Positions 1 to 64,000 of a stretch of DNA of 64,000 bases are shown one piece after another. Under the pieces are notes generated by a model. That model was not told the origin of the DNA. It ran no database searches and saw nothing but the letters and a program-made list of their open reading frames with translations. Positions within the stretch are counted from its first letter, which is position 1, and each line of letters starts with the position of its first letter. The translations under genes and the position numbers were made by a program. The DNA lies in IMG/VR virus record IMGVR_UViG_3300006092_000356, positions 10,513 through 74,512 of that record, one strand, 5' to 3'. The stretch is from a virus. Lineage: Duplodnaviria > Caudoviricetes.

Positions 1-115
1 TTTTTTAACCATGTCCCCTTTCACTCTACTATTTTTCGCGTTAACCGGACATCGTAACTCTCTGTTAAGAGTTTGGCGCTATTCTGGTCAAGTCAAAGCA
101 ACGGGAGATGCCCAA

Positions 116-316
116 ATGCTGGTACAGATCGGAAGTCAGATCGAGCGCTGCACGCTTAAGCCGTTTGGTCGCCCCGAGGATTACCCGGAGCGCATGTTGT
201 GGTGCAAGGTGCACAATCGTAGCGGCGCTGTGGTCCGCAAGCTTGTCATTCCTGCCGCCGTTCTGGCGCATCCCGTGACCTTTCGCGCCGTCCGCTATGA
301 GGTGATCGCGTCGTGA
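116..316 (+). CDS. hypothetical protein (66 aa; start moved to ATG 116)
   Basis: GGGAG RBS upstream of ATG 116 within track ORF 11..316. Confidence 0.5.
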   Translation: MLVQIGSQIERCTLKPFGRPEDYPERMLWCKVHNRSGAVVRKLVIPAAVLAHPVTFRAVRYEVIAS

Positions 317-429
317 CCAAGCCCCGACGCCAAGAGTGCGAGTGCGAAAACCTGTTCACTTGCGGGGTTTGTTGCCGAAATGCTCCGCCTTATTTATTCA
401 CACCCTCTAGCAACATGGTGCACGTCATG

Positions 430-445
430 ACCATGCCCGCTAACA
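430..445 (-). promoter_or_regulatory. copy of intergenic motif GGTNNGCGGGCANGGT (1 mismatch)
   Basis: minus strand reads TGT-TA-GCGGGCA-T-GGT. Confidence 0.5.
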
Positions 446-520
446 CTGTCAGCATGCGCCGAGATAGCGCACCAAGACAACCCGTCCATTCACCTCGGCT
501 ATCTGGCCTAACTCTTTAGG

Positions 521-745
521 ATGGCACGTATGATCGAGTACACCGCAGCACAATTGCGCCTTGCAGCTTATAGCTGGCCTGTCAGCGACTTTAAACTTCC
601 AACGGGGCGCGTTGACTGGATAGTCACGTTCCCCTCTGGCTACGGTTACACGTTTGGAATGTGTCGGGTTTCGCTTAGTCCGAATAAGGCGACTAACGGA
701 GGGCGTCTTTATCGTCTGACATTCTCGCACCCATACGACGTTTAA
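521..745 (+). CDS. hypothetical protein
   Basis: ORF track; AGGA directly upstream. Confidence 0.55.
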   Translation: MARMIEYTAAQLRLAAYSWPVSDFKLPTGRVDWIVTFPSGYGYTFGMCRVSLSPNKATNGGRLYRLTFSHPYDV

Positions 746-781
746 CACTTTCCGGAAAAACTTGAAAGAGGACGAGCCAAA

Positions 782-973
782 ATGAGAAAGTTCGCTGTTG
801 TGGTGTATGTGCGTAATCGAGGCGCCATCGGCGTGTTTTCCCCATGGGCCTGCGTTGTGGAAGCGAGCAGCAGGGAAAATGCCCATGTTAAGGCTATCAC
901 ATGGGCGCACTCCTACTCTATGGAAGTGCATTCGGTTTACAACGTGCTAGACCTACCTGATAGCGTAGGCTAG
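782..973 (+). CDS. hypothetical protein
   Basis: ORF track; GAGG RBS upstream. Confidence 0.6.
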   Translation: MRKFAVVVYVRNRGAIGVFSPWACVVEASSRENAHVKAITWAHSYSMEVHSVYNVLDLPDSVG

Positions 974-1154
974 CGCGCATGTCATACCCGCAAGCCCGAG
1001 TGCTTGCGTGTATACGTCACAACGCACACTGTGGCGTTTGTTTCATCCCGTTAGGTAACCAAGGCCTTAAGGGCGCAGGGAGAGCGTGTCATGTGTAAGT
1101 AACGAACTGTTCTAATTTACTTGTGAAAACGCTTTTGTGTATGTGTGTGCGCTG

Positions 1155-1194
1155 CCCTACTCCTCCCTACCCACGGTAGCGGATAGGAGTAGGG
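1155..1194. repeat. 10-bp inverted repeat CCCTACTCCT / AGGAGTAGGG
   Basis: arms 1155-1164 and 1185-1194 are exact reverse complements. Confidence 0.8.
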
Positions 1195-1410
1195 AGCACC
1201 CCTAATAAGAAGGGTTTATTAGTAGTAATATGATACGTTGTTAGTGTGTTGTTAGTCATACTAACTGTATCAGTATACTACATACATTAGTAATGTATTA
1301 ACTAAGTAATCAATATGATATACAACATAATACATATGATATATGTGCATGAATAGTAACGCTTTGTTTATCATACTTGCGAATTTACTACCCTTGCCCG
1401 TTACAACCCC

Positions 1411-1520
1411 TAGGGGACCCAAGGCCACCCCAGGTTGTGGGGCCGCGCGCCGCCCACCACCTGTCTCCTTGTAATTTGAAAAAAAAAAAAAAAAAAATAT
1501 ATAGGGGTAGGGGACCCAAG
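1411..1520 (+). repeat. 13-bp direct repeat TAGGGGACCCAAG flanking a 19-nt poly(A) run
   Basis: copies at 1411-1423 and 1508-1520; A-run 1479-1497. Confidence 0.85.
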
Positions 1521-1530
1521 CCCCTACCCC
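1479..1530 (-). terminator. putative intrinsic terminator of the leftward operon
   Basis: perfect 10-bp stem GGGGTAGGGG-7nt-CCCCTACCCC (1504-1530), followed on the minus strand by TATATA and a long U tract. Confidence 0.6.
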
Positions 1531-1545
1531 AAATCACCGGTCCCT

Positions 1546-1561
1546 TCCACGCCCGCTTACC
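1546..1561 (-). promoter_or_regulatory. copy of motif GGTNNGCGGGCANGGT (2 mismatches)
   Basis: minus strand GGT-AA-GCGGGCG-T-GGA. Confidence 0.45.
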
Positions 1562-1770
1562 TACATTTTATCAGCGTCAACGATGCACGCCCGAAAACCC
1601 AGGTAGTTGTGCGGGGTGTTTACGTACTCATGTAATACCACCTTCCCGTCGCGCTTCTTGCACTCAGCAATCGGGTCGAACACAGGCGCAGACGGGGTTG
1701 CCATGTTAGCGGGCTTGGCTAGCATATAACAAACTACTATGATGAAGGCAAAGACTAGGATTGTACGCAT
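1561..1770 (-). CDS. small membrane-anchored/secreted protein
   Basis: N-terminal hydrophobic stretch MRTILVFAFIIVVCYML. Confidence 0.65.
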   Translation of the reverse strand: MRTILVFAFIIVVCYMLAKPANMATPSAPVFDPIAECKKRDGKVVLHEYVNTPHNYLGFRACIVDADKM

Positions 1771-1774
1771 GATT

Positions 1775-1957
1775 TTACTCCCCGCTGTCCTCTCGTAGAA
1801 GCTCGGCGTACCAAGAAAGCTCTCTAAGCACTTCCGACGTCTTCAAGCCATCAAGGTACTCTTCCCAGGCGACGTCATCAGTGGGACCAAGGGCGTTCTT
1901 ACACCTGTTCCATTCCCACGTTGTTCGCCAAAGCGCGGTCACTTTGTCTATCATCAT
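1775..1957 (-). CDS. hypothetical protein
   Basis: ORF track; tight packing in operon. Confidence 0.6.
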   Translation of the reverse strand: MMIDKVTALWRTTWEWNRCKNALGPTDDVAWEEYLDGLKTSEVLRELSWYAELLREDSGE

Positions 1958-2022
1958 GTTTTGGTTGCCTCTTCTTCTCTAAGTTCATTTCGTAAGATGC
2001 AAAGTTGGGCCGTCCGGTGTGT

Positions 2023-2328
2023 CTACGAGTAGTGGCCTACGAAGTAGTAATCACACTCTACTTGTAGTCCTGTAAGTTTTTCAATTTGGTCGTGTATTGT
2101 TTTATGTCTTGTGCCAACAAAGTTCAGGCGTGTGGGTCCGTCAGAGGTGTCACCGTCAGACCCTACACAGATCGACTTACCGATCATGATGTATTTTCCG
2201 CACATACCATCAATGATGAAATCAAGCTCGGGGTAGTCGTCCTCGTGTTGTTCACAAAGCTCGGCTAGTTTAGCAGAGTACGGAAATTCGGCTCCGTACA
2301 TAACGTACGCCGTATAGTCTACACCCAT
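2023..2328 (-). CDS. hypothetical protein
   Basis: ORF track; GAGG RBS; operon context. Confidence 0.7.
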   Translation of the reverse strand: MGVDYTAYVMYGAEFPYSAKLAELCEQHEDDYPELDFIIDGMCGKYIMIGKSICVGSDGDTSDGPTRLNFVGTRHKTIHDQIEKLTGLQVECDYYFVGHYS

Positions 2329-2333
2329 TTTTG

Positions 2334-2438
2334 TTACCTCTTCGTTTTGTTTCGATCTTTAAACACGTACAACCCAACAATCACCCACATGAAGAAGGCG
2401 AGTAAGTTGAACAGACCTACCATAGTGTCTACTGACAT
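2334..2438 (-). CDS. hydrophobic micro-peptide, 34 aa (MSVDTMVGLFNLLAFFMWVIVGLYVFKDRNKTKR)
   Basis: translated by hand; one TM stretch, basic tail; 1 nt from upstream ORF. Confidence 0.6.
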   Translation of the reverse strand: MSVDTMVGLFNLLAFFMWVIVGLYVFKDRNKTKR

Positions 2439-2439
2439 T

Positions 2440-2517
2440 TTATCCCGCTACCAATACAGTGAGGAGCGTGAGACAGAGCACGCCCAGTAAAATGAGCCCG
2501 GTCTTTAGATTACGCAT
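2440..2517 (-). CDS. hydrophobic micro-peptide, 25 aa (MRNLKTGLILLGVLCLTLLTVLVAG)
   Basis: translated by hand; 1-nt spacing to both neighbours. Confidence 0.55.
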   Translation of the reverse strand: MRNLKTGLILLGVLCLTLLTVLVAG

Positions 2518-2518
2518 G

Positions 2519-2656
2519 TTAGCCACCTATGACTGCGAGGATGAAAAAGACGAACATGATACAAAACAGTACTAGCTGATCTTCGTTTACGGACACATTT
2601 TGCCAGATGAAGTACATGACACCTGCAAAGGCTGTGCCGTAAAGGAATTTTTTCAT
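2519..2656 (-). CDS. two-TM micro-peptide, 45 aa (MKKFLYGTAFAGVMYFIWQNVSVNEDQLVLFCIMFVFFILAVIGG)
   Basis: translated by hand; two hydrophobic segments. Confidence 0.6.
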   Translation of the reverse strand: MKKFLYGTAFAGVMYFIWQNVSVNEDQLVLFCIMFVFFILAVIGG

Positions 2657-2658
2657 GT

Positions 2659-2727
2659 TCATCCGCCGATCACGAACAAAATGATAGCGATCACGATAAG
2701 AATAAAGAAAATATCACCCATGTTCAT
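2659..2727 (-). CDS. hydrophobic micro-peptide, 22 aa (MNMGDIFFILIVIAIILFVIGG)
   Basis: translated by hand; GGAG RBS. Confidence 0.55.
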   Translation of the reverse strand: MNMGDIFFILIVIAIILFVIGG

Positions 2728-2735
2728 CTCCATCC

Positions 2736-2816
2736 TCAGTGTTGCGTGTTTGACCACGCAACCAGGAATAACACTACCACAGACCAAACCGTGACGGCTA
2801 GGATATCTTCTCTCAT
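2736..2816 (-). CDS. hydrophobic micro-peptide, 26 aa (MREDILAVTVWSVVVLFLVAWSNTQH)
   Basis: translated by hand; GAGGT RBS. Confidence 0.55.
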   Translation of the reverse strand: MREDILAVTVWSVVVLFLVAWSNTQH

Positions 2817-2818
2817 GG

Positions 2819-2914
2819 TTACCTCATGTTGCGCATAAAAGTAACAATGAGCACGATGTAGAACACAACGATGCCTACAACGCCACCAGCAATGAATAAC
2901 AGGATAGAGTTCAT
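2819..2914 (-). CDS. hydrophobic micro-peptide, 31 aa (MNSILLFIAGGVVGIVVFYIVLIVTFMRNMR)
   Basis: translated by hand; AGGA RBS. Confidence 0.6.
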   Translation of the reverse strand: MNSILLFIAGGVVGIVVFYIVLIVTFMRNMR

Positions 2915-2933
2915 GTGTTTTTGTCCTACACCG

Positions 2934-3935
2934 TTAGGTGTTCTTGTCCAGCCAATACCGCTGCGAGATATACTTCAACGACACACGCCCGATATCAGGG
3001 TGGAGACGTTCCTCGACAGGCGTGATCACTACGCCTTCGCTCATATGTCCAAGCGGAGCGGTTGGAACTAAGCTGTTCCACTCCGCAATTTTTTCAATAG
3101 TGTCCTTGGAGTACGGCCCCATCATAAAAATAGGGACGCACGGCAACGTAAGCTCGTCAATCACGTTGAACCACTCGCCAGTGCGACAGTCAAACTGTGC
3201 GAAAGCTGCGAACTTGGGTTCGGTTAAGCCGTATTTCAGGGCCTGGACAGGCCCGTAAATCTCACCGTAGAGAACGTTGTCAGGGTGATCTTTACAGAAC
3301 TCTACGATCTCAGGGTTCTCACGTAAAACCCTAGTCCAGATGTTGTTGCTGTCAGGCTTGAGCCAGCGGTTGCGCGAGCCGACGAACATCTTCCCGTTGT
3401 GCCACATGTAACGGGCGTTTGCTCCGTCGATCTTCTCAGTAACGTACACCAGTTCGCCGGGTTGAATGATGTCCGGGTAGCGCTGAATGTTCTCAAGATC
3501 GAACTTGGGGGACGGGACTGAAGGGTGATCGCACGCGGGTAACTCCTGCGCGTCCCCGAAGGACACGTTGCCAGGACGGACAGGCGGAACATAGCGGGTG
3601 ATGCCTAGGTCAGTCATGACGTTGGTACCGACAGGCAGCGTCGCCAGCGAAGGCGGGCAAGGGATAAGGAGACCGAACGACAAAGCGCCACGGAGCTTCA
3701 CCGCCTTGAGGCGGTGAGGCTTACCTTCACCCTTCTTGTCGAGGAAGGCGAACTCTGGCCACGTCGTGTCGACAACGTAGTCCGGCTCGATATAAACAGC
3801 CTTGTCGCCGACCTTGAACTGATCGGCGCCAACCACACACTGCCACCCGCCGACGTTCACGACGGCGAGGCGATCAGCGTTGACGTGCTTGCTGATGTTG
3901 TCGATCTCAACAATGTTTACAGCGTGCGTGCTCAT
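2934..3935 (-). CDS. RNA ligase, DRB0094 family (Rnl2-like)
   Basis: N-terminal OB-like NADRL...GWQCVV...FKVGD.AVYIEPD; motifs TEKIDGAN, YGEIYG, SEGVVI, LKYIS. Confidence 0.9.
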   Translation of the reverse strand: MSTHAVNIVEIDNISKHVNADRLAVVNVGGWQCVVGADQFKVGDKAVYIEPDYVVDTTWPEFAFLDKKGEGKPHRLKAVKLRGALSFGLLIPCPPSLATLPVGTNVMTDLGITRYVPPVRPGNVSFGDAQELPACDHPSVPSPKFDLENIQRYPDIIQPGELVYVTEKIDGANARYMWHNGKMFVGSRNRWLKPDSNNIWTRVLRENPEIVEFCKDHPDNVLYGEIYGPVQALKYGLTEPKFAAFAQFDCRTGEWFNVIDELTLPCVPIFMMGPYSKDTIEKIAEWNSLVPTAPLGHMSEGVVITPVEERLHPDIGRVSLKYISQRYWLDKNT

Positions 3936-3939
3936 GTTT

Positions 3940-4500
3940 TTATCCCTTACAAAACTCTTCGATGTCCTGGCGCGTTTTCACCAGTGTAAAGGTCTCAGCC
4001 AAATATCCGCCACAAGACTCTAACCCGGTAGGTGCGTCGACACTGACGACGTACACGTACTGAGGGTTTTTGTTAAGATAGTATGCCTGCACATCATCTT
4101 CGTCATCAATGATGCTTTCCATGTTCTCGGTAAACTTGCCACTTGCATCCCCACGGTGCCAATCAGTGTAAACGACAACGAAGAGACGGTCTTTGTTCTT
4201 TATGCGAACAATGTCACCAATGTTGAACGGCGCCACGTCACTCATACCTGTTACCGCGTCGGCATCTACAAACTTGCTTGCTTCCCACAGCCCGTCCGTG
4301 CAAAAAGTGTTGTCTTTGTTCAACCATACGATGTGAAAGTAGTCGTCTCCGGTGAATGGAAAATGCGCGATGATTTTACCAGGGTTATCGTCTCTTGTAG
4401 CGACGACAACAGCGACAGAGTTGTGTTTATCCCCATAAAACGCGGCTGTAGCGGAGTTCTTGAATTTGACAAAGTCGCCGGGCTTGAAGTTGTGTGTCAT
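3940..4500 (-). CDS. hypothetical protein with two SH3/KOW-like repeats; paralogue of 4502..5053
   Basis: FKPGDFV and FNIGDIV repeats; shared VVVYTDW and P.YVYVV....G.ESC. Confidence 0.75.
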   Translation of the reverse strand: MTHNFKPGDFVKFKNSATAAFYGDKHNSVAVVVATRDDNPGKIIAHFPFTGDDYFHIVWLNKDNTFCTDGLWEASKFVDADAVTGMSDVAPFNIGDIVRIKNKDRLFVVVYTDWHRGDASGKFTENMESIIDDEDDVQAYYLNKNPQYVYVVSVDAPTGLESCGGYLAETFTLVKTRQDIEEFCKG

Positions 4501-4501
4501 G

Positions 4502-5053
4502 TTACTCTTCCAACTTGTTGATAAGTTCTTCTCTAGTATTCACATGCTTTAGATCATCCGGGAATACTCCAAAACACGATTCACTGCCCCTACTTGGGTT
4601 AAGACATACGACATAGATATATTCTGGATATTTTGTGTATTTTCTTTCCTGTTCGTCGGACAGGTCATCAACAACCGATGACATTTTTTCTTTGTAGTCA
4701 AGGTCGGCATCTTCACGGTCCCAGTCCGTGTAAACAACAACGTAGTATGCTCCGGGAAAGCCGTGCCGATACTTTACCACGTCTCCAATCTTAAAAAATG
4801 ACGTCTTATGTTGTTTTGCGATGACGAAGTCACAAGCACTATAGCTACCGTTGCTTTGATTTACTGGAACGTTTTCGAGAGCGAGCCAGTGCAAATTAAT
4901 TTCGTCTTCATTGACGGGTTCATTGCTCCTGTAAGGATTGTCCGTTCGCGTTGAAACAACAACAGCAACCGCTTTGTCGGTAACACCGTATCCTCGTGAC
5001 AGGTTCTCAGACTTTAAGCTTACAAAATCACCGGGTTTGAAGGTGTGTGTCAT
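4502..5053 (-). CDS. hypothetical protein with two SH3/KOW-like repeats; paralogue of 3940..4500
   Basis: FKPGDFV and FKIGDVV repeats; VVVYTDW, PEYIYVV...GSESC. Confidence 0.75.
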   Translation of the reverse strand: MTHTFKPGDFVSLKSENLSRGYGVTDKAVAVVVSTRTDNPYRSNEPVNEDEINLHWLALENVPVNQSNGSYSACDFVIAKQHKTSFFKIGDVVKYRHGFPGAYYVVVYTDWDREDADLDYKEKMSSVVDDLSDEQERKYTKYPEYIYVVCLNPSRGSESCFGVFPDDLKHVNTREELINKLEE

Positions 5054-5223
5054 GTTAATTTTCCTTGCTTGTTAAACCGGCGGTGGGAGAGGAAGTGTAC
5101 AACTTCTCCCTCCCCCACCTAGCTACCTATACACTCAGATGAGACGAAGTGTAAGAAAACGCCCCTGCCCCTCATCGCAGGTCTTTCGTAGGGCGTAGTC
5201 TTTGTCGGCGCTGAAAAGACCAT

Positions 5224-5239
5224 ACCCTGCCCGCTTACC
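5224..5239 (-). promoter_or_regulatory. exact copy of motif GGTNNGCGGGCANGGT, inside putative promoter of the leftward operon
   Basis: minus strand TTGCGA-gc-GGGTAAGCGGGCAGGGTATGGTC, collinear with 57928-57958. Confidence 0.65.
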
Positions 5240-5267
5240 CGCTCGCAACTTCCCTCTTTCCACAAGG

Positions 5268-5282
5268 TTAAAAATGTGTTAA
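5268..5282 (+). promoter_or_regulatory. CtrA-like box TTAA-N7-TTAA upstream of portal
   Basis: TTAA-aaatgtg-TTAA, 33 nt before portal ATG. Confidence 0.5.
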
Positions 5283-5315
5283 AGGTTCACAACCTGTTGT
5301 TAAAAGGTTAAAAAC

Positions 5316-6962
5316 ATGGCCCCTCCGTCAATCGGTACTCCCCGTCAGCGCGCGGTTCGTAGTCTTACCTCGTACCCACAGTGGGTCCACCCGGACTACG
5401 CTTACTGGTATGATGAGTGGATGATGATCCGGGATGTATGTGAAGGTGAGAAAGCCGTTAAGGATGCAGGTACTCTTTATCTACCCATGCTTGACGGTAT
5501 GGACAATGACGAGTATGAAGCCTTCAAGACCCGTGCAACCTTCTATAACTTCACGGGGCGTACGGCAAGCGCTATGACTGGTGCCATCTTCCGCCGACAG
5601 GCGCAGTACAACGGTTTTACCGACAAACTGCGTAAAAAGATGGAAGATATGACTAAAGACGGGCGCGCGTTCGACACTTTTGCTATGGAGACGGCGGAGG
5701 AAGTGATTAAGCTGGGGCGTGCTGGTGTATTGATTGACATGCCCGCTGAGTCTACGACTGAGCCCCGTCCGTACATGACGCTCTATACTGCCGAGCAGAT
5801 TTTGGACTGGGAGGAGGCCACAATTAAGGGTAGGCTAGTCCCTGTTAAGATTGTCCTTCGGGAGGTCGAGCTTATCCGCGATCCTAGGCTCCTTGCACCG
5901 AGTTGGGCTCCTGTCTACCGTGTACTGACACTAGAGAGCGGTGTTTATAGACAGCGCATCTATAAAGCAAAGGACCCTTCCAGTATTGTTGAAGTGGCTA
6001 TCTCTGACGAGTACCTGTCAGATACGATAATTCCCCGAGTGCGTGGAAACACCCTTGACTATATTCCATTCCAAATTTTTGGACCGATGTTAGGTACGCT
6101 TGACATCGAAAAGCCTACGATGTTTGATATCGCCAGACTTAATGTTAGCCACTACAACTCGTATGCGGCTCTTGAGCATGGGCGTTTCTACACAGGCTTT
6201 CCTATCTATCACGTCGAGGCCCCAGCAAGCAGTGGTGAAACCGATGCTGAATTTGAGATCGGTTCCGCGCGTGTGTGGGTAACACCATCAGGCGCTAAGC
6301 CCGGTATCCTGGAAATGAACGGACAGGGCTTAAAGTTCTTGGTTGAGGCTCTCGACGTGAAAGAACAACAGGCGGCGTCCCTTGGGGGCCGTATGATGGG
6401 TATTCGCGGTCAGGCTGTGTCTGAAAGCGACAACCAGTTGAAGATCAGTGAGCGGAACGAGCAGTCTGTCCTTCTTAAGATTACTATGAATCTGGACAAG
6501 GGGTTTACCAAGCTATTACGTTGGTGGGCGTCCATGCTTGACACCGCGCAGACTTCCACCGATAAGATAGGGATTGAATTCAATAAAGACTTCTTGTTCG
6601 ACGGTGTCGGCGCCCGCGAGTTTCGAGCCATCCATGCCATGTACAAGGACGGCGTCATTCCGATTGACATTGTTTATCACTACCTCAGGAAGTCGAGCGT
6701 CATCCCCGACTGGATGAACCTTGATGAGTTCAAGCGTCTACTGAACAGCATGGAGAGCTTCCCGAACAACGCCGACGTTGAAGCCAGGAGCGAAGGGTTC
6801 GCGGACGCGAAGAGTCGCGATGCCGAAGACCTGACCAACGTCGAGCAGGACTTCACGGCAGCGCAGAGCGCGCTTGACCGGAAGGCAACTAAGGAACAGA
6901 CAGCTATTACAGCAAAAGCAAACGCAAACAGACCTAAGCCAACAGGAGCATTCGGACAATAA
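5316..6962 (+). CDS. portal protein (DUF4055 type)
   Basis: 548 aa; HPDY..W.DEW..IRD...GE..VK..G..YLP and RA.FYNFT.RT patterns typical of DUF4055 portals. Confidence 0.85.
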   Translation: MAPPSIGTPRQRAVRSLTSYPQWVHPDYAYWYDEWMMIRDVCEGEKAVKDAGTLYLPMLDGMDNDEYEAFKTRATFYNFTGRTASAMTGAIFRRQAQYNGFTDKLRKKMEDMTKDGRAFDTFAMETAEEVIKLGRAGVLIDMPAESTTEPRPYMTLYTAEQILDWEEATIKGRLVPVKIVLREVELIRDPRLLAPSWAPVYRVLTLESGVYRQRIYKAKDPSSIVEVAISDEYLSDTIIPRVRGNTLDYIPFQIFGPMLGTLDIEKPTMFDIARLNVSHYNSYAALEHGRFYTGFPIYHVEAPASSGETDAEFEIGSARVWVTPSGAKPGILEMNGQGLKFLVEALDVKEQQAASLGGRMMGIRGQAVSESDNQLKISERNEQSVLLKITMNLDKGFTKLLRWWASMLDTAQTSTDKIGIEFNKDFLFDGVGAREFRAIHAMYKDGVIPIDIVYHYLRKSSVIPDWMNLDEFKRLLNSMESFPNNADVEARSEGFADAKSRDAEDLTNVEQDFTAAQSALDRKATKEQTAITAKANANRPKPTGAFGQ

Positions 6963-6963
6963 T

Positions 6964-7245
6964 ATGCACGATTATTTTCCAGAATACTACACACCAACGC
7001 CTCCAACGGCGTTGGTTGTAGTACGTACTCCTGATATACGCGTGTCTATTCAACAGTTTTTTACCGACAAAGGTACTGTTGTTGATCCTACTACCCCTAT
7101 TCCAGTTAAGCATTACGACTATATCTTTTTGACGTTCGAACCTTCCTCTGCTAAAGAACTTGTTTGGTACCATGAACAGCTACGCCCTCTGTTTTCCAAG
7201 GCGTCTTTGGTGTCGGAGTTCGGTAGTGTTAGGGTCCCGTTCTAA
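6964..7245 (+). CDS. hypothetical protein
   Basis: ATG 1 nt after portal stop within track ORF 6874..7245. Confidence 0.55.
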   Translation: MHDYFPEYYTPTPPTALVVVRTPDIRVSIQQFFTDKGTVVDPTTPIPVKHYDYIFLTFEPSSAKELVWYHEQLRPLFSKASLVSEFGSVRVPF

Positions 7246-7328
7246 ACCTGTACGCAATCAGCATTGTCAAAAACCAGACGAGACAGTAGTCCCTGGTTCG
7301 TGTGTTGTTTGTGATTCATGTTGGATTT

Positions 7329-7613
7329 ATGCCACTGGACGCAGGCGCGGAACTTGTGTATACGGTGGTCCTTTCGTATTCAACTTTGTTGTCGGGGGTG
7401 AGAATGGCGTGGAAGGACCCGGCGTTCCAGTTGGGGATGTCAATAACGAAGTCTCTGGAGTTCAACCCGCCGATACATGAGCAGGTTGTCCCTTTACACG
7501 TGCGTATCCAACTTGTCGACACTATGGATAGTGTCGAAGAATTGCGTGCGTTGTGTAAAGATTTGATTGTAGAACGTGAGTCAAAAACCAAAAGAAAAAG
7601 GAAAACAGCATGA
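7329..7613 (+). CDS. hypothetical protein
   Basis: track ORF 7302..7613; start uncertain. Confidence 0.55.
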   Translation: MPLDAGAELVYTVVLSYSTLLSGVRMAWKDPAFQLGMSITKSLEFNPPIHEQVVPLHVRIQLVDTMDSVEELRALCKDLIVERESKTKRKRKTA

Positions 7614-7969
7614 ACGATTTTGACGCGTACCAGGACTTTACCCGCGAAACAGCTATTTTTCCAGACGACGCAGGTATTGCTTACTGCGCTTTGAAACTTA
7701 ACGGAGAAGCAGGCGAAGTTGCTGAAAAGGTTGGAAAGTTTGCTCGCGATAAGGCGCGTGGTATTACCAACAAAGCATATCTTACGCACCCTGACTACGA
7801 CGACTTCGTTGATACGGTTATCTTAGAGCTTGGTGACATTCTTTGGTACATTGCACAGGAAGCTGACCAGTTGGGAGTGCCTTTGTCTACCGTCATCGCA
7901 CGCAACAAGGAGAAGCTACTGTCACGGCGCTCACGTAACGTAATTTCAGGTTCTGGAGATAACCGATGA
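7610..7969 (+). CDS. mazG: MazG-like nucleotide pyrophosphohydrolase
   Basis: LNGEAGEVAEKVGK and ELGDILWY motifs; YQ.F..ETA N-terminus. Confidence 0.85.
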   Translation: MNDFDAYQDFTRETAIFPDDAGIAYCALKLNGEAGEVAEKVGKFARDKARGITNKAYLTHPDYDDFVDTVILELGDILWYIAQEADQLGVPLSTVIARNKEKLLSRRSRNVISGSGDNR

Positions 7970-8073
7970 GTGAAGGAGAGGTCGTACTTATGGCTATCTT
8001 TATCATTCTTTTAGGCACGGTAGTGGCGTACGCGATAGCTGACACGTCCAACGGCGACGAAGACCAAAATTAA
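7966..8073 (+). CDS. hydrophobic micro-peptide, 35 aa (MSEGEVVLMAIFIILLGTVVAYAIADTSNGDEDQN)
   Basis: translated by hand; ATGA overlap with mazG stop. Confidence 0.55.
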   Translation: MSEGEVVLMAIFIILLGTVVAYAIADTSNGDEDQN

Positions 8074-8096
8074 CTAAGGTTTTTGAAGGCGTTTGA

Positions 8097-8186
8097 ATGA
8101 GAGAAACAATCGCGTTATGGTCCTCTCGTGCCGCCGTGGTGGTGGTATTCACAGCCCTGTTTTGGGCGTTCATAGTAGGAGTGTAG
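8097..8186 (+). CDS. hydrophobic micro-peptide, 29 aa (MRETIALWSSRAAVVVVFTALFWAFIVGV)
   Basis: translated by hand; GAAGG upstream. Confidence 0.5.
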   Translation: MRETIALWSSRAAVVVVFTALFWAFIVGV

Positions 8187-8190
8187 AGTT

Positions 8191-8571
8191 ATGAATGATG
8201 ATATGCGTAATACCGCTGCCGGTATGGACGTGGACAGCATGATTGCTGAGTCGCAGGCGGCACGTGACCGTATTTATACCTCCCTTTTCAGCGGGGAGTC
8301 TGGTGACGACTTCGACGGTGCGGTCATTGATCACCTTCCTGCTACGGAGCAGGAGATCAAGGATAGCATCGCTGACTTGATGCATGTGACCACTACGGTC
8401 GTTCAGTCTCTTCGTTCTCTCGCCAGCGATCCCAACATTGATGTCAAGATGCGCCTTATTCTTATGCTGTCAGCCGCGTCTATTTCGGCTGCTACCAAGG
8501 ACGTTATTAGGCGCCTCATGACGACAGTGAAGGCTTCCCGTGCCTATGACGGTACCCGCGAGGCCGCCTGA
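8191..8571 (+). CDS. hypothetical protein
   Basis: ORF track. Confidence 0.65.
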   Translation: MNDDMRNTAAGMDVDSMIAESQAARDRIYTSLFSGESGDDFDGAVIDHLPATEQEIKDSIADLMHVTTTVVQSLRSLASDPNIDVKMRLILMLSAASISAATKDVIRRLMTTVKASRAYDGTREAA

Positions 8572-8789
8572 TGGCTAGGAAGGTAGGCATACTTGCTCTT
8601 TGTAGGGTGTCAGCTACACGCCCGCGTACCATTGAGCAAGTTATGTCTACCTTTTCTGATAAGTCGGAGGCTACCGCGTCGTTAGCCGCCGAGCGTGACA
8701 AACTACACAAGGAAGGAGGCGACCCCTACCTTGTTGCTCTTCTTCCGTATGATAGGAAGGGAGGGGCTTACTTGCCTCCTTCAGTATGA
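8571..8789 (+). CDS. hypothetical protein
   Basis: ORF track; TGATG overlap. Confidence 0.6.
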   Translation: MARKVGILALCRVSATRPRTIEQVMSTFSDKSEATASLAAERDKLHKEGGDPYLVALLPYDRKGGAYLPPSV

Positions 8790-8918
8790 CGGACGACACA
8801 CAAAAAGCTGACCCGTATGACGTGTTTTTTGCGAATTTGATTGCGTGGTTGAGTGCAAACAACTACATACTACGTATACCTAAAAAAGGCCCACCACAGA
8901 TATACAAGAAGGCACCAA

Positions 8919-9383
8919 ATGACCCAACGTACAGGCACACTTGAGAAGTGGGACACCCGCTTTCTGAAACTGTGCGCTCACATTTCTCAGTGGTCAAAAG
9001 ACCCTAGTACCAAGGTCGGCGCGGTAATCGCTAGAGCCGACAACACTATTGTTTCATTAGGGTACAACGGGTTCCCTAGAGGGGTTGTTGATGATGAGAG
9101 CAGGTATGCGGACAGACAGACGAAGCACAGGTTTGTGGTCCACGCGGAAGCGAACGCCATCCTGAACGCGAAGAGCGACCTAGCAGGATGCACGCTGTAC
9201 GTTGTTCCGTTGTTTCCGTGCAACGAGTGCGCCAAGCTGATTTGTCAGAGTGGGGTGAGCAGTGTAGTTTCTGTTAACGATGACTCTCGTATTCACTGGG
9301 CAGACGCTATGCGCGATGCTAAGCAGATGTTCAAAGAAGCAAACATTCATTGGGTGATATATGATCGCAAAGTTTTGGGATAA
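8919..9383 (+). CDS. dCMP deaminase
   Basis: SKDPSTKVGAVI, GYNG, HAEANAI, PCNEC Zn motifs. Confidence 0.92.
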   Translation: MTQRTGTLEKWDTRFLKLCAHISQWSKDPSTKVGAVIARADNTIVSLGYNGFPRGVVDDESRYADRQTKHRFVVHAEANAILNAKSDLAGCTLYVVPLFPCNECAKLICQSGVSSVVSVNDDSRIHWADAMRDAKQMFKEANIHWVIYDRKVLG

Positions 9384-9723
9384 AACCAAGCAGGTATTTA
9401 CTGTTGCGTTGGAAGGAGTGAAGGCCGTTTTTTGGAGAACGGTGCTATTTATCATGGCGCTACTTATGGCGTTACTAATGATCATTATTCCCATCGCTAC
9501 GTTCGCAGGTTTTGTTCTACTTGCCGGAGCCGTTTGGGGTGTCATTTTCGCGATCTTGTTTTGGGCCGCACCCGAGACCATGGTGACGCTGCGCGACTTC
9601 GTGCATTTTCCAGTTAAAGACCCCTTCTACGTCGGCTTCACCGTAGGGATTATTATTGTTCTGTTACGTGCTGTGTTCGCGAGAACACAACCGACAGTTA
9701 GAGGGTTCAATGAAAAATCTTAA
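9361..9723 (+). CDS. multi-pass membrane protein
   Basis: three or four hydrophobic segments. Confidence 0.6.
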   Translation: MIAKFWDKTKQVFTVALEGVKAVFWRTVLFIMALLMALLMIIIPIATFAGFVLLAGAVWGVIFAILFWAAPETMVTLRDFVHFPVKDPFYVGFTVGIIIVLLRAVFARTQPTVRGFNEKS

Positions 9724-10102
9724 CGACTTTTGCACCGCGATTTATGATCGTAGGACAGAGCTTTATGATACTGTTGGGTTCCATCCAACCGTAGGTGAAG
9801 TTATATCGCGTAACGATGTAGAAGTTGTGGGAACAAAAGATTTTGGTATTGATCCTAAGTCTTACAAGAAGCTGTATCCTAAAGTTTTAATGGCGTGTGA
9901 AAAGGACCAAGTAGTTCTGTTACTTGAAATGTACCCGAAATACGCACCTACACCGGACGTTATCTTGACGTGGTTAGCTCTCACTAGACGCGGGCTTCTT
10001 CCACAATTACTAGAAACCAGCAACAAAGGAAATGTCGAGCACTTTATGCTGGTCAACGCAGGTATCTCGGCAGCATTTGAAGCTATGGAGCGAAGAACAT
10101 GA
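9710..10102 (+). CDS. hypothetical protein
   Basis: GAGGG RBS before ATG 9710. Confidence 0.65.
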   Translation: MKNLNDFCTAIYDRRTELYDTVGFHPTVGEVISRNDVEVVGTKDFGIDPKSYKKLYPKVLMACEKDQVVLLLEMYPKYAPTPDVILTWLALTRRGLLPQLLETSNKGNVEHFMLVNAGISAAFEAMERRT

Positions 10103-10548
10103 ATTTGAGTGAAAGTCACGAAGCTGAAGTGCAGAAGGCCTTGCGCAATCTCAACGGCAACCCTGATAACGACCGCAAGGTTATTCAGGATATGTCTCCT
10201 GAGGCGCGAGCGGCTTTCGTTACATCAATGAACGCTGCAACCGCCAGCGCACGCGCGAACTATGACCCTGACCCGACTCAGGCTGTTGTCGATGTCGGGA
10301 GGGAGCTTATTGTTGGCCTCAAGGACGCCCTGAACCGGGTAGCAATTATCCTCCATATTCTTGATGAAGAGAAGATGCGCGACAGGTATGAAACCGCTAT
10401 GGGCAAAGAGGACTATGATGGGGTCAAGCGCCGCATCGGCGGTATGGGTTATTCCTTGACTCAGATCGGCAGCGAACTGGGGTACATCCTGTACGGCGCG
10501 CGTAACACAGCCCAACCTCCTGCTAGCGCGGAGGCCACCAATGACTGA
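10099..10548 (+). CDS. hypothetical protein
   Basis: ORF track; ATGA overlap. Confidence 0.65.
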   Translation: MNLSESHEAEVQKALRNLNGNPDNDRKVIQDMSPEARAAFVTSMNAATASARANYDPDPTQAVVDVGRELIVGLKDALNRVAIILHILDEEKMRDRYETAMGKEDYDGVKRRIGGMGYSLTQIGSELGYILYGARNTAQPPASAEATND

Positions 10549-10924
10549 CGAACAGAAGCCTCTCCCTAACGTTCTGAATGAAATCCTCAGCGGGAAGGTG
10601 AAAATCCAGGAACCTGACGAGATTGAACGTCAAGCTGACGCTATCTTCCGAAAGATCACTGGCGTTGATTTTGCGATTATTCGCGCAAAGTATGATCCCA
10701 AAGCTGACGTCATGTTGAACCAAGTCTTAACCGATCTCCAACAGGCAATGGGGGCGTTGGTGTGTGTTTTTGCCGCCCTGAACCGGATGTTGTTGACAAG
10801 TGAGGTTAAGGAGCTTTTCAAGGATGAGCCTAACTCTCTGATCCGCGAACGCGCCAAGGTCACCGGGCTTACTCGGGAATTTGTTGCGGTGTACACCAAT
10901 ACGTCTAAGAGCCTGTTCAAGTAA
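10541..10924 (+). CDS. hypothetical protein
   Basis: ORF track; GGAGG RBS. Confidence 0.65.
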   Translation: MTDEQKPLPNVLNEILSGKVKIQEPDEIERQADAIFRKITGVDFAIIRAKYDPKADVMLNQVLTDLQQAMGALVCVFAALNRMLLTSEVKELFKDEPNSLIRERAKVTGLTREFVAVYTNTSKSLFK

Positions 10925-10925
10925 T

Positions 10926-10962
10926 CAATGAAGGCTGTCTACCACCAAGACAGCCTTTATTG
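10926..10962. terminator. intrinsic terminator hairpin
   Basis: CAATGAAGGCTGTCT-accacca-AGACAGCCTTTATTG. Confidence 0.75.
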
Positions 10963-10964
10963 AG

Positions 10965-10993
10965 TTGACAGTGTTAACTAATTATGTTAACCA
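10965..10993 (+). promoter_or_regulatory. putative late promoter TTGACA-N14-TGTTAACCA
   Basis: same architecture at 11838 and 16657. Confidence 0.65.
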
Positions 10994-11032
10994 CACACTA
11001 GGAAGCAAACCACGCGTCTTAGGTGTGGTCTT

Positions 11033-11815
11033 ATGGTTAACAGCCGCGACAATCCAATCGATCTTTTTTGGTCCAAAGTTCCCGAAGAGCGGGACGGGTT
11101 AGACCTTAATAGTGTTCGTGACTGGCGCGCTTTTATTGTTGAAGACCCTGTGAACGGGCCTACGACAGGTTCGTTTTACGTATTTGTGTATACAACTAAT
11201 ACCAACGGTAAAAAGTACGTCCTCCAGAAGGCGTACAAACTGTTGACTGGTGAAGTGTATTACCGTACCGCTACCAGCGGCACGTGGAGCGGCTGGGTGT
11301 CAGGCGTTGCGACGCGGGTTATCCAGACACACCGGGAACCTCCTGAGCCTGTCAACGCGACTACGCTTGCTGGCATCCTTCCGTCTCAGGGAACACTTAT
11401 CTCCCAGGTAGAGGCCCTGACAAACGCGGCTGAACAAGCCGCTATTGACAAAGCTGCTTCTGACGCCGAACACGCTGCGGCCATTGCTGCAAGCAACGCC
11501 GCTCGTGATGCTGCTCTTGCGCGTGTTGCAACGCTTGAAGCACAGTTACACCCAGTTGATGCTAACGGATTCGCTGTTCTTACTCCTGTACAGTTTCTAA
11601 AACAGTTGGAAATTTCAGGGTTCGGTGAAGCAGTAATCATGGAAGCACTGAAAGTGATTCCTAATGAGATCGAACGACGTCTAGCGTACATTGATCTGGT
11701 GTACCGTCTTGAGTACAGACGGGATCATCCGCGCGTTCAGGAAATCGCCACACTGCTTGGGCTGACGTCTGAGCAAGTTGACGCGATGTGGCACGCTGCT
11801 TCGTTACTGAATTAA
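11033..11815 (+). CDS. putative fibre/knob-like virion protein with C-terminal chaperone-like domain
   Basis: Q.AY...TGEVYYRT..SGTWSGW knob-like motif; Ala-rich coiled coil; C-terminal LGLT.EQVDAMW..A..L. Confidence 0.5.
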   Translation: MVNSRDNPIDLFWSKVPEERDGLDLNSVRDWRAFIVEDPVNGPTTGSFYVFVYTTNTNGKKYVLQKAYKLLTGEVYYRTATSGTWSGWVSGVATRVIQTHREPPEPVNATTLAGILPSQGTLISQVEALTNAAEQAAIDKAASDAEHAAAIAASNAARDAALARVATLEAQLHPVDANGFAVLTPVQFLKQLEISGFGEAVIMEALKVIPNEIERRLAYIDLVYRLEYRRDHPRVQEIATLLGLTSEQVDAMWHAASLLN

Positions 11816-11837
11816 TCTTCTTTTTTACTTAATGTGG

Positions 11838-11866
11838 TTGACTAATCAACAATATTGTGTTAACCA
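11838..11866 (+). promoter_or_regulatory. putative late promoter TTGACT-N14-TGTTAACCA
   Basis: upstream of scaffold; repeated architecture. Confidence 0.65.
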
Positions 11867-11913
11867 TAAAAATATCGCCGCAGGGTGCGGCACCAACAGA
11901 ACGGTGTTCTAAT

Positions 11914-12687
11914 ATGCCTGATATTACTTTTACTTCTTTAGATCAGATTCCCGACGGTCTTAAGGAGTACGCTAAACAAGCAGACGGGAAGTTTGTTGTT
12001 AACGTTGTTCCTAACGCAAAGCTTACGGAATTCCGTGACAACAACATTAAATTTGCGCAGGAGCGTGACGCAGCAAAAGCTACGGTTGAAGCACTTACAG
12101 CTATTGTTGGGTCTGATCCAGAAAAGTTTAAAGCTGAGCTTGTCGATTTACGCTCTACTGCTCAGAAGGTGAAAGACGGGCAACTTAAAGGCTCGGATGC
12201 AATCACCAAAGAAGTTGAAGCAAGGCTTGAGGCCGCAACGGCGTCGTTAAAAACGCAGTTATCGGAAATGGGCACCAAGCTAAATACGTCTGAAACGGCG
12301 AGTATGTCGTGGAAGGCAAAGTTTGAGCGACAGGTATTGCGCGAGCATATCACCGCAGCAGTTGTCGCTAAGGACAGTATCGCGAACCCCGCTGCGCTGG
12401 GGGATATCATTTCCCGCGCAGAGCAGGTGTTCCGAGTGAAAGATGACGGTATCGTCCCCATGAAGGGCGACACTATCATTTACGGAGCAGACGGCGCAAG
12501 CCCGATGACTCCAAAGGAGTGGTTAACCAAGTTGGTTGAAACTGCTCCGTACTTTGGTAAGGAATCCAGTGGCGGCGGTGCCGGCACTAAGCAGGGTGAT
12601 GCTGCTTACGGTGGTCTCTCTAGGGAGGCTTTCCAGGCTCTTTCCCCTGAGGAACGTATTACCCGCGCGCGTTCTGCGGCTCGGTAA
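11914..12687 (+). CDS. capsid scaffolding protein
   Basis: coiled-coil composition, FRDNN motif, APYF..SSGGGA C-terminal signature; directly upstream of capsid. Confidence 0.75.
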   Translation: MPDITFTSLDQIPDGLKEYAKQADGKFVVNVVPNAKLTEFRDNNIKFAQERDAAKATVEALTAIVGSDPEKFKAELVDLRSTAQKVKDGQLKGSDAITKEVEARLEAATASLKTQLSEMGTKLNTSETASMSWKAKFERQVLREHITAAVVAKDSIANPAALGDIISRAEQVFRVKDDGIVPMKGDTIIYGADGASPMTPKEWLTKLVETAPYFGKESSGGGAGTKQGDAAYGGLSREAFQALSPEERITRARSAAR

Positions 12688-12756
12688 GACCGATGAAATG
12701 ACACTCCGGGGGAGTGGGAAAAAACAGAAAACAACAACTCCCTCTGGAGGTCTATT

Positions 12757-13686
12757 ATGGCATTAACTCTTCTCGAAGCCAGCAAGCTTAATTCTGGCGA
12801 CGTTGTTCGTTCGGGCGTGATTGAGATGTTCGCTCGGTCGAGCGAAATTCTTCGCGTTCTTCCTTTTCTTGACGTTCCCGGTGGCGCTTATCACTATACG
12901 CAGGAAGGCGTTCTTCCCGGCGTGGCGTTCCGTGGCGTGAACGAAGGGTTCAGTGAGTCTAGCGGTATCGTCGTTCCCCAGGTCGAAATGCTCCGTATCG
13001 CTGGTGGCGATCTCGACGTGGACCGCGCGATTATGAAGCGTCATGGTGTCGGCGTCCGCGCTACACATGAAATGATGAAAGTCAAGGCGCTTTCACTCTA
13101 CATTGGTAAGAAGTTCATCAAGGGTGATTCGCTTACGAACCCGAAAGAGTTTGACGGTCTACAGAACCGTATCACGGGTCCGCAGCTTATCGATGCTGGT
13201 TCGACGAACGGTGGTGATCCTCTGAGCCTCATCAAGCTCGACGAGGCGATTGACGCTGTTGACTTCCCGACGCATCTTATCATGAGCAAGGCGATGGTCC
13301 GCCGGCTTACGGCTGCTGCGCGTAGTACGTCCGTTGGCGGTTTCATCACCTACGGTAAGGACGAGTTTGGTCGTAAGATCACGATGTACAACGATCTTCC
13401 GATTCTGGTCCTTGATCACGACGAGACTGGCGCCCGCGTTCTCGACTTCAATGAGGTCGGTCCCGGTGGTTCGACGGCAACGGCTACTTCGATTTACATT
13501 CTCTCTATCGGTAATGGTATGATTTCCGGTCTACAGAATGGTGTAATGGAAGTCCGTGATCTCGGCGAGATCGATTCCAAGCCCGTTTGGCGTACACGCG
13601 TTGAGTGGGATATCGGCCTCGTGACGATGCATCCGCGATGCGCTGCGCGTCTTTGGGGTATTAGCAACGCGGCAGTGGTTGCGTAA
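12757..13686 (+). CDS. major capsid protein
   Basis: MALTLLEASKL start, GVAFRGVNEG, F.GDS...PKEFDGL..R, RVEWD.GL. Confidence 0.9.
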   Translation: MALTLLEASKLNSGDVVRSGVIEMFARSSEILRVLPFLDVPGGAYHYTQEGVLPGVAFRGVNEGFSESSGIVVPQVEMLRIAGGDLDVDRAIMKRHGVGVRATHEMMKVKALSLYIGKKFIKGDSLTNPKEFDGLQNRITGPQLIDAGSTNGGDPLSLIKLDEAIDAVDFPTHLIMSKAMVRRLTAAARSTSVGGFITYGKDEFGRKITMYNDLPILVLDHDETGARVLDFNEVGPGGSTATATSIYILSIGNGMISGLQNGVMEVRDLGEIDSKPVWRTRVEWDIGLVTMHPRCAARLWGISNAAVVA

Positions 13687-13747
13687 GGCTGATGGTGGGG
13701 TTGATAGCCCCACCCACCTAGCTGAAAACGAACAAGGAGACTAAAAA

Positions 13748-14218
13748 ATGAGTGTTAATTCTTCGCGTATGCGTCACCTTATTGACACAGCTTCGGCAGT
13801 TACGCTTCGTAACGTTGATGACGGCGCTGAGACTTCGACGGCAACCGAGACGCCGGTTTCGCTAAATGAGCTTGATACGGCTTATTGGCATGACGGTAAG
13901 GAAATTCCTAACTCCGTGATTGCCGTTCAGGTTTTCATCACGGCTTGTGATAGCGGCAGCGGTGACGAGACTTACGTTCTCACCATTCAGGTTGACGACA
14001 CGTCGGATCATTCGAACTCGCCGGTTACAGTCGCTACTATGACTGTTCCTCGCGGTACTACAGGTCCGTTCATGATGTATGTGGACGCCAAGTCAATTCC
14101 GACTTTCGATACCGATTCGTCTGGTACCGATAAGTGGATTGCTATCAAGGCCACGCTCGGCGGGACTACGCCGTCGATCACGTATGGTGCCTTCATGGCT
14201 AAGGAACTCCGTGGCTAA
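13748..14218 (+). CDS. putative capsid decoration/minor capsid protein
   Basis: follows capsid gene; beta-rich. Confidence 0.55.
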   Translation: MSVNSSRMRHLIDTASAVTLRNVDDGAETSTATETPVSLNELDTAYWHDGKEIPNSVIAVQVFITACDSGSGDETYVLTIQVDDTSDHSNSPVTVATMTVPRGTTGPFMMYVDAKSIPTFDTDSSGTDKWIAIKATLGGTTPSITYGAFMAKELRG

Positions 14219-14236
14219 TAACGGCTACGGGTCAAC

Positions 14237-14270
14237 AGGCGTCAGGCTGTAATGGCCTGCGCCTTCTTTT
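14237..14270 (+). terminator. intrinsic terminator after decoration gene; 5' arm also complementary to next RBS
   Basis: AGGCG(T)CAGGC-tgtaatg-GCCTGCGCCT then TCTTTT. Confidence 0.6.
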
Positions 14271-14286
14271 GTATGGAGCCTGACAA

Positions 14287-14778
14287 ATGGTAATTTCTGA
14301 TAATTCAAAGCCCACGATCAATATGATCGGCGGTATTCCTAACTCTCCACAGGTAAACCGTGTTAGCGGTTCACGTCGCCCTCCTGTTAGTATGATGAAA
14401 GTCCGTTCACCGGCTGGTGTGGTTGAAACACACACCGCACCTAATGCGCGTGATTTAATTCGTTTCCACGGGTATAAACAGGCTAGCGCTCCGACTATTG
14501 TTGACGACCACCCGGATGCTCTTCGCCAGCAGTCTATGATTGAGGCTATGCGCGAACAGGAAGAAGCGCATTTCGCCGCTCAAGAAGAAGCTGAAAGCGC
14601 TGGTAATCTTCCAGAAGTTGATCAGAGCGGAGCAGACAACAGTGCAGAAGACCCTAACGCCAAAGCGTTAGAAGCCCTTGCAGCGCTCCGTGTCCGATAC
14701 AAGGAAGTTACCGGTAAGGACGCACACCCGCGCATGGGTGCCAAGAAAATGCAGGAAGAGATTGACGCTGCCGCGTAA
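14287..14778 (+). CDS. hypothetical protein with C-terminal HeH/LEM-like motif
   Basis: YKEVTGKDAHPRMGAKKMQEEI. Confidence 0.6.
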   Translation: MVISDNSKPTINMIGGIPNSPQVNRVSGSRRPPVSMMKVRSPAGVVETHTAPNARDLIRFHGYKQASAPTIVDDHPDALRQQSMIEAMREQEEAHFAAQEEAESAGNLPEVDQSGADNSAEDPNAKALEALAALRVRYKEVTGKDAHPRMGAKKMQEEIDAAA

Positions 14779-14781
14779 TAG

Positions 14782-14806
14782 TTGACTTCTTGTTCGTTTG
14801 TGTTAA
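14782..14806 (+). promoter_or_regulatory. putative late promoter TTGACT-N13-TGTTAA
   Basis: variant of the repeated architecture. Confidence 0.5.
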
Positions 14807-14839
14807 TTTAACCCCTCGCCCAACAACGAGGGGTTAAAT
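14806..14839 (+). promoter_or_regulatory. 13-bp hairpin covering the RBS of the head-tail adaptor gene
   Basis: ATTTAACCCCTCG-8nt-CGAGGGGTTAAAT, ATG at 14841. Confidence 0.7.
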
Positions 14840-14840
14840 T

Positions 14841-15356
14841 ATGGCTATCACTGTGGAAGATGGTACTGTAGTGGCAGGCGCTAACAGTTACGTTAGCGTG
14901 GCGTTTGCTGACGCGTACTTCTCACCTGATTTGAATTTTTCTACTACGTGGGATGCATTAACAAATGATGCGAAAGAAAATTCCCTTATATGGGCTACAC
15001 GTATTCTCGATCAAAAAGTGCGGTGGAAAGGCAGTAAAAGTGATGAAACAAGTGATTTACGTTGGCCTCGTACTGGCCTTGTTGATCGCGACGATGTAAC
15101 TATTGAAGACAATGAAATCCCTCTCCAACTAAAAGAACTTACGTGTGAAGTTGCCAAATTTTTACAGACAACAGACGCTACGGTTTCTCAAGGCGGCGAT
15201 GCTTTGAAAGCTATCGTTGTTGATGTTATTGAAATTCAATATCAAGATGGCGCTGTACAACCATCTACCCCGCCGTTGTTCAACCAGCTATTGCGTAACA
15301 TTGGTTTCTATCCAATGGCTAGCGGACACGTGTTCGGAAAAATTGTGAAGGTGTAA
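14841..15356 (+). CDS. head-tail adaptor (DnaT-like ssDNA-binding domain family)
   Basis: VEDGT.VAGANSYVSVA.AD.Y, A...LD....W.G, L.WPR motifs. Confidence 0.8.
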   Translation: MAITVEDGTVVAGANSYVSVAFADAYFSPDLNFSTTWDALTNDAKENSLIWATRILDQKVRWKGSKSDETSDLRWPRTGLVDRDDVTIEDNEIPLQLKELTCEVAKFLQTTDATVSQGGDALKAIVVDVIEIQYQDGAVQPSTPPLFNQLLRNIGFYPMASGHVFGKIVKV

Positions 15357-15357
15357 A

Positions 15358-15723
15358 ATGGCACTGACTGTCACCGTAAAAGCTGGTGTTGATAAAGCCT
15401 TCACAGCGGCTGGGGATTTTATTTCTTCTGTCAACTACGTTGTAGCTGGGCCAGGGTCTTACAATCCTGTTACAGACACTACCACTACAACAGCCACCAC
15501 TTATAGTGCGGTACGTTGTGCGCTGGTGAAACTCAAGGACGACGAGGTGTCATGGTTTCCTGCTGATTCTATTATGCAGAAAGCCCTAATTCCGTACAAC
15601 GCTCTTCCCATTACGCCTGTAGTCGAGGACTATCTTGTTATTGACGGTGTCACGTGGCAGATCACGAAAATAACACCTGTCCCTGGACGTGTTGTTCACA
15701 TTCTGTACGTTAGGAAAACGTAA
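15358..15723 (+). CDS. head closure protein
   Basis: position; G.YNP.T motif; beta-barrel-like size. Confidence 0.6.
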   Translation: MALTVTVKAGVDKAFTAAGDFISSVNYVVAGPGSYNPVTDTTTTTATTYSAVRCALVKLKDDEVSWFPADSIMQKALIPYNALPITPVVEDYLVIDGVTWQITKITPVPGRVVHILYVRKT

Positions 15724-16220
15724 TGAGTGTAAAATTTGTAAACGTCTCTGACTTTATTGGGGACATTCAAAAAGAAATTGACGAGATTAAAAACAAGGCT
15801 GTAATTGAAGTCCGCAAGGCCGTTTCTGTTATCATGATGGAGCTTATGTCCAGGACGCCTGTGTGGTCAGGAGAGACCGTCAGGAATTACCGCGTAGGCG
15901 TCAATTCCATGCCCTCAGGCACGCTTGCCGCTTTAGGTACCGGGTATCCTGGTGACACTAATGAAATGTCTTTGGGTCCTGAGCCTAGGCGTGATGAAAA
16001 CCAGAGCGCAGCGCTGGAAGAAGCCATGCAGGTTGCTGCATCATTCAACACGTTAAACCAGACTGTGTTCATTACAAATACGGTACGTTCTGATAAGTGG
16101 GACTTAGTTGATAACGGCGATGCACCAGAACGTAGTGCAAAATTATCACCACGCTATCCGGGCGTGGTTTCCTTGCTTGCGGAGCAAAGTGCCCGCGCCA
16201 AACTGGAGCATTTTAAATGA
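15723..16220 (+). CDS. tail completion/neck protein (HK97 gp10-like)
   Basis: RTPVWSG..R.N..V motif; position. Confidence 0.65.
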   Translation: MSVKFVNVSDFIGDIQKEIDEIKNKAVIEVRKAVSVIMMELMSRTPVWSGETVRNYRVGVNSMPSGTLAALGTGYPGDTNEMSLGPEPRRDENQSAALEEAMQVAASFNTLNQTVFITNTVRSDKWDLVDNGDAPERSAKLSPRYPGVVSLLAEQSARAKLEHFK

Positions 16221-16654
16221 GTAACACACCTAGTGAAGATGTTCGCGCGCACTTGTCTCAGCATATTATAAACAAAGTAGGAACCGCGCTGCCTACGACT
16301 AAGGTGTATTTCCAAGGTCAGAAGTATACACAACCTGTAGGCGTAACGTGGGCTTTTGTTACCATTGCGGACAATGATACGTGTAAAGCCGCTTTAGGGT
16401 CTAACGGTAAATACAAAACACTAGGTGCTGTTCAAGTCCAGTGTATGTCACCGGAGGACAGGGGAACGAAAGAATTGCGAGAACTAGTTGACGTAATGAC
16501 CCGTACCCTTGCTGATCAACAGGTAAATGTTCCTGGTAGCGGGTCAATTACGCTTTATGGTGTCAAAAAAATAAACAGAGGTACCATAAATGGGTGGATG
16601 ACGTTTAATGTAGTGTGTGAATTCAGATATTGGCATACCTTATCTTCACTATAA
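16217..16654 (+). CDS. tail terminator protein
   Basis: position before tail tube; G.VQVQ...P...G motif. Confidence 0.7.
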   Translation: MSNTPSEDVRAHLSQHIINKVGTALPTTKVYFQGQKYTQPVGVTWAFVTIADNDTCKAALGSNGKYKTLGAVQVQCMSPEDRGTKELRELVDVMTRTLADQQVNVPGSGSITLYGVKKINRGTINGWMTFNVVCEFRYWHTLSSL

Positions 16655-16656
16655 GT

Positions 16657-16685
16657 TTGACTTTTCATTGCCGATATGTTAACCA
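16657..16685 (+). promoter_or_regulatory. putative late promoter TTGACT-N14-TGTTAACCA
   Basis: upstream of tail tube; repeated architecture. Confidence 0.65.
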
Positions 16686-16761
16686 AGCAAATGGAAAAGC
16701 GCGGGGCGCGTAGGGCTTTTGCCCGTCCAAAAATAATAACAACGCGTCAGGAGATAACCTA

Positions 16762-18573
16762 ATGGTTACCATCAACTCCGCTGAAAGCAACCGCGCTCAG
16801 CTTCTTTCTATTCCAGAGGTCACTTGGGGTACTACTCCCGGCTCTGGTACTGTGAAAACGCTTCGCATTCTCAATTCAGGTATTTCTGCTACCAAAGACA
16901 CGAAGATGTCTGAGGAAATCCGCGCTGATCGGATGGTTTCGTCCATCGTGGAAACCGCTGCGTCTACTGGCGGTGATGTGAAGTTTGAAGTTGCTGCCGG
17001 CTCGTTCGACGACTTTATGCAGGCGTTCTTACTTGGTGCCTGGACTAAGACCATGAATTGGTTCCAGGTCAAGGGTACGTCTGTGTCAATTACTGGTGTA
17101 CACGAAGTTACAATTACAGGCGCTGACTGGACCGACTGGTTAGCGGATAATCAGTGGCTTAAGCTCGAAGGCTTCCTTACGGCTGGTAATAACATTTACG
17201 TCAGTGTAAACGGCGCTCCGTCGTATTCTGGCGGTAATACGGTGATTACCGTTGACCAGACTGTTGCGGTTGAGGCTGGTTCGGCTTATACGCGTATTTT
17301 CGACGCCAACGACGTTCACTCCGTTGCTACCACGGTTACGTTCACGTCGGGCAATACGGTTGACGGCGGTGGCGCTAACGCTTACGCGGGCCTTAAGGTT
17401 GGTCAGCGTGTTTGGATTGAGGGTCTAGGGAAAGAGACCGGTACGATCCAGGCTATCGCTACCGATCCTGCCGAGGGTGATACTATCGTCATTTCTGACG
17501 GCGTGGATACGATCACGCTTGAGATTCGTACAAACTCTGCCCTGGTGACCCCTGGCAACGTTCATGTTGCTCTTAGCGGGACGCCAGCGACGCTTGCTGC
17601 GTCGATCTCGGCGGCGATCATGGATCAGTTCCGGCGTAAGAATGTGATGATCTCGTGCACCGTGTCTACTGACACGGTTACGCTAACGAACCACCGTCAG
17701 ACTGGTGGCTCAATTTCGTCTGCATCGGGCGGTATCACTGAGACCAACTTCTCCGGCGGTTCGGCTACCAAGGGCGGTTTCTATACCGTTGCGTCGGTGC
17801 CGGACAACGATACGTTCACTACTGTTGAGACGCTTTCTACAGATGCGAACGCGGGAAGCAAGAAAGTGATCGTGAAGGGTTCTCACGTTCGAAATCCTGG
17901 TGTTGTTGGCGATATCACCAAGCAGTCGTTCTCGATGGAGACTGGCTTTACCGACGTGGCGAAGTATTTCAGTCACGACGGTCTGCGTGTTGGTGGTTTC
18001 GACTTTAACGTCCAGACCGGCGAAATTCTCAACATGTCCTTCTCGTTTAAGGGGCGTGAGACGGCTACGGAGCCGTCTGGCACTGCTTTGGGTAATACCG
18101 GCACGTACACGGTTCTCCCCGCTACCAGCACTGAGCCGCTGAACGCAACGTCGAATGTCGGTACCATTTACAAGGACGGTACGGCGCTTGATCTGGCGGT
18201 TATGAATATCAAAATCCAGGGTGACGCCAATCTTCGAGAGCAGCGGGCTGTCGGTGAGAAGTTCCCGGCTGGTATCGGTTACGGTCGTTTCGCTCTGAAG
18301 GGTACGCTTGAAGTCTATTTCGAGGACTTCACGATGTTCAATGCGTTCCTTGATCACGACACCGTGTCGCTTGAGTTCGATGTTACTGACGCGGACGAAC
18401 AGACGTACTGGTTCAAGATTCCTGCGATGAAGGTGTCTGCTGACCCAATTTCTCCGCCCGGTATTGACAAGGATGTTATGGAGCCGATGGAGTTCATGGC
18501 CTTCCGTGATTCTTCGCTCCAGACGATGTTTATGGTCACGCGCTTCTCCAGCGTTTGGGGCAGCGTGGGCTAA
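16762..18573 (+). CDS. major tail tube protein with a large central insertion
   Basis: N-terminal E.TWGTTP, SEEIRADRM; C-terminal GTLEVYFED; beta-rich insert. Confidence 0.8.
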   Translation: MVTINSAESNRAQLLSIPEVTWGTTPGSGTVKTLRILNSGISATKDTKMSEEIRADRMVSSIVETAASTGGDVKFEVAAGSFDDFMQAFLLGAWTKTMNWFQVKGTSVSITGVHEVTITGADWTDWLADNQWLKLEGFLTAGNNIYVSVNGAPSYSGGNTVITVDQTVAVEAGSAYTRIFDANDVHSVATTVTFTSGNTVDGGGANAYAGLKVGQRVWIEGLGKETGTIQAIATDPAEGDTIVISDGVDTITLEIRTNSALVTPGNVHVALSGTPATLAASISAAIMDQFRRKNVMISCTVSTDTVTLTNHRQTGGSISSASGGITETNFSGGSATKGGFYTVASVPDNDTFTTVETLSTDANAGSKKVIVKGSHVRNPGVVGDITKQSFSMETGFTDVAKYFSHDGLRVGGFDFNVQTGEILNMSFSFKGRETATEPSGTALGNTGTYTVLPATSTEPLNATSNVGTIYKDGTALDLAVMNIKIQGDANLREQRAVGEKFPAGIGYGRFALKGTLEVYFEDFTMFNAFLDHDTVSLEFDVTDADEQTYWFKIPAMKVSADPISPPGIDKDVMEPMEFMAFRDSSLQTMFMVTRFSSVWGSVG

Positions 18574-18645
18574 GAAATAACAGGCAAGCGCTAGGAATTG
18601 TCTGTGATGTGTTTCGTCGGCTCAATGCGCTCCCTGTGCCGATGA

Positions 18646-18681
18646 GTCCCCGCCACTGGTGTCAGGCCCGGTGGCGGGGAC
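18646..18681 (+). promoter_or_regulatory. 14-bp GC-rich stem whose 8-nt loop (TGTCAGGC) is complementary to the next gene's pre-ATG sequence
   Basis: GTCCCCGCCACTGG-TGTCAGGC-CCGGTGGCGGGGAC; GCCTGACA at 18712-18719. Confidence 0.65.
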
Positions 18682-18719
18682 ACCTATATAACGCCTGACT
18701 AACAAAAGAGAGCCTGACA

Positions 18720-19151
18720 ATGACTGATATTACCAAGAAGCCTAACATTTTTGATATCTGTGAGACCGATTCCAAAGCCGAGGAAGATGGTCGTTGGTTT
18801 AACGACATTTTTGGTGATGGTAGCGGTATTAATGTGAAGCTGCGTCACATTATGTGCAGCGAGTCGATGAACGTTCGTCGTCGGCTGGATCGCGCTAACC
18901 GGCGTCTTATGGTGAAGGGCGAGTATCCTACCGCTGTTGCCATTAAGCTGCTTATTGAGCAGGTTGCCGAAGCGGTTCTCATTGACTGGTCTGGTATCGT
19001 TGACCGTGACGGTAAAGAAATCCCGTATTCCAAGGAAGCGGCTGTACGCCTTCTTACGGACTTACGCGTGTTCCGTGACGGCGTTGTTTCTATGGCGCAG
19101 TCAATTGACAGTTTCCGTATTGAAGATCGGGAAGCTGCGGAAAAAAACTGA
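18720..19151 (+). CDS. tail assembly chaperone
   Basis: between tube and tape measure; EEDGRWF, L.DW.GI..DG.EIPYS.E. Confidence 0.8.
   Translation: MTDITKKPNIFDICETDSKAEEDGRWFNDIFGDGSGINVKLRHIMCSESMNVRRRLDRANRRLMVKGEYPTAVAIKLLIEQVAEAVLIDWSGIVDRDGKEIPYSKEAAVRLLTDLRVFRDGVVSMAQSIDSFRIEDREAAEKN
19142..19148 (+). other. -1 ribosomal frameshift slippery site A-AAA-AAC
   Basis: the -1 frame is open from 19142 and in frame with ATG 19217 (75 nt). Confidence 0.8.
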
Positions 19152-19216
19152 CCGAGGTTCTCCGTCACAGGACTGAGAACCACAGAAAATATCTAAAACT
19201 CGAACAGTTTGAAAGA

Positions 19217-19516
19217 ATGCGAGAAGCGGGGCGGAGTGTCCCGTTTCTTGATAATGCGCCTGAACTTGATACAGCTTATCGTGCTTATTACGAAGCTTTC
19301 CATTTTCTTTCTGACATGCGTCCAAGGACAGCGGACGTAATTGTCAATCGTATTCCGTTGTCTGAGATTGAAAGTTATCTACGGCTATTCAAGATTACGG
19401 ACGAATTTGAGGTACAAAACTTTGTCCATCTTATTGTAGCTATGGACAAAGTGTATGTGCCACTAATGGAAGCTTATCTTATCGAAGAAAAGCGAAAAGC
19501 GCAGGCCAAACAATAA
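19217..19516 (+). CDS. tail assembly chaperone, frameshift extension
   Basis: AF..LS..RP, IPLSEI..Y pattern; in the -1 frame of 18720..19151. Confidence 0.8.
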   Translation: MREAGRSVPFLDNAPELDTAYRAYYEAFHFLSDMRPRTADVIVNRIPLSEIESYLRLFKITDEFEVQNFVHLIVAMDKVYVPLMEAYLIEEKRKAQAKQ

Positions 19517-19577
19517 GACTTGTATATGGTTAATTGTCATGGTAGTTTACCGGGAATTACGGTAAGTAGGAACGACC

Positions 19578-22500
19578 ATGGCCTTAGAGCTACAAATCAG
19601 TACCCAACAGGCTAATCAGGCTATCCAGCAGATTGAAAAGTCGCTGGACAGCCTTCGTGCGTCCTTGGACCGCGTTGGTAATGAAGGCTCTGCGTTTAGC
19701 AATCTGGTAACACAGCTTCGCTCGGTCTCGGTTGACCCTGGACAGGTTCAAAACGTAGGAAACCTTGCCAACGCTTTGAAAGGCTTAAATGCGGTAAAAG
19801 ACGTTACTGCTCTTGCTAGCGGTATGCGGGCACTGGCAGTCGTCGACTTTAATAAGCTCGCTACAGACTTCAACCGCTTTGTGACGCAGCTTAACTCGTT
19901 GACGGTTCCGGCTAGTTTCTATCAGATTGTTTCTGGTTTCAATCAGATCAATGCTGCGGCACAGCAAGTAAACGCTACGCTCCAGCGAACCGTTACAACC
20001 AACAATCAGGCTGGTAATTCATTTAACAATCTCAGAGGCACAATCGCTCCGGTAAACAATCTGCTAGCTGCGTTTGGTGTTTCTCTAGGCGCTGTCGGGT
20101 TTGGTAACTTTGTTCGTGCATCGTTCGACGCCACGTCCGCGCTCCAATCGTTTCAGGCGCAGATGACGGCGTTGTACGGTGGACCCGATGTAGGTGCGCA
20201 GACCCGCTTTGCTGCTGAACAATTCCAGTTCCTCAGGCGCGTGGCGCGTGAAACAGGTAGAGATATTAGTGATCTTCTGCCGGCATACTCGCGTTGGACC
20301 CAATCTACGGTTCGTAGCGGTGTTTCTGCTCGCGATTCTGCGGCTGACTTCTATCGTCTGAATGTTGTTTTCCGTGTGTTCGGTCTCAGCGCAGATCAGG
20401 CGTCTGGCTCTATGCGTGCCTTCGAACAGATGATGTCGAAGGGCAAAGTGCAGATGGAAGAGTTGCGCGGTCAGTTAGGTGACCGTGGTGTTCCTGCTGT
20501 TGCGGCGATGGCGCGCGCTCTTGGTGTGACGACCGACAAGTTGCAGGAAATGATGGCTGCTGGTCAGGTGTCGTCGCGTGAAGTGACGAAGCTGATCAAT
20601 GCTCTTTATGAAATGGCTGCTCCCGGACTGCCAGCAGCTATGCGCACGCTTGACGCCACTATGAACCTGTTTAAGAACACGTTAACAGAACTCAATTTGG
20701 CGTTCGGTATGCCTTTCTTTGAGAAGTTTACGTCAGGGTTTAAACTATTAGAGGAGGCCCTTGCGTCACCGGCAGTGATGCAAGCTATGGCCAATATTGG
20801 CAGCTTTTTGGGCCAATTCGCGTCTGGTTTTTCTGCGGCTATGGCTGCTGCGGTTGTGTTCGGCGCTGAAGTGGTGAATGCTATTTCCGCTGTAATGTCT
20901 GTTATCGGTAACGTGGCTACTGCCATGTTTGGTTGGATTCCTGGTTTTGATCAGTTAGCTAATTCAGGTATCACTGTAGCCAATGCAATCGGTTTTGCTG
21001 CCGGTGTTATTATGACTTTCGTTGCGGCCGGCGCTTTAGTGTGGACTGTTAACGCCGCGTTTCGTGCTGTTATGATTACACTAGCGCTTCTCAATGTTCT
21101 AACAAGCGCGTGGCGTGTCGCTGTTCTTGGTGTTGTCATTGCTATTGCTGGTGTGACCTACATTATTTCGCGTTTCCGCGGTGACACCGAAACTGCGTCG
21201 CAGGCAACAGGTGTGTTCAATAGTATGCTTGGTCAGTTGACTGGTACCGCGCTCGACACAGCATCGACTATGTCCGACACGGCTGAAGAGTATACAAACG
21301 TTGCTGGGGCTGCGTCTAATACGACGCGTCGGACAAACGAACAAACTGACGCTACACGCCGTGCTGCGCAGGAAAGCCGTAACATGAACGCTGCTATGCG
21401 TAATGAAACGGCTGAGCGCACGCGTCTTGACCATAGCATGCAGAGCCTCATTAATTCACAGAACGGTGCCACACAGTCGGCTAATAGTCACACGACGGCT
21501 CTTAACGGTGTGTCTGCTGCCTCCGGTGGTGCGTCTACTTCTGGTAACAACTTAAATACTGTGCTTAGTTCTAATGTTGGTGGTTTTAACAATGCTACTG
21601 CGGCTGCACGAAGTTATGGCGCAGCCCTTGAATGGGTAACGGCTACCGGTGATCGCGTTCCTGTTCTTAATCGTTCTGTACCACAGGGGACGCCGCGCAA
21701 CGTCACACAGGAAGCCAGCAATAATTCGTGGTATACTGGTTGGAATCAGTCTACGCAATCTTACAACAATTCGCCCACTGCTAACGCGAATACGTCTGAT
21801 AAGCCTGGATATTACCAACAGAACACTGTGGCTTATGATCCTGTTGAATATTACAATAGTCCGAGTTATCAGAACAACAGTGACTATATTGATTCGTCGT
21901 CTTACTCGTATGATAAGGCGACTGAGAGTGATTATGGTTACATGCAGAAAGGCGGTATCGTCGGCGCGGCAATTGAAAGCCGAAAGGCTCCGCTTAGCTT
22001 GTGGAATGGCGCCCGCCGTTTCGCTGACGGCGGATACACGCCCGGTTCAGGTGAAGTCCCTATCATTGCGCACCAAGGCGAAGCCGTCGTTCCCTTGCCC
22101 GATGGGCGTTCTATCCCAGTATCATTCACTGGGGAGTTTATCGACAGCATCCGCGCTATCGGTGTAGTGTTTAAAAATGAGAGTGACAGGTGGGTACAGG
22201 CTCTTCACCAGCAAACACTTGTGTTAGATGTGATTGCTAACAAAATTAACCTTGGCAGCACATCCACATCGACAGGAACAGGCACAAGTGGTACTGGTAC
22301 TACCACTCCTACGGCTCCTGCCAATCAGCCAGACACACCGTCTACGGCTGCGGCTAGGCGCTCATTTTTTGGTGGTGGCTACACGGCTCCGGGTGCTATC
22401 GGTGTTGTAGGAGAAAACGGACAGGTCACAGCGCGTACGTTTGATGGTATGGGTGTTGGTGGGACATCAAACGTTCCACGCTATGCTTCCGGTACTCCGA

Positions 22501-22832
22501 ATACTTCCGGCGGGTTTGCTGCTATTCTGCATCCGAATGAGGCTGTCATTCCGTTGCCTGATGGTCGTAGGGTTCCAGTCGAGTTACGTGAGCCTGCTGA
22601 CAAAGCGTCTCCGCTGCGTCGCGCGGTACGTGATCCGGTTACCACTACAACTGTACCGTCTACAACATCGGGTAGCGTGATAGTCAACATGTATGTAAAC
22701 ACGCCGGACGCGAAATCTTTCGCTGCCAGCCAGGATCAGATGCTGACAGAGCTTCAAACCAAGATCGAGCGCGCTAAGTCTCGTATTGGTTTTGGTGGCT
22801 CCGTGGATGACCCGACTATTCGTAAGGTCTAA
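19578..22832 (+). CDS. tape measure protein
   Basis: 1084 aa Ala-rich; MSKGKVQMEELRGQLG tape-measure motif; TM segments; repeated A.GG/H..EAV.PLPDGR motifs. Confidence 0.92.
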   Translation: MALELQISTQQANQAIQQIEKSLDSLRASLDRVGNEGSAFSNLVTQLRSVSVDPGQVQNVGNLANALKGLNAVKDVTALASGMRALAVVDFNKLATDFNRFVTQLNSLTVPASFYQIVSGFNQINAAAQQVNATLQRTVTTNNQAGNSFNNLRGTIAPVNNLLAAFGVSLGAVGFGNFVRASFDATSALQSFQAQMTALYGGPDVGAQTRFAAEQFQFLRRVARETGRDISDLLPAYSRWTQSTVRSGVSARDSAADFYRLNVVFRVFGLSADQASGSMRAFEQMMSKGKVQMEELRGQLGDRGVPAVAAMARALGVTTDKLQEMMAAGQVSSREVTKLINALYEMAAPGLPAAMRTLDATMNLFKNTLTELNLAFGMPFFEKFTSGFKLLEEALASPAVMQAMANIGSFLGQFASGFSAAMAAAVVFGAEVVNAISAVMSVIGNVATAMFGWIPGFDQLANSGITVANAIGFAAGVIMTFVAAGALVWTVNAAFRAVMITLALLNVLTSAWRVAVLGVVIAIAGVTYIISRFRGDTETASQATGVFNSMLGQLTGTALDTASTMSDTAEEYTNVAGAASNTTRRTNEQTDATRRAAQESRNMNAAMRNETAERTRLDHSMQSLINSQNGATQSANSHTTALNGVSAASGGASTSGNNLNTVLSSNVGGFNNATAAARSYGAALEWVTATGDRVPVLNRSVPQGTPRNVTQEASNNSWYTGWNQSTQSYNNSPTANANTSDKPGYYQQNTVAYDPVEYYNSPSYQNNSDYIDSSSYSYDKATESDYGYMQKGGIVGAAIESRKAPLSLWNGARRFADGGYTPGSGEVPIIAHQGEAVVPLPDGRSIPVSFTGEFIDSIRAIGVVFKNESDRWVQALHQQTLVLDVIANKINLGSTSTSTGTGTSGTGTTTPTAPANQPDTPSTAAARRSFFGGGYTAPGAIGVVGENGQVTARTFDGMGVGGTSNVPRYASGTPNTSGGFAAILHPNEAVIPLPDGRRVPVELREPADKASPLRRAVRDPVTTTTVPSTTSGSVIVNMYVNTPDAKSFAASQDQMLTELQTKIERAKSRIGFGGSVDDPTIRKV

Positions 22833-22835
22833 TAC

Positions 22836-25800
22836 ATGGTTACGGAAAATAATTTAGGCTCATTGGGGTGCGACTTCCGCCATGCCAAGATCATTGGTAT
22901 GACGTGGGTCCCCTATGAGGGCGGGCGTAAGAAGTGTTGTGACAAGTACAGGTATGGTGCACAGTTCTCTTATGATATGTGCATGGCTATTTGTACGCTG
23001 TGCTGTAAGAAGCTGATTATTGATTTTGCTTGCGAAGACGTTGATCCGCGTGACAGTGATCGTGTTAAGAACGCTGATGATCCTCGGGAGTTTCCATCCA
23101 CTACTGTAACTGATAACGGTATCTCTTTTACGTCTAGTTCCTACGGTGTACCGTTACCTATTGTTTATGGTTCCGACAAACTCAACGGTAACGTATTTTG
23201 GGCGAGCCCAATCAAACGTAATTTGATGGCTAGTGGTACCGAATACTACAACACTATCGATTTTGCTCTTGGTCTGTGCGAAGGTGAAATTGATGGTGTT
23301 GTTAGGATGTGGTTGGGTGACAAACTGGTGCTGGACAACAGCGTCACAACTGACGTAAACGATATTGCCCAGCCTAATGCTGACGGCTTTATTGCTGGCG
23401 CAACTATTGATTTGACTGACGCCGACAGTCCTCTACGCAACTTACCATCCACAGTCCGTCAGACGCGTATTACCATTTTCTCAGGTTCTGAAACACAATT
23501 ACCAGAGGGCGTTATTGTCACTAAAGAAGGATACGAAAACACGCCCGCTTACCGTGGCGTCGCGTATATTCTTTTCGAAAACTTCATTATCGGCGGTAAC
23601 ACGATTCCTAATTTATTTGTCGAGGTGACGTCGCACACTGAAGCCACCTACCCGCGCGTCTACGGTAACGTCATTACACCGGAAGAGAAATTCGACAGCA
23701 TGGGCGGTGAGTTCCTGATTGTCGATCCGGCTTTCAGCTACGTCTACACCGATGCCGAAGATGCCAACGGTACAGCCACGCCCCCGAATGGTAGCGGCTT
23801 CCTTCGTCTCGATTACAACACCATGGAGACTATTGACGAGACTGAGATTGTCGTCACCGAAGGCTACACACCAAACTACCCCCTGACGCGTCTGTTGCCT
23901 ATCACAGGCTTCCTCATGGTGTGTCAGACAGTATCCAACGCCGGTACACTGCGTACGTGGAATCCATTCACGCAAAGCGTGATGGACACGTTTGGTCCCG
24001 GCGGCGGCGTTAGTGACCACAACCTTGCAAGTGGCTTCTCGGCGCTCGGGAAGGGCTCCATCGCGTTTGCGACAATCGGGTCTGAAACGGACGTTCAGAC
24101 TGATGTGTTCATGGCTATCGGCGTAGTCAATACGGCTATCGGGTTTGCTGAGATCATGGAGACCGGTGAAATTGTTCCGGTATCAAATCTTGGTGCTGTC
24201 ATGCCGAAAGATGACGCACGATCAGCTTTCTTGACGCTTTCTGGCACATTTGCCAATGACACTCCCACATTTATGGATGGCGTAACATCTACGCTCGGAC
24301 ATCACGCACTTGTGTTAAGTTATGACACAGATGAAAGAACTGAGTTCAATGTCGGCATTATCACGGTTTTTGACGGACAAACGTCGTTGTTGGCATCACC
24401 ATCATGGGTGGAAGTCGGTACAATCGATTGCGATGATCTTCTTGGTAGGGGCATTCCCCACAACATTTCTACTATTATTATCGATCCTTCTGACAAGATG
24501 CCAGTAATCTTCTTCCGCTCTGGTAATCGTACGCCAGTGGCGGTGAAGTATGATATTTATAATGACGCAGTTGTTTGGAAGTCCCCTGCTTACGAATATC
24601 CTGACATGCAGGGCGGTGATGTTGCGTACTGTCCGTCAAGTCGCTATGCTTGGGTCGGCTCGACTTCTGGCATCTTCACTCTTGACATGCAGACTGGCGA
24701 GGTTGTCCAGGAGCAGGCGGTTATCAGTAACGTCAATCTGCCTGTTTTGGCCGGTGGTAATCAGTATTACAACGGCGCAGAAGATAGCATTACCTACACG
24801 TCTACAACGACAGGAAAGCTTGTTTCTAAGTTCTTTCTCACACGCGTAGCGCAGACGACAGTGGATTTGGCCGATATTGTGGCCGATCTTCTTGACCGGA
24901 TTGGGCTGTTGTCCACGGACATGGATATCAGTGATCTTAACGCTATCACACTCAACGGCTACACTGTTGAAACGAAGAAGTCTCTGCGTGCTATTTTCTC
25001 CGAGCTTGGTCAGGTGTTCAAATTCGATGTTATCGAGAGTAACGGTCGCATCAAGTACAAGACGCGCGGTGACGCGGCTGGTATCACGATTAACCACAAG
25101 TATCTTTCTGACGTGAACGAGGCAGGGTGGTTGAACACTACGGACGAGAACGACATTTCGCGCATCAGAAAGATCAATCTCAAATACCGTGACTTCACGC
25201 GTGAATACCGAGACAACGTGCAGTCGATCCTGTTACCTCGCTATGGTAATCAGAGCTTCGATAATGACGCCGCTATTTCCGTTGACGTTCCCGTCGTTCT
25301 GACGAGCGATTCGGCGAAGTCTCTTGCTGAAATTCTTCTTTATTCTAAGTTGGTGAGCGACACCACATACGAAATTAATCTGCCTCCCAGGTACATGTAC
25401 CTTGATCCGGCAGACGTTATCAAGGTACAGCGTGACAACGATCCTGATAACGACATCACTATGCGCATCCGCAGAACTGTTGTCGGCGGTGACAAGAGCG
25501 TGCGGGTTGAGGCGTCCCAAGAGGACCCCGACATTTATACTCAGGTGGTCAACTTGTTTGCCGCTGATGGAAGGTACGACGCCAGTGCGTTTGACGCCGT
25601 GCCTCCGCGCATTGAACCTTTCCCCATGCTTATTCCCTTCCGCTCTTTTGACGAGGCTGACGATGTTACCGACAAGTATGTTCTTTATACCGCGTTCATC
25701 AACCACCGAGCATCCGCCGTCCTCGAAAACGACATCACAGTGTCAGTGGATGGAACCGCTACTTACACTATTAAAAGACCGACAGCGTTCCCAACCTGGG

Positions 25801-26615
25801 GATACGTCACAAACCCACCCGACTTCAAAACAAGTCGATACTCCACCGACGACACCAGCCAGTTGCGCGTCAAAATCATCCACTCAGGGTTTGGTGTTCC
25901 CCAATCATCCAGTCTATCCGCCCTACTTGCTAGCAATTCGTGTAACCTCGCATACTGCGGGGGCGAATTGCTGCAATTCACGACAGTCGTCGATGAAGGT
26001 AACGACACGTATCTTCTCACCGGACTCCATCGTGCAAAAATGGGTACGGACCCATTTGCTGGGGTTCAAGTCGTAGGCGACAAGTTTATTCTCTTAGGCA
26101 ACGCTTCGGCAGTCCTGGATGATGCTTCTGTGCGCGCAATCAAGCTGCCTGTGGCGTCGCCTAAGTTTGCCTTGCAGTACCAGATGAAAACAGGCAATCC
26201 GTTTCAACCCGCCCTGGTGAGATTGTGGACCGCGTTGAACCTCCGTTCGTTTACGGTGGCTGACCTCCACGCTTCTTGGTCAACGGATGACGCTGTATTC
26301 ACGTGGACTAGGCGTACACGCTATGGCGACGACTTCCCGGATGATGGAGCAGAAAACGTTCCTCTCAACGAGATAGACGAATCTTATGTTGTGTTTGTCC
26401 ACACTGACGAGGATGTGTTTGACGCATCTGATCCAGACACTTACTTAAGAAAAGAGACTGTTACTGTCCCTACATTCACGTATACACTTGCAATGCAGAC
26501 AGAGGACGGTTATGACAATACAACAACTGATCTCTATGGTGTGATGTACCAAGAGGGGTCTGCTATCAATTTCCGAATGGGTGCCGCTAGGCAAATATTG
26601 TTGGAGCATAAATAA
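22836..26615 (+). CDS. tail tip / host-specificity protein (GTA megatron-like, lambda J-like)
   Basis: SSYG.P.PIVYG...GN..W, PAYRG.AY..FE, FD..ES.G.IK, RY..LDPADV, WTRRTR motifs. Confidence 0.8.
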   Translation: MVTENNLGSLGCDFRHAKIIGMTWVPYEGGRKKCCDKYRYGAQFSYDMCMAICTLCCKKLIIDFACEDVDPRDSDRVKNADDPREFPSTTVTDNGISFTSSSYGVPLPIVYGSDKLNGNVFWASPIKRNLMASGTEYYNTIDFALGLCEGEIDGVVRMWLGDKLVLDNSVTTDVNDIAQPNADGFIAGATIDLTDADSPLRNLPSTVRQTRITIFSGSETQLPEGVIVTKEGYENTPAYRGVAYILFENFIIGGNTIPNLFVEVTSHTEATYPRVYGNVITPEEKFDSMGGEFLIVDPAFSYVYTDAEDANGTATPPNGSGFLRLDYNTMETIDETEIVVTEGYTPNYPLTRLLPITGFLMVCQTVSNAGTLRTWNPFTQSVMDTFGPGGGVSDHNLASGFSALGKGSIAFATIGSETDVQTDVFMAIGVVNTAIGFAEIMETGEIVPVSNLGAVMPKDDARSAFLTLSGTFANDTPTFMDGVTSTLGHHALVLSYDTDERTEFNVGIITVFDGQTSLLASPSWVEVGTIDCDDLLGRGIPHNISTIIIDPSDKMPVIFFRSGNRTPVAVKYDIYNDAVVWKSPAYEYPDMQGGDVAYCPSSRYAWVGSTSGIFTLDMQTGEVVQEQAVISNVNLPVLAGGNQYYNGAEDSITYTSTTTGKLVSKFFLTRVAQTTVDLADIVADLLDRIGLLSTDMDISDLNAITLNGYTVETKKSLRAIFSELGQVFKFDVIESNGRIKYKTRGDAAGITINHKYLSDVNEAGWLNTTDENDISRIRKINLKYRDFTREYRDNVQSILLPRYGNQSFDNDAAISVDVPVVLTSDSAKSLAEILLYSKLVSDTTYEINLPPRYMYLDPADVIKVQRDNDPDNDITMRIRRTVVGGDKSVRVEASQEDPDIYTQVVNLFAADGRYDASAFDAVPPRIEPFPMLIPFRSFDEADDVTDKYVLYTAFINHRASAVLENDITVSVDGTATYTIKRPTAFPTWGYVTNPPDFKTSRYSTDDTSQLRVKIIHSGFGVPQSSSLSALLASNSCNLAYCGGELLQFTTVVDEGNDTYLLTGLHRAKMGTDPFAGVQVVGDKFILLGNASAVLDDASVRAIKLPVASPKFALQYQMKTGNPFQPALVRLWTALNLRSFTVADLHASWSTDDAVFTWTRRTRYGDDFPDDGAENVPLNEIDESYVVFVHTDEDVFDASDPDTYLRKETVTVPTFTYTLAMQTEDGYDNTTTDLYGVMYQEGSAINFRMGAARQILLEHK

Positions 26616-27367
26616 TGAGTACGTCCGCTATTCTGAATATCACTGAATTAGCCGAAAATCAGGCTAACAAGTACATTACTATTAATAATATTCTCCGTGA
26701 CCTAGAGCGGGCTGCTAATCGTAAGCTTGCCAAAACGGTTACTGGGACCGGCCCTGTTAACTTGACTACAGATGAATGTACAAAATATATGTACTATGTT
26801 GCCTCGGGCGGTAGCGGTAACTTCAATTTCGTATTCCTCGGTGAGCCTGATGGAGTCAATAATGCTGACCGCCTCTTCGTATTTAAAAACGCTTCATCTT
26901 ATGTGGCCACGGTAAAATCTGACGATACAGGCACTACTATAACGGTTAACGCGGGCGCTAGCGCGCTCATTCACCAGTCACACGACGACATGGTGAAGCT
27001 CGCTGAATTTGATGGACTTACCACGGCTCCGTATGATATCGGGTTCAGTTACCCTGGTTCGCCTACGGGTAGCCTTGAAGTCTTGAAGTTCGTCGCCGTT
27101 CGTGCTATCGACTTCGCTGACGACTTTGCTGGTAGTCAGGGGCACGTCGGTACCAATCCCGCAGCCACTGCGACCTTCGATGTGAAGAAAAACGGTTCTT
27201 CTATCGGTTCTATCCAGGTTTCAACGTCTGGTGTGTTCACGTTTGCCACCACTGGTGGCGCTGTTTCGTTGTCCGTTGGTGACCGAATTTCTATCCAGGC
27301 CCCGTCTCCACCAGACGCGTCGATGGCGGATATTGGTATTGTGTTGAAGGGTACGCGCACGCTCTAA
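26615..27367 (+). CDS. DUF2793-like tail fibre adaptor protein
   Basis: L.ITELAENQANKY.TIN..L..LE N-terminus. Confidence 0.6.
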   Translation: MSTSAILNITELAENQANKYITINNILRDLERAANRKLAKTVTGTGPVNLTTDECTKYMYYVASGGSGNFNFVFLGEPDGVNNADRLFVFKNASSYVATVKSDDTGTTITVNAGASALIHQSHDDMVKLAEFDGLTTAPYDIGFSYPGSPTGSLEVLKFVAVRAIDFADDFAGSQGHVGTNPAATATFDVKKNGSSIGSIQVSTSGVFTFATTGGAVSLSVGDRISIQAPSPPDASMADIGIVLKGTRTL

Positions 27368-27408
27368 TGTGCTATTTATAGCGCATAAAGCGGTATTAGG
27401 AGCTATAT

Positions 27409-28455
27409 ATGGCGCTTTTAGTTGCTGACGGTTTTGACATTTACGCCGATATCGCTGACGTTCGCTCGTCGAATTGGATCAGCGAATCATCGTCTACTGC
27501 GCAGACGTTTTCCACGTCTCAAGGACGGTATGGTGGTGGTTGTTTGAAAAGCAACACCGCGCTGACCGGATGGTATATGGGCGGTTTCGATCTGGCTCCT
27601 GGTCAGACCATCATTATCGGTTTTCATTACTACATGGAGAATAGGGCAAGCAATGGAACAACTGACAAACTACTGCGTGGTTGGGTACGCGATGGTAGCA
27701 CTGCTTTATTCTACCTGGAGAATAACGCGTCTGGAGACCTGAAAGCGTTCAATCAGGCAGGTACTCAGGTAGGCTCTACTGCATCCGCTGCGTTGTCTGA
27801 CGCTTCTTGGCACTGGATTGAAGTGAAAGTGGTGCTAGGCACCAATGACAGTACAGGCTCGATTACCGTCAAAGTCAATGACGTGACGAAAATCACAGCA
27901 ACCAGCATTGACACATATTCGTCAGGCACACTTGCCTTCATTCAGTGGCTTGGTTCCGGTGGCGGATGGCGAATGGATGATGTGATCATCATGGATGGTA
28001 CGGGCTCGTACATGAATGACTTCCTTGGTGAAACGAAGATCGAAACGCTGATCCCGAACGCTGACGGTTCAAATACCGCATGGACCGCCTCGGCTGGTTC
28101 TGATTACCAGTGTGTCGATGATGGTTTAGGTGTTGCGAACGACGACACTGATTACATTGAGTCAAGTACGGCATCACAAAAGTCCGACTTCCAGTTCAGC
28201 AACTTGAATAACAACCCAACGGCAATCCATGCCGTGCAGGTTCGCGCCCGCGCTAAAAAGACAGACGCGGGTGCGCGATCATTACGCTCATTCATTACAT
28301 CGTCAGCTTCATCTGAAAACGGCACAACAATGGGCCTGACGACGAATTACGCGTGGCGGCGAAATGGTGTGCACTACCGTGACCCTAATGGTACGATAGC
28401 CTGGACAGGTGCTGCTGTGGACGCATTGAAAGCGGGCGTGGAGTTGACGACATGA
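27409..28455 (+). CDS. LamG/concanavalin-like virion protein; paralogue of 28609..29679
   Basis: W.WIEVKV, DD..IMDG.G, P.ADG....WTASAGS.YQC.DD shared with paralogue. Confidence 0.6.
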   Translation: MALLVADGFDIYADIADVRSSNWISESSSTAQTFSTSQGRYGGGCLKSNTALTGWYMGGFDLAPGQTIIIGFHYYMENRASNGTTDKLLRGWVRDGSTALFYLENNASGDLKAFNQAGTQVGSTASAALSDASWHWIEVKVVLGTNDSTGSITVKVNDVTKITATSIDTYSSGTLAFIQWLGSGGGWRMDDVIIMDGTGSYMNDFLGETKIETLIPNADGSNTAWTASAGSDYQCVDDGLGVANDDTDYIESSTASQKSDFQFSNLNNNPTAIHAVQVRARAKKTDAGARSLRSFITSSASSENGTTMGLTTNYAWRRNGVHYRDPNGTIAWTGAAVDALKAGVELTT

Positions 28456-28607
28456 CGGCAAGAGTAACACAACAGGTTCTAGTGGTGGCTTACACGACGA
28501 CGCCAGCGGCGCGCGTTACTGCCATGGCTGTAGAAGTCATCCGCTCTACTGGCGCTACAGCAGCCACAGGAAATAAACCAAACACCGTTATTGTGGCGAG
28601 TTCGTAA
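28452..28607 (+). CDS. 51-aa spacer protein (MTARVTQQVLVVAYTTTPAARVTAMAVEVIRS...)
   Basis: translated by hand; ATGA overlap upstream, 1 nt to next ATG; internal ARVT repeat. Confidence 0.6.
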   Translation: MTARVTQQVLVVAYTTTPAARVTAMAVEVIRSTGATAATGNKPNTVIVASS

Positions 28608-28608
28608 A

Positions 28609-29679
28609 ATGGCTCTAATCCTCATTGAAGAGTTCCGCCGGTACGCTGCCGTCGCTGACGTTGGCACGGACAATGACGACCTCACAACGCAGTGGTCTAT
28701 TGACGGCGGTATTGCGTTGTCTGCGTCTGGCGGGCGCTTTAGTGAGCAGGCGCTTGAAATCCAGGCTACGGGCCGCCAGGAGCTTATCCGCTTAGGTTCT
28801 GGTGCTGTCAGCGGTTCTACCTTAATCGTCGGTTTTGCATTGAAGTGGTCCGGTTCGCAGAGCGGTAACGTGGTGAGCCGCACCAATCTTCTTATCTGTC
28901 GTACTTCCGCTGCCTCTAACCATTGGACAGTGCAGATCGGTAATGGTGGAACTATTTACATCCTTAACTCCTCTGATACGATTGTGAAGGCTTATCCTAT
29001 GGCCATTCAATCGGGGTGCTGGCATTACATCGAGATCAAGGTGTCTATGTTGGACAGCGGTTCGTTCAACTTGAAGGTTGACGGTGAGCTTGTTGTTAAC
29101 GCGCTGTCTGGTGACTTTCGTTCTGGTACAGGGAACACGTCAAACATCGAGCAGCTTTCGTTCAGAGGAAACGAGAACAACACCTACATCAGCGATATCA
29201 TTGTAATGGACGGTAGCGGGGCGACATTCAATGACTATAAAGGTGATATGCGATACGAATGCGCGGTTCCTGACGCTGACGGCGGAACTTTACAATGGAC
29301 GGCTAGTGCAGGTTCGAATTTTCAGTGCATCGACGATGCCCTCGGAGCCTACAACGACGACACCGACTACATTAGCGAGGCTACAACTAACGATATCAAC
29401 CTCGCGTCTCACGGGACCATCAGCGCGACAAACGCAACGACGATCCACTTCGCGGCGTTGTTCGCGCTTGCGCGCTCGGACACGACAGGCGACAAGCTAG
29501 CTCTGGTCGCTAAGTCTGGTGGCACTACAGATGCCGGGGCCGACTTGGCGCTTAGCGGCACTACGTCAACTGCTTACCGTTGGCGAAAAAAGATTTGGGA
29601 GCAAGACCCCAACACGTCTTCGGCGTGGACTGTGTCCAATATTAATGCCGCAGAATGGGGATGTAAAAAACGAGTATAA
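28609..29679 (+). CDS. LamG/concanavalin-like virion protein; paralogue of 27409..28455
   Basis: WHYIEIKV, SDIIVMDGSG, PDADG....WTASAGSNFQCIDD. Confidence 0.6.
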   Translation: MALILIEEFRRYAAVADVGTDNDDLTTQWSIDGGIALSASGGRFSEQALEIQATGRQELIRLGSGAVSGSTLIVGFALKWSGSQSGNVVSRTNLLICRTSAASNHWTVQIGNGGTIYILNSSDTIVKAYPMAIQSGCWHYIEIKVSMLDSGSFNLKVDGELVVNALSGDFRSGTGNTSNIEQLSFRGNENNTYISDIIVMDGSGATFNDYKGDMRYECAVPDADGGTLQWTASAGSNFQCIDDALGAYNDDTDYISEATTNDINLASHGTISATNATTIHFAALFALARSDTTGDKLALVAKSGGTTDAGADLALSGTTSTAYRWRKKIWEQDPNTSSAWTVSNINAAEWGCKKRV

Positions 29680-29681
29680 AA

Positions 29682-30302
29682 ATGATAGCTAAAAATACTC
29701 CAGAAAACGTTTATAGTATGATAAGCATGCCGACCATGACAGGTTGTTGGTTGTGGAAGGGGTGTACCGTGAAAGGATACGGACACGTAGGGTACGAACG
29801 AAAGTACTATAGAGTACACAGGCTTATTTTTAGCTGGAACACGGGTAAACAAATACCAGACGGATGCGACTTGCACCATAAGTGTGGAAACAAAAGTTGT
29901 TGTAACCCTTTACATTTAGAAGTACTGACTAAATCCCAACATTCCAAGATACAACCGAGTACTACAAAAACACACTGTAAGCACGGTCACGTATACACAG
30001 AACAAAACACTGGAAGAACACGTGAAGGTCGTAGAAAGTGTATTACATGTTCACGGTTAAGAACCGAAAGGCGCGCGGCTTCGGGTGAATACAGAGTGAG
30101 CGGTAAAAAGTATTATAAACAAAATCGTGAAAAAGTTTTAGAACAAAACAAGGAATATTACAAAAATAATAGAGAAAGAGTTCTTGCTAGAGTACGCGCC
30201 TACGATGCAAAAAACATAACAAAAAGACGTGAACGTGATAAAGTACGTTATTACCTAAACAAAAAACAAAAAGAAACACAACATGACTACAACGTTCTTT
30301 GA
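29682..30302 (+). mobile_element. free-standing HNH homing endonuclease
   Basis: CWLWKG...GYG, VHRL, HHKCGNKSCCNPLHL, THCKHGH; AT-richer than flanks. Confidence 0.85.
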
Positions 30303-30912
30303 GACCCCACGTTTCCCCGATTCCGTGAGCGAAGGCGCTACAGGCGGTCCCGCGTTCAGTACGTCTGTGTTTGAAGCACACGCCGGGCTTGAGCAGCGTT
30401 CCGCTAACTGGAGCACAGCGCGGCACGTGTTCAACATTGGTCTAGGCATCAGAACGCGTGCTGACATGGACACCGTTCGCGAGATTTTCTATCTCGCACG
30501 CGGTAAGTATTCAGGTTTCCGTTTCAAGGACTGGTGTGATTACAAGATCACAAGCGGCAATATCGGCACAGGTAATGGCGCAACCACTGTTTATGACATT
30601 GTCAAGAAATATACTGTCGGATCGTACACATACACGCGTCGTATTTTGAAACCAGTTAGCGGGACGGTGAGCATTACTGTAAACGGCGTCGCTAAGACCG
30701 AAGGCGTAGACTACACAGTAGACTATACAACAGGGGAAGTCACGTTCAGCGTTGCTCCATCAAACGGACACGCAATTGTGATCACCTGTGAGTTTGATGT
30801 TCCTGTGCGCTTTGATACCGACGAAATGTTTCCTACACACGCAGGCTACGATTCAGAAGAAATGTCAAGCGTGAAGTTAATAGAAATTTTGTACGACGAA
30901 CTTGATTTCTAA
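30283..30912 (+). CDS. distal tail protein, DUF2460 family, copy 1
   Basis: F.E.PRFP, GGP.FST, G..SGFRFKDW.D, GTG.G.T..., EFDVPVRFDTD. Confidence 0.88.
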   Translation: MTTTFFETPRFPDSVSEGATGGPAFSTSVFEAHAGLEQRSANWSTARHVFNIGLGIRTRADMDTVREIFYLARGKYSGFRFKDWCDYKITSGNIGTGNGATTVYDIVKKYTVGSYTYTRRILKPVSGTVSITVNGVAKTEGVDYTVDYTTGEVTFSVAPSNGHAIVITCEFDVPVRFDTDEMFPTHAGYDSEEMSSVKLIEILYDELDF

Positions 30913-30981
30913 TTGACGGTGAATTGTCTTGCATGGTAAATCTAACGGTTCAACAAACGATAAGAAAACGAAGAGCCGTAC

Positions 30982-31605
30982 ATGGACGACTTTATTGAAA
31001 CTCCGCGTTTTGACGAAGATATTGCTTTTGGCTCTTCTGGCGGTCCTAGATTTAAGACCCCGGTTTTTGCGTCCGAAGGTCCGACTGAGGCGCGGGAACA
31101 GAACTTCACGTATTCGCGCGGGCGCTGGCAACTAGACAAGACTGTACGCGACACGCTTGACATGGATACCATCAGAGCCTTCTTTTTCAACGCGCGAGGG
31201 AAGGCGCGCGGTTTTCGTTTCAAAGACTGGTCTGACTTCTCTATGACTACCGAGAATATCGGTACTGGTGACGGCGCCACGACGGTGTTCAAGATCACAA
31301 AGAAGTATGGCTCTGGTGCGTACCAGTACACGCGGCGCATATTCAAGCCTGTGGCTGCTACCGTTCAGGTGTACGTCAACGGTGTGTTAAAGACTCTCAC
31401 AACACACTACACGCTTAATTCTGCGACAGGCACGATCACATTCACTGGCGGTAATACGCCTCCATTGGGGCACGCCGTTACCGTCACTTGTGAATTTGAT
31501 GTACCAGTGCGCTTCGACACGGATGACATGGTTGTGTCTGCTGACGTGTATGACACGCAGAATTGGAAGAACATTCCGATTGTCGAAATTCTAATCGACG
31601 AATAA
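30982..31605 (+). CDS. distal tail protein, DUF2460 family, copy 2
   Basis: FIETPRF, GGPRFKT, RG.ARGFRFKDWSD, EFDVPVRFDTD. Confidence 0.88.
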   Translation: MDDFIETPRFDEDIAFGSSGGPRFKTPVFASEGPTEAREQNFTYSRGRWQLDKTVRDTLDMDTIRAFFFNARGKARGFRFKDWSDFSMTTENIGTGDGATTVFKITKKYGSGAYQYTRRIFKPVAATVQVYVNGVLKTLTTHYTLNSATGTITFTGGNTPPLGHAVTVTCEFDVPVRFDTDDMVVSADVYDTQNWKNIPIVEILIDE

Positions 31606-31635
31606 TCCCTAAAAACAAGAACAAGGAGAAGTCCT

Positions 31636-34266
31636 ATGAAGGGACCAAGCAGCGCGTTTTCACGCGAAATCTATGAAATGAAGTACCTCAATCCTGGCGA
31701 GGATTTTGAAAGCGGTATGAAGCGCATTGCCAAGGCACTAAAGGATGACGAGGCCCACTACAAGGCGTTCAATGACATCCTGATGAACATGCGTTTTCTC
31801 CCTGGTGGACGTGTACAGTCAGCGATGGGCGCACCTAAGGACGTAACGCCTTATAATTGCCTATCAGGTGATGTTGAAATTCTGACGCGTGAGTATGGTG
31901 CAATACCTATTCGTGACGTTGCTGGACAGACTGTAACGTTGCTGGACGGGAACGGTGTTTGGGTTAAATGTCCTGTTTATGATCACGGTGAACAGATCAC
32001 TTATGCTCTAAAGTTTCAAGGAGGTTTCAATAGTGTGGAACTTCGTTCAACACTTGAGCACGGCTGGGTTTCAGGTGATACTATACTACGTACCAAAGCA
32101 TTCACGTATCCCAACGGAAAAAGGGAAATTGACGGACTTACGCCATCCACGAATATCGTAGATTACGAAAGCTACAGAAAAGGCATCGAGCATGGTATTG
32201 TTTATGGTGACGGCAGTGAGCAGGAAGGTCACTACAAGATCAGGTTGTGTGATGAAAAAATAGAATTACTCGAATACCTAGTGGCAGACAGTGTTACCCA
32301 ACCAAACTCAGCGGATGGTGATAAGGTTTGTCATTACCGCGCGTCTAAGAAACACCCCAATTTCAAACAGCTTCCAAACACAACTAACCTAGACTATTTA
32401 CGCGGGTTTTTTCGTGGGTGGATCGCCGTTGACGGATGTGTGTCATCGCAACCGGAGTTGTCTCTGTGTTGTGGTTCAGAAGAAGAAACATGGATCAAAA
32501 CGTGGGCACCGCTAATCGGTTGGCAAGTCGCAAACAGCACCCCGCTAGCAACTGAAACTAATTACGGCACGCGTAATAAAGATTCACGAAATTTGAGGTT
32601 CCGTTCAGCATGGTTGTCTGTAGATGACTTTATTAGAACAAAGCATAAAGAACGGTGGATTAATAAAACCAAGCGTGAAACAAACTGGAGAGTACACGGG
32701 TCTTACCACAGTCCGAGAGTTGAGCGTGTGTACTGTCCGGTTGTCCCTACCACACACTCATTCGCGTTAGCGTGTGGTGTTCACAGCATGAACTGCTTCG
32801 TGTCTGGGACCATTGAAGATAGCTTTACGGAAGGTGAAGGGAGTATTATGGCTCGCGCCACCGAAGCTGCTCAGACGATGCGCCTGGGTGGCGGAATTGG
32901 TTACGACTTCAGCGGTTTGCGTCCACGTAATACACTGATCAAGACCTTAGGGAGCAAAGCTTCCGGTCCCGTCAGTTTCATGAACATTTTCAACTCAGTT
33001 TGTGATACCGTGGCAAGCGCTGGGCATAGGCGTGGAGCACAAATGGGAGTTTTACGCGTCGATCACCCTGACATTGAGGAGTTTGTAGACGCTAAGACTG
33101 TTACAGGTAAACTCTCAGCGTTCAACATCAGCGTCGGTGTAACCGCACAGTTCATGGAATGCCTGGAAAACGGTAAGCCTTTCCCGCTTAGCTTTGAAGA
33201 CAAGATTGCCAAGGAAGTTGATGCTGCCGAGCTTTGGGAGAAGATTATGCTCAACACGTGGGATTGGGCTGAGCCGGGCGTGTTGTTTATTGACACCATC
33301 AATGACATGAACAATCTGTGGTATTGTGAAACAATCACGGCAACCAACCCGTGTGGGGAGCAACCGCTTCCTCCGTTTGGCGCGTGTCTGCTTGGCTCGT
33401 TCAATCTTACCAAGTATGTGACAAAGAGCAAAACATTTAACTACGATCAATTGATCCGTGATATCCCTCACGTAGTGCGTGCTATGGACAACGTTGTTGA
33501 CCGTGCAACATACCCGTTACCGCAGCAGGGGCGTGAGGCGCGCTCTAAGCGCCGTATGGGGCTGGGCGTCATGGGCCTAGCGAACGCGATTGAGGCTATG
33601 GGTCATCCATACGGCTCGGTTGCGTTCGTGGAAGTACAGACAAAAATCCTAGACACCATCAAGAACCATGTATACCTGGAAAGCGCAAAACTTGCCCAAG
33701 AGAAAGGGTCATTCGCGCTGTACAAGGAAGAGCACTACCTTAAGGGAAAGTTCATCAAAACACTTGACCCGGAAGTCCGTGTGGCCATCAAGGAATTTGG
33801 TATTCGCAACTCCCACTTGACTTCTATCGCGCCTACAGGAACGATCAGCCTCTGTGCTGACAACGTGTCGTCGGGAATTGAACCTGTGTTTGCACTAACA
33901 CTGGACCGTACAGTTAACACGCCAGAGGGACCTAAAGTTGAGACGCTAAAAGACTACGGGCTTAAGATGTTTGGCGTCACAGGTAAAGTGTCCAGTGATG
34001 TCACGGTCCCAGAGCACCTGCGTGTCCTGTTGGCTGCGCAGAAGCAGGTTGACAGCGCAGTCAGTAAGACATGCAACATTGGCGACGATGTTACGTTTGA
34101 TGAGTTCAAGAACGTATACAGGAAGGCTTACAACGGCGGTGCTAAGGGGTGTACGACGTTCCGTGCGGCTGGGAAGCGCATGGGTATCCTGGTGGCTAAG
34201 GAAGAGGAACCGTCGGGTGCATGCACATATGATCCTACAACTGGTATCAAGTCATGTGAAGGTTAA
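31636..34266 (+). CDS. nrdJ: class II (adenosylcobalamin-dependent) ribonucleotide reductase, intein-containing
   Basis: FLPGGR, NCFV, GGG.GYDFS.LRP, RRGAQM, TNPCGEQPL, SIAPTGTIS, Q..VDSAVSKT.N, C-terminal Cys pair. Confidence 0.92.
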   Translation: MKGPSSAFSREIYEMKYLNPGEDFESGMKRIAKALKDDEAHYKAFNDILMNMRFLPGGRVQSAMGAPKDVTPYNCLSGDVEILTREYGAIPIRDVAGQTVTLLDGNGVWVKCPVYDHGEQITYALKFQGGFNSVELRSTLEHGWVSGDTILRTKAFTYPNGKREIDGLTPSTNIVDYESYRKGIEHGIVYGDGSEQEGHYKIRLCDEKIELLEYLVADSVTQPNSADGDKVCHYRASKKHPNFKQLPNTTNLDYLRGFFRGWIAVDGCVSSQPELSLCCGSEEETWIKTWAPLIGWQVANSTPLATETNYGTRNKDSRNLRFRSAWLSVDDFIRTKHKERWINKTKRETNWRVHGSYHSPRVERVYCPVVPTTHSFALACGVHSMNCFVSGTIEDSFTEGEGSIMARATEAAQTMRLGGGIGYDFSGLRPRNTLIKTLGSKASGPVSFMNIFNSVCDTVASAGHRRGAQMGVLRVDHPDIEEFVDAKTVTGKLSAFNISVGVTAQFMECLENGKPFPLSFEDKIAKEVDAAELWEKIMLNTWDWAEPGVLFIDTINDMNNLWYCETITATNPCGEQPLPPFGACLLGSFNLTKYVTKSKTFNYDQLIRDIPHVVRAMDNVVDRATYPLPQQGREARSKRRMGLGVMGLANAIEAMGHPYGSVAFVEVQTKILDTIKNHVYLESAKLAQEKGSFALYKEEHYLKGKFIKTLDPEVRVAIKEFGIRNSHLTSIAPTGTISLCADNVSSGIEPVFALTLDRTVNTPEGPKVETLKDYGLKMFGVTGKVSSDVTVPEHLRVLLAAQKQVDSAVSKTCNIGDDVTFDEFKNVYRKAYNGGAKGCTTFRAAGKRMGILVAKEEEPSGACTYDPTTGIKSCEG
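31858..32793 (+). mobile_element. intein (312 aa) with LAGLIDADG homing endonuclease
   Basis: PYN|CLSGD...ACGVHSMN|CFVSG; endonuclease motifs GIVYGDGS and RGWIAVDGCV. Confidence 0.9.
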
Positions 34267-34297
34267 CCATACGCTTAACAGTTCATTGTTCTCTTTG

Positions 34298-34334
34298 TAC
34301 GCGCGTGTTAGACACTAACATGCGCGTATTTCTT
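34298..34334 (+). terminator. intrinsic terminator after nrdJ
   Basis: TACGCGCGTGTTAG-aca-CTAACATGCGCGTA then TTTCTT. Confidence 0.7.
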
Positions 34335-34351
34335 AACACGGAAAGAGTTTA

Positions 34352-34939
34352 ATGACAGTCCCGAAGAGCCGCTTTGCAACCAACGCCCCGTTTGCGCCGA
34401 TGATGGCGCCAAACCTCAAGTCCTTCAAGGACATCGTGTACCCTGTCCTTGTTCACCCGCGCGTAAAGGGTGAGCGCTGTATCATCAGGAACGGTACGCC
34501 GCTGACAAAGCGCCTTACTCCTGTTCCTAACCGAATGGTCCAAGAACAGTTGTCCGGCCTTCCTGACTTCGACGGTATGTTGCAAGTCATGTTCAGCGAT
34601 ACCGATGAGATGTATGGAAATCATCTTGTTAATGAACCGAACGCCAAGCTGTCTTTCGCGTTCGCTGTTTTTGACATTGTTGATACGTCCTTAGGGTACC
34701 GCAAGCGGCTGGCTAAGATCGAAGCCTCAAACCTTGGTACAGACACGGCGGTATCGAGTATCTTTGTTGTTGTTCCACAAGAGGTACACACAAAGACCGA
34801 GTTACAAGCTGTCGGAGATAAGTGGGCCGACACGGGTTACATTGATCTAGTAATCAGCGACCCGGATGCTCCATATCACCACGGGATGTGTCCGTACAAC
34901 TCTGGTATTCGCTATATCTGGAACATGGATAAGGTGTAA
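34352..34939 (+). CDS. ATP-dependent DNA ligase adenylation-domain homologue, catalytic residues lost
   Basis: PMMA..L, YP.LVHPRVKGERC (KxDG motif altered), FDGML, FAVFD, GYIDLVISDPDAPY; no OB domain. Confidence 0.7.
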   Translation: MTVPKSRFATNAPFAPMMAPNLKSFKDIVYPVLVHPRVKGERCIIRNGTPLTKRLTPVPNRMVQEQLSGLPDFDGMLQVMFSDTDEMYGNHLVNEPNAKLSFAFAVFDIVDTSLGYRKRLAKIEASNLGTDTAVSSIFVVVPQEVHTKTELQAVGDKWADTGYIDLVISDPDAPYHHGMCPYNSGIRYIWNMDKV

Positions 34940-34943
34940 GCCA

Positions 34944-35177
34944 ATGGCAAAACGAACAGTAGCAATAGATGATTATACAGAGTTCTGCGTCGTAGGGTTC
35001 AACAACGACATTTACGTCATTCCTAAAAACAAGTGCGCTGAGTGGTTGGCGTACATTGACAACGCCGACAACGGTGAGTACGAGTTCCCAATCTATGCTA
35101 AAACCGTGCGCGGATTTTTCAAGGTAACCGAGGCATGGATAAATGATGTTCACATTTCGGATTTTTACAACCAATGA
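34944..35177 (+). CDS. hypothetical protein
   Basis: AAGG RBS before ATG 34944. Confidence 0.6.
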   Translation: MAKRTVAIDDYTEFCVVGFNNDIYVIPKNKCAEWLAYIDNADNGEYEFPIYAKTVRGFFKVTEAWINDVHISDFYNQ

Positions 35178-35533
35178 CCGAATATCGACACAACGGCACC
35201 GATGTTTTGTGGTCTCGCGACGAAGCCCACAACCTTGCTATAATCGTTGAACACACAATCAAGGACCTTGGTGCACACGTTGCGCTCACGGGCGGGTGTC
35301 TGTATAAGATTGGCCTGCGTGATGACCTGGACCTTCTCTTTTATCGCGTGCGTCAAGCACCGTTCTTACAGGAGAAAGAGATTATCACTGCCTTACGCGG
35401 TTTAGGTTTTGACATAAAAGCACAGTACGGCTGGGTATATAAGGCAATTTACGAACACAAAAATGTTGACTTATTTTTCCCGGAGAACTACCCGTACGGT
35501 GCAGCTAATCAAGAGTTTTACAACAAGCGGTAA
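35174..35533 (+). CDS. minimal nucleotidyltransferase (Pol beta superfamily)
   Basis: LTGGCLY.....DDLDL and later VDL motif. Confidence 0.65.
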   Translation: MTEYRHNGTDVLWSRDEAHNLAIIVEHTIKDLGAHVALTGGCLYKIGLRDDLDLLFYRVRQAPFLQEKEIITALRGLGFDIKAQYGWVYKAIYEHKNVDLFFPENYPYGAANQEFYNKR

Positions 35534-35542
35534 GGATATAAC

Positions 35543-36433
35543 ATGACCCTGACAACAGCTAAAGTGATCGCAAAGACAATCGGCAACGCGGGCGCGGTAA
35601 TTACGACGTATGAGATTTATGCTCCGCGTTTGCTCCTGGCTGAGATCAACACGCATCGCGTGCTAGCCAAGAGCGCTGCCAGTTCACGCGCTATCCCTGT
35701 ATCAAAGCGTATTGACATGGTGACGGACTCGCCGTTCGTCCCTGAGACGTTTTCGAAGAACAAGAAGGGTATGGCGGCTGACGAAGTTCTCTCGCCGGAG
35801 AAGGACGCCCTGGCCAAGGAAATTTGGCTTACAGCGCGCGATGCTATGGTGGAAGCGGCAAGCGGGCTTGGAAAGCTTGATACACACAAGCAGCACGCTA
35901 ACCGCCTCCTGGAACCGTTTGCATACGTCCACGCGGTCATTACAGGTACTGAGTGGGACAACTTCTTCAAGCTCCGTATCAATCCGCAAGCGCAGCCTGA
36001 GTTTGATGAACTTGCCGGTATTATGAAGATGGCAGGTGACTGGCAAAAGCCTAAGGCATCAATATATCACTTGCCGTATACCGACAACTGTGATCCGATG
36101 CTTTCCATTGATAAACTGTTTTATGTGAGCGCTGCACGCTGTGCGCGTGTAAGCTATAAAACGTTTGACGGTGTGTTCAGCACCGTTGATGATGACATCA
36201 AATTGTGCAACCATCTCCTCGCAGAAGGGCACATGTCACCGTTTGATCACCCGGCAAACGCTGACCTTGTGTTTAGTGACGATGATGGCAGGCGCTGGTG
36301 GAACGCACCAAAGCGTCACCGTCAGTATTGGGGTTGGATTCCTTACCGTGACCACGTGGAGGACAACCTTGGTATGGTGTGTCGTCGTGATAGCTTTGCC
36401 GAAATCCCTGCGGAGAACTTCAGTCGTGGCTAA
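35543..36433 (+). CDS. thyX: flavin-dependent thymidylate synthase
   Basis: EINTHRVLAKSAASSRAIP, HKQ.ANRLLEPF, SAARCARVSY, HMSPFDH. Confidence 0.85.
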   Translation: MTLTTAKVIAKTIGNAGAVITTYEIYAPRLLLAEINTHRVLAKSAASSRAIPVSKRIDMVTDSPFVPETFSKNKKGMAADEVLSPEKDALAKEIWLTARDAMVEAASGLGKLDTHKQHANRLLEPFAYVHAVITGTEWDNFFKLRINPQAQPEFDELAGIMKMAGDWQKPKASIYHLPYTDNCDPMLSIDKLFYVSAARCARVSYKTFDGVFSTVDDDIKLCNHLLAEGHMSPFDHPANADLVFSDDDGRRWWNAPKRHRQYWGWIPYRDHVEDNLGMVCRRDSFAEIPAENFSRG

Positions 36434-36839
36434 TACGCCTTACAAAACTGAGTTTAAACGCTCCCTTTTCGCTGAAATATACTCGGGGGGCGCGACAGGA
36501 AGCAGTAAGTTTGGAGACGTACTGAGAAAAGAACACGTCGCTGACGCGTTCAAACTGTTGGACAACAACACTACAGTAACAGGTAGGTTCAAATACCTAG
36601 GGTTTGATTTTGCTACTGCGGACTACTGTAAACAAGACGTAATGTTGACCACGAAAAGTTACGTAATCAAAAGGCGCATAAAAGAAACCCTTGAGCGCGA
36701 ATATAAAGCGCGTAAAGAAAGAGAGAGGCTTGTTGAAGAACGAGCACGCGCACAAATAGCAGCAATCAAGGACGTGCTAGAGTGTATTGATCGAGGCATC
36801 AGAGACTACGACAACAAGGACAAAGCCGATGTACGATAA
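36426..36839 (+). CDS. hypothetical protein (GTG start)
   Basis: 3' part of track ORF 36165..36839. Confidence 0.5.
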   Translation: MANTPYKTEFKRSLFAEIYSGGATGSSKFGDVLRKEHVADAFKLLDNNTTVTGRFKYLGFDFATADYCKQDVMLTTKSYVIKRRIKETLEREYKARKERERLVEERARAQIAAIKDVLECIDRGIRDYDNKDKADVR

Positions 36840-37095
36840 AGCTTACGAGATTGACGAGAATGGGCAGACCTGGGACCGTACAGGCCAAGCCCGCTTGGCC
36901 TGTTTCCACTGTGCCAAGCGCGCACGAGATGAGTATGCCTTGACCATTCAGGACGACGCCCGGCGTGCCGCTTTCAATAAAGAGAGTGAGACCCTGTACA
37001 AGGAAGCCAAGGATTACATGCTCAAGATGGCCAAGCTGTCTCGCGACCACGACGAGGCGTACCGGAAGATTTTCGGTCACTACCCTCCTGTTTAA
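36829..37095 (+). CDS. hypothetical protein
   Basis: AAGGA RBS before ATG 36829. Confidence 0.6.
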   Translation: MYDKAYEIDENGQTWDRTGQARLACFHCAKRARDEYALTIQDDARRAAFNKESETLYKEAKDYMLKMAKLSRDHDEAYRKIFGHYPPV

Positions 37096-37127
37096 CCATA
37101 CCGTGCGTTCCTGCTTGATGGTGACGA

Positions 37128-37143
37128 GGAAAGCGGGCATGGT
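37128..37143 (+). promoter_or_regulatory. copy of motif GGTNNGCGGGCANGGT (1 mismatch) just upstream of tRNA-Leu
   Basis: GGA-AA-GCGGGCA-T-GGT. Confidence 0.55.
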
Positions 37144-37159
37144 GCGGACATGAACGAAT

Positions 37160-37243
37160 GCCGACGTGGTGGAACGGTATACACACGAGACTTAAAATCT
37201 CGCGGGGCAACCCATACGGGTTCGAGTCCCGTCGTCGGCACCA
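37160..37243 (+). tRNA. trnL: tRNA-Leu(TAA)
   Basis: GCCGACG acceptor, CGAGA-CTTAAAA-TCTCG arm, long variable arm, GGTTCGAGTCC, CCA. Confidence 0.95.
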
Positions 37244-37261
37244 ATAGTTGCGGAGCTTAGT

Positions 37262-37465
37262 ATGACTGAAAACGTCGCAAAGATAGAGGAAAAAATAGTC
37301 AAGTTATTGGATGAAATTGATGAGGCTATTACTGACCTTGTTATTGAAGTCAACAGCCCGCCTACGCCCGACAGACGGGCTATGTCTCAGATGGTTAGAA
37401 ATACTGGGTATCTTCTACACGATAACATTCTTGATATCGTAGGAGCACTTAGTAAAACGGAGTAA
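37262..37465 (+). CDS. hypothetical protein
   Basis: GGAG RBS. Confidence 0.6.
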   Translation: MTENVAKIEEKIVKLLDEIDEAITDLVIEVNSPPTPDRRAMSQMVRNTGYLLHDNILDIVGALSKTE

Positions 37466-37468
37466 AAC

Positions 37469-37543
37469 GGCGAGTTGGTCTATATAGTATGACGCCGGCT
37501 TTGTATCCCGGTAGAGATGGTGCAAGTCCATCACTCGCCTCCA
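37469..37543 (+). tRNA. trnT: tRNA-Thr(TGT), atypical
   Basis: GGCGAGT/ACTCGCC acceptor plus CCA; CCGG stem with C-C at 31:39; T-loop TGCAAGT. Confidence 0.75.
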
Positions 37544-37565
37544 CTTTTAAAAACAGGAGATAACC

Positions 37566-37916
37566 ATGTATTTTGAATTTCATCAGAACAATAGTGGCGG
37601 TTCCTTTATCATAGACGATGAAAAAGGTCTTGGTCCGCGCGTATGGATTGAAGCCGAAAGTGCTTTGATCGCGAACGCCATTGCAGAGGATAAGGGTATC
37701 TACTTTGACGGCGTCGCTGAGGGTATAGATTGTGCTTGTTGCGGTGACCGCTGGCACAGGGAATGGGATGACGAAGGTAAGGCGTTGCCAGAGGTCAGCA
37801 GCTATAGCTATTCGTGGGACGATACCGTTTATATTCACAAGGCGGATGGTACGCTCGTCAAGGTTAAAGAAAACGAAGCGTCTAGCTCACCGCATGTCAT
37901 TAAACTGGATTATTAA
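37566..37916 (+). CDS. conserved phage hypothetical protein
   Basis: YFEF.QNNSGG.F, DG...G.DC.CCGDRW pattern. Confidence 0.7.
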   Translation: MYFEFHQNNSGGSFIIDDEKGLGPRVWIEAESALIANAIAEDKGIYFDGVAEGIDCACCGDRWHREWDDEGKALPEVSSYSYSWDDTVYIHKADGTLVKVKENEASSSPHVIKLDY

Positions 37917-37920
37917 TAAC

Positions 37921-37996
37921 GCCCCGTTCGTCTAACGGCAAGGACGCCAGATTTTCACTCTGGTAATCACGGGTTCGATTCCCTGACGGGGCGCCA
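37921..37996 (+). tRNA. trnE: tRNA-Glu(TTC)
   Basis: GCCCCGT/ACGGGGC acceptor, CCAGA-TTTTCAC-TCTGG, CCA; one-nt bulge in T stem. Confidence 0.9.
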
Positions 37997-38014
37997 TTAA
38001 CAAGAGAAGCTGAA

Positions 38015-38188
38015 ATGACAGAGTATCAATATTATATCCTCAAAAGCTGGATCGAACAAAAAATCACAGCAATGATAATGATGCACCAATATCCTAATGA
38101 TGCGCCACGTATCCGCACGCTATCAAAGGAAATTGAGCGTATGGACGATGAAGCGAAGGAAGCTTTGGTTACTGTCAAAGAGGGGTGA
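38015..38188 (+). CDS. hypothetical protein, 57 aa
   Basis: translated by hand (MTEYQYYILKSWIEQK...). Confidence 0.5.
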   Translation: MTEYQYYILKSWIEQKITAMIMMHQYPNDAPRIRTLSKEIERMDDEAKEALVTVKEG

Positions 38189-38191
38189 ACC

Positions 38192-38632
38192 ATGAACACG
38201 CAGTACAATAATGGACTAACCGCTAAGCAGGTTGTCAAAGGCACCGCTCTCGGGACGTTCTTTGCTTTATTTTTGGCACAAGTAATTTACTGGATATTCG
38301 TTGGGTCAGCATACTATTCCATCTGGTCTGCTGATATGAACGGGCGCGCACGTTTTGCGTTAGCCAATCAGGACCGCGAGATCATGGTTCGCGAAGCAAC
38401 AGCTAAGCGTGACGCTGCTAAGCTCCTGGCGGAAGTTGAAGTTGAGCGCGCCAAAGGCGTGGCGGCAGCTAACAAGATTGTGCAGGACGGCTTAGGAGGA
38501 GCCGAAGGTTATCTGCGCTATCTTTACATCCAACAGCTTGGTAACGCTGACAAAAATGAGCGTACTATCATCTACGTTCCAACAGAAGGCCTGCTGCCTA
38601 TCACTGAGGCTGGGCGTGGAACAAAGAAGTAA
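38192..38632 (+). CDS. membrane-anchored SPFH/band-7-like coiled-coil protein
   Basis: TM segment; E.E.AKGVA.AN.I...L...EGYLRYL.I; IIYVPTEG.LPITEAGR. Confidence 0.65.
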   Translation: MNTQYNNGLTAKQVVKGTALGTFFALFLAQVIYWIFVGSAYYSIWSADMNGRARFALANQDREIMVREATAKRDAAKLLAEVEVERAKGVAAANKIVQDGLGGAEGYLRYLYIQQLGNADKNERTIIYVPTEGLLPITEAGRGTKK

Positions 38633-38642
38633 GGAACACACT

Positions 38643-38957
38643 ATGAGCACAACAGAGTCCGACAGTAATGTCGATATTAGAAAAGTCCCACCAACAGGTG
38701 AGATTTTTAACAGATGCGCAATGATGGTACAAATAATGCTTGCTTGTTATGTATACGAAAGACCGTGGGAGAAAATATCAAGCAGGGGATGGAACTCTAG
38801 CGCAGTAAAGGACATCAGGTACACCCTTCACAAAAACGGATTGATCGACGCTGATCACAAAATTACTAAAAAAGGGATATGCTGGGTAAAAGCAATCTTT
38901 AATACCCCGTTCCCGACTGAGCAAACAGAGTACAAGGTAATCTACGCCAATGATTGA
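38643..38957 (+). CDS. hypothetical protein
   Basis: AAGGA RBS before ATG 38643. Confidence 0.55.
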   Translation: MSTTESDSNVDIRKVPPTGEIFNRCAMMVQIMLACYVYERPWEKISSRGWNSSAVKDIRYTLHKNGLIDADHKITKKGICWVKAIFNTPFPTEQTEYKVIYAND

Positions 38958-39135
38958 AGTAATGGCAACAATGTTACGTGGGCTGGGTTACTTTGCGTTG
39001 GGTTCTATCCCCGTGTCTATAGTATTTTTCCTAGCGTGGGTGCTTCCGCTACGCGAGTTCCTTTTAACAATGTTCTTTATTATTCTAAGTGATTTACTAG
39101 GTGTTATGTTTTGGGCGCTTAAGGGTAGTTCTTAA
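38950..39135 (+). CDS. small membrane protein
   Basis: two hydrophobic segments. Confidence 0.55.
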   Translation: MIEVMATMLRGLGYFALGSIPVSIVFFLAWVLPLREFLLTMFFIILSDLLGVMFWALKGSS

Positions 39136-41357
39136 GCGGTGTTTTCCGATGCTGTAGCCAGTCTCAGCTTCCCAGGCAAGTGCGGAAAGCCTCGGAAGTT
39201 GATGCTGTTCTGAAACACACCAAGACAGTCCTCAGTAAACCGGCGCTGACACGAGCGAATGTAAATGAAACGATCACCAACCGCAATGTCGTTAGGCATA
39301 CGGAAGTACAGGGTGACCGCTTGAGTGCCGCTGTTCCACGTGCGGATGACGCTCTTAAGCCCGGCATTGGCGCCGCTGATCCACCAAATGACACCTGTCT
39401 CGTAAGTACCGCTAGCTCCTGTGATAGCTGTGCCTGTGAACGTCTTACGGTCTGTCACAGACGCTACAACGTCATACTTACCGTAGACCGGCATACCCTT
39501 CCACACAAGGCCGCCGTCGAACGTATAGCCACCTGCCGACGTGTCAAACACAGTCGAGACGTTTCCTTGCCCGCTTACCGGGTCAGTCTTGATGGGTCTT
39601 TCTACATCATAGAAGTAGAATAAGACATCATCGAACGCGACCTGGGCATTGCCGGAGCCTGTCGGAGACGTGGCTTGGAGCGTGATCTTGGCTTGTGTAG
39701 CCGTAACCGGGATTACGAACTCTTCCTTAAGCGTATCCCAGTCCGTAGTTGCGCCGTAGTTCGTGTTGTTAATCAGGTAAATAGTTGACTGCACAACGTT
39801 AAGAGAGTTTAAGAACTCAAGCTTGACAGTCGCGGCGTTATTGATCGCGGCAAAGCCCACGCGGGCAGAGAAACGACCGCCGATCTTTCCTAGAAGAATA
39901 CGCGACGCATCAATACCAGCGCTTGCCAACGTGAACGTCTGTGTAATGGTGTAGGTCTGCTGGGAAGCGCCGCCGTCGTTACCGCCTGCCAGGAAGTAGT
40001 CCCCATCCTGCGGAAGGAGAGAGCCTAGCGAGGTAACCACGCGCCACCAGGAGCCTGTTGTAGTCCAGCTACCGATTGTCGGGGACAGAGCATTCGAGAC
40101 GGTGTTGTTTTGCTCGAAGCTAGGGTTCTTGGGACGGAAAATATCGCGGTCATCGTACGCGACGATGCGTGTCAGACGATGCACAACGTCGTCATATGGC
40201 GTGCCTGCTGTGTGGTCCCACCAGTACAGGCGAATGTTGTCGAAAGCCGCGTTGTATACGATACCGTCTTCTTTCTTCATGTAAAGATAGATGCGGGCGA
40301 AGCGAGCATTCGGGTAAACCGGGAACACAAGTGCCTTTTCGCGCCATTCCCCGAAAGAGTCCAACTTCATGAAGTTTGTATCGAACGCGCTGACAAACTC
40401 TCCATTGGTGTCAGTAAGTTCTACACGCAACCTAACAGGGTCCAGAAGATAAACAGACTGAGACACCAGGGCGAACAAACCTAAACTGATCTTTCCTGCG
40501 TCAATGTCAGCAGCGGACACGCCGGCAGCTACGAGCCCTACATCCTGGTACACGTACTGCTCGGCGCCAGATGAGCCCGCTGTGGCGTCCTGGGAGCCCC
40601 ACAGAGCGTACGAACCATGCGCAGGCACATTCGTGTCCACGACGCCATACGTCGGGCTGGTGTTGACTGTTGCAAGGAAGAAAGAGGCACCAGCGCTTTT
40701 TGTCCACCCGGTAATAGACTGTACTTCGCTTCGGGCGCCGTCAACGTCGAACGACGGATTGGTTAGCGTAATAGCGTTCATTAAGGCGGGGTCATAGTAG
40801 TAGACCCAATCGCCCATTGTGTATGAGTTGTAGTTGCTATAAATTTGTTCCTGGCGAATAGCCACCTTACAACGCGTGTCACCGAGGTCGGCATCACAGG
40901 AAGGCTGGTATTCACGCCCAACTTCAAAATCAAGGACTTTGAGAAGACCAGTTACCGTGACACGGACAACGTTGTTAGGGCCGTTCTCAATACGCCCAAA
41001 CCACCCTTTGATCATTGTCATTTTGCCGTCGCTGGGTGTTTCGTAATCAACGAAAAACATCGTGCACTCAGCGTGGTCATAAAGACCGTTCTCAAAATGA
41101 GAACGAACAAAAACAGTACCGTCAAGTTTAAAGGAAATGTCGATATTATTGATAGCTAATTGCGAACCGCTTTCAACCGCAGATACCACGAAGGGGATAT
41201 CATGACGATAAACGTTCGATTCAAACGTAATGTCAGTATCATGATTGGTCATACGGACGGTCTTGCCGTCTTTGCGCGTGATTACGACGCATTTGGCAAG
41301 CGTAGTGACGTTCTTCTGAATGTCGGTCATAAGTGCGGATGCGATTGTTTTAGACAT
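39132..41357 (-). CDS. tail hub protein (DUF2163/BR0599 family) with two inserted carbohydrate-binding-like repeats
   Basis: ITRKDG....T.HD.DI, CDADLGD.RC, GD.F....C.R....C...F.N.INFRGFPHLPG; inserts start NPSF. Confidence 0.85.
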   Translation of the reverse strand: MSKTIASALMTDIQKNVTTLAKCVVITRKDGKTVRMTNHDTDITFESNVYRHDIPFVVSAVESGSQLAINNIDISFKLDGTVFVRSHFENGLYDHAECTMFFVDYETPSDGKMTMIKGWFGRIENGPNNVVRVTVTGLLKVLDFEVGREYQPSCDADLGDTRCKVAIRQEQIYSNYNSYTMGDWVYYYDPALMNAITLTNPSFDVDGARSEVQSITGWTKSAGASFFLATVNTSPTYGVVDTNVPAHGSYALWGSQDATAGSSGAEQYVYQDVGLVAAGVSAADIDAGKISLGLFALVSQSVYLLDPVRLRVELTDTNGEFVSAFDTNFMKLDSFGEWREKALVFPVYPNARFARIYLYMKKEDGIVYNAAFDNIRLYWWDHTAGTPYDDVVHRLTRIVAYDDRDIFRPKNPSFEQNNTVSNALSPTIGSWTTTGSWWRVVTSLGSLLPQDGDYFLAGGNDGGASQQTYTITQTFTLASAGIDASRILLGKIGGRFSARVGFAAINNAATVKLEFLNSLNVVQSTIYLINNTNYGATTDWDTLKEEFVIPVTATQAKITLQATSPTGSGNAQVAFDDVLFYFYDVERPIKTDPVSGQGNVSTVFDTSAGGYTFDGGLVWKGMPVYGKYDVVASVTDRKTFTGTAITGASGTYETGVIWWISGANAGLKSVIRTWNSGTQAVTLYFRMPNDIAVGDRFIYIRSCQRRFTEDCLGVFQNSINFRGFPHLPGKLRLATASENTA

Positions 41358-41659
41358 TAGCCGCCACCACCGGGAACGAACGGGTCTTGCTTACGAGGAA
41401 TGGTGTCTGGGTTCTTGATCATGTTTTGAATACTTGCGGCACATTTAGAAGCCGCAATGGCTGCATCGCGGCGCTCAAGAAGTATTTTGTACGAATCAAT
41501 ACGTGATGTGATCAATGCTTTGTCACGCTTTAACGTGGTAATTTCTGCCGCCATTGCTGAATAATTACTAATGACTTCGTGTCCCCAACTGTAGACAAGA
41601 TAGCCACCAAACAAAGCAGCAACCAGAAGACCAGAGCGAATGTAGCTAAGACCAAACAT
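41357..41659 (-). CDS. putative inner-membrane spanin (Rz-like)
   Basis: N-terminal TM then coiled coil, directly downstream of endolysin. Confidence 0.5.
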   Translation of the reverse strand: MFGLSYIRSGLLVAALFGGYLVYSWGHEVISNYSAMAAEITTLKRDKALITSRIDSYKILLERRDAAIAASKCAASIQNMIKNPDTIPRKQDPFVPGGGG

Positions 41660-42306
41660 TAGTTCTTATCCTTATCCCAGCCGCCCCACGGCGGTAGATC
41701 GTTAGGCGGGACGTGTAAATCGGTGAACGGCATAGAGTCCGTTTTAGTGACCGGCGGCGCATCTAACAACGCCACCGCGTTATGTATGTCATTGACAAAA
41801 TCAAGGCGATCACGGCGTGCTTTAATTCCAGGGCAGTCGTGGGAAGTCTTAGGGTCAGAAACGTGGTATCTAAAGGTGCTTGGAATGAGGTTAAGTTTTT
41901 TCCCTAGCGCAGCCATGAGTTTAATCGTGTTAGCACGAACCAGCGCACCACGACCAGAAGTAAATTCTTCTTTAGCGTAGTCACCGAGCATTTCAATACC
42001 AATTGAAACCCTATTCCACGATGGAGAATGGGTGCCGGGCTTAGTCATAGGAGAGAAAAGCCAGATATTCTTGTCGTCAACAAAAAAGTGCGGTCCGGAA
42101 CTCCAACCCTGTACGTCACGATAAAAGCCTTCAAGGGCATCAATGTGTGCCTTAGTAAACCCTTGAGGGCGTTGAGCAAGGGAAGGGACGGCAGTGTTGT
42201 GCAGTACGATAAAGTCAGGCTTCCAGGTTACCCATTTCTCTTTTTTCACCACTTCATAAATGGTTGATGGATTTACCTGCTGACCAACAATGCCGCCCCA
42301 AACCAT
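41659..42306 (-). CDS. endolysin, N-acetylmuramoyl-L-alanine amidase
   Basis: IVLHNTA, GPHFFVD, H....N..SIGIEM.G, HV..P...HDCPG. Confidence 0.88.
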   Translation of the reverse strand: MVWGGIVGQQVNPSTIYEVVKKEKWVTWKPDFIVLHNTAVPSLAQRPQGFTKAHIDALEGFYRDVQGWSSGPHFFVDDKNIWLFSPMTKPGTHSPSWNRVSIGIEMLGDYAKEEFTSGRGALVRANTIKLMAALGKKLNLIPSTFRYHVSDPKTSHDCPGIKARRDRLDFVNDIHNAVALLDAPPVTKTDSMPFTDLHVPPNDLPPWGGWDKDKN

Positions 42307-42316
42307 AGTGTACCTC

Positions 42317-42442
42317 TTACTTCTTGATTTCAGTCTTTACCGCGTCTTTAACAGCGTCGGCCTTGGTACGAAAAGCAGGGATATGCTTATACGCAAGGTA
42401 GGCCGCAACGGCAGCGACAACAAGCCAAACGACGTATTCCAT
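42317..42442 (-). CDS. 41-aa single-TM protein upstream of endolysin (MEYVVWLVVAAVAAYLAYKHIPAFRTKADAVKDAVKTEIKK)
   Basis: translated by hand; AAGGA RBS. Confidence 0.6.
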   Translation of the reverse strand: MEYVVWLVVAAVAAYLAYKHIPAFRTKADAVKDAVKTEIKK

Positions 42443-42474
42443 GTTGTGTTCCTTTTTCCAGTTTCAGTGATGTG

Positions 42475-42503
42475 AAGATACGAGTTTGTGTTAACTAAGT
42501 CAA
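42475..42503 (-). promoter_or_regulatory. putative sigma70-type promoter of the lysis/hub operon
   Basis: minus strand TTGACT-17nt-TATCTT. Confidence 0.55.
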
Positions 42504-42509
42504 CAATAA

Positions 42510-42585
42510 TGGTGACAGAAGGGAGGATTTGAACCTCCGACCCTCGGGTTATGAGCCCGATGCTCTACCGCTGAGCTACCCTGTC
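42510..42585 (-). tRNA. trnM: tRNA-Met/Ile2(CAT)
   Basis: GACAGGG acceptor, TCGGG-CTCATAA-CCCGA, GGAGG-TTCAAAT-CCTCC, CCA; one extra nt in 3' acceptor strand. Confidence 0.88.
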
Positions 42586-42629
42586 GCAGCCCCGGCAGCG
42601 ATTACTTTAGGGAGCGATTAGCTACTCAC

Positions 42630-43523
42630 CTACGCTGCCGGGGCACAGACTTCACGTTTACGCCATGCATCCCAGGAGTGAATACACGAATACTGGATCA
42701 TTCCAGGGGTATTACCATGCATGTGGCCATTATTCCAGGTATCTTCTGAAATAGTGTCCGGCAACAACTGATGTCGCATGGCATCGATATTAAACACGGC
42801 GTCTCCATCTTCTAGCTTACCGTAGGCCTCGATGTCAAGCTCAATCGACTTAACACTGTGTTCAAAGTGCGGTCTGAACAACATAGGGTTAAGAACGCGT
42901 ACCACCGAAACTTTGGCCATAGTGTCGAAGCAACGTTCAGTCATCTGCTCAGTAGTTATTTCCTTGATGTCAAGACGCATAATGGCCTTTTTTGTGACAT
43001 CAAAAATAGGGTCTAAGTCCTCTTCATAAATATATGGACAGTGCCAAACATCATTGTCAATCTTATTCGGCTGCTTTTTACCGATTGTCTCTTTAATTGC
43101 AGCCGCAACCCAGCACATTTCGTCCCAATTATGCTTCTCAAGGCGCGAAACAATAGTATCCCACTGCGTCGAGGTCGCGGTGAAAAACACCAAAGATGCT
43201 GGACCGCCTACGTGTGTAATAAAAGCCGGATGCGGCTTATCCGTCAAAGAACATAGTTTTGCGATACGGCTTTCACCGTCCTTGACGGCTGCGTCCTCAA
43301 TTTCACGACAATGTCTCTCCGTAAACGTTGTCTTACACCCAGCGGTAACAAACATGTTTGTATTAGGCAACTGACCACCATAAGTAGGAGTTACAGTAAC
43401 TTCCTCGTTGCGCATAAGCTCCATTAAATGCGTCATAGGAAGTCGACCGTTAATTGTAGTTGCTCTGATCCCTGTAGAAGTCAAAGAACTACAAACGTGA
43501 GAAATAATGTTGTTCGTTTTCAT
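42630..43523 (-). CDS. degenerate ThyX-like protein (signature motif lost)
   Basis: hand alignment to 35543..36433: TT...R.P..L.E, T.T.WD, WH.PY, VS..R, H....D, GN..G..QY; signature THR..S..SSR replaced. Confidence 0.55.
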   Translation of the reverse strand: MKTNNIISHVCSSLTSTGIRATTINGRLPMTHLMELMRNEEVTVTPTYGGQLPNTNMFVTAGCKTTFTERHCREIEDAAVKDGESRIAKLCSLTDKPHPAFITHVGGPASLVFFTATSTQWDTIVSRLEKHNWDEMCWVAAAIKETIGKKQPNKIDNDVWHCPYIYEEDLDPIFDVTKKAIMRLDIKEITTEQMTERCFDTMAKVSVVRVLNPMLFRPHFEHSVKSIELDIEAYGKLEDGDAVFNIDAMRHQLLPDTISEDTWNNGHMHGNTPGMIQYSCIHSWDAWRKREVCAPAA

Positions 43524-43915
43524 TTCTTGTTACCTTTGTTATTGACGGTGGCCATTAGACGAGGACCCGGACCCTTAGGAGGACGGTCATCAATCAATTG
43601 TCCGCCTTCATACGCGTCTGTGACGATTGCCGCGCTCGCCATGATATGGCCCATGTGGTGCACAAGCGCGTCTGGTGAAAAATCCTCACCATCGGTAAAC
43701 GCATCAAGGTGACGCTTAATAGCCGCGACGTATGTCATAACCGGAACATCGTTAAATCTCCAGTTATAAGGACCATACTTGTCCCGCCCATTTTCAAGTG
43801 CGCGCGCCATATGGTAGGACGCGGCGGGTGGAATTAGGCTCAGGTCGACCTTTTGAGCCCCAAAGGCCGTCTTGGGGTTTGCATCCTTGACGGCCTTGGT
43901 CTTTTTCTTTGCCAT
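43520..43915 (-). CDS. dATP/dGTP diphosphohydrolase (DUF5664)
   Basis: K.D..LIPP, AL..G..KYG.YNWR, Y.AA..RHL.A..DGED...D..V.H.GH..A. Confidence 0.85.
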   Translation of the reverse strand: MAKKKTKAVKDANPKTAFGAQKVDLSLIPPAASYHMARALENGRDKYGPYNWRFNDVPVMTYVAAIKRHLDAFTDGEDFSPDALVHHMGHIMASAAIVTDAYEGGQLIDDRPPKGPGPRLMATVNNKGNKK

Positions 43916-44670
43916 TAGGCAGGCTTCCTGCGAGAGAAACCAGACACAACAGGCTTTTGCTTAGGCTCCGGGGGGATGATTTCAGGCTCAACAGGCGCAC
44001 TATCTGCTGCCTGCGTCGCGCTTCCATCTTCGCTAGGTTCATCACCTGCAACAAGCGCAGAGAACTCATCCATCGGCATCCAGCCTGAGATATTGAACTC
44101 TTCGCTGTACTTAGTGGTCTTGATCTTGCGCTTCTCGTTCTGCGGATCAGGAACCTCGATCTGGAAAGAGCGCGCACCCATACGAATGATAGGCATCATC
44201 GGGTTGCCGGCCTCGTCACGGTTTTTCATCATTTCGGCCCCGTACCGCTTGATAAGGCGCCAGATTTCCCGCGTCGGCTTATCGGCCTTCGAAGTATACA
44301 TCATCTGCGTACCATCAAGCGTCATCAGCGCGACCTTGATCACCTTACCCCAACGAACGTCCGGGTTATCGGACGGGGGGTCAGCGAGAACTTCCCCGGA
44401 AACAACCGACACCTCAGGACCACGGTGCGGACGGTTATCATTGTCGAACCCCTGCCAAGCAAGCTTGCAGTTGAACAGGTCGAACACAACCTCTGAACCG
44501 GGCTCGATCTCAGGACCATTCGTGATGAACTGCCCCGAGTTTCCGTTGAAACGCGCATACGTTCCGTCAGTAACTCCTTCCTCGGCAGCACGTCGAAGGA
44601 ACGGGTTGTTATGGGGATCAATTTTTACCATTGCGCCGCCAACAGCGGGCTTCATAAGAGCATTAGTCAT
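43915..44670 (-). CDS. putative ssDNA-binding/annealing protein
   Basis: position between exonuclease and diphosphohydrolase; YARFNG..G.F; acidic tail. Confidence 0.5.
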   Translation of the reverse strand: MTNALMKPAVGGAMVKIDPHNNPFLRRAAEEGVTDGTYARFNGNSGQFITNGPEIEPGSEVVFDLFNCKLAWQGFDNDNRPHRGPEVSVVSGEVLADPPSDNPDVRWGKVIKVALMTLDGTQMMYTSKADKPTREIWRLIKRYGAEMMKNRDEAGNPMMPIIRMGARSFQIEVPDPQNEKRKIKTTKYSEEFNISGWMPMDEFSALVAGDEPSEDGSATQAADSAPVEPEIIPPEPKQKPVVSGFSRRKPA

Positions 44671-45799
44671 TGTTTTTCTTACCTTTGTTTTTCTTTGGTT
44701 TGTCTGTTTTTTCTAGGCGCGGAGTTACCCGCAACACGTCATACTCAGCACCTTCTTTTTCATAAGGAGAAAGGTCGATGCCGTCCTCTACCATTGCCTT
44801 CTTGTCCAGTGCTTTTTTCCCAGGCATAGGGTACCAAGTCACTGACCAAGTAGGACCAACGGCTTTCCTGCGATTCTTACTCATCAGGAAACTTTTCAAA
44901 GCTTCATCAGCAATTGTTTTATTCTTTGCAGCTATTTCTAGATTAGCCTTAGCCTCTAAGGCATCTTTTACTAAAGGCTCGATAGCTTCAATTGTTTCTG
45001 GTGTAAGTGTTTCATCTGTATCGTAATCGGGAATGGAATCGACTGTGGCCTGCCCGCACGCCTTGCGCCAAGGACAGTGGATACAGTCACCAGAAAAAAC
45101 ACCTTCGGGAACAAGTTCTTTTGGATTAGAGACTTCCCAAATCTCGGCAGCACGTGCCTTGCCTAAGGCATAAGTCTCTGGTTCGTACTTTACCACGAAA
45201 GGCGTCATCTTGGAAACAAAAGACGCATCAAAGTAAAGAATGATTGAATAAATAGGGCGGTATGCGGTTTTCTCGTGGAAAAGCCCTAACTGCATTTGTG
45301 TTTGTCCGTTGTGCTTTGCGCGCTCTTCAATCAGCGTAGCACGTGGATCAATAGACTTGATTTCAAAAACAACACAGTCAGACTCGATATTGTCAATAAC
45401 TACGATATGTCCACCGGCAACAATAGTCAGTTCACAATTTTTTGGTAACCCTGTAATCAGTCCGTCAGGGGTAGCGCTACTTTTGTCTAGAACAAGTGTT
45501 ACCTGTTTTTCTCCAGCAAACTCTACCTTGATACCGGCAGGCATATGAGCACTAATAGCTGGAACGACGTGATGGTTTTCAATTAGATCACCGCGACGCG
45601 TGGCTCCCCAATCATCCTCATGATCGGCATCTTTCTCATAACCAAACTCGGCACCACGTTTGTCAAACCATCCTTTTCTAATACATACGAAAGTTTCAGA
45701 CGCACCAAGTGTCTTAGACCTGTCGTGTCCCCATTTTTTCTCGTTTGCGGCAATAAACGCGGCAAACACTTTATCAAAGTCTAGCGTATATGTTGACAT
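44663..45799 (-). CDS. Cas4-like PD-(D/E)XK exonuclease
   Basis: LGAS...C.RK, ATPDG, FEIKS, Q.QMQL, C.HCPW..AC. Confidence 0.85.
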   Translation of the reverse strand: MSTYTLDFDKVFAAFIAANEKKWGHDRSKTLGASETFVCIRKGWFDKRGAEFGYEKDADHEDDWGATRRGDLIENHHVVPAISAHMPAGIKVEFAGEKQVTLVLDKSSATPDGLITGLPKNCELTIVAGGHIVVIDNIESDCVVFEIKSIDPRATLIEERAKHNGQTQMQLGLFHEKTAYRPIYSIILYFDASFVSKMTPFVVKYEPETYALGKARAAEIWEVSNPKELVPEGVFSGDCIHCPWRKACGQATVDSIPDYDTDETLTPETIEAIEPLVKDALEAKANLEIAAKNKTIADEALKSFLMSKNRRKAVGPTWSVTWYPMPGKKALDKKAMVEDGIDLSPYEKEGAEYDVLRVTPRLEKTDKPKKNKGKKNND

Positions 45800-45806
45800 A
45801 GTAACC

Positions 45807-47948
45807 TCAGTGACATTCAGCCCAAGTAAGCCCTTCTTTGGTGTCAGCAGCGACAGGGCATCGGAACTTATAAAACTCTCCAGCCTTTACAGCCGCTTCT
45901 TTCACAATCCGGTGAAAGAGTTGTGCGCGATCAGGAGCGACTGCGTTCTGTAATTCGTCATGGACGAAGGCCATAATTACAAAATCACCCATACCGTCCC
46001 GTTCAATACGGAATTTACGCGGCCACCATCCCCAATTCATTCCTGCGTTAACACAATCATGATAAGTGATTGTCAACCACTTCTTAGCGATGATCGCAGC
46101 GCTGGACTGCAACTTAGTGTTAAGCGCCGAGTGCTCAGAACGAACCTTGAGAGGGCGCCCATCAATACCAATCAAGATGCCTGACAAAGCCTGTTTCTTG
46201 ATCTTTTCGATGGTCTTGTTCAACGCAGGGAGGCCGTTCATCAAGGCCGCCCTGATCTCCCTGCCAAGCTGCGTAGCGCGCGCCAGTGAAGCCGTAGGCT
46301 CGACAATCCACCCGAGCTTAGGATCACCGGCACCGTACAAAAGACCGTACAGAACACGTTTGACAATGTCACGCGTTGCGATTTTGACTTTCTGCTGGTT
46401 ATGCTCGTGCGGGTCGCCGTTTAAGACGACATCAACAAGCTCACCATCGTCAAATTCAAAACACTCGGCAGCGAGACACCGTAGTTCGATACCTTTCAAG
46501 TCTGCGCCAATCTCAACCCATCCAGGAGGGACACCGAAAAGGGAACGACATTCCCAACCAAATTCCCCGGCACGACCGAGAAGAGGAGCTTTCTTTAGTA
46601 ATTTTCCGTCTGGACCATATATATGGGGGCTGTTACTCCCATCTTCAAGTACAAAACGTTTATCAATAGCGTCGTTTTTCAACACATTGATAGAAATGAC
46701 GGCAACAACTTGCCCGACGTTTGGATTGCTATGTGCGCACCGTCCTGTAACAGTAGCACCTGTATCAGTGTGGGGGTGAATGCACCCTGTTTCAGGGTTG
46801 TATTTATTTATCCACGACTTTGAGCCAGTAGAAAGCTGTCCTAAAAGCTTCGACACAAAGAAGTATTCCGCTAGCGTTTTACATATAGGAATACGTTCAA
46901 CGAGAGCGGTTAGCACTGCGTCGTCTACAGAAGGTCGTCCGGCATCAGTAAAATCAACCGGTTCCCACCCATACTTTTGGCTCAGCATGTCAACAATCTG
47001 CGGGCGCGATCCAGGATTGAACGGACGCCAAATAGCTTTGCAGAAAGGCGCATTAGCAGTGTACTTAACACCATGACGCGTGTAGTTACGCTTTGGGACT
47101 GTTACATCACCCCACCACTTACGACTGTAGTCCTCGCCATACTCAGGCCTAGGTTTATACAATTCACCGCGCGCTTCTTTTTTCGCCTGAATACCGTCAG
47201 GGTCGTACCACAACGGTGTACAGACGCGAACACGCTCGGGAACAAAGTGCTCGTGACCGAAAGCAGCGATTGCTTCCTTGTACAACTTATCTTTTTCGAT
47301 TTCTAATTTTAACGCGAGTTCCTTGGCCGCCGCCACGTCGAAAGGGAACCCTTCCTCCTCCACCTTATCGGCGACAGCGTGGACGTCATGCTCCATTTCA
47401 ACACAGATGTCGGGGAGAGCATGCGGTAAAATCTCATTCCACAAAGCTAATGTGACTTCAACGTCTTGTACGCAATAATCCTCCATGTCCTGATTCCAGG
47501 ACACCCAAGGATCAAGGCCTTTGGCCTTCATAAGCGTAGTGTACTCGCCTTTCAGAATACCGAGGCGGAAGCCCCAAACCTCAAGGCGGTGTGAACCGAT
47601 GTCGTCGGAACGAATGATACCTGCGTTGTAAAGCTTGAAATCCGTTCGAACAACGTCAGTTGCGGTGATCTTCACCATCACCAGCGTGTCACGAATAAGT
47701 GCGTTTGTCTTGAAATCAGGGTAGAGTTTAGCAATAGCCTTCAGATCGAACGTAATGATGTTGTGTCCGACAAGAAGCTTAGCGTTCGCCAGGAGCTTAA
47801 CGCCCTCTTCGATATTGTTCATTTCATTATTATGGCGAAACACTAACTTCTCGCCGGTATCCATGTCATGGAGAACCATAACATGAATTCGGGTCATCTT
47901 TTTTAGAAAGCCGTCAGTCTCGATGTCAAAAATAAAGCGCTCACGCAT
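45807..47948 (-). CDS. polA: DNA polymerase family A (T7-like) with 3'-5' exonuclease
   Basis: FDIETDG, HN...FD, YC.QDV; TGR..HS.PN, ADLKGIELR, K...YG.LYGAG, VHDE. Confidence 0.93.
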   Translation of the reverse strand: MRERFIFDIETDGFLKKMTRIHVMVLHDMDTGEKLVFRHNNEMNNIEEGVKLLANAKLLVGHNIITFDLKAIAKLYPDFKTNALIRDTLVMVKITATDVVRTDFKLYNAGIIRSDDIGSHRLEVWGFRLGILKGEYTTLMKAKGLDPWVSWNQDMEDYCVQDVEVTLALWNEILPHALPDICVEMEHDVHAVADKVEEEGFPFDVAAAKELALKLEIEKDKLYKEAIAAFGHEHFVPERVRVCTPLWYDPDGIQAKKEARGELYKPRPEYGEDYSRKWWGDVTVPKRNYTRHGVKYTANAPFCKAIWRPFNPGSRPQIVDMLSQKYGWEPVDFTDAGRPSVDDAVLTALVERIPICKTLAEYFFVSKLLGQLSTGSKSWINKYNPETGCIHPHTDTGATVTGRCAHSNPNVGQVVAVISINVLKNDAIDKRFVLEDGSNSPHIYGPDGKLLKKAPLLGRAGEFGWECRSLFGVPPGWVEIGADLKGIELRCLAAECFEFDDGELVDVVLNGDPHEHNQQKVKIATRDIVKRVLYGLLYGAGDPKLGWIVEPTASLARATQLGREIRAALMNGLPALNKTIEKIKKQALSGILIGIDGRPLKVRSEHSALNTKLQSSAAIIAKKWLTITYHDCVNAGMNWGWWPRKFRIERDGMGDFVIMAFVHDELQNAVAPDRAQLFHRIVKEAAVKAGEFYKFRCPVAADTKEGLTWAECH

Positions 47949-47949
47949 G

Positions 47950-48405
47950 TCATACCTTTTCGCTTTCTTTTTCCAGTTCTAGTAGCTCTTGTTCTGTTCT
48001 TTCGATAAGCTCAAATCTACTAATAATGTCCTTCATAGCTTTTTCTACGGCTTCGACTATTTGCTGTTTGGCGAATAGCTTTGTGAAACCACGAGATAAA
48101 AGAGCGCGGTAATATCGATGTAGTAAATCCAAATCAAGTTTTAAATCGGTGCCTTTGTACTTTTTACCTTTTCGCGGTTCTTCGTATGCAAAGTGAAACC
48201 CTTTACGAACAGGGTTTACTACTAACCCCTGAACAATGTTTCTGATTACATAAGGCTTAACACCTGTCAAAATACTAGCATCGCGGACTGTACACGCCGT
48301 GTACCTTTTACCGTCTTGCGTGGTAATAACCAGCTTCTTTGTGTGGTACTTGTCACGCGACGACGGCCTATCGTCAAGACCGAACACTTTTGCAGAAGTA
48401 GTCAT
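47950..48405 (-). CDS. hypothetical protein, possible NUMOD1-like HTH
   Basis: TVRDASILTGV....IRNIV.G. Confidence 0.55.
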   Translation of the reverse strand: MTTSAKVFGLDDRPSSRDKYHTKKLVITTQDGKRYTACTVRDASILTGVKPYVIRNIVQGLVVNPVRKGFHFAYEEPRKGKKYKGTDLKLDLDLLHRYYRALLSRGFTKLFAKQQIVEAVEKAMKDIISRFELIERTEQELLELEKESEKV

Positions 48406-48406
48406 G

Positions 48407-50023
48407 TTAGTTACGCTTTACACGAAATTTATGACCATACATAGTGACAATTGCGCGCTTACCGGAAGGGTAAGTAACAATGTGAGAGGGCGTCCAACTA
48501 GAAAGCCCACCAACATTGTATCCCATATTATAGCTACACGAATGTCCTGCCTGATAAATTCCTTCGAAAATCTCAGCAGTATGTTTGTCTGCTGTGTTAG
48601 CTTTAGGTCCCATTCGCGCAAACGAGTTTACGTGCCCCTTTGCTCCGTTTGCACCTTTGTCACCGTGAAGTGCACACTCAATACCACCGCCAGCATTGGG
48701 ACAAATCACGAAGCTGTCAGAAAGCGTGAGAAACTCGACAGGAATGTAGTAGTTCTTTTCAATAAAGTATTTTAGCGGACTGAACTTAGGCATCCCGTTA
48801 TCGATTGCCTTGTACATTTCAAACTGTAATTCAAGGAAAATCAGCGCGTTAACAGGATCGCTTCTGTAATCAGCAGTACGCAGCCATCGCACCAGCGCCC
48901 TATCATGATTGCTGTCAATCACGATGTTTCGGCATTCGGGCTTGGAAACGGCTGACAAGAATTTACCAACGTTTTCAAGTTCCTCGCGTACCGACTCGGT
49001 ACCACGGGAGTACATACGAAAACGATGATAGGGGTCTCCAATATTATGGTGATTGCGTCTATTAAAGTCAAGAACGTCGTGGAAAAACTGGTAGTCAGGC
49101 TGAAGTACGTCGTACATGACTTCTACTTCGTCCGTGACGATCCGCTCAAAAGTCTTGTTATCAATACCCCAAGAACCTAACGCAACCTTTTTGTCGAGCT
49201 TTTCAGTATGGATGTCTCCCCAAGTAATAGCCTCGACATTTGAGCCACGAAAGATTGATCCTTCACACACGTAGGCATCAAGGTCTTGGAACGATCCGTC
49301 TTTTTCAGCGATCAGGTGACGACAAAAGAAAGCGCCGTCAACATCAATCTCAACCAGAACCGCCCCGATAACGTGATGAAATTCAGCCTTGAGTCCGGCC
49401 TTACGGTTTACGTAATTCGGGAGCGTAATAGAACCCGTAGTCATGATCTGCTTGGGAGGAGTGCCAAACATAGTCGGAATGGATTTAAGGCTGATGCGGG
49501 GGTGAGGAAACACGCCCCACTTGCTCCGTGTGTAGGCCTCGAAACCTGACAGAGGGTCAACCGCTGTAGGCAGCGTGTTCATTTCAGCGCAAAACAATAC
49601 GCTATTACCTAGCGCGCATTGTGTGTTGACGAGGTAAGGCTGTACGGACGGATGATATTCTGCGTGTGTCTTATCAGGGTCTCCAAATAAGACTTTGCTG
49701 TAGGTGTACCCTGCCACCATAATTGTGGCGTTAAGGTCTTTTGCATACGCTTCAAGATTACGCAAAAACCCGACATGAACGTCTGTATTGTTTTGTGCGG
49801 AAGTAAGGATAAATGTGGTAGGGGTACGGTAGGAAATAGCGTAAACAGCCGTTTCTACGTTAATTTTTGTGGGGTAGTTTGTCTTAACTACTTTAGCGTA
49901 ACGATCTTTGAAAGTAGTCTTGGGGATACCAAGACCTCGCGCTGCTTTATTTATCCCACCAAATCTTGTAACTGCTTCAATTAACTCAATGTCCGAATAG
50001 CTATCTAACGTCGCGTTTTTCAT
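48407..50023 (-). CDS. T5 A1-like protein (HTH plus metallophosphoesterase)
   Basis: N-terminal GGINKAARGLGIP; TSAQNNT.VH; GDIH, HDVLD, SNHD, HGD. Confidence 0.7.
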   Translation of the reverse strand: MKNATLDSYSDIELIEAVTRFGGINKAARGLGIPKTTFKDRYAKVVKTNYPTKINVETAVYAISYRTPTTFILTSAQNNTDVHVGFLRNLEAYAKDLNATIMVAGYTYSKVLFGDPDKTHAEYHPSVQPYLVNTQCALGNSVLFCAEMNTLPTAVDPLSGFEAYTRSKWGVFPHPRISLKSIPTMFGTPPKQIMTTGSITLPNYVNRKAGLKAEFHHVIGAVLVEIDVDGAFFCRHLIAEKDGSFQDLDAYVCEGSIFRGSNVEAITWGDIHTEKLDKKVALGSWGIDNKTFERIVTDEVEVMYDVLQPDYQFFHDVLDFNRRNHHNIGDPYHRFRMYSRGTESVREELENVGKFLSAVSKPECRNIVIDSNHDRALVRWLRTADYRSDPVNALIFLELQFEMYKAIDNGMPKFSPLKYFIEKNYYIPVEFLTLSDSFVICPNAGGGIECALHGDKGANGAKGHVNSFARMGPKANTADKHTAEIFEGIYQAGHSCSYNMGYNVGGLSSWTPSHIVTYPSGKRAIVTMYGHKFRVKRN

Positions 50024-50056
50024 TGTGACCTGCTTTTTGTTATTGTTTGTTGGGTA

Positions 50057-50082
50057 TTAACACATTTCCGACCGGACGGCAA
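50057..50082 (-). promoter_or_regulatory. putative promoter TTGCCG-N14-TGTTAA
   Basis: same spacing as the late-promoter class, upstream of A1-like gene. Confidence 0.45.
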
Positions 50083-50094
50083 TGGGTCGGAGTG

Positions 50095-51690
50095 TTAAAT
50101 AACCACGTGTTCGTGGTTAGTTGCTTTGTCAACTATATTCTGGCGCGCTTTGAACAGTTCCCACGTTCCTACCTCGGGAGAATTGTCAACAACTAAATAA
50201 TAGTAGCCGACAGAAACGTCTTTAGTGAGGTCCCAAACGCGATCACGCGCCTGGATTACTTCTCCTGGTGTAGTGATCTCAGCAAAAACAGCGACATCCG
50301 CTTCTTTAAGGGAAATAGCTGTGCCACCAGACCGGATATTCACTACCGCCACCCGTGTAGTAGAGTCTTTTTTGAACTGTTGGATGGCTTCCCACCGCTT
50401 CTGTGTTGTCTGCCCACCATATATTGTAATAGGGTTGTAAACGCTCAGTCCTTCTGCAATGCTCTCCACCGCGCGGCGATGAAAAGCAAATACAACTATC
50501 TTATCTTCGCTGTTAAGTAGGTCCCGACAAAAGTCAACAACCATAGGTACTTTTCTACGAGCAAGCTGTTCACGTGTGCCTGCCGTGTCATGCGTTATCT
50601 CACCGTAGGCGTCGTCTAGGCGTGCTGTCTTAGTGGCAACACTTTCACTAGACCCCATAATATCCTCGATAAGCGCGCGGATACGGTTGTTTGCTTCGTC
50701 CGTATCCTTGTACTCCTCCTCCTCAGGGAGCTTCTCCAGAAGCCCGCTAGAGGGCAGCAACACGCACTGTGAGAAGGGAGGAAGCTCTGAGCCTACATCC
50801 TTCTTCTCACGCCGGATCATGAAGTCACGGCGCATGCGGTACTGTAACTCTTCTGTGTTCACGGCTCCTGTGGTGTCCCACTTGTTTTCTTTGGATGCGC
50901 CGCAGTAGCGTTCAACGTAGCGCCAGAAGTTGCTTCCTAGTTTCTGTGGGTCCAACACTTTGATCAAAGGCCACAGATCAACAGGCGTGCGTAAGATCGG
51001 CGTGCCGGTCAAAAAGATGTAATGTAGCTTAGGGTACGGGATACTGAAAAACGCCTCAGACCGCCCGCTTTTTGGGTTTTTAAGGTAGTGCGCTTCGTCT
51101 GCTACTACGACATCCCATTCCATTTTTCTGATAGTGTCTGTGTGGCGAACAAGGATGTCGTAATTGATGATAACGAATGGCGTATTAGGAAACGTGCTTC
51201 CTTCTGCGTACGCAACACCGTCATTATGCACAAGCCATTTTTCAGCCTCTTCCTGCCATACGGGCTTGGCAACGGCAGGACAAACAACAAGGACACGCAA
51301 AGGCTTGTCGTACTTGTTGACGACGCCCAAAGTCATAATCGTTTTGCCTAACCTAGGCACGTCAGCATTTAAGCACGAGAAACGCCCATGCATAAAAGCA
51401 ATACCGGCTTTCTGATAATCTCTGTACTCGTTTCCAGGAGGAGCGGGGAAAGTACCTTCCACAGCGGCGGCCTTTGAGGCAGCTACTTTACCGTTTCTAT
51501 TGTTTACCCACTTCTCAACCGAAGCACGTGCAGAAGCATCACAGTATTCAATTAGAGGTACAACGAGTGCCGGATTTGTAGTAATCCATTCTCCTTTGGC
51601 ACTCATCCACTTCCACTTAAGCGACTTCAATCGCTCTGTTTGTGTGATAGCGGTTGCATAAAAAACGGACCCCTTCTGCGTAATCTTCAT
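50095..51690 (-). CDS. SNF2-family helicase
   Basis: YRDYQKAG, LGKT, DEAH, LTGTPI, VFAFH, GGT.ISL..AD; AGGA RBS before ATG 51690. Confidence 0.88.
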   Translation of the reverse strand: MKITQKGSVFYATAITQTERLKSLKWKWMSAKGEWITTNPALVVPLIEYCDASARASVEKWVNNRNGKVAASKAAAVEGTFPAPPGNEYRDYQKAGIAFMHGRFSCLNADVPRLGKTIMTLGVVNKYDKPLRVLVVCPAVAKPVWQEEAEKWLVHNDGVAYAEGSTFPNTPFVIINYDILVRHTDTIRKMEWDVVVADEAHYLKNPKSGRSEAFFSIPYPKLHYIFLTGTPILRTPVDLWPLIKVLDPQKLGSNFWRYVERYCGASKENKWDTTGAVNTEELQYRMRRDFMIRREKKDVGSELPPFSQCVLLPSSGLLEKLPEEEEYKDTDEANNRIRALIEDIMGSSESVATKTARLDDAYGEITHDTAGTREQLARRKVPMVVDFCRDLLNSEDKIVVFAFHRRAVESIAEGLSVYNPITIYGGQTTQKRWEAIQQFKKDSTTRVAVVNIRSGGTAISLKEADVAVFAEITTPGEVIQARDRVWDLTKDVSVGYYYLVVDNSPEVGTWELFKARQNIVDKATNHEHVVI

Positions 51691-52246
51691 GGTTATGTCC
51701 TGTAAGCTTTTCAAAGCGACGCAAAAACATAAAACGAGAAGCGATGTGACCTGTGTTGCTTATACTGAACCTTACAGGTGTCGTTCGAACATGATGTCTA
51801 GATGCGTGCGCCGGAAAATCAAAACCGAACAAGGTCTTGTGTTCATGAAAGTACGCTTCAGTGTCAGCGCTCTTAACAATAGGTGACAGAGCAACTGGAA
51901 GCGTGTAGCAATAATTAATGTAGGCAGTAAGCTCTTCTTCTAGTTCTTTGTACTCAGGAAGCTTACGCTTGAGAGGAGTTACAATGTCCCCTATGAACGC
52001 CTCAGATGCGTCGTGCATCAGCGCTTCAAAAGCATACGCAGTCGGGACCAGATAGCTAACATGGACGCTATGCTCGGCAACCGTATACGGCTTAGGACAT
52101 TGTCCGCCGTATCTACAGACGTTCGACAGGCCGTGTGCAATCACGAAAGGCGTAGGAACAAACCTAGTTACATCATCAAAATCGAACGGCTGTCCATCAG
52201 CCAGCGTTATCGACGCGTTTGTGAAACCCTTTGAGACTTGGACCAT
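51617..52246 (-). CDS. HD-domain 5'-deoxynucleotidase/phosphohydrolase (YfbR-like)
   Basis: IAH.LS..CRY.G, YTVAEHS, LMHDASEA.IGDI.TPLK. Confidence 0.85.
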   Translation of the reverse strand: MVQVSKGFTNASITLADGQPFDFDDVTRFVPTPFVIAHGLSNVCRYGGQCPKPYTVAEHSVHVSYLVPTAYAFEALMHDASEAFIGDIVTPLKRKLPEYKELEEELTAYINYCYTLPVALSPIVKSADTEAYFHEHKTLFGFDFPAHASRHHVRTTPVRFSISNTGHIASRFMFLRRFEKLTGHNHEDYAEGVRFLCNRYHTNRAIEVA

Positions 52247-52520
52247 TGTTAAACCTCTTCTTGTCAGGTCGGTGCTTCTTTCGCGTAGGCTGTCCCTTCG
52301 AAATAACATACGAACAGGTGTCCTTAGGCGCGGTAGGCTCGCCAAAGAACGGTCCAGGCTCGTGATTGGGGTTCATGGAATGAACCACATGAACTTCCTT
52401 AGTCTCGTCATCTGTGTACTCATACAAACGGAGCGTGCAGACGTGAGACTTATTTCCCATAGGATGAAGCATGCCATTCACGGCACGCACTTTCCAGAAA
52501 CGACAGTTCTTGCATTTCAT
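52197..52520 (-). CDS. hypothetical Cys-containing protein
   Basis: CKNCRFW N-terminus. Confidence 0.55.
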   Translation of the reverse strand: MKCKNCRFWKVRAVNGMLHPMGNKSHVCTLRLYEYTDDETKEVHVVHSMNPNHEPGPFFGEPTAPKDTCSYVISKGQPTRKKHRPDKKRFNNGPSLKGFHKRVDNAG

Positions 52521-53320
52521 TGCAGTGGCTCCGTTGGCTTATCGAGGGGACGGGTTGTAATGTACGTCGTAAGACCGTTTGCGTCCCAAACTTTGGCTCG
52601 TACTTTGGCTTCCCTAATTAACGTAGGGTTGGGGTACTCGACCAACAAAACAAATTTGTTGTCATCCAGCACCTGATTAATGTTAGAGTAGCGTTCCTTA
52701 GTGCGTTCAGCGGAGTTAGGCTTCCCGTCATCAGGGTCTCCATAATACAAATCCTCAATCGCCCAACCGGAAACGTAATCCAACACTTCACCGTAAGTGT
52801 CAGAAATCAAGCTCTCTCCGTTCTGTGGAATAATCAAAAACTCCGGGTTTCGCTTGCGGGCGTGGTCGCCGATCTCTTTGATAAACTTCATCATTTCAAT
52901 AGCTGAGTTTGAGTGCTCTTTCGCCCAAAACTCATAACCATCAATGATGTCAAGATAGGCTCCATCAAAACCAGCATCAATGATGCTGTCCAACTGGGCC
53001 ATGACAATCCGCTTCCAACCAGGAAGCCAGAACTTCACTTTTAGGTTCCCAGGCCAGTTTGGATTTGTCGGTCCTAACCAATCAGGAGGGTTTCCGTCTC
53101 GTACCTTTTTCCAATACGGGCGGTAATCTTCTGCTTCGCCTATTGATAGATAAGAAATGATTTTCGACGCGGAATCCCCGCGCATTTGTGAGACCTGTTC
53201 TTTGGTGAAAGGCGTAAAACCATCACTCGTGTAATCAATGACCTTAATGTCCGCGTTTATCTTAGCAACAGTTTGCGGGTCAATGTTTTGAAGCTGATAA
53301 AACCAGTTATGTAAGTACAT
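52517..53320 (-). CDS. endo-alpha-1,4-polygalactosaminidase-like glycoside hydrolase (GH114/GH166, TM1410-like)
   Basis: W.YQLQN, SYLSIGEAEDYR.YW, NP.WPGN..V.FW, AGFDG.YLD.ID, IIPQNG, W..ED..YG. Confidence 0.85.
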   Translation of the reverse strand: MYLHNWFYQLQNIDPQTVAKINADIKVIDYTSDGFTPFTKEQVSQMRGDSASKIISYLSIGEAEDYRPYWKKVRDGNPPDWLGPTNPNWPGNLKVKFWLPGWKRIVMAQLDSIIDAGFDGAYLDIIDGYEFWAKEHSNSAIEMMKFIKEIGDHARKRNPEFLIIPQNGESLISDTYGEVLDYVSGWAIEDLYYGDPDDGKPNSAERTKERYSNINQVLDDNKFVLLVEYPNPTLIREAKVRAKVWDANGLTTYITTRPLDKPTEPLQ

Positions 53321-53343
53321 GATAGCCTCATTGGAATAAGGGT

Positions 53344-53378
53344 GGCGTGCCTAGCGAGGGAGGGACACTAGGCACGCC
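53344..53378. terminator. 11-bp hairpin between rIIB and glycoside hydrolase
   Basis: GGCGTGCCTAG / CTAGGCACGCC. Confidence 0.55.
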
Positions 53379-53413
53379 TTCACGGCGCGTAGAAAGGATT
53401 GAAAGACGCGCCG

Positions 53414-54526
53414 TTACTTACCAGGGTAGCCGCTCTCAACGAGCTTTGCCAACCACCCCTGGACCGTTGAACGCGGGATACCGGTGGCCCTGGAATACCC
53501 GCGCTGTCCAAACGCTGTCACAGCGTTAACTAACTCCACACCGGTCACAACTACGTTCTTATGTCGGAAGGAGATATCCTGCCATGACTGCGTACGACAA
53601 AAATCAATCGCCTCATCGTCATCAGTATCGTAAGGCAATTCGTTACAAACATCACACCCGCTGTCACCGCACCCAGTATCCCAGCCGTCGTCCTCGCACG
53701 TATCGTCCTCGTGATCGTCAGAGACGTACACACCGTACGACGTTACCACGGATACGTTTGAGAAAACGTGTGCGCACTCACTCTCAGGAACCTCGCCAAT
53801 GACGGCGTACTTCCACGCGCGGCCCTTGGAGTTGTTGTAGTCATTGGGGATGGCAACAACATCCTCAGGAGCGATCTTGAGCACGACAACCTTGCTCTCT
53901 CCACCGACGCCGAAAGAGGGGAGGTAACTGAATGAACAGAAGTGTAGACCAGAGGAACACGTTTCGCTACGGTCTGTGTTACAATCCTCAATAGGCATCG
54001 AAACAATCGTGCCTACGCGATTGAAAACCACATTACCATTAGAGTCACGGAGCGATGAAGAGTAATCATGCCGCACTTTCTTAAAGGCAAGGAAGCAGCC
54101 GTCATCTGTAAGCACCATGTTCCCGCTCTCAAGGAACAAATAAATCTCGTCGCGTGCCGAAATAATCGGGTTTTCTGACACACGCTCAAGGAAACGCGCC
54201 AGCGGGCGAACATCCATTCCGTCGTTGAGGAGTTTAATCAGGTTAGTAGCAATCACACCATGAACCTGCTTGCCGTCGAACATGACGGTATCATCCGAAA
54301 TCTGAACACGGCCCTCAGTCACGCGGGCAATGAACCTACGGATGTCCACAAGATCGCGGATATTGTCAATAATATCCGCAGTTGCAAAGACACCAAGATC
54401 AGGCGCTGATAGAGATCGAAGGGCGTCCGCGAGACGCGTAAAATTGATGTGCGACTTATCGATACAACGGTGAACGTTGTCAATGACGACTGAAATAGTG
54501 GTAGGCGTGATGATATGCGGGATCAT
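53414..54526 (-). CDS. rIIB: rIIB-like protein
   Basis: FL.R...NP, LT.DG.FLAFK.V..DY, CS.GLHFCS.SYL, IP.DYN..KGR; C-terminal HTH. Confidence 0.88.
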   Translation of the reverse strand: MIPHIITPTTISVVIDNVHRCIDKSHINFTRLADALRSLSAPDLGVFATADIIDNIRDLVDIRRFIARVTEGRVQISDDTVMFDGKQVHGVIATNLIKLLNDGMDVRPLARFLERVSENPIISARDEIYLFLESGNMVLTDDGCFLAFKKVRHDYSSSLRDSNGNVVFNRVGTIVSMPIEDCNTDRSETCSSGLHFCSFSYLPSFGVGGESKVVVLKIAPEDVVAIPNDYNNSKGRAWKYAVIGEVPESECAHVFSNVSVVTSYGVYVSDDHEDDTCEDDGWDTGCGDSGCDVCNELPYDTDDDEAIDFCRTQSWQDISFRHKNVVVTGVELVNAVTAFGQRGYSRATGIPRSTVQGWLAKLVESGYPGK

Positions 54527-54536
54527 GGTGCGCTCC

Positions 54537-56765
54537 TTAAGCAGCTTCACTAACAGTATCAGGCATGGCAATTACATCGCATGTCGGCTGAGCGGTGTCA
54601 ATCAAAAACGCGTCGATCATCTTAATGTAATTAACGGACGCCAACAGTGCACTAGGGCTTGTATCAACAAACTTAACCATAGGATAGGTGTCATCAAATC
54701 TTTTTATGGTGGCGGATAAGTTGTCAATAGTAGTTTGGTCAGCATAATCACCTTCTTCACTACAAAGGACGAGCAAATCCTGCCACAATTTATTTATCGA
54801 ACGATTATTAACAACACTTGCGTAAACACTTGAATACGTATCCATGACTTCGCGCGCAACGGTGCCTTTTTTAAAGTGTGTACTCTTGTCATCACACATT
54901 TTGTCAAGAAAATAACGCAAAGTTTGATCTGTATTATTATACACGTGTTTCGCGGCACGTAGTACCTTAACGCTGTGAGGCATTGTTTTAACCACATCAT
55001 TAACGTACTGCCGGAAGTCAACCCAACCGGTACCACGCTTAGACAAGTGCTCCAACGTCTTAGGAATACCGATAAGACGCTCTTGAGCGATACCGGTGAT
55101 GGTTTTAACAGCCTCAAAGGCTTGGGAATAGACCCCAGTATAGTGTGTATATCCACCAAAAGACGCCGACGTTACAATATGCCCGCGAGAAAGCGGAACA
55201 TAAATAGTCGGTATTGACGTGTCGACAGTTGTGTTGTCCCACGTAACTCCCCGAAGCTCCTTAGCTTGAATTTTCGTACGGACGTAGCCAGTGGCCTGAC
55301 TGCGTGTGTAAGGCATAGACGCCAGTTCAATAACGTCCTCAGGGCGCGTATTAGTTAGAACAAGCAGACGCTTTAGCGCAATGCAATCCTTTTTACACCT
55401 GATCCAAATAGCGTTTTCAAACTTACCCTCACGAAGGGCCGTATCGAAGCGCTTATCTGCCGTCTTGATAGTTGCGTTCGGGTCCTCCCAAACAATCGAA
55501 ACATTCATATCGGCGGAATACTTAACATTATACGCCGGATAAAAAGAAAACGAATGTCCACGGCGACGTGGAAAATAATTCCTTCCCCAAACTTGCTGCC
55601 TACCAACAAACATAATGTTTGCCCCACCGTGTTCGTATAGCTTTTGTCTATACCTGTTTGAAACAGTAGACAGGTCAATGTTCATGGCAACATCACGACC
55701 ACGATACGTCAACTTATCACGCAAGATACGGAAGATAGGGGAGCCTTCAAACTGCTTACGAGCCCGTGCTGCAACAACGCAAGCAGCGAAATAACTAGGG
55801 GCAGCGTCAACCGCAGCCTGCTGTTCAGCTACGACTTCCACACTGATGCGCGCAGTGATATCCTTTAGAGCGCGTACCGTGGCGGAGTCGTAGCTTAGCC
55901 CCTCACGCGCGGGATTGATGTCAACCGCGCCGATAGGAAACCGGATGATAAAACCGCCTGAAAGAATAGCCTCCTCAACAGGAGACATGTTAGGGACCAG
56001 GGACGCATCAATGGGGTACAGTACGCAACCCTGCCAAGCGTATGAAGTGGTACCATCGAACTCCTTGATGTCATTACTCAAATCACTCTTGTCACTGATG
56101 TAGTACCAATCTTTACCGGACGCCGACGCAACATCAGCAACGTTGACCAGCGTAATAGAAGAGTCGCCAATGTTAGGCTTCGTATCGAAACCAATTGCGA
56201 CGCGCTCAATAGCCGCCTGGAACGTATAAACGTCAGAAGCGTGCACAGGGACACGAACTTCAACGCCGCGCGGCTCCTCGCTGGGGCCTTCCATCATCAG
56301 CTTGAAGTTGGGAAACTGATCCTCGTCAATATAGGCAGAATAAGAGCGCATGGTCGTGCCGTCATAGCACGTTACCGTGAACGAGTCCGTGTATGCCCAC
56401 GGAGACTTTGAACCGAGGCCCCACTTGCCGACAGCGTTGTTGTCCTGATCCTTGGTGGACTCGAAAACCGTGCGATACAGCGTCTCGACGAACTTCGCGT
56501 CCATACCAGGACCGAAGTCACGAACTGAAAACCAAGGCTCAAATGTGGTAGGAACATGTGTATGAAATGGGAGATCAGGCTTACCGATAGCGGTATGCGC
56601 ATCATAAGCGTTGGACCACAACTCACGCACAACAGCGCGTGGCTTGTCAGAGTAGAGCTTGTCAATAAGCGCCTTGAATGCCTTCGCGTTCGAGGCAATT
56701 CGAAGCTTAATCGTGTCACCGCCACCAATGGTGGTGACTTCACGCTTATCCAACTGCATACGCAT
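54537..56765 (-). CDS. rIIA: rIIA-like protein (HATPase_c)
   Basis: LYSDKPRAVVRELWSNAYDA, VRDFG.G, STK......VG.WGLG.KSP.AYTDSF. Confidence 0.9.
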   Translation of the reverse strand: MRMQLDKREVTTIGGGDTIKLRIASNAKAFKALIDKLYSDKPRAVVRELWSNAYDAHTAIGKPDLPFHTHVPTTFEPWFSVRDFGPGMDAKFVETLYRTVFESTKDQDNNAVGKWGLGSKSPWAYTDSFTVTCYDGTTMRSYSAYIDEDQFPNFKLMMEGPSEEPRGVEVRVPVHASDVYTFQAAIERVAIGFDTKPNIGDSSITLVNVADVASASGKDWYYISDKSDLSNDIKEFDGTTSYAWQGCVLYPIDASLVPNMSPVEEAILSGGFIIRFPIGAVDINPAREGLSYDSATVRALKDITARISVEVVAEQQAAVDAAPSYFAACVVAARARKQFEGSPIFRILRDKLTYRGRDVAMNIDLSTVSNRYRQKLYEHGGANIMFVGRQQVWGRNYFPRRRGHSFSFYPAYNVKYSADMNVSIVWEDPNATIKTADKRFDTALREGKFENAIWIRCKKDCIALKRLLVLTNTRPEDVIELASMPYTRSQATGYVRTKIQAKELRGVTWDNTTVDTSIPTIYVPLSRGHIVTSASFGGYTHYTGVYSQAFEAVKTITGIAQERLIGIPKTLEHLSKRGTGWVDFRQYVNDVVKTMPHSVKVLRAAKHVYNNTDQTLRYFLDKMCDDKSTHFKKGTVAREVMDTYSSVYASVVNNRSINKLWQDLLVLCSEEGDYADQTTIDNLSATIKRFDDTYPMVKFVDTSPSALLASVNYIKMIDAFLIDTAQPTCDVIAMPDTVSEAA

Positions 56766-56776
56766 TTCAGTCTCCC

Positions 56777-56992
56777 TTAGGGTGTGAAGAAGTTGGCAGG
56801 GGCGGCTGTCCACCATATCAGTTTACAGCGCGCATACTCAGGATAGACACACATCGGCGTCTTTCGTGGAAACACCTTAGCAAACTCGCTATGAGGAAGC
56901 CACCATTCTCTGTGATGTTGGTTATTGAGCGTAACCCAACATTTACGTTCTGGTAATCTTTTCACGTATATTGAATAGCGTGGTGCGTACAT
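56777..56992 (-). CDS. hypothetical protein
   Basis: ORF track. Confidence 0.5.
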   Translation of the reverse strand: MYAPRYSIYVKRLPERKCWVTLNNQHHREWWLPHSEFAKVFPRKTPMCVYPEYARCKLIWWTAAPANFFTP

Positions 56993-57009
56993 TACAATCT
57001 CGCAAAAAG

Positions 57010-57084
57010 TGGAGGATCAGGTAGGGATCGAACCTACGGCCGTCGGGTTAAAAGCCCACCGCTCTACCGCTGAGCTACTGATCC
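57010..57084 (-). tRNA. trnK: tRNA-Lys(TTT)
   Basis: GGATCAG/CTGATCC acceptor, loop CTTTTAA, GGTTCGATCC, CCA; G-A at 27:43; U73. Confidence 0.9.
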
Positions 57085-57260
57085 GTTTTAGTGTATACTT
57101 TGTTTACGGCAGCTTTCTTGTGTATAAGAATTACCTTACGCCTACTGACGCCTGACGCCTTGATGGCTCCAGTTTCGCTAACACCAGACGCAGTGCAGTA
57201 ACGCACATTATCTGCTCTATCGAAGTAGGCGATTAGGTAGTCCTCACTATTTTTCTTCAT
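57075..57260 (-). CDS. hypothetical protein
   Basis: ORF track; stop overlaps tRNA 5' end. Confidence 0.5.
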   Translation of the reverse strand: MKKNSEDYLIAYFDRADNVRYCTASGVSETGAIKASGVSRRKVILIHKKAAVNKVYTKTDQ

Positions 57261-57471
57261 CTGCTTCCGCCAACAACGTTACAGCTTCAACACGGGTCAA
57301 GTCAATTGTTGAAATTAGTGCCACAGGCTCCCGCCCTAAAGTTACACCGTCCTTGTAAGTAATCTCAAACTCTGTAATTGGCCCAGGAGAAGACTTGGTC
57401 GTAATAGTGTAATCCTTAACACCCCTTATTGAGACTACATTACCGGAGTGCATATGAAAGTTTAAAATCAT
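57247..57471 (-). CDS. hypothetical protein
   Basis: GAGG RBS. Confidence 0.6.
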   Translation of the reverse strand: MILNFHMHSGNVVSIRGVKDYTITTKSSPGPITEFEITYKDGVTLGREPVALISTIDLTRVEAVTLLAEADEEK

Positions 57472-57872
57472 GCTAAAACCTCTTTAGTAAGCAGAGTAAT
57501 ACTTTTATCTGCCGGGTTAACTTCTACATCCACGACTGCAATTGTACCCATAGGATCAGCAAATACTGCCCGCATGTCAACGATGTTATCAATGCCGTCA
57601 GGGGTTACACGCATAACTTCTATTTCCTGGTCAACAACCTCCCAAAGGTCGTGGACATTAAGGCCTACATCTTGTACATGAGTAATGTTTAGATACACAT
57701 AGTTGCTGTTACAAAAAATACCTGACGGGACAGCTTTATTCTTACCGACGAACACGCGCCAGTCGCCATTCGTAGTCATAAGAATGAAACTAAGTTCGTC
57801 AATAGTCATAGGGCGTGTTCCAAAAGGCTTGTCCATCGCATAACTCCTGCTTTTACGCCCCATCCAAACCAT
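57468..57872 (-). CDS. hypothetical protein
   Basis: ORF track. Confidence 0.55.
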   Translation of the reverse strand: MVWMGRKSRSYAMDKPFGTRPMTIDELSFILMTTNGDWRVFVGKNKAVPSGIFCNSNYVYLNITHVQDVGLNVHDLWEVVDQEIEVMRVTPDGIDNIVDMRAVFADPMGTIAVVDVEVNPADKSITLLTKEVLA

Positions 57873-57879
57873 GAAACTT

Positions 57880-57970
57880 GGTGTGCGGGCAAGGTCTAGA
57901 CCAAATTAAGGTTAAAAACAGGGTTACTTGACGCAGGGTACGCGGGCATGGTAGGGTCTGCGGGCATAGT
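57880..57970 (+). promoter_or_regulatory. three copies of motif GGTNNGCGGGCANGGT in a divergent intergenic region
   Basis: 57880-57895 exact, 57937-57952 exact, 57955-57970 one mismatch; TTGACG at 57928. Confidence 0.75.
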
Positions 57971-58027
57971 GATTAAAGAAATCACCCAAACCTCTAACCA
58001 GGAGGTGTGTTATGAAGTGAGCGAACC

Positions 58028-58582
58028 ATGTTTCCAACCACTGTGAAGAAGAATTTTGAGAAACTGGCGGTAGCCTACGCCGCAGCTAAGATTGAGTTTC
58101 CGCATTTGCGCGGTATCACCCTGGCTCAGTGGGCGCTGGAAAGCGGCTGGGGTGGTACCGGCCTTGCATCACGGCATAATAACTACGCCGGAGCAAAGTG
58201 GCGTAAGTACATGGCGCCGTACGGTTATAAGGTGCAATACGATGCGCACGACGGTAGGGAGTGGTACGTACACTTCACCGACGAAGCGGCATTCATTGCT
58301 GGCTACTGGAAGCGCCTAGACCTGGAGCCTGCTTACGCTGGTTGGCGTGATCATACGGCTACACCGGAAGAGTTCATTAAGTTTGTTGGTCCTATTTGGG
58401 TAGGCACCGACGACGCAGATAAACAGCGTTATGTCCGTGACGTGCTGCGTATCTGCAACGCTTGGAAGCTCGCGGACCACTTCAAAACGACGGAGATCGT
58501 TAATGAGGACAAAGATGTTAATCACTTGGAGCTTAGTGGCAGTCCTAGCACTTTGGACAGTCGTTATCACAGGCCTTCCTGA
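58028..58582 (+). CDS. peptidoglycan hydrolase, glucosaminidase/FlgJ-like (GH73)
   Basis: TLAQWALESGWG, NNYAG.K, F.....F..GY. Confidence 0.8.
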   Translation: MFPTTVKKNFEKLAVAYAAAKIEFPHLRGITLAQWALESGWGGTGLASRHNNYAGAKWRKYMAPYGYKVQYDAHDGREWYVHFTDEAAFIAGYWKRLDLEPAYAGWRDHTATPEEFIKFVGPIWVGTDDADKQRYVRDVLRICNAWKLADHFKTTEIVNEDKDVNHLELSGSPSTLDSRYHRPS

Positions 58583-59066
58583 GAACCGAACTCAGGTTAC
58601 AACGGCATCACGGCCTACGGTCTCTGAGAAAGTTGTACCGGCTCCGGTGCAGAAAAAAGCTTCACGCGAAGATATTGAACACGTACTCCGTGTCCTCAAT
58701 CTGGTAAGTGCTGTAGGAGCACTAGGTGCTTGTCAAATCGCAGAGGTAGAGCCTAACGACATTGATATTCCCACAATTATTGGCACACTAGCTCCGATGA
58801 CTACAAAGTGGCGTGAACGCGAGGATAACAGCGCTAACACGGCTGATTACGCGCCACAGCTATTCAATCATTCACTGCTAGGAAATCTTGTAACACATGT
58901 TCTTAAAGACGATGGGGTTACTGTTAGCCGTAAGTTTACCGACGTTACAGGGCCTGATGAATGTAGACAGGCTAGAGCAATTGTCCTACAAGAGTTGGGA
59001 CCTAGTGGAGTTATCCGTGGCGTTACGGCACCGGGAAAGTCAGTACAACTAGACCACAAGCAATGA
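58503..59066 (+). CDS. secreted/membrane-anchored hypothetical protein
   Basis: MRTKMLITWSLVAVLALWTVVITG signal/TM. Confidence 0.55.
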   Translation: MRTKMLITWSLVAVLALWTVVITGLPENRTQVTTASRPTVSEKVVPAPVQKKASREDIEHVLRVLNLVSAVGALGACQIAEVEPNDIDIPTIIGTLAPMTTKWREREDNSANTADYAPQLFNHSLLGNLVTHVLKDDGVTVSRKFTDVTGPDECRQARAIVLQELGPSGVIRGVTAPGKSVQLDHKQ

Positions 59067-59079
59067 TGCGGGAGCGCAT

Positions 59080-59502
59080 ATGTTTCTTCCACGAATGCAG
59101 AAACTGGAAGCACAATTCATCAACTATACGGGGGCGTTCCCTGACGAACAGACCCCTATATGTGACAGATTCGGTATGGTCTACAAGGCCATACCGGAAC
59201 TGACATCTGTGTCTATTTCTTCTGATCTCACGCCTTTGTGGCAGGAAGCGTTAGACAAATGGGAAGGTCAGCGCCTTCTTTGTGCTGCTGACTTGTGTCG
59301 TCTACGCTATCATCTATACGACCAAATCTACCGAAACAACATGTGTTTTATGCACACGCTGGTTTACGAACAGGCCGCGTGCGAACTGTGGTTAAACAAG
59401 TTAATGGCTAAAATAGTAGCTATGAAGCAGGCACGCCGTCAGGGCGGGCGCATTAGAAAAGCGTATGTTCCTGTGATACACGCTCCGCATTGGCTGAATT
59501 GA
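59080..59502 (+). CDS. hypothetical protein
   Basis: GGGAG RBS. Confidence 0.6.
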   Translation: MFLPRMQKLEAQFINYTGAFPDEQTPICDRFGMVYKAIPELTSVSISSDLTPLWQEALDKWEGQRLLCAADLCRLRYHLYDQIYRNNMCFMHTLVYEQAACELWLNKLMAKIVAMKQARRQGGRIRKAYVPVIHAPHWLN

Positions 59503-59701
59503 CATCACGTGCGATAAGATCAAACACGTATTCAATTGCCGACGCCCCGAAGTGACCGAACACACCTGCCATTACGAAAGCCCACTGGCCTACCTGCTCA
59601 TTATAGCCGGCAGACCACATACCCATACTAGCAGCAACAAGGCCACGCAGAAGTAAAAGACTGAGCACAAAATAAAAACTTTTCAAAATACACTTATGCA
59701 T
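59453..59701 (-). CDS. small membrane protein
   Basis: two hydrophobic segments; downstream of holin. Confidence 0.5.
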   Translation of the reverse strand: MHKCILKSFYFVLSLLLLRGLVAASMGMWSAGYNEQVGQWAFVMAGVFGHFGASAIEYVFDLIARDVNSANAERVSQEHTLF

Positions 59702-60053
59702 TAGGCATCTCCGGCTTTTTATCTTCCGGCTTCGGAGGAATGGTACCGCCCATTACTTTGTCACGAAGAACTGAGGCTAACCAGTCGAGACCCTGTGTTC
59801 CTAAATACCCGCCGACACCAGCAGCGACCATGGCCCAATTCACAGAGAATTGAAGCATTGCTTGAGCTACCATGTAACCGGAAAAACCGCTAACGAGCGC
59901 GTGTGCAACTAAAAGACCAAGGCGCGGGCGATCACCCGTGCGAATGTACGAATCCAAATAGCGCGCAATACCGCCAAGCATGGCAACAAGCACCCAAATA
60001 AGCTCACTACCTACTTTTAACAAAGACACGCTAGTGTCGGGAGTAACAGACAT
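59694..60053 (-). CDS. holin (LydA-like)
   Basis: AMLGG.ARYL, VSGFSG.M, AAG.GG.LG...LDW; three TM segments. Confidence 0.7.
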   Translation of the reverse strand: MSVTPDTSVSLLKVGSELIWVLVAMLGGIARYLDSYIRTGDRPRLGLLVAHALVSGFSGYMVAQAMLQFSVNWAMVAAGVGGYLGTQGLDWLASVLRDKVMGGTIPPKPEDKKPEMPNA

Positions 60054-60108
60054 CGTGCCTCCAAAAGGTCACAACCTTAGCGCTATGGTTAATACAAGTC
60101 AAGACAAG

Positions 60109-60123
60109 TTAGTAAAAAATTAA
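60109..60123 (+). promoter_or_regulatory. near-consensus CtrA-like box TTAG-N7-TTAA between holin and recombinase
   Basis: TTAG-taaaaaa-TTAA; TTAACCAT half-site on minus strand nearby. Confidence 0.35.
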
Positions 60124-60199
60124 CTAGCATAAACGGAACTATTTTGCAACCTACAAAAATGACTATATGTTGTGCGCAGAATAACTAGACAGGTGAGCC

Positions 60200-60817
60200 A
60201 TGCGCAGAGCTAAAACCCTTACGGATCAGCAACTTAACACGCTTCTTACACATATTGCTGCTACCAGCAAGGAGCCGCTGCGCGACTACGTCATGGTTCT
60301 TTTGTCGTTTAAGGGCGGGTTGCGCGCCGCTGAAATCGCCGGTCTGTCATGGCGAGACGTGTGTGACGCCGAAGGAAAGATCGGCGATATCATCAACTAT
60401 GATGACAACGGTGCCCCGGTTTATGGCTTTTCTGTGCCTCCCCACATCGCCAAGAAAGGGCATGGGCGTGCGGTCCCTCTCAACAACGGGTTACGGGCAG
60501 CACTTGAAGCTTACCGTAAGACGGTGCCCGCGCCGTTCGCCAGAGGGGCCAATCCAGTCATACACACGCTGTATGGTCGCATGAGGCCCAATACGCTCCA
60601 GAAGTACCTTGGGCGTATGTATCGAAGTGCCGGGTTTGACGGCGTGTCATCGCACTCAGGGCGACGCACGTTTACCACGCGCGCAATCCGCGTAGCGAAT
60701 ACAGTTGACTGCTCCATCAAGGATGTGCAAAAGATAGTGGGGCATCGATTCCTGTCAACGACAGAAGCCTACATCGATCTTAGCCCGAACACAGGAGCGC
60801 TTGTAAATGCAATATGA
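60200..60817 (+). CDS. tyrosine recombinase, catalytic domain only
   Basis: GLRAAEIAGL (R), KKG (K), SHSGRRTF (HxxR), GH, Y intact; 205 aa. Confidence 0.9.
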   Translation: MRRAKTLTDQQLNTLLTHIAATSKEPLRDYVMVLLSFKGGLRAAEIAGLSWRDVCDAEGKIGDIINYDDNGAPVYGFSVPPHIAKKGHGRAVPLNNGLRAALEAYRKTVPAPFARGANPVIHTLYGRMRPNTLQKYLGRMYRSAGFDGVSSHSGRRTFTTRAIRVANTVDCSIKDVQKIVGHRFLSTTEAYIDLSPNTGALVNAI

Positions 60818-61076
60818 TGACATTGAGTGGTCAGTAGCGGCTGAGGACGTTTTTTATGCTCCCTCCACCGAGAGACTGTACAAAGTGGTTTCTGTTGGTA
60901 CACAGATTGATGGCAACTTGGTGGTAACGTACACTAGGCTTGCCGGTAACGGTGTTTGTTTTGCTACGCGCATGGACGCCTTCAAGGATGGGCGGTATGT
61001 TCCGATAGGACATTTATGGCTTGAGGACGCGTTTTCTAGGGACTACAGGGGGCGCACAGGTGGGCAAAGCAATTAA
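60807..61076 (+). CDS. DUF1653-like small beta-barrel protein, copy 1
   Basis: LYKVV.VG......VVTY.......FATR...F.DGRY. Confidence 0.55.
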   Translation: MQYDDIEWSVAAEDVFYAPSTERLYKVVSVGTQIDGNLVVTYTRLAGNGVCFATRMDAFKDGRYVPIGHLWLEDAFSRDYRGRTGGQSN

Positions 61077-61326
61077 CCCTTACTCCGTAGTCCCTGGACA
61101 ACTGTACTTTCATAAGAAGTCAGGACGCGTGTACAACGTGTTGCATGTGTCAAGCGTGTGTACTAACGATAGTAAACACTCTTATGATGTGGTGTACCGT
61201 CGTTTAGGTAATCAGATCATGACGCATACACGCGCTCTCAGTGAGTTCTGCGACGGACGCTTTACGCTTATTCACCCTGATTATATCGAGCGACTAGTGA
61301 AAGAAGATATGGAGAAAGCACAATGA
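61060..61326 (+). CDS. DUF1653-like small beta-barrel protein, copy 2 (GTG start)
   Basis: YFHKKSGRVYNVL....VVYR......TR.LSEF.DGRF. Confidence 0.6.
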   Translation: MGKAINPYSVVPGQLYFHKKSGRVYNVLHVSSVCTNDSKHSYDVVYRRLGNQIMTHTRALSEFCDGRFTLIHPDYIERLVKEDMEKAQ

Positions 61327-61550
61327 CAACGTTCATTTGTTTTGACGCTGATGTTACACACCGTGACGCGCCATCCGCAATTAACATCGATAACATCAGG
61401 GTGATTTCCCAGCCGCCCGATAACAATGAGGAATGTGATATATTTCTTAATGAGAGGGCATTACCTGTGCGGCTGCGTTTGTCCTATAACTTTGTACTGC
61501 TAGCACTACGTGGCATATCAGTTTACGGTGTTTCACTGATTAAGGTTTGA
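61323..61550 (+). CDS. hypothetical protein
   Basis: GGAG RBS; ATGA overlap. Confidence 0.55.
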   Translation: MTTFICFDADVTHRDAPSAINIDNIRVISQPPDNNEECDIFLNERALPVRLRLSYNFVLLALRGISVYGVSLIKV

Positions 61551-61792
61551 TCATGACACACATGACGCCACCTGACAAACGTGCCGAACGTAGTATGCGC
61601 TTGTATGACGTTCTACCGAAAGACGTACGAGATGTGTTAAAGGATTATCCCATCACCGAGCGTAACATGCTTTGGTTGTACGAAAACGTTAATGTCGTAC
61701 CACCAAATACGCTGGTTAACAAAGCGAAAACAATGGCAAAAGAAGTAATGTTAGCAAGACGGGTATACTTTCCTTCATCAGGTGTCTACTAA
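61547..61792 (+). CDS. hypothetical protein
   Basis: ORF track. Confidence 0.5.
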   Translation: MIMTHMTPPDKRAERSMRLYDVLPKDVRDVLKDYPITERNMLWLYENVNVVPPNTLVNKAKTMAKEVMLARRVYFPSSGVY

Positions 61793-61812
61793 ATAATAAG
61801 AAAGAATAACGC

Positions 61813-62079
61813 ATGGCGTACACCAAGTTTCCAAAACACTTAGAACGCGCAGTAGACGCTGTAAGTCGTGATGAAGAAGATGAATCACGCCACGACGACA
61901 GTGAAAGTGAGTTCTACGAGCTACGCACTTGTGGTAATCCAGATTGTGAAAAACCGCTCCCGCTAGATCGGCCTGGACACTATGTGAGTATTAGAGGTGA
62001 GCGCACTCTGGTGTGTCCTAGCTGTTATGAGTTTATGGAAATTTTTGGTGGGGCCGGACCTGACGATGAAAACTATTAA
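61813..62079 (+). CDS. small Zn-ribbon protein
   Basis: CGNPDC and CPSC. Confidence 0.6.
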   Translation: MAYTKFPKHLERAVDAVSRDEEDESRHDDSESEFYELRTCGNPDCEKPLPLDRPGHYVSIRGERTLVCPSCYEFMEIFGGAGPDDENY

Positions 62080-62554
62080 ACCAATTACACTTAGCGCGGA
62101 AGAGTGTGCCAAACTTCATGGGAAGTTCTTCCATCTTAAATTTATAGTACCACATTGTGTACTAACTCCTGACGGCTGGATAAAACCACAGCACGCCGGT
62201 TGTTGGGAATATGAAGGCAAATGGCAAGACGGTAAAGGCCACAAAAAAATCAAGTACAAAGGACGTACATACTACGTACATCGTTTGTCGTACATGTTTT
62301 ATAACAATTGTGACGTGCCAAGCGGGCATGTAATTGACCACACATGTCGCAATCCTGGGTGTTTTAACCCGATGCACCTGGAAGCTGTCCCTGTAAAAAC
62401 TAACACTGAACGTGGGAACGGAAAATGGATTTTTGACCAGGGCTATACACCGGAGAACAAAAACAATGACAACAATCCTGATAACGAAGGACATGATTCT
62501 ATGGGACAACCAGATTACACACGGAAACCACCCGTTCAAGATGGCGGACCCTAA
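62066..62554 (+). mobile_element. HNH endonuclease
   Basis: GCW.Y.G, VHRLSY, DHTCRNPGC.NP.HLE. Confidence 0.8.
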
Positions 62555-62972
62555 GGTATTTACCGTTGATGATTCTATTTATGCTTGTTCTGGTGAATTC
62601 CCTTTCGCACGTGACGCAGCACAGTGGGTGCGTTTAGGATGTAATCCAAAGAGCGTGCCCAAAGGAGACTGGGAAATCCTTGTATGGAAAAAAGGAAAAA
62701 AGCCTAGAGTTTATGACAGTGCTGCTAACTACACAGGTATTAATATAACACTACCAGCATGTCTAGGTTCCGGTGGACGAAGTGCGTTGGCTGCGCTATA
62801 TGCGGGAGTGACACCAGAAGAAGCAATGCAGGTAGCCTACAAACTTGACATCTACAGTTCAGGGCCGACAAGTAAACTTGACGTGAAGGAATTTTTTAAT
62901 AATGTCAAACGAGAGCGCAAATCCCGAAGTGATGCCACAAAGCGTAGAGGAACAGCGCCCAAGCGATCCTGA
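62466..62972 (+). CDS. HslV/proteasome-like Ntn peptidase
   Basis: MTTI N-terminal Thr, KVF, A.SG, LGSGG..ALAAL.AG..P.EA...A..LD..S.G. Confidence 0.7.
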   Translation: MTTILITKDMILWDNQITHGNHPFKMADPKVFTVDDSIYACSGEFPFARDAAQWVRLGCNPKSVPKGDWEILVWKKGKKPRVYDSAANYTGINITLPACLGSGGRSALAALYAGVTPEEAMQVAYKLDIYSSGPTSKLDVKEFFNNVKRERKSRSDATKRRGTAPKRS

Positions 62973-63297
62973 CTTTCGTTTGTTGTTCACAAACTATATA
63001 CAACAAGCCAATAAAACTCCACACAAACGTGAGTATGAGATTGGGGACGAATGCTGGTTCCACGCAGATGACTTCACCGATGACGGGAAACCTAAACTCA
63101 CACACGGGGTGATTGTCTGTTGGCTAAAGCTTGACAACACTCCTGACATTCAGTACGTCATACGACCTTCTGACAACAAGTACACGCACATGGAGATACG
63201 CGACTGGCGGCTCATGACAGCCGACAGCACGGTGTACCCTGCCATATGGCCCCCGACTCTTCTGCGTAAGCCTCCGCCTAACACAGGAATTCAGTAA
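62902..63297 (+). CDS. hypothetical protein
   Basis: ORF track. Confidence 0.55.
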   Translation: MSNESANPEVMPQSVEEQRPSDPDFRLLFTNYIQQANKTPHKREYEIGDECWFHADDFTDDGKPKLTHGVIVCWLKLDNTPDIQYVIRPSDNKYTHMEIRDWRLMTADSTVYPAIWPPTLLRKPPPNTGIQ

Positions 63298-64000
63298 TGT
63301 CTGACATCAACATTTCCGAAGAGATTTTAGCGCGCCCAGTCGTGATTGCGCGCGGTCTCAATCGCCAGGACAAGAACTTTCAGAACGCAGAGGCCACCTT
63401 CGGTGACCTTTGCGCATACTTGTCTTTTCCCCGCATCGGAGCTAAGGACGGCGACTGCATTCTCTCGGGCAAGGTTGTCGGCGGGCAGCGTATCGCCAAC
63501 AACATGGTCGAGAACTATATCCTCATGCTCGACATTGACAACGGCATGTCTGTTGAGGACGGTATTGGTATTGTACAGGACAAGGGTTTGTGCGCGGTCA
63601 TTTGGACCACGTACTCGCATATGAAAACGACGACGACGGTGAAGCAGGCCGCGCTTCAAACGTTTCTCAACCGTAACAATCAGGTGCTCGCTTTCGATCT
63701 TCCTGACATCACAAACCAGATTTGTGATTATTTATCCTATGAAAAAGACTACTCAGGTGAGATACTAAACACTGTAGCCTTTGATAAAACCAAACAGGAG
63801 CATGCGCCCGGTGGCGTCGAATACGTTATTACGCACGCGCCTATGCCACGCTTCCGTATTCTCTTCCTCCTCGACAAGCCCTACTCTTTCAGCGTTGGGC
63901 TACAGAAGGAGCGGATCAAGGAATGGAAGGAGCGCTATAGGAATTTTTGCGGCAGCATTGAACTAATACATGACGCCTCGTGTGAGGACCCTTCCCGCCT
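63297..64000 (+). CDS. primase (AEP/PrimPol-like), truncated by window end
   Basis: hand translation open to end: MSDINISEE...MLDIDNG...WTTYSH...PRFRILF...DASCEDPSR; not in track. Confidence 0.75.
   Translation, partial: MSDINISEEILARPVVIARGLNRQDKNFQNAEATFGDLCAYLSFPRIGAKDGDCILSGKVVGGQRIANNMVENYILMLDIDNGMSVEDGIGIVQDKGLCAVIWTTYSHMKTTTTVKQAALQTFLNRNNQVLAFDLPDITNQICDYLSYEKDYSGEILNTVAFDKTKQEHAPGGVEYVITHAPMPRFRILFLLDKPYSFSVGLQKERIKEWKERYRNFCGSIELIHDASCEDPSR

Follow-up and report, generated by a model that had tools for sequence, protein, structure and literature searches.

Six consecutive hydrophobic micro-genes behind the RNA ligase of a tailed phage: a candidate set of accessory inner-membrane proteins

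Introduction

Does a stretch of about 580 bases that follows the RNA ligase gene of a tailed phage, and for which one ENA contig carries no gene call whatsoever between the ligase and the next gene, encode proteins, and if so, what might these proteins do? A catalogue of the small genes of phages is said to have been drawn up by Fremin and colleagues in 2022. Small phage proteins are recognised as both numerous and understudied (PMC11323111). The stretch considered here lies in a window of 64,000 nucleotides, by which we mean the whole of the DNA that was analysed (positions 10513–74512 of a single 74,512-bp contig). An inspection of its letters without database searches, hereinafter the sequence-only reading, had proposed that it holds a hidden cassette of six hydrophobic micro-proteins. 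We examined this proposal using hydropathy analysis, shuffling, comparison with environmental relatives, homology searches, and the genomic context of the ligase operon.

Results

Six short hydrophobic reading frames in a row

On the minus strand of 2334–2914 we found all six of the proposed open reading frames (ORFs), measuring 31, 26, 20, 45, 25, and 34 codons, which are here termed p1–p6. They occupy the space between the RNA ligase gene (2934–3935) and a 101-codon gene (2023–2328) on the same strand, as follows:

p1, 2914–2819, minus strand: 31 aa, one predicted transmembrane (TM) helix that carries a small-xxx-small motif; C-terminal tail basic
p2, 2816–2736, minus strand: 26 aa, single predicted TM helix; GAGG 5 nt upstream of the ATG
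p3, 2721–2659, minus strand: 20 aa, nearly bare predicted TM helix ending in VIGG
p4, 2656–2519, minus strand: 45 aa (47 aa from an alternative start at 2662), probably a hairpin of two helices; last residues VIGG
p5, 2517–2440, minus strand: 25 aa, basic N-terminal tail and predicted TM helix
p6, 2438–2334, minus strand: 34 aa, predicted TM helix containing an Asn; C-terminal tail strongly basic (+4)

The sizes given in the sequence-only reading (22–45 aa) hold at the upper end and need amending at the lower, where p3 has 20 residues rather than 22–24, such that the true range is 20–45 aa; likewise, the spacers, put there at 1–8 nt, measure 1, 1, 2, 2, and 14 nt. The array is set just as tightly into its surroundings, with 19 nt separating the ligase stop codon from p1 and 5 nt separating p6 from the start of the next gene. 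Defining an array of this type as at least three consecutive ORFs of fewer than 50 codons on one strand, each encoding a TM helix and with minimal spacers between them, we find p1–p6 to constitute one.

In each peptide the apolar residues form a run of 15–25 with a mean Kyte-Doolittle value of 2.4–3.4, flanked by tails of 0–11 residues. On the same scale, p4 has a weaker segment of 15 residues (1.43) and a strong one of 18 residues (3.01), joined by an acidic loop of 9 residues; this agrees with the earlier description of each product as essentially a TM helix and of one as having two. All six thus belong by character with the small hydrophobic membrane peptides, the class that includes the type I toxins. 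Certain features of the helices recall sites of helix-helix contact: p1 and p4 have small-xxx-small motifs, and p6 has a conserved Asn within its helix. In other membrane proteins such motifs and in-helix Asn residues drive the packing of helices against each other.

Such a concentration of hydrophobic ORFs exceeds chance. Among 629 ORFs of 20–60 codons in all six frames of the genome, only 28 contained a 15-residue window as hydrophobic as those of the array, and six of these 28 are p1–p6, consecutive and on the same strand. When the 581 nt of the array were shuffled 5000 times with dinucleotide composition preserved, no shuffle contained more than three such hydrophobic ORFs as against the six observed, and the 99.5% coverage of the interval by ORFs was reached in 0.08% of dinucleotide shuffles.

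The sequence-only reading had further supposed that standard annotation would miss these genes. Public gene calls exist for p1, p4, and p6 on some contigs, so the supposition fails for these; p2, p3, and p5 were called on none of the contigs examined, and for them it stands. Genes of 20–30 codons fall under the length floor of common gene finders, which is why half of the array is missing from every public gene call that we examined.

Ribosome-binding sites and start codons

A purine-rich Shine-Dalgarno-like site precedes all six starts, which extends the earlier claim of ribosome-binding sites for most of the ORFs. The mean energy of pairing with the anti-Shine-Dalgarno sequence is –5.6 kcal/mol for the array, compared to –4.4 kcal/mol for 52 long genes and –1.6 kcal/mol for all 2294 ATGs (P ~3e-4). 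These sites are formed from coding sequence, with the final two codons of the preceding ORF in each case supplying the site of the next: Met-Arg for p2, Gly-Gly for p4 and p5, Ala-Gly for p6, and Lys-Arg for the 101-aa gene. This bears on a peculiarity pointed out in the sequence-only reading and evident in the translations, namely that p3 and p4 both end in VIGG. Because their Gly-Gly codons build the ribosome-binding site of the following ORF, we infer that the shared ends reflect, at least in part, a constraint at the nucleotide level rather than a shared function. The two peptides also display a weak overall similarity (z = 3.5, uncorrected for 28 comparisons), from which an old p3–p4 duplication is possible.

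Comparison of the three lineages described below served to place the starts. That of p3 is fixed at 2721, since lineages B and C have lost both of the ATGs that lie farther upstream, at 2733 and 2727. The start codon of p5 is ATG in the window and in lineage C, and GTG in lineage B. For p4, the candidate upstream start at 2662 overlaps the stop codon of p3 and reads ATG, TTG, and GTG in the three lineages; as its variable position is simultaneously the synonymous third base of the last Gly codon of p3, p4 may have either 47 or 45 aa.

Conservation and selection in related phages

The portal protein of the phage is at most 46% identical to that of any of 50,697 phage records, the best matches being mostly siphoviruses of alphaproteobacteria, with hosts such as Rhodobacter, Ruegeria, Mesorhizobium, and Caulobacter. 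A DNA search of the same records with the array region and its 8-kb neighborhood retrieved no match, a DNA search of IMG/VR retrieved no relative, and scans of IMG/VR and JGI with the ligase or the portal recovered nothing beyond distant, non-syntenic loci. With p4 as the query, a protein search returned one homologue, 87% identical. By means of searches with the flanking 101-aa protein and the ligase we assembled a series of environmental contigs, among which the carriers of the array fall into three lineages: A, comprising the window and L018; B, comprising L014, L015, L016, L025, and L026 (at least five samples); and C, comprising L020 and one ENA contig. These are environmental sequences on a shallow tree, with about 82–90% DNA identity between the array-bearing lineages.

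Conservation of the frames is seen in all three. In lineage B (L014, L015, and L025) all six frames are intact, the DNA being about 87% identical and differing at 61 of 475 bases across p1–p5. Lineage C (L020) keeps p2–p6 and lacks p1 as a whole unit, such that p2 starts 17 nt past the ligase stop codon. p2 is intact in all three lineages, and p4 is 87–91% identical in lineages B and C. The replacements are mostly of one hydrophobic amino acid for another. Insertions and deletions respect the gene borders: in addition to the loss of p1 as a whole, lineage B has a 56-nt purine-rich insertion exactly between p5 and p6.

The substitutions point to purifying selection specific to these frames. The pooled pN/pS is 0.24 between lineages A and B, 0.23 between A and C, and 0.25 between B and C, compared to 0.8–2.0 in the two other frames of the same strand and 0.56–1.5 in the three antisense frames, which contain many stops; we accordingly rejected coding on the opposite strand. 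Between lineages A and B, 30 of 69 changes are nonsynonymous as against an expected 77% (P = 3.6e-9), and the changes are distributed as 19, 11, and 40 over codon positions 1, 2, and 3 (P = 7e-5). Considered singly, p1 (0.24, versus lineage B), p3 (0.07–0.30), p4 (0.15–0.22), p5 (0.30–0.33), and p6 (0.27) each have a pN/pS significant at the 0.05 level; p2 (0.22–0.62), with few changes, is not individually significant.

Beyond the three lineages, the position behind the ligase is occupied by other genes. In L017, whose ligase is 68% identical, the ligase is followed by a 33-codon ORF 42% identical to p1 (z = 5.5 versus shuffles), a different 24-codon hydrophobic ORF, and then, where p2–p6 would lie, a gene for a pentapeptide-repeat protein (PF00805, E = 2.9e-30). 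In L021 and L023, with ligases 56–61% identical, soluble small genes are found at this position instead. The absence of p1 from lineage C, together with the retention in L017 of a p1-like gene beside one other hydrophobic micro-ORF, fits the earlier description of the array as a cassette. Judged by these patterns of substitution and turnover, p1–p6 are almost certainly real genes under selection in a plastic accessory region.

Homology searches

None of the six peptides had a meaningful match in Pfam, the sole one being that of p1 to Syndecan (E = 0.98, chance level), and p1, p4, and p6 had no significant match in PHROGs. A phmmer search with p4 against 1.8 billion representatives recovered only p4 itself and a spurious match to a repetitive 755-aa protein, and tblastn with p1 and p6 against phages recovered nothing, possibly owing to the low-complexity filter. 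The neighbors of p4 and p6 in a protein language model are unnamed or low-scoring clusters; the nearest named ones to p6 are YldA-like (0.80) and MgtS-like (0.77), values below the meaningful level that serve as a lead only. Membership in the MgtS-like (PF22865) or YldA (PF23689) families was rejected, as none of the six matches these in Pfam. By these searches p1–p6 are to be regarded as orphan families without homology to any characterised protein.

Two further assignments were tried and rejected. A bacteriocin or peptide pheromone with a double-glycine leader would have its GG where an amphipathic N-terminal leader gives way to the mature peptide. In p3 and p4 the GG sits at the extreme C-terminus just before the stop codon and is preceded by the TM helix; no C39-peptidase ABC exporter was found among the profiled large ORFs. 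A lipoprotein or spanin was considered for p5 and for g69, a gene at the end of the operon (see below): inspected by eye, the Cys follows a Leu in p5 and a Val in g69 rather than the small residue of a lipobox, and in p5 only 10 apolar residues would remain after its Cys.

The ligase operon

According to the sequence-only reading, the array comes directly after the RNA ligase and belongs to an operon that begins with a 16-bp motif; this is borne out both in the window and in the other two lineages, where the core of the motif is kept upstream of the same operon (L015 of lineage B and L020 of lineage C). The minus-strand order is the motif, two SH3/KOW-like paralogs, the RNA ligase, p1–p6, three small genes, and a terminator:

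16-bp motif with core GCGGGCA, 5223–5238, minus strand: exact copy, about 170 nt upstream of the first operon gene
Operon gene 1, 4502–5053, minus strand: 183 aa, paralog of gene 2
Operon gene 2, 3940–4500, minus strand: 186 aa, predicted tandem small β-barrel (KOW/SH3/Tudor-like)
RNA ligase, 2934–3935, minus strand: 333 aa, phrog_968 (E = 3.8e-44); homologues carry PF09414 and PF21189
g101, 2023–2328, minus strand: 101-aa soluble protein; homologues 78% and 53% identical were used as synteny anchors
g60, 1775–1957, minus strand: 60-aa ORF with no family match
g69, 1561–1770, minus strand: 69 aa, N-terminal signal/anchor helix and a 51-residue tail with two Cys
Intrinsic terminator, 1504–1530, minus strand: 10-bp stem (8 GC pairs) with a long T run behind it; closes the operon

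A scan of 5053–1561 for promoters and terminators found none convincing inside the run, the nearest being one weak stem with 3 GC pairs within p2. The 16-bp motif has seven copies in the window at up to 3 mismatches, compared to 0.41 expected. Two of the copies, at 429–444 and 1545–1560, immediately follow stop codons belonging to other genes, so that a promoter is not the obvious reading; the motif may act as a promoter, an operator, or an RNA site.

The two leading genes vary in number, there being one, two, and three copies of this paralog in lineages B, A, and C. Gene 1 had no significant match in Pfam or PHROGs. With the AlphaFold model of gene 2 (pLDDT 68.7), Foldseek found only weak resemblances, to the KOW domains of Spt5 and to tandem Tudor/Agenet domains, with E = 1.7e-3 at best; this KOW/SH3/Tudor-like likeness provides no functional lead. 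The portal gene adjoins the ligase operon. At the distal end, g69, which had no significant match in Pfam or PHROGs, is probably exported; since this last gene combines a signal/anchor helix with a two-Cys tail, the distal half of the operon reads as envelope-directed.

Discussion

A proposed role at the host inner membrane

The reading that we favor, with a probability of about 0.6 for the statement as a whole, is that p1–p6 are accessory inner-membrane micro-proteins, translationally coupled and encoded in the ligase operon, which would act on host membrane proteins or on membrane permeability. On this account, the genes would be co-transcribed with the RNA ligase in one minus-strand operon and give rise to six separately translated products of 20–45 residues, five of them with a single helix and p4 probably a hairpin. 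Translation would pass from one gene to the next by coupling: the gap between a stop codon and the following start is 1–14 nt, and the ribosome-binding site of each ORF is written into the last codons of the one before it. The genes would be accessory and modular, single ORFs being gained or lost between related phages.

The size and topology of the peptides suggest that they insert in the inner membrane, where the positive-inside rule would put the C-terminus of p1 and p6 and the N-terminus of p5 inside and would make p4 an in-in hairpin. As almost nothing would protrude from the bilayer, the peptides probably act within it, by packing helix to helix against host inner-membrane proteins such as transporters, sensors, proteases, or components of injection or defence; alternatively, they may self-associate and thereby alter permeability. 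Such activities could serve host takeover, the exclusion of rival phages, or counter-defence. We infer this accessory, host-directed role from the size and topology of the peptides, the small-xxx-small and Asn motifs, the cassette-like turnover, and the variable neighborhood.

A more specific proposal, which we consider unlikely, is that each micro-protein is a dedicated intramembrane inhibitor docking on one host target, with the row as a whole forming a fast-evolving anti-defence or exclusion toolkit whose members are swapped singly. Candidate targets would be the TM effector of an abortive-infection or other defence system, a component of the injection channel, or a transporter. Were this true, the array would exemplify an unannotated class of phage weapons consisting of bare transmembrane helices.

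Alternatives to an accessory membrane role

Lysis timing was among the roles suggested in the sequence-only reading, and it was weakened once the phage's own lysis genes had been located at the far end of the window:

Glucosaminidase endolysin, 58028–58582: PF01832, 45.7 bits against a cut-off of 30.2
Second holin-like gene, 59453–59701; the holin-like proteins of the window span 82–119 aa
LydA-type holin, 59694–60053: 119 aa, PF16083, 34.6 bits against a cut-off of 28.4

The array could still supply accessories to this system, in the form of antiholin-like, holin-like, or membrane-weakening peptides tuning the distant LydA-type holin. Its products are, after all, small TM proteins, and copies of the 16-bp motif lie upstream of both the array operon and the endolysin gene, which could mean co-regulation, although the copies that follow stop codons leave the motif a doubtful promoter. 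Typical holins are longer than 20–45 aa, and p1–p6 are far smaller than this phage's own holin-like proteins. Several holin-like TM genes are known from the lysis cassettes of actinobacteriophages (PMC9671378); however, the array is separated by about 55 kb from the endolysin and the holin-like genes (59453–60053) and is not part of their cassette. We also tried and rejected p1–p6 as members of a holin family, for none matches a holin profile at E ≤ 1 and they do not adjoin the endolysin. Judged by position and family membership, the array is not the phage's canonical holin/endolysin system, and an accessory part in timing lysis seems to us quite unlikely.

Alternatively, the peptides might be stoichiometric subunits of one hetero-oligomeric membrane complex of seven helices, for example a channel made in pieces. 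Tight translational coupling favors equimolar synthesis, small-xxx-small and Asn motifs favor the packing of helices, and p2–p6 always occur together in the three lineages; the lineages with p2–p6 are nonetheless too close for this co-occurrence to mean much, lineage C does without p1, and L017 has only a p1-like gene and one other micro-ORF. A fixed complex thus strikes us as very unlikely. We are just as doubtful that the peptides are membrane-depolarising agents akin to type I toxins, used for host shutdown or as addiction modules. Their size and hydrophobicity do match those of TisB, Ibs, Ldr, and Fst (reviewed in PMC12648545), but their genes belong to an operon and have good ribosome-binding sites, and two scans gave no indication of an antisense RNA dedicated to them: the one promoter-like signal on the opposite strand lies within the chance expectation (8 found versus 4.6 ± 2.2), and an Rfam search of the region gave no match. 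Finally, that p1–p6 are not genes at all, being either open frames that arose by chance in a T-rich spacer or the frameshifted remains of a larger multi-pass membrane gene, might be entertained for ORFs so short, of orphan families, and in three of six cases never called by gene finders, but is close to refuted by the frame-specific purifying selection, by the conservation of each ORF's start, stop, and Shine-Dalgarno site in three lineages, by indels being confined to the spaces between ORFs, by the shuffle test, which excludes chance, and, as regards a frameshifted larger gene (a reading we rejected), by p4 having no larger homologue.

Implications and comparison with known systems

Selection clearly maintains the array although half of it lacks public gene calls, and its features suggest criteria for annotating others of its kind: a frame-specific pN/pS, indels only between ORFs, and ribosome-binding sites inside the last codons of the previous gene. 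If, in line with the accessory membrane role favored here, the targets are host membrane proteins, the peptides would be naturally occurring inhibitors of compact size and would add a new layer to the conflict between phages and their hosts.

Phages are known to encode small membrane proteins that, through contacts made within the membrane, block or hijack functions of the host envelope, including the superinfection-exclusion and single-gene lysis proteins Imm and Sp of T4, SieA of P22, and the 37-aa LysM of phage M. The likeness of p1–p6 to these lies in their being small, phage-encoded membrane proteins; no homology was detected. The type I toxin peptides, such as Hok, TisB, Ibs, Ldr, and Fst, are similarly hydrophobic inner-membrane peptides of 19–50 aa, whose genes stand alone and are each repressed by a cognate antisense RNA; in contrast, p1–p6 come from six coupled genes of one operon, which have ordinary ribosome-binding sites and for which the promoter and Rfam scans showed no antisense partner.

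As to gene organization, a parallel is offered by the clusters of holin-like TM-protein genes in the lysis cassettes of actinobacteriophages (Pollenz et al., 2022, PMC9671378), where several small TM-protein genes are likewise consecutive and vary in number between relatives. Those clusters, however, adjoin the endolysin and code for larger proteins (one example has 88 aa and 2 TM domains; PMC13056207), whereas p1–p6, of 20–45 aa, come after an RNA ligase and lie well away from both the endolysin and the holin. With regard to the proteins themselves, there is a resemblance to the single-helix bacterial regulators of membrane proteins AcrZ, MgrB, MgtS, KdpF, and CydX (reviewed in PMC12648545). 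These are small inner-membrane proteins of fewer than 50 aa that consist of little besides one TM helix, frequently escape annotation, and exert their own effect by binding to a larger membrane protein. From these regulators, with which they share no sequence homology, p1–p6 are set apart in being encoded by a phage, six in a row, and translationally coupled.

Operon leader and the SH3/KOW-like gene family

The minus-strand operon that carries the micro-ORF array opens with a structured leader, followed by the SH3/KOW-like genes that precede the RNA ligase.

Upstream elements of the array operon and equivalent loci in related genomes
5060-5240, minus strand: operon 5′ leader with two hairpins 3′ of the 16-bp motif
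3940-5053, minus strand: SH3/KOW-like genes of the window
L015:2462-3022: SH3/KOW-like locus in lineage B
L020:2296-3995: SH3/KOW-like locus in lineage C

Within the leader, downstream of the 16-bp motif, one hairpin resembles a terminator and leads into a T run (5181-5164), and a second, long and GC-rich, is placed immediately before the first ribosome-binding site; the leader could act as an attenuator or otherwise be a regulated leader. Across the three close lineages the SH3/KOW-like gene is present in one, two or three copies ahead of the ligase. These copies share just 22-56% identity with the one at window 3943-4500 (the first sequence in the alignment, serving as reference); the family is in rapid expansion.

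Spacer changes and a possible recombinant in lineage B

In lineage B, the spacers of the array are altered at two points: the ribosome-binding spacer before p1 (~22 nt) is tandemly duplicated between the ligase stop and p1 (L015 ~4030-4069), and a 56-nt purine-rich insertion, made up of repeated GCAGGGGA-like units, separates p5 from p6 (L015:4545-4601). Another contig of this lineage, L014, retains the array and lacks the RNA ligase (L014:1-300 compared with window 2934-3250), with the junction to foreign DNA falling inside the final ~25 nt of the ligase gene. The AT-rich foreign sequence upstream of this junction encodes another TM ORF of 47 codons. Either L014 is a genuine recombinant, or its metagenome assembly is chimeric.

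Other membrane micro-ORFs, the lysis module and the variable slot

Features elsewhere in the window
7966-8073, plus strand: hydrophobic micro-ORF, 35 codons, in a gap between long genes
8097-8186, plus strand: hydrophobic micro-ORF, 29 codons, in a gap between long genes
42317-42442, minus strand: hydrophobic micro-ORF, 41 codons, in a gap between long genes
58028-60053: lysis module with glucosaminidase endolysin (plus), 187-aa protein and two LydA-type holin-like genes (minus)
60200-60817, plus strand: integrase-like ORF, 205 aa (phrog_216, E = 4.9e-32)

The first two micro-ORFs are same-strand neighbors, and a PHROG search with those at 7966-8073 and 42317-42442 returned no match; the phage may possess more unannotated membrane micro-genes beyond the array. 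In the lysis module, three stacked copies of the 16-bp motif lie immediately upstream of the endolysin, the 187-aa protein following it has a probable signal anchor, and the holin-like genes are oriented toward both. The nearby 205-aa ORF matches phage integrase families but falls short of the length of their profiles (301 and 611 positions). It could represent a tyrosine recombinase in truncated or minimal form; the genome around it is otherwise lytic-looking.

In the more distant relative L017, a 285-aa pentapeptide-repeat protein (L017:2778-3635) stands where p2-p6 would be. Because pentapeptide-repeat proteins are often DNA mimics, a protein of this type would fit an anti-host or anti-defense character of the variable slot.
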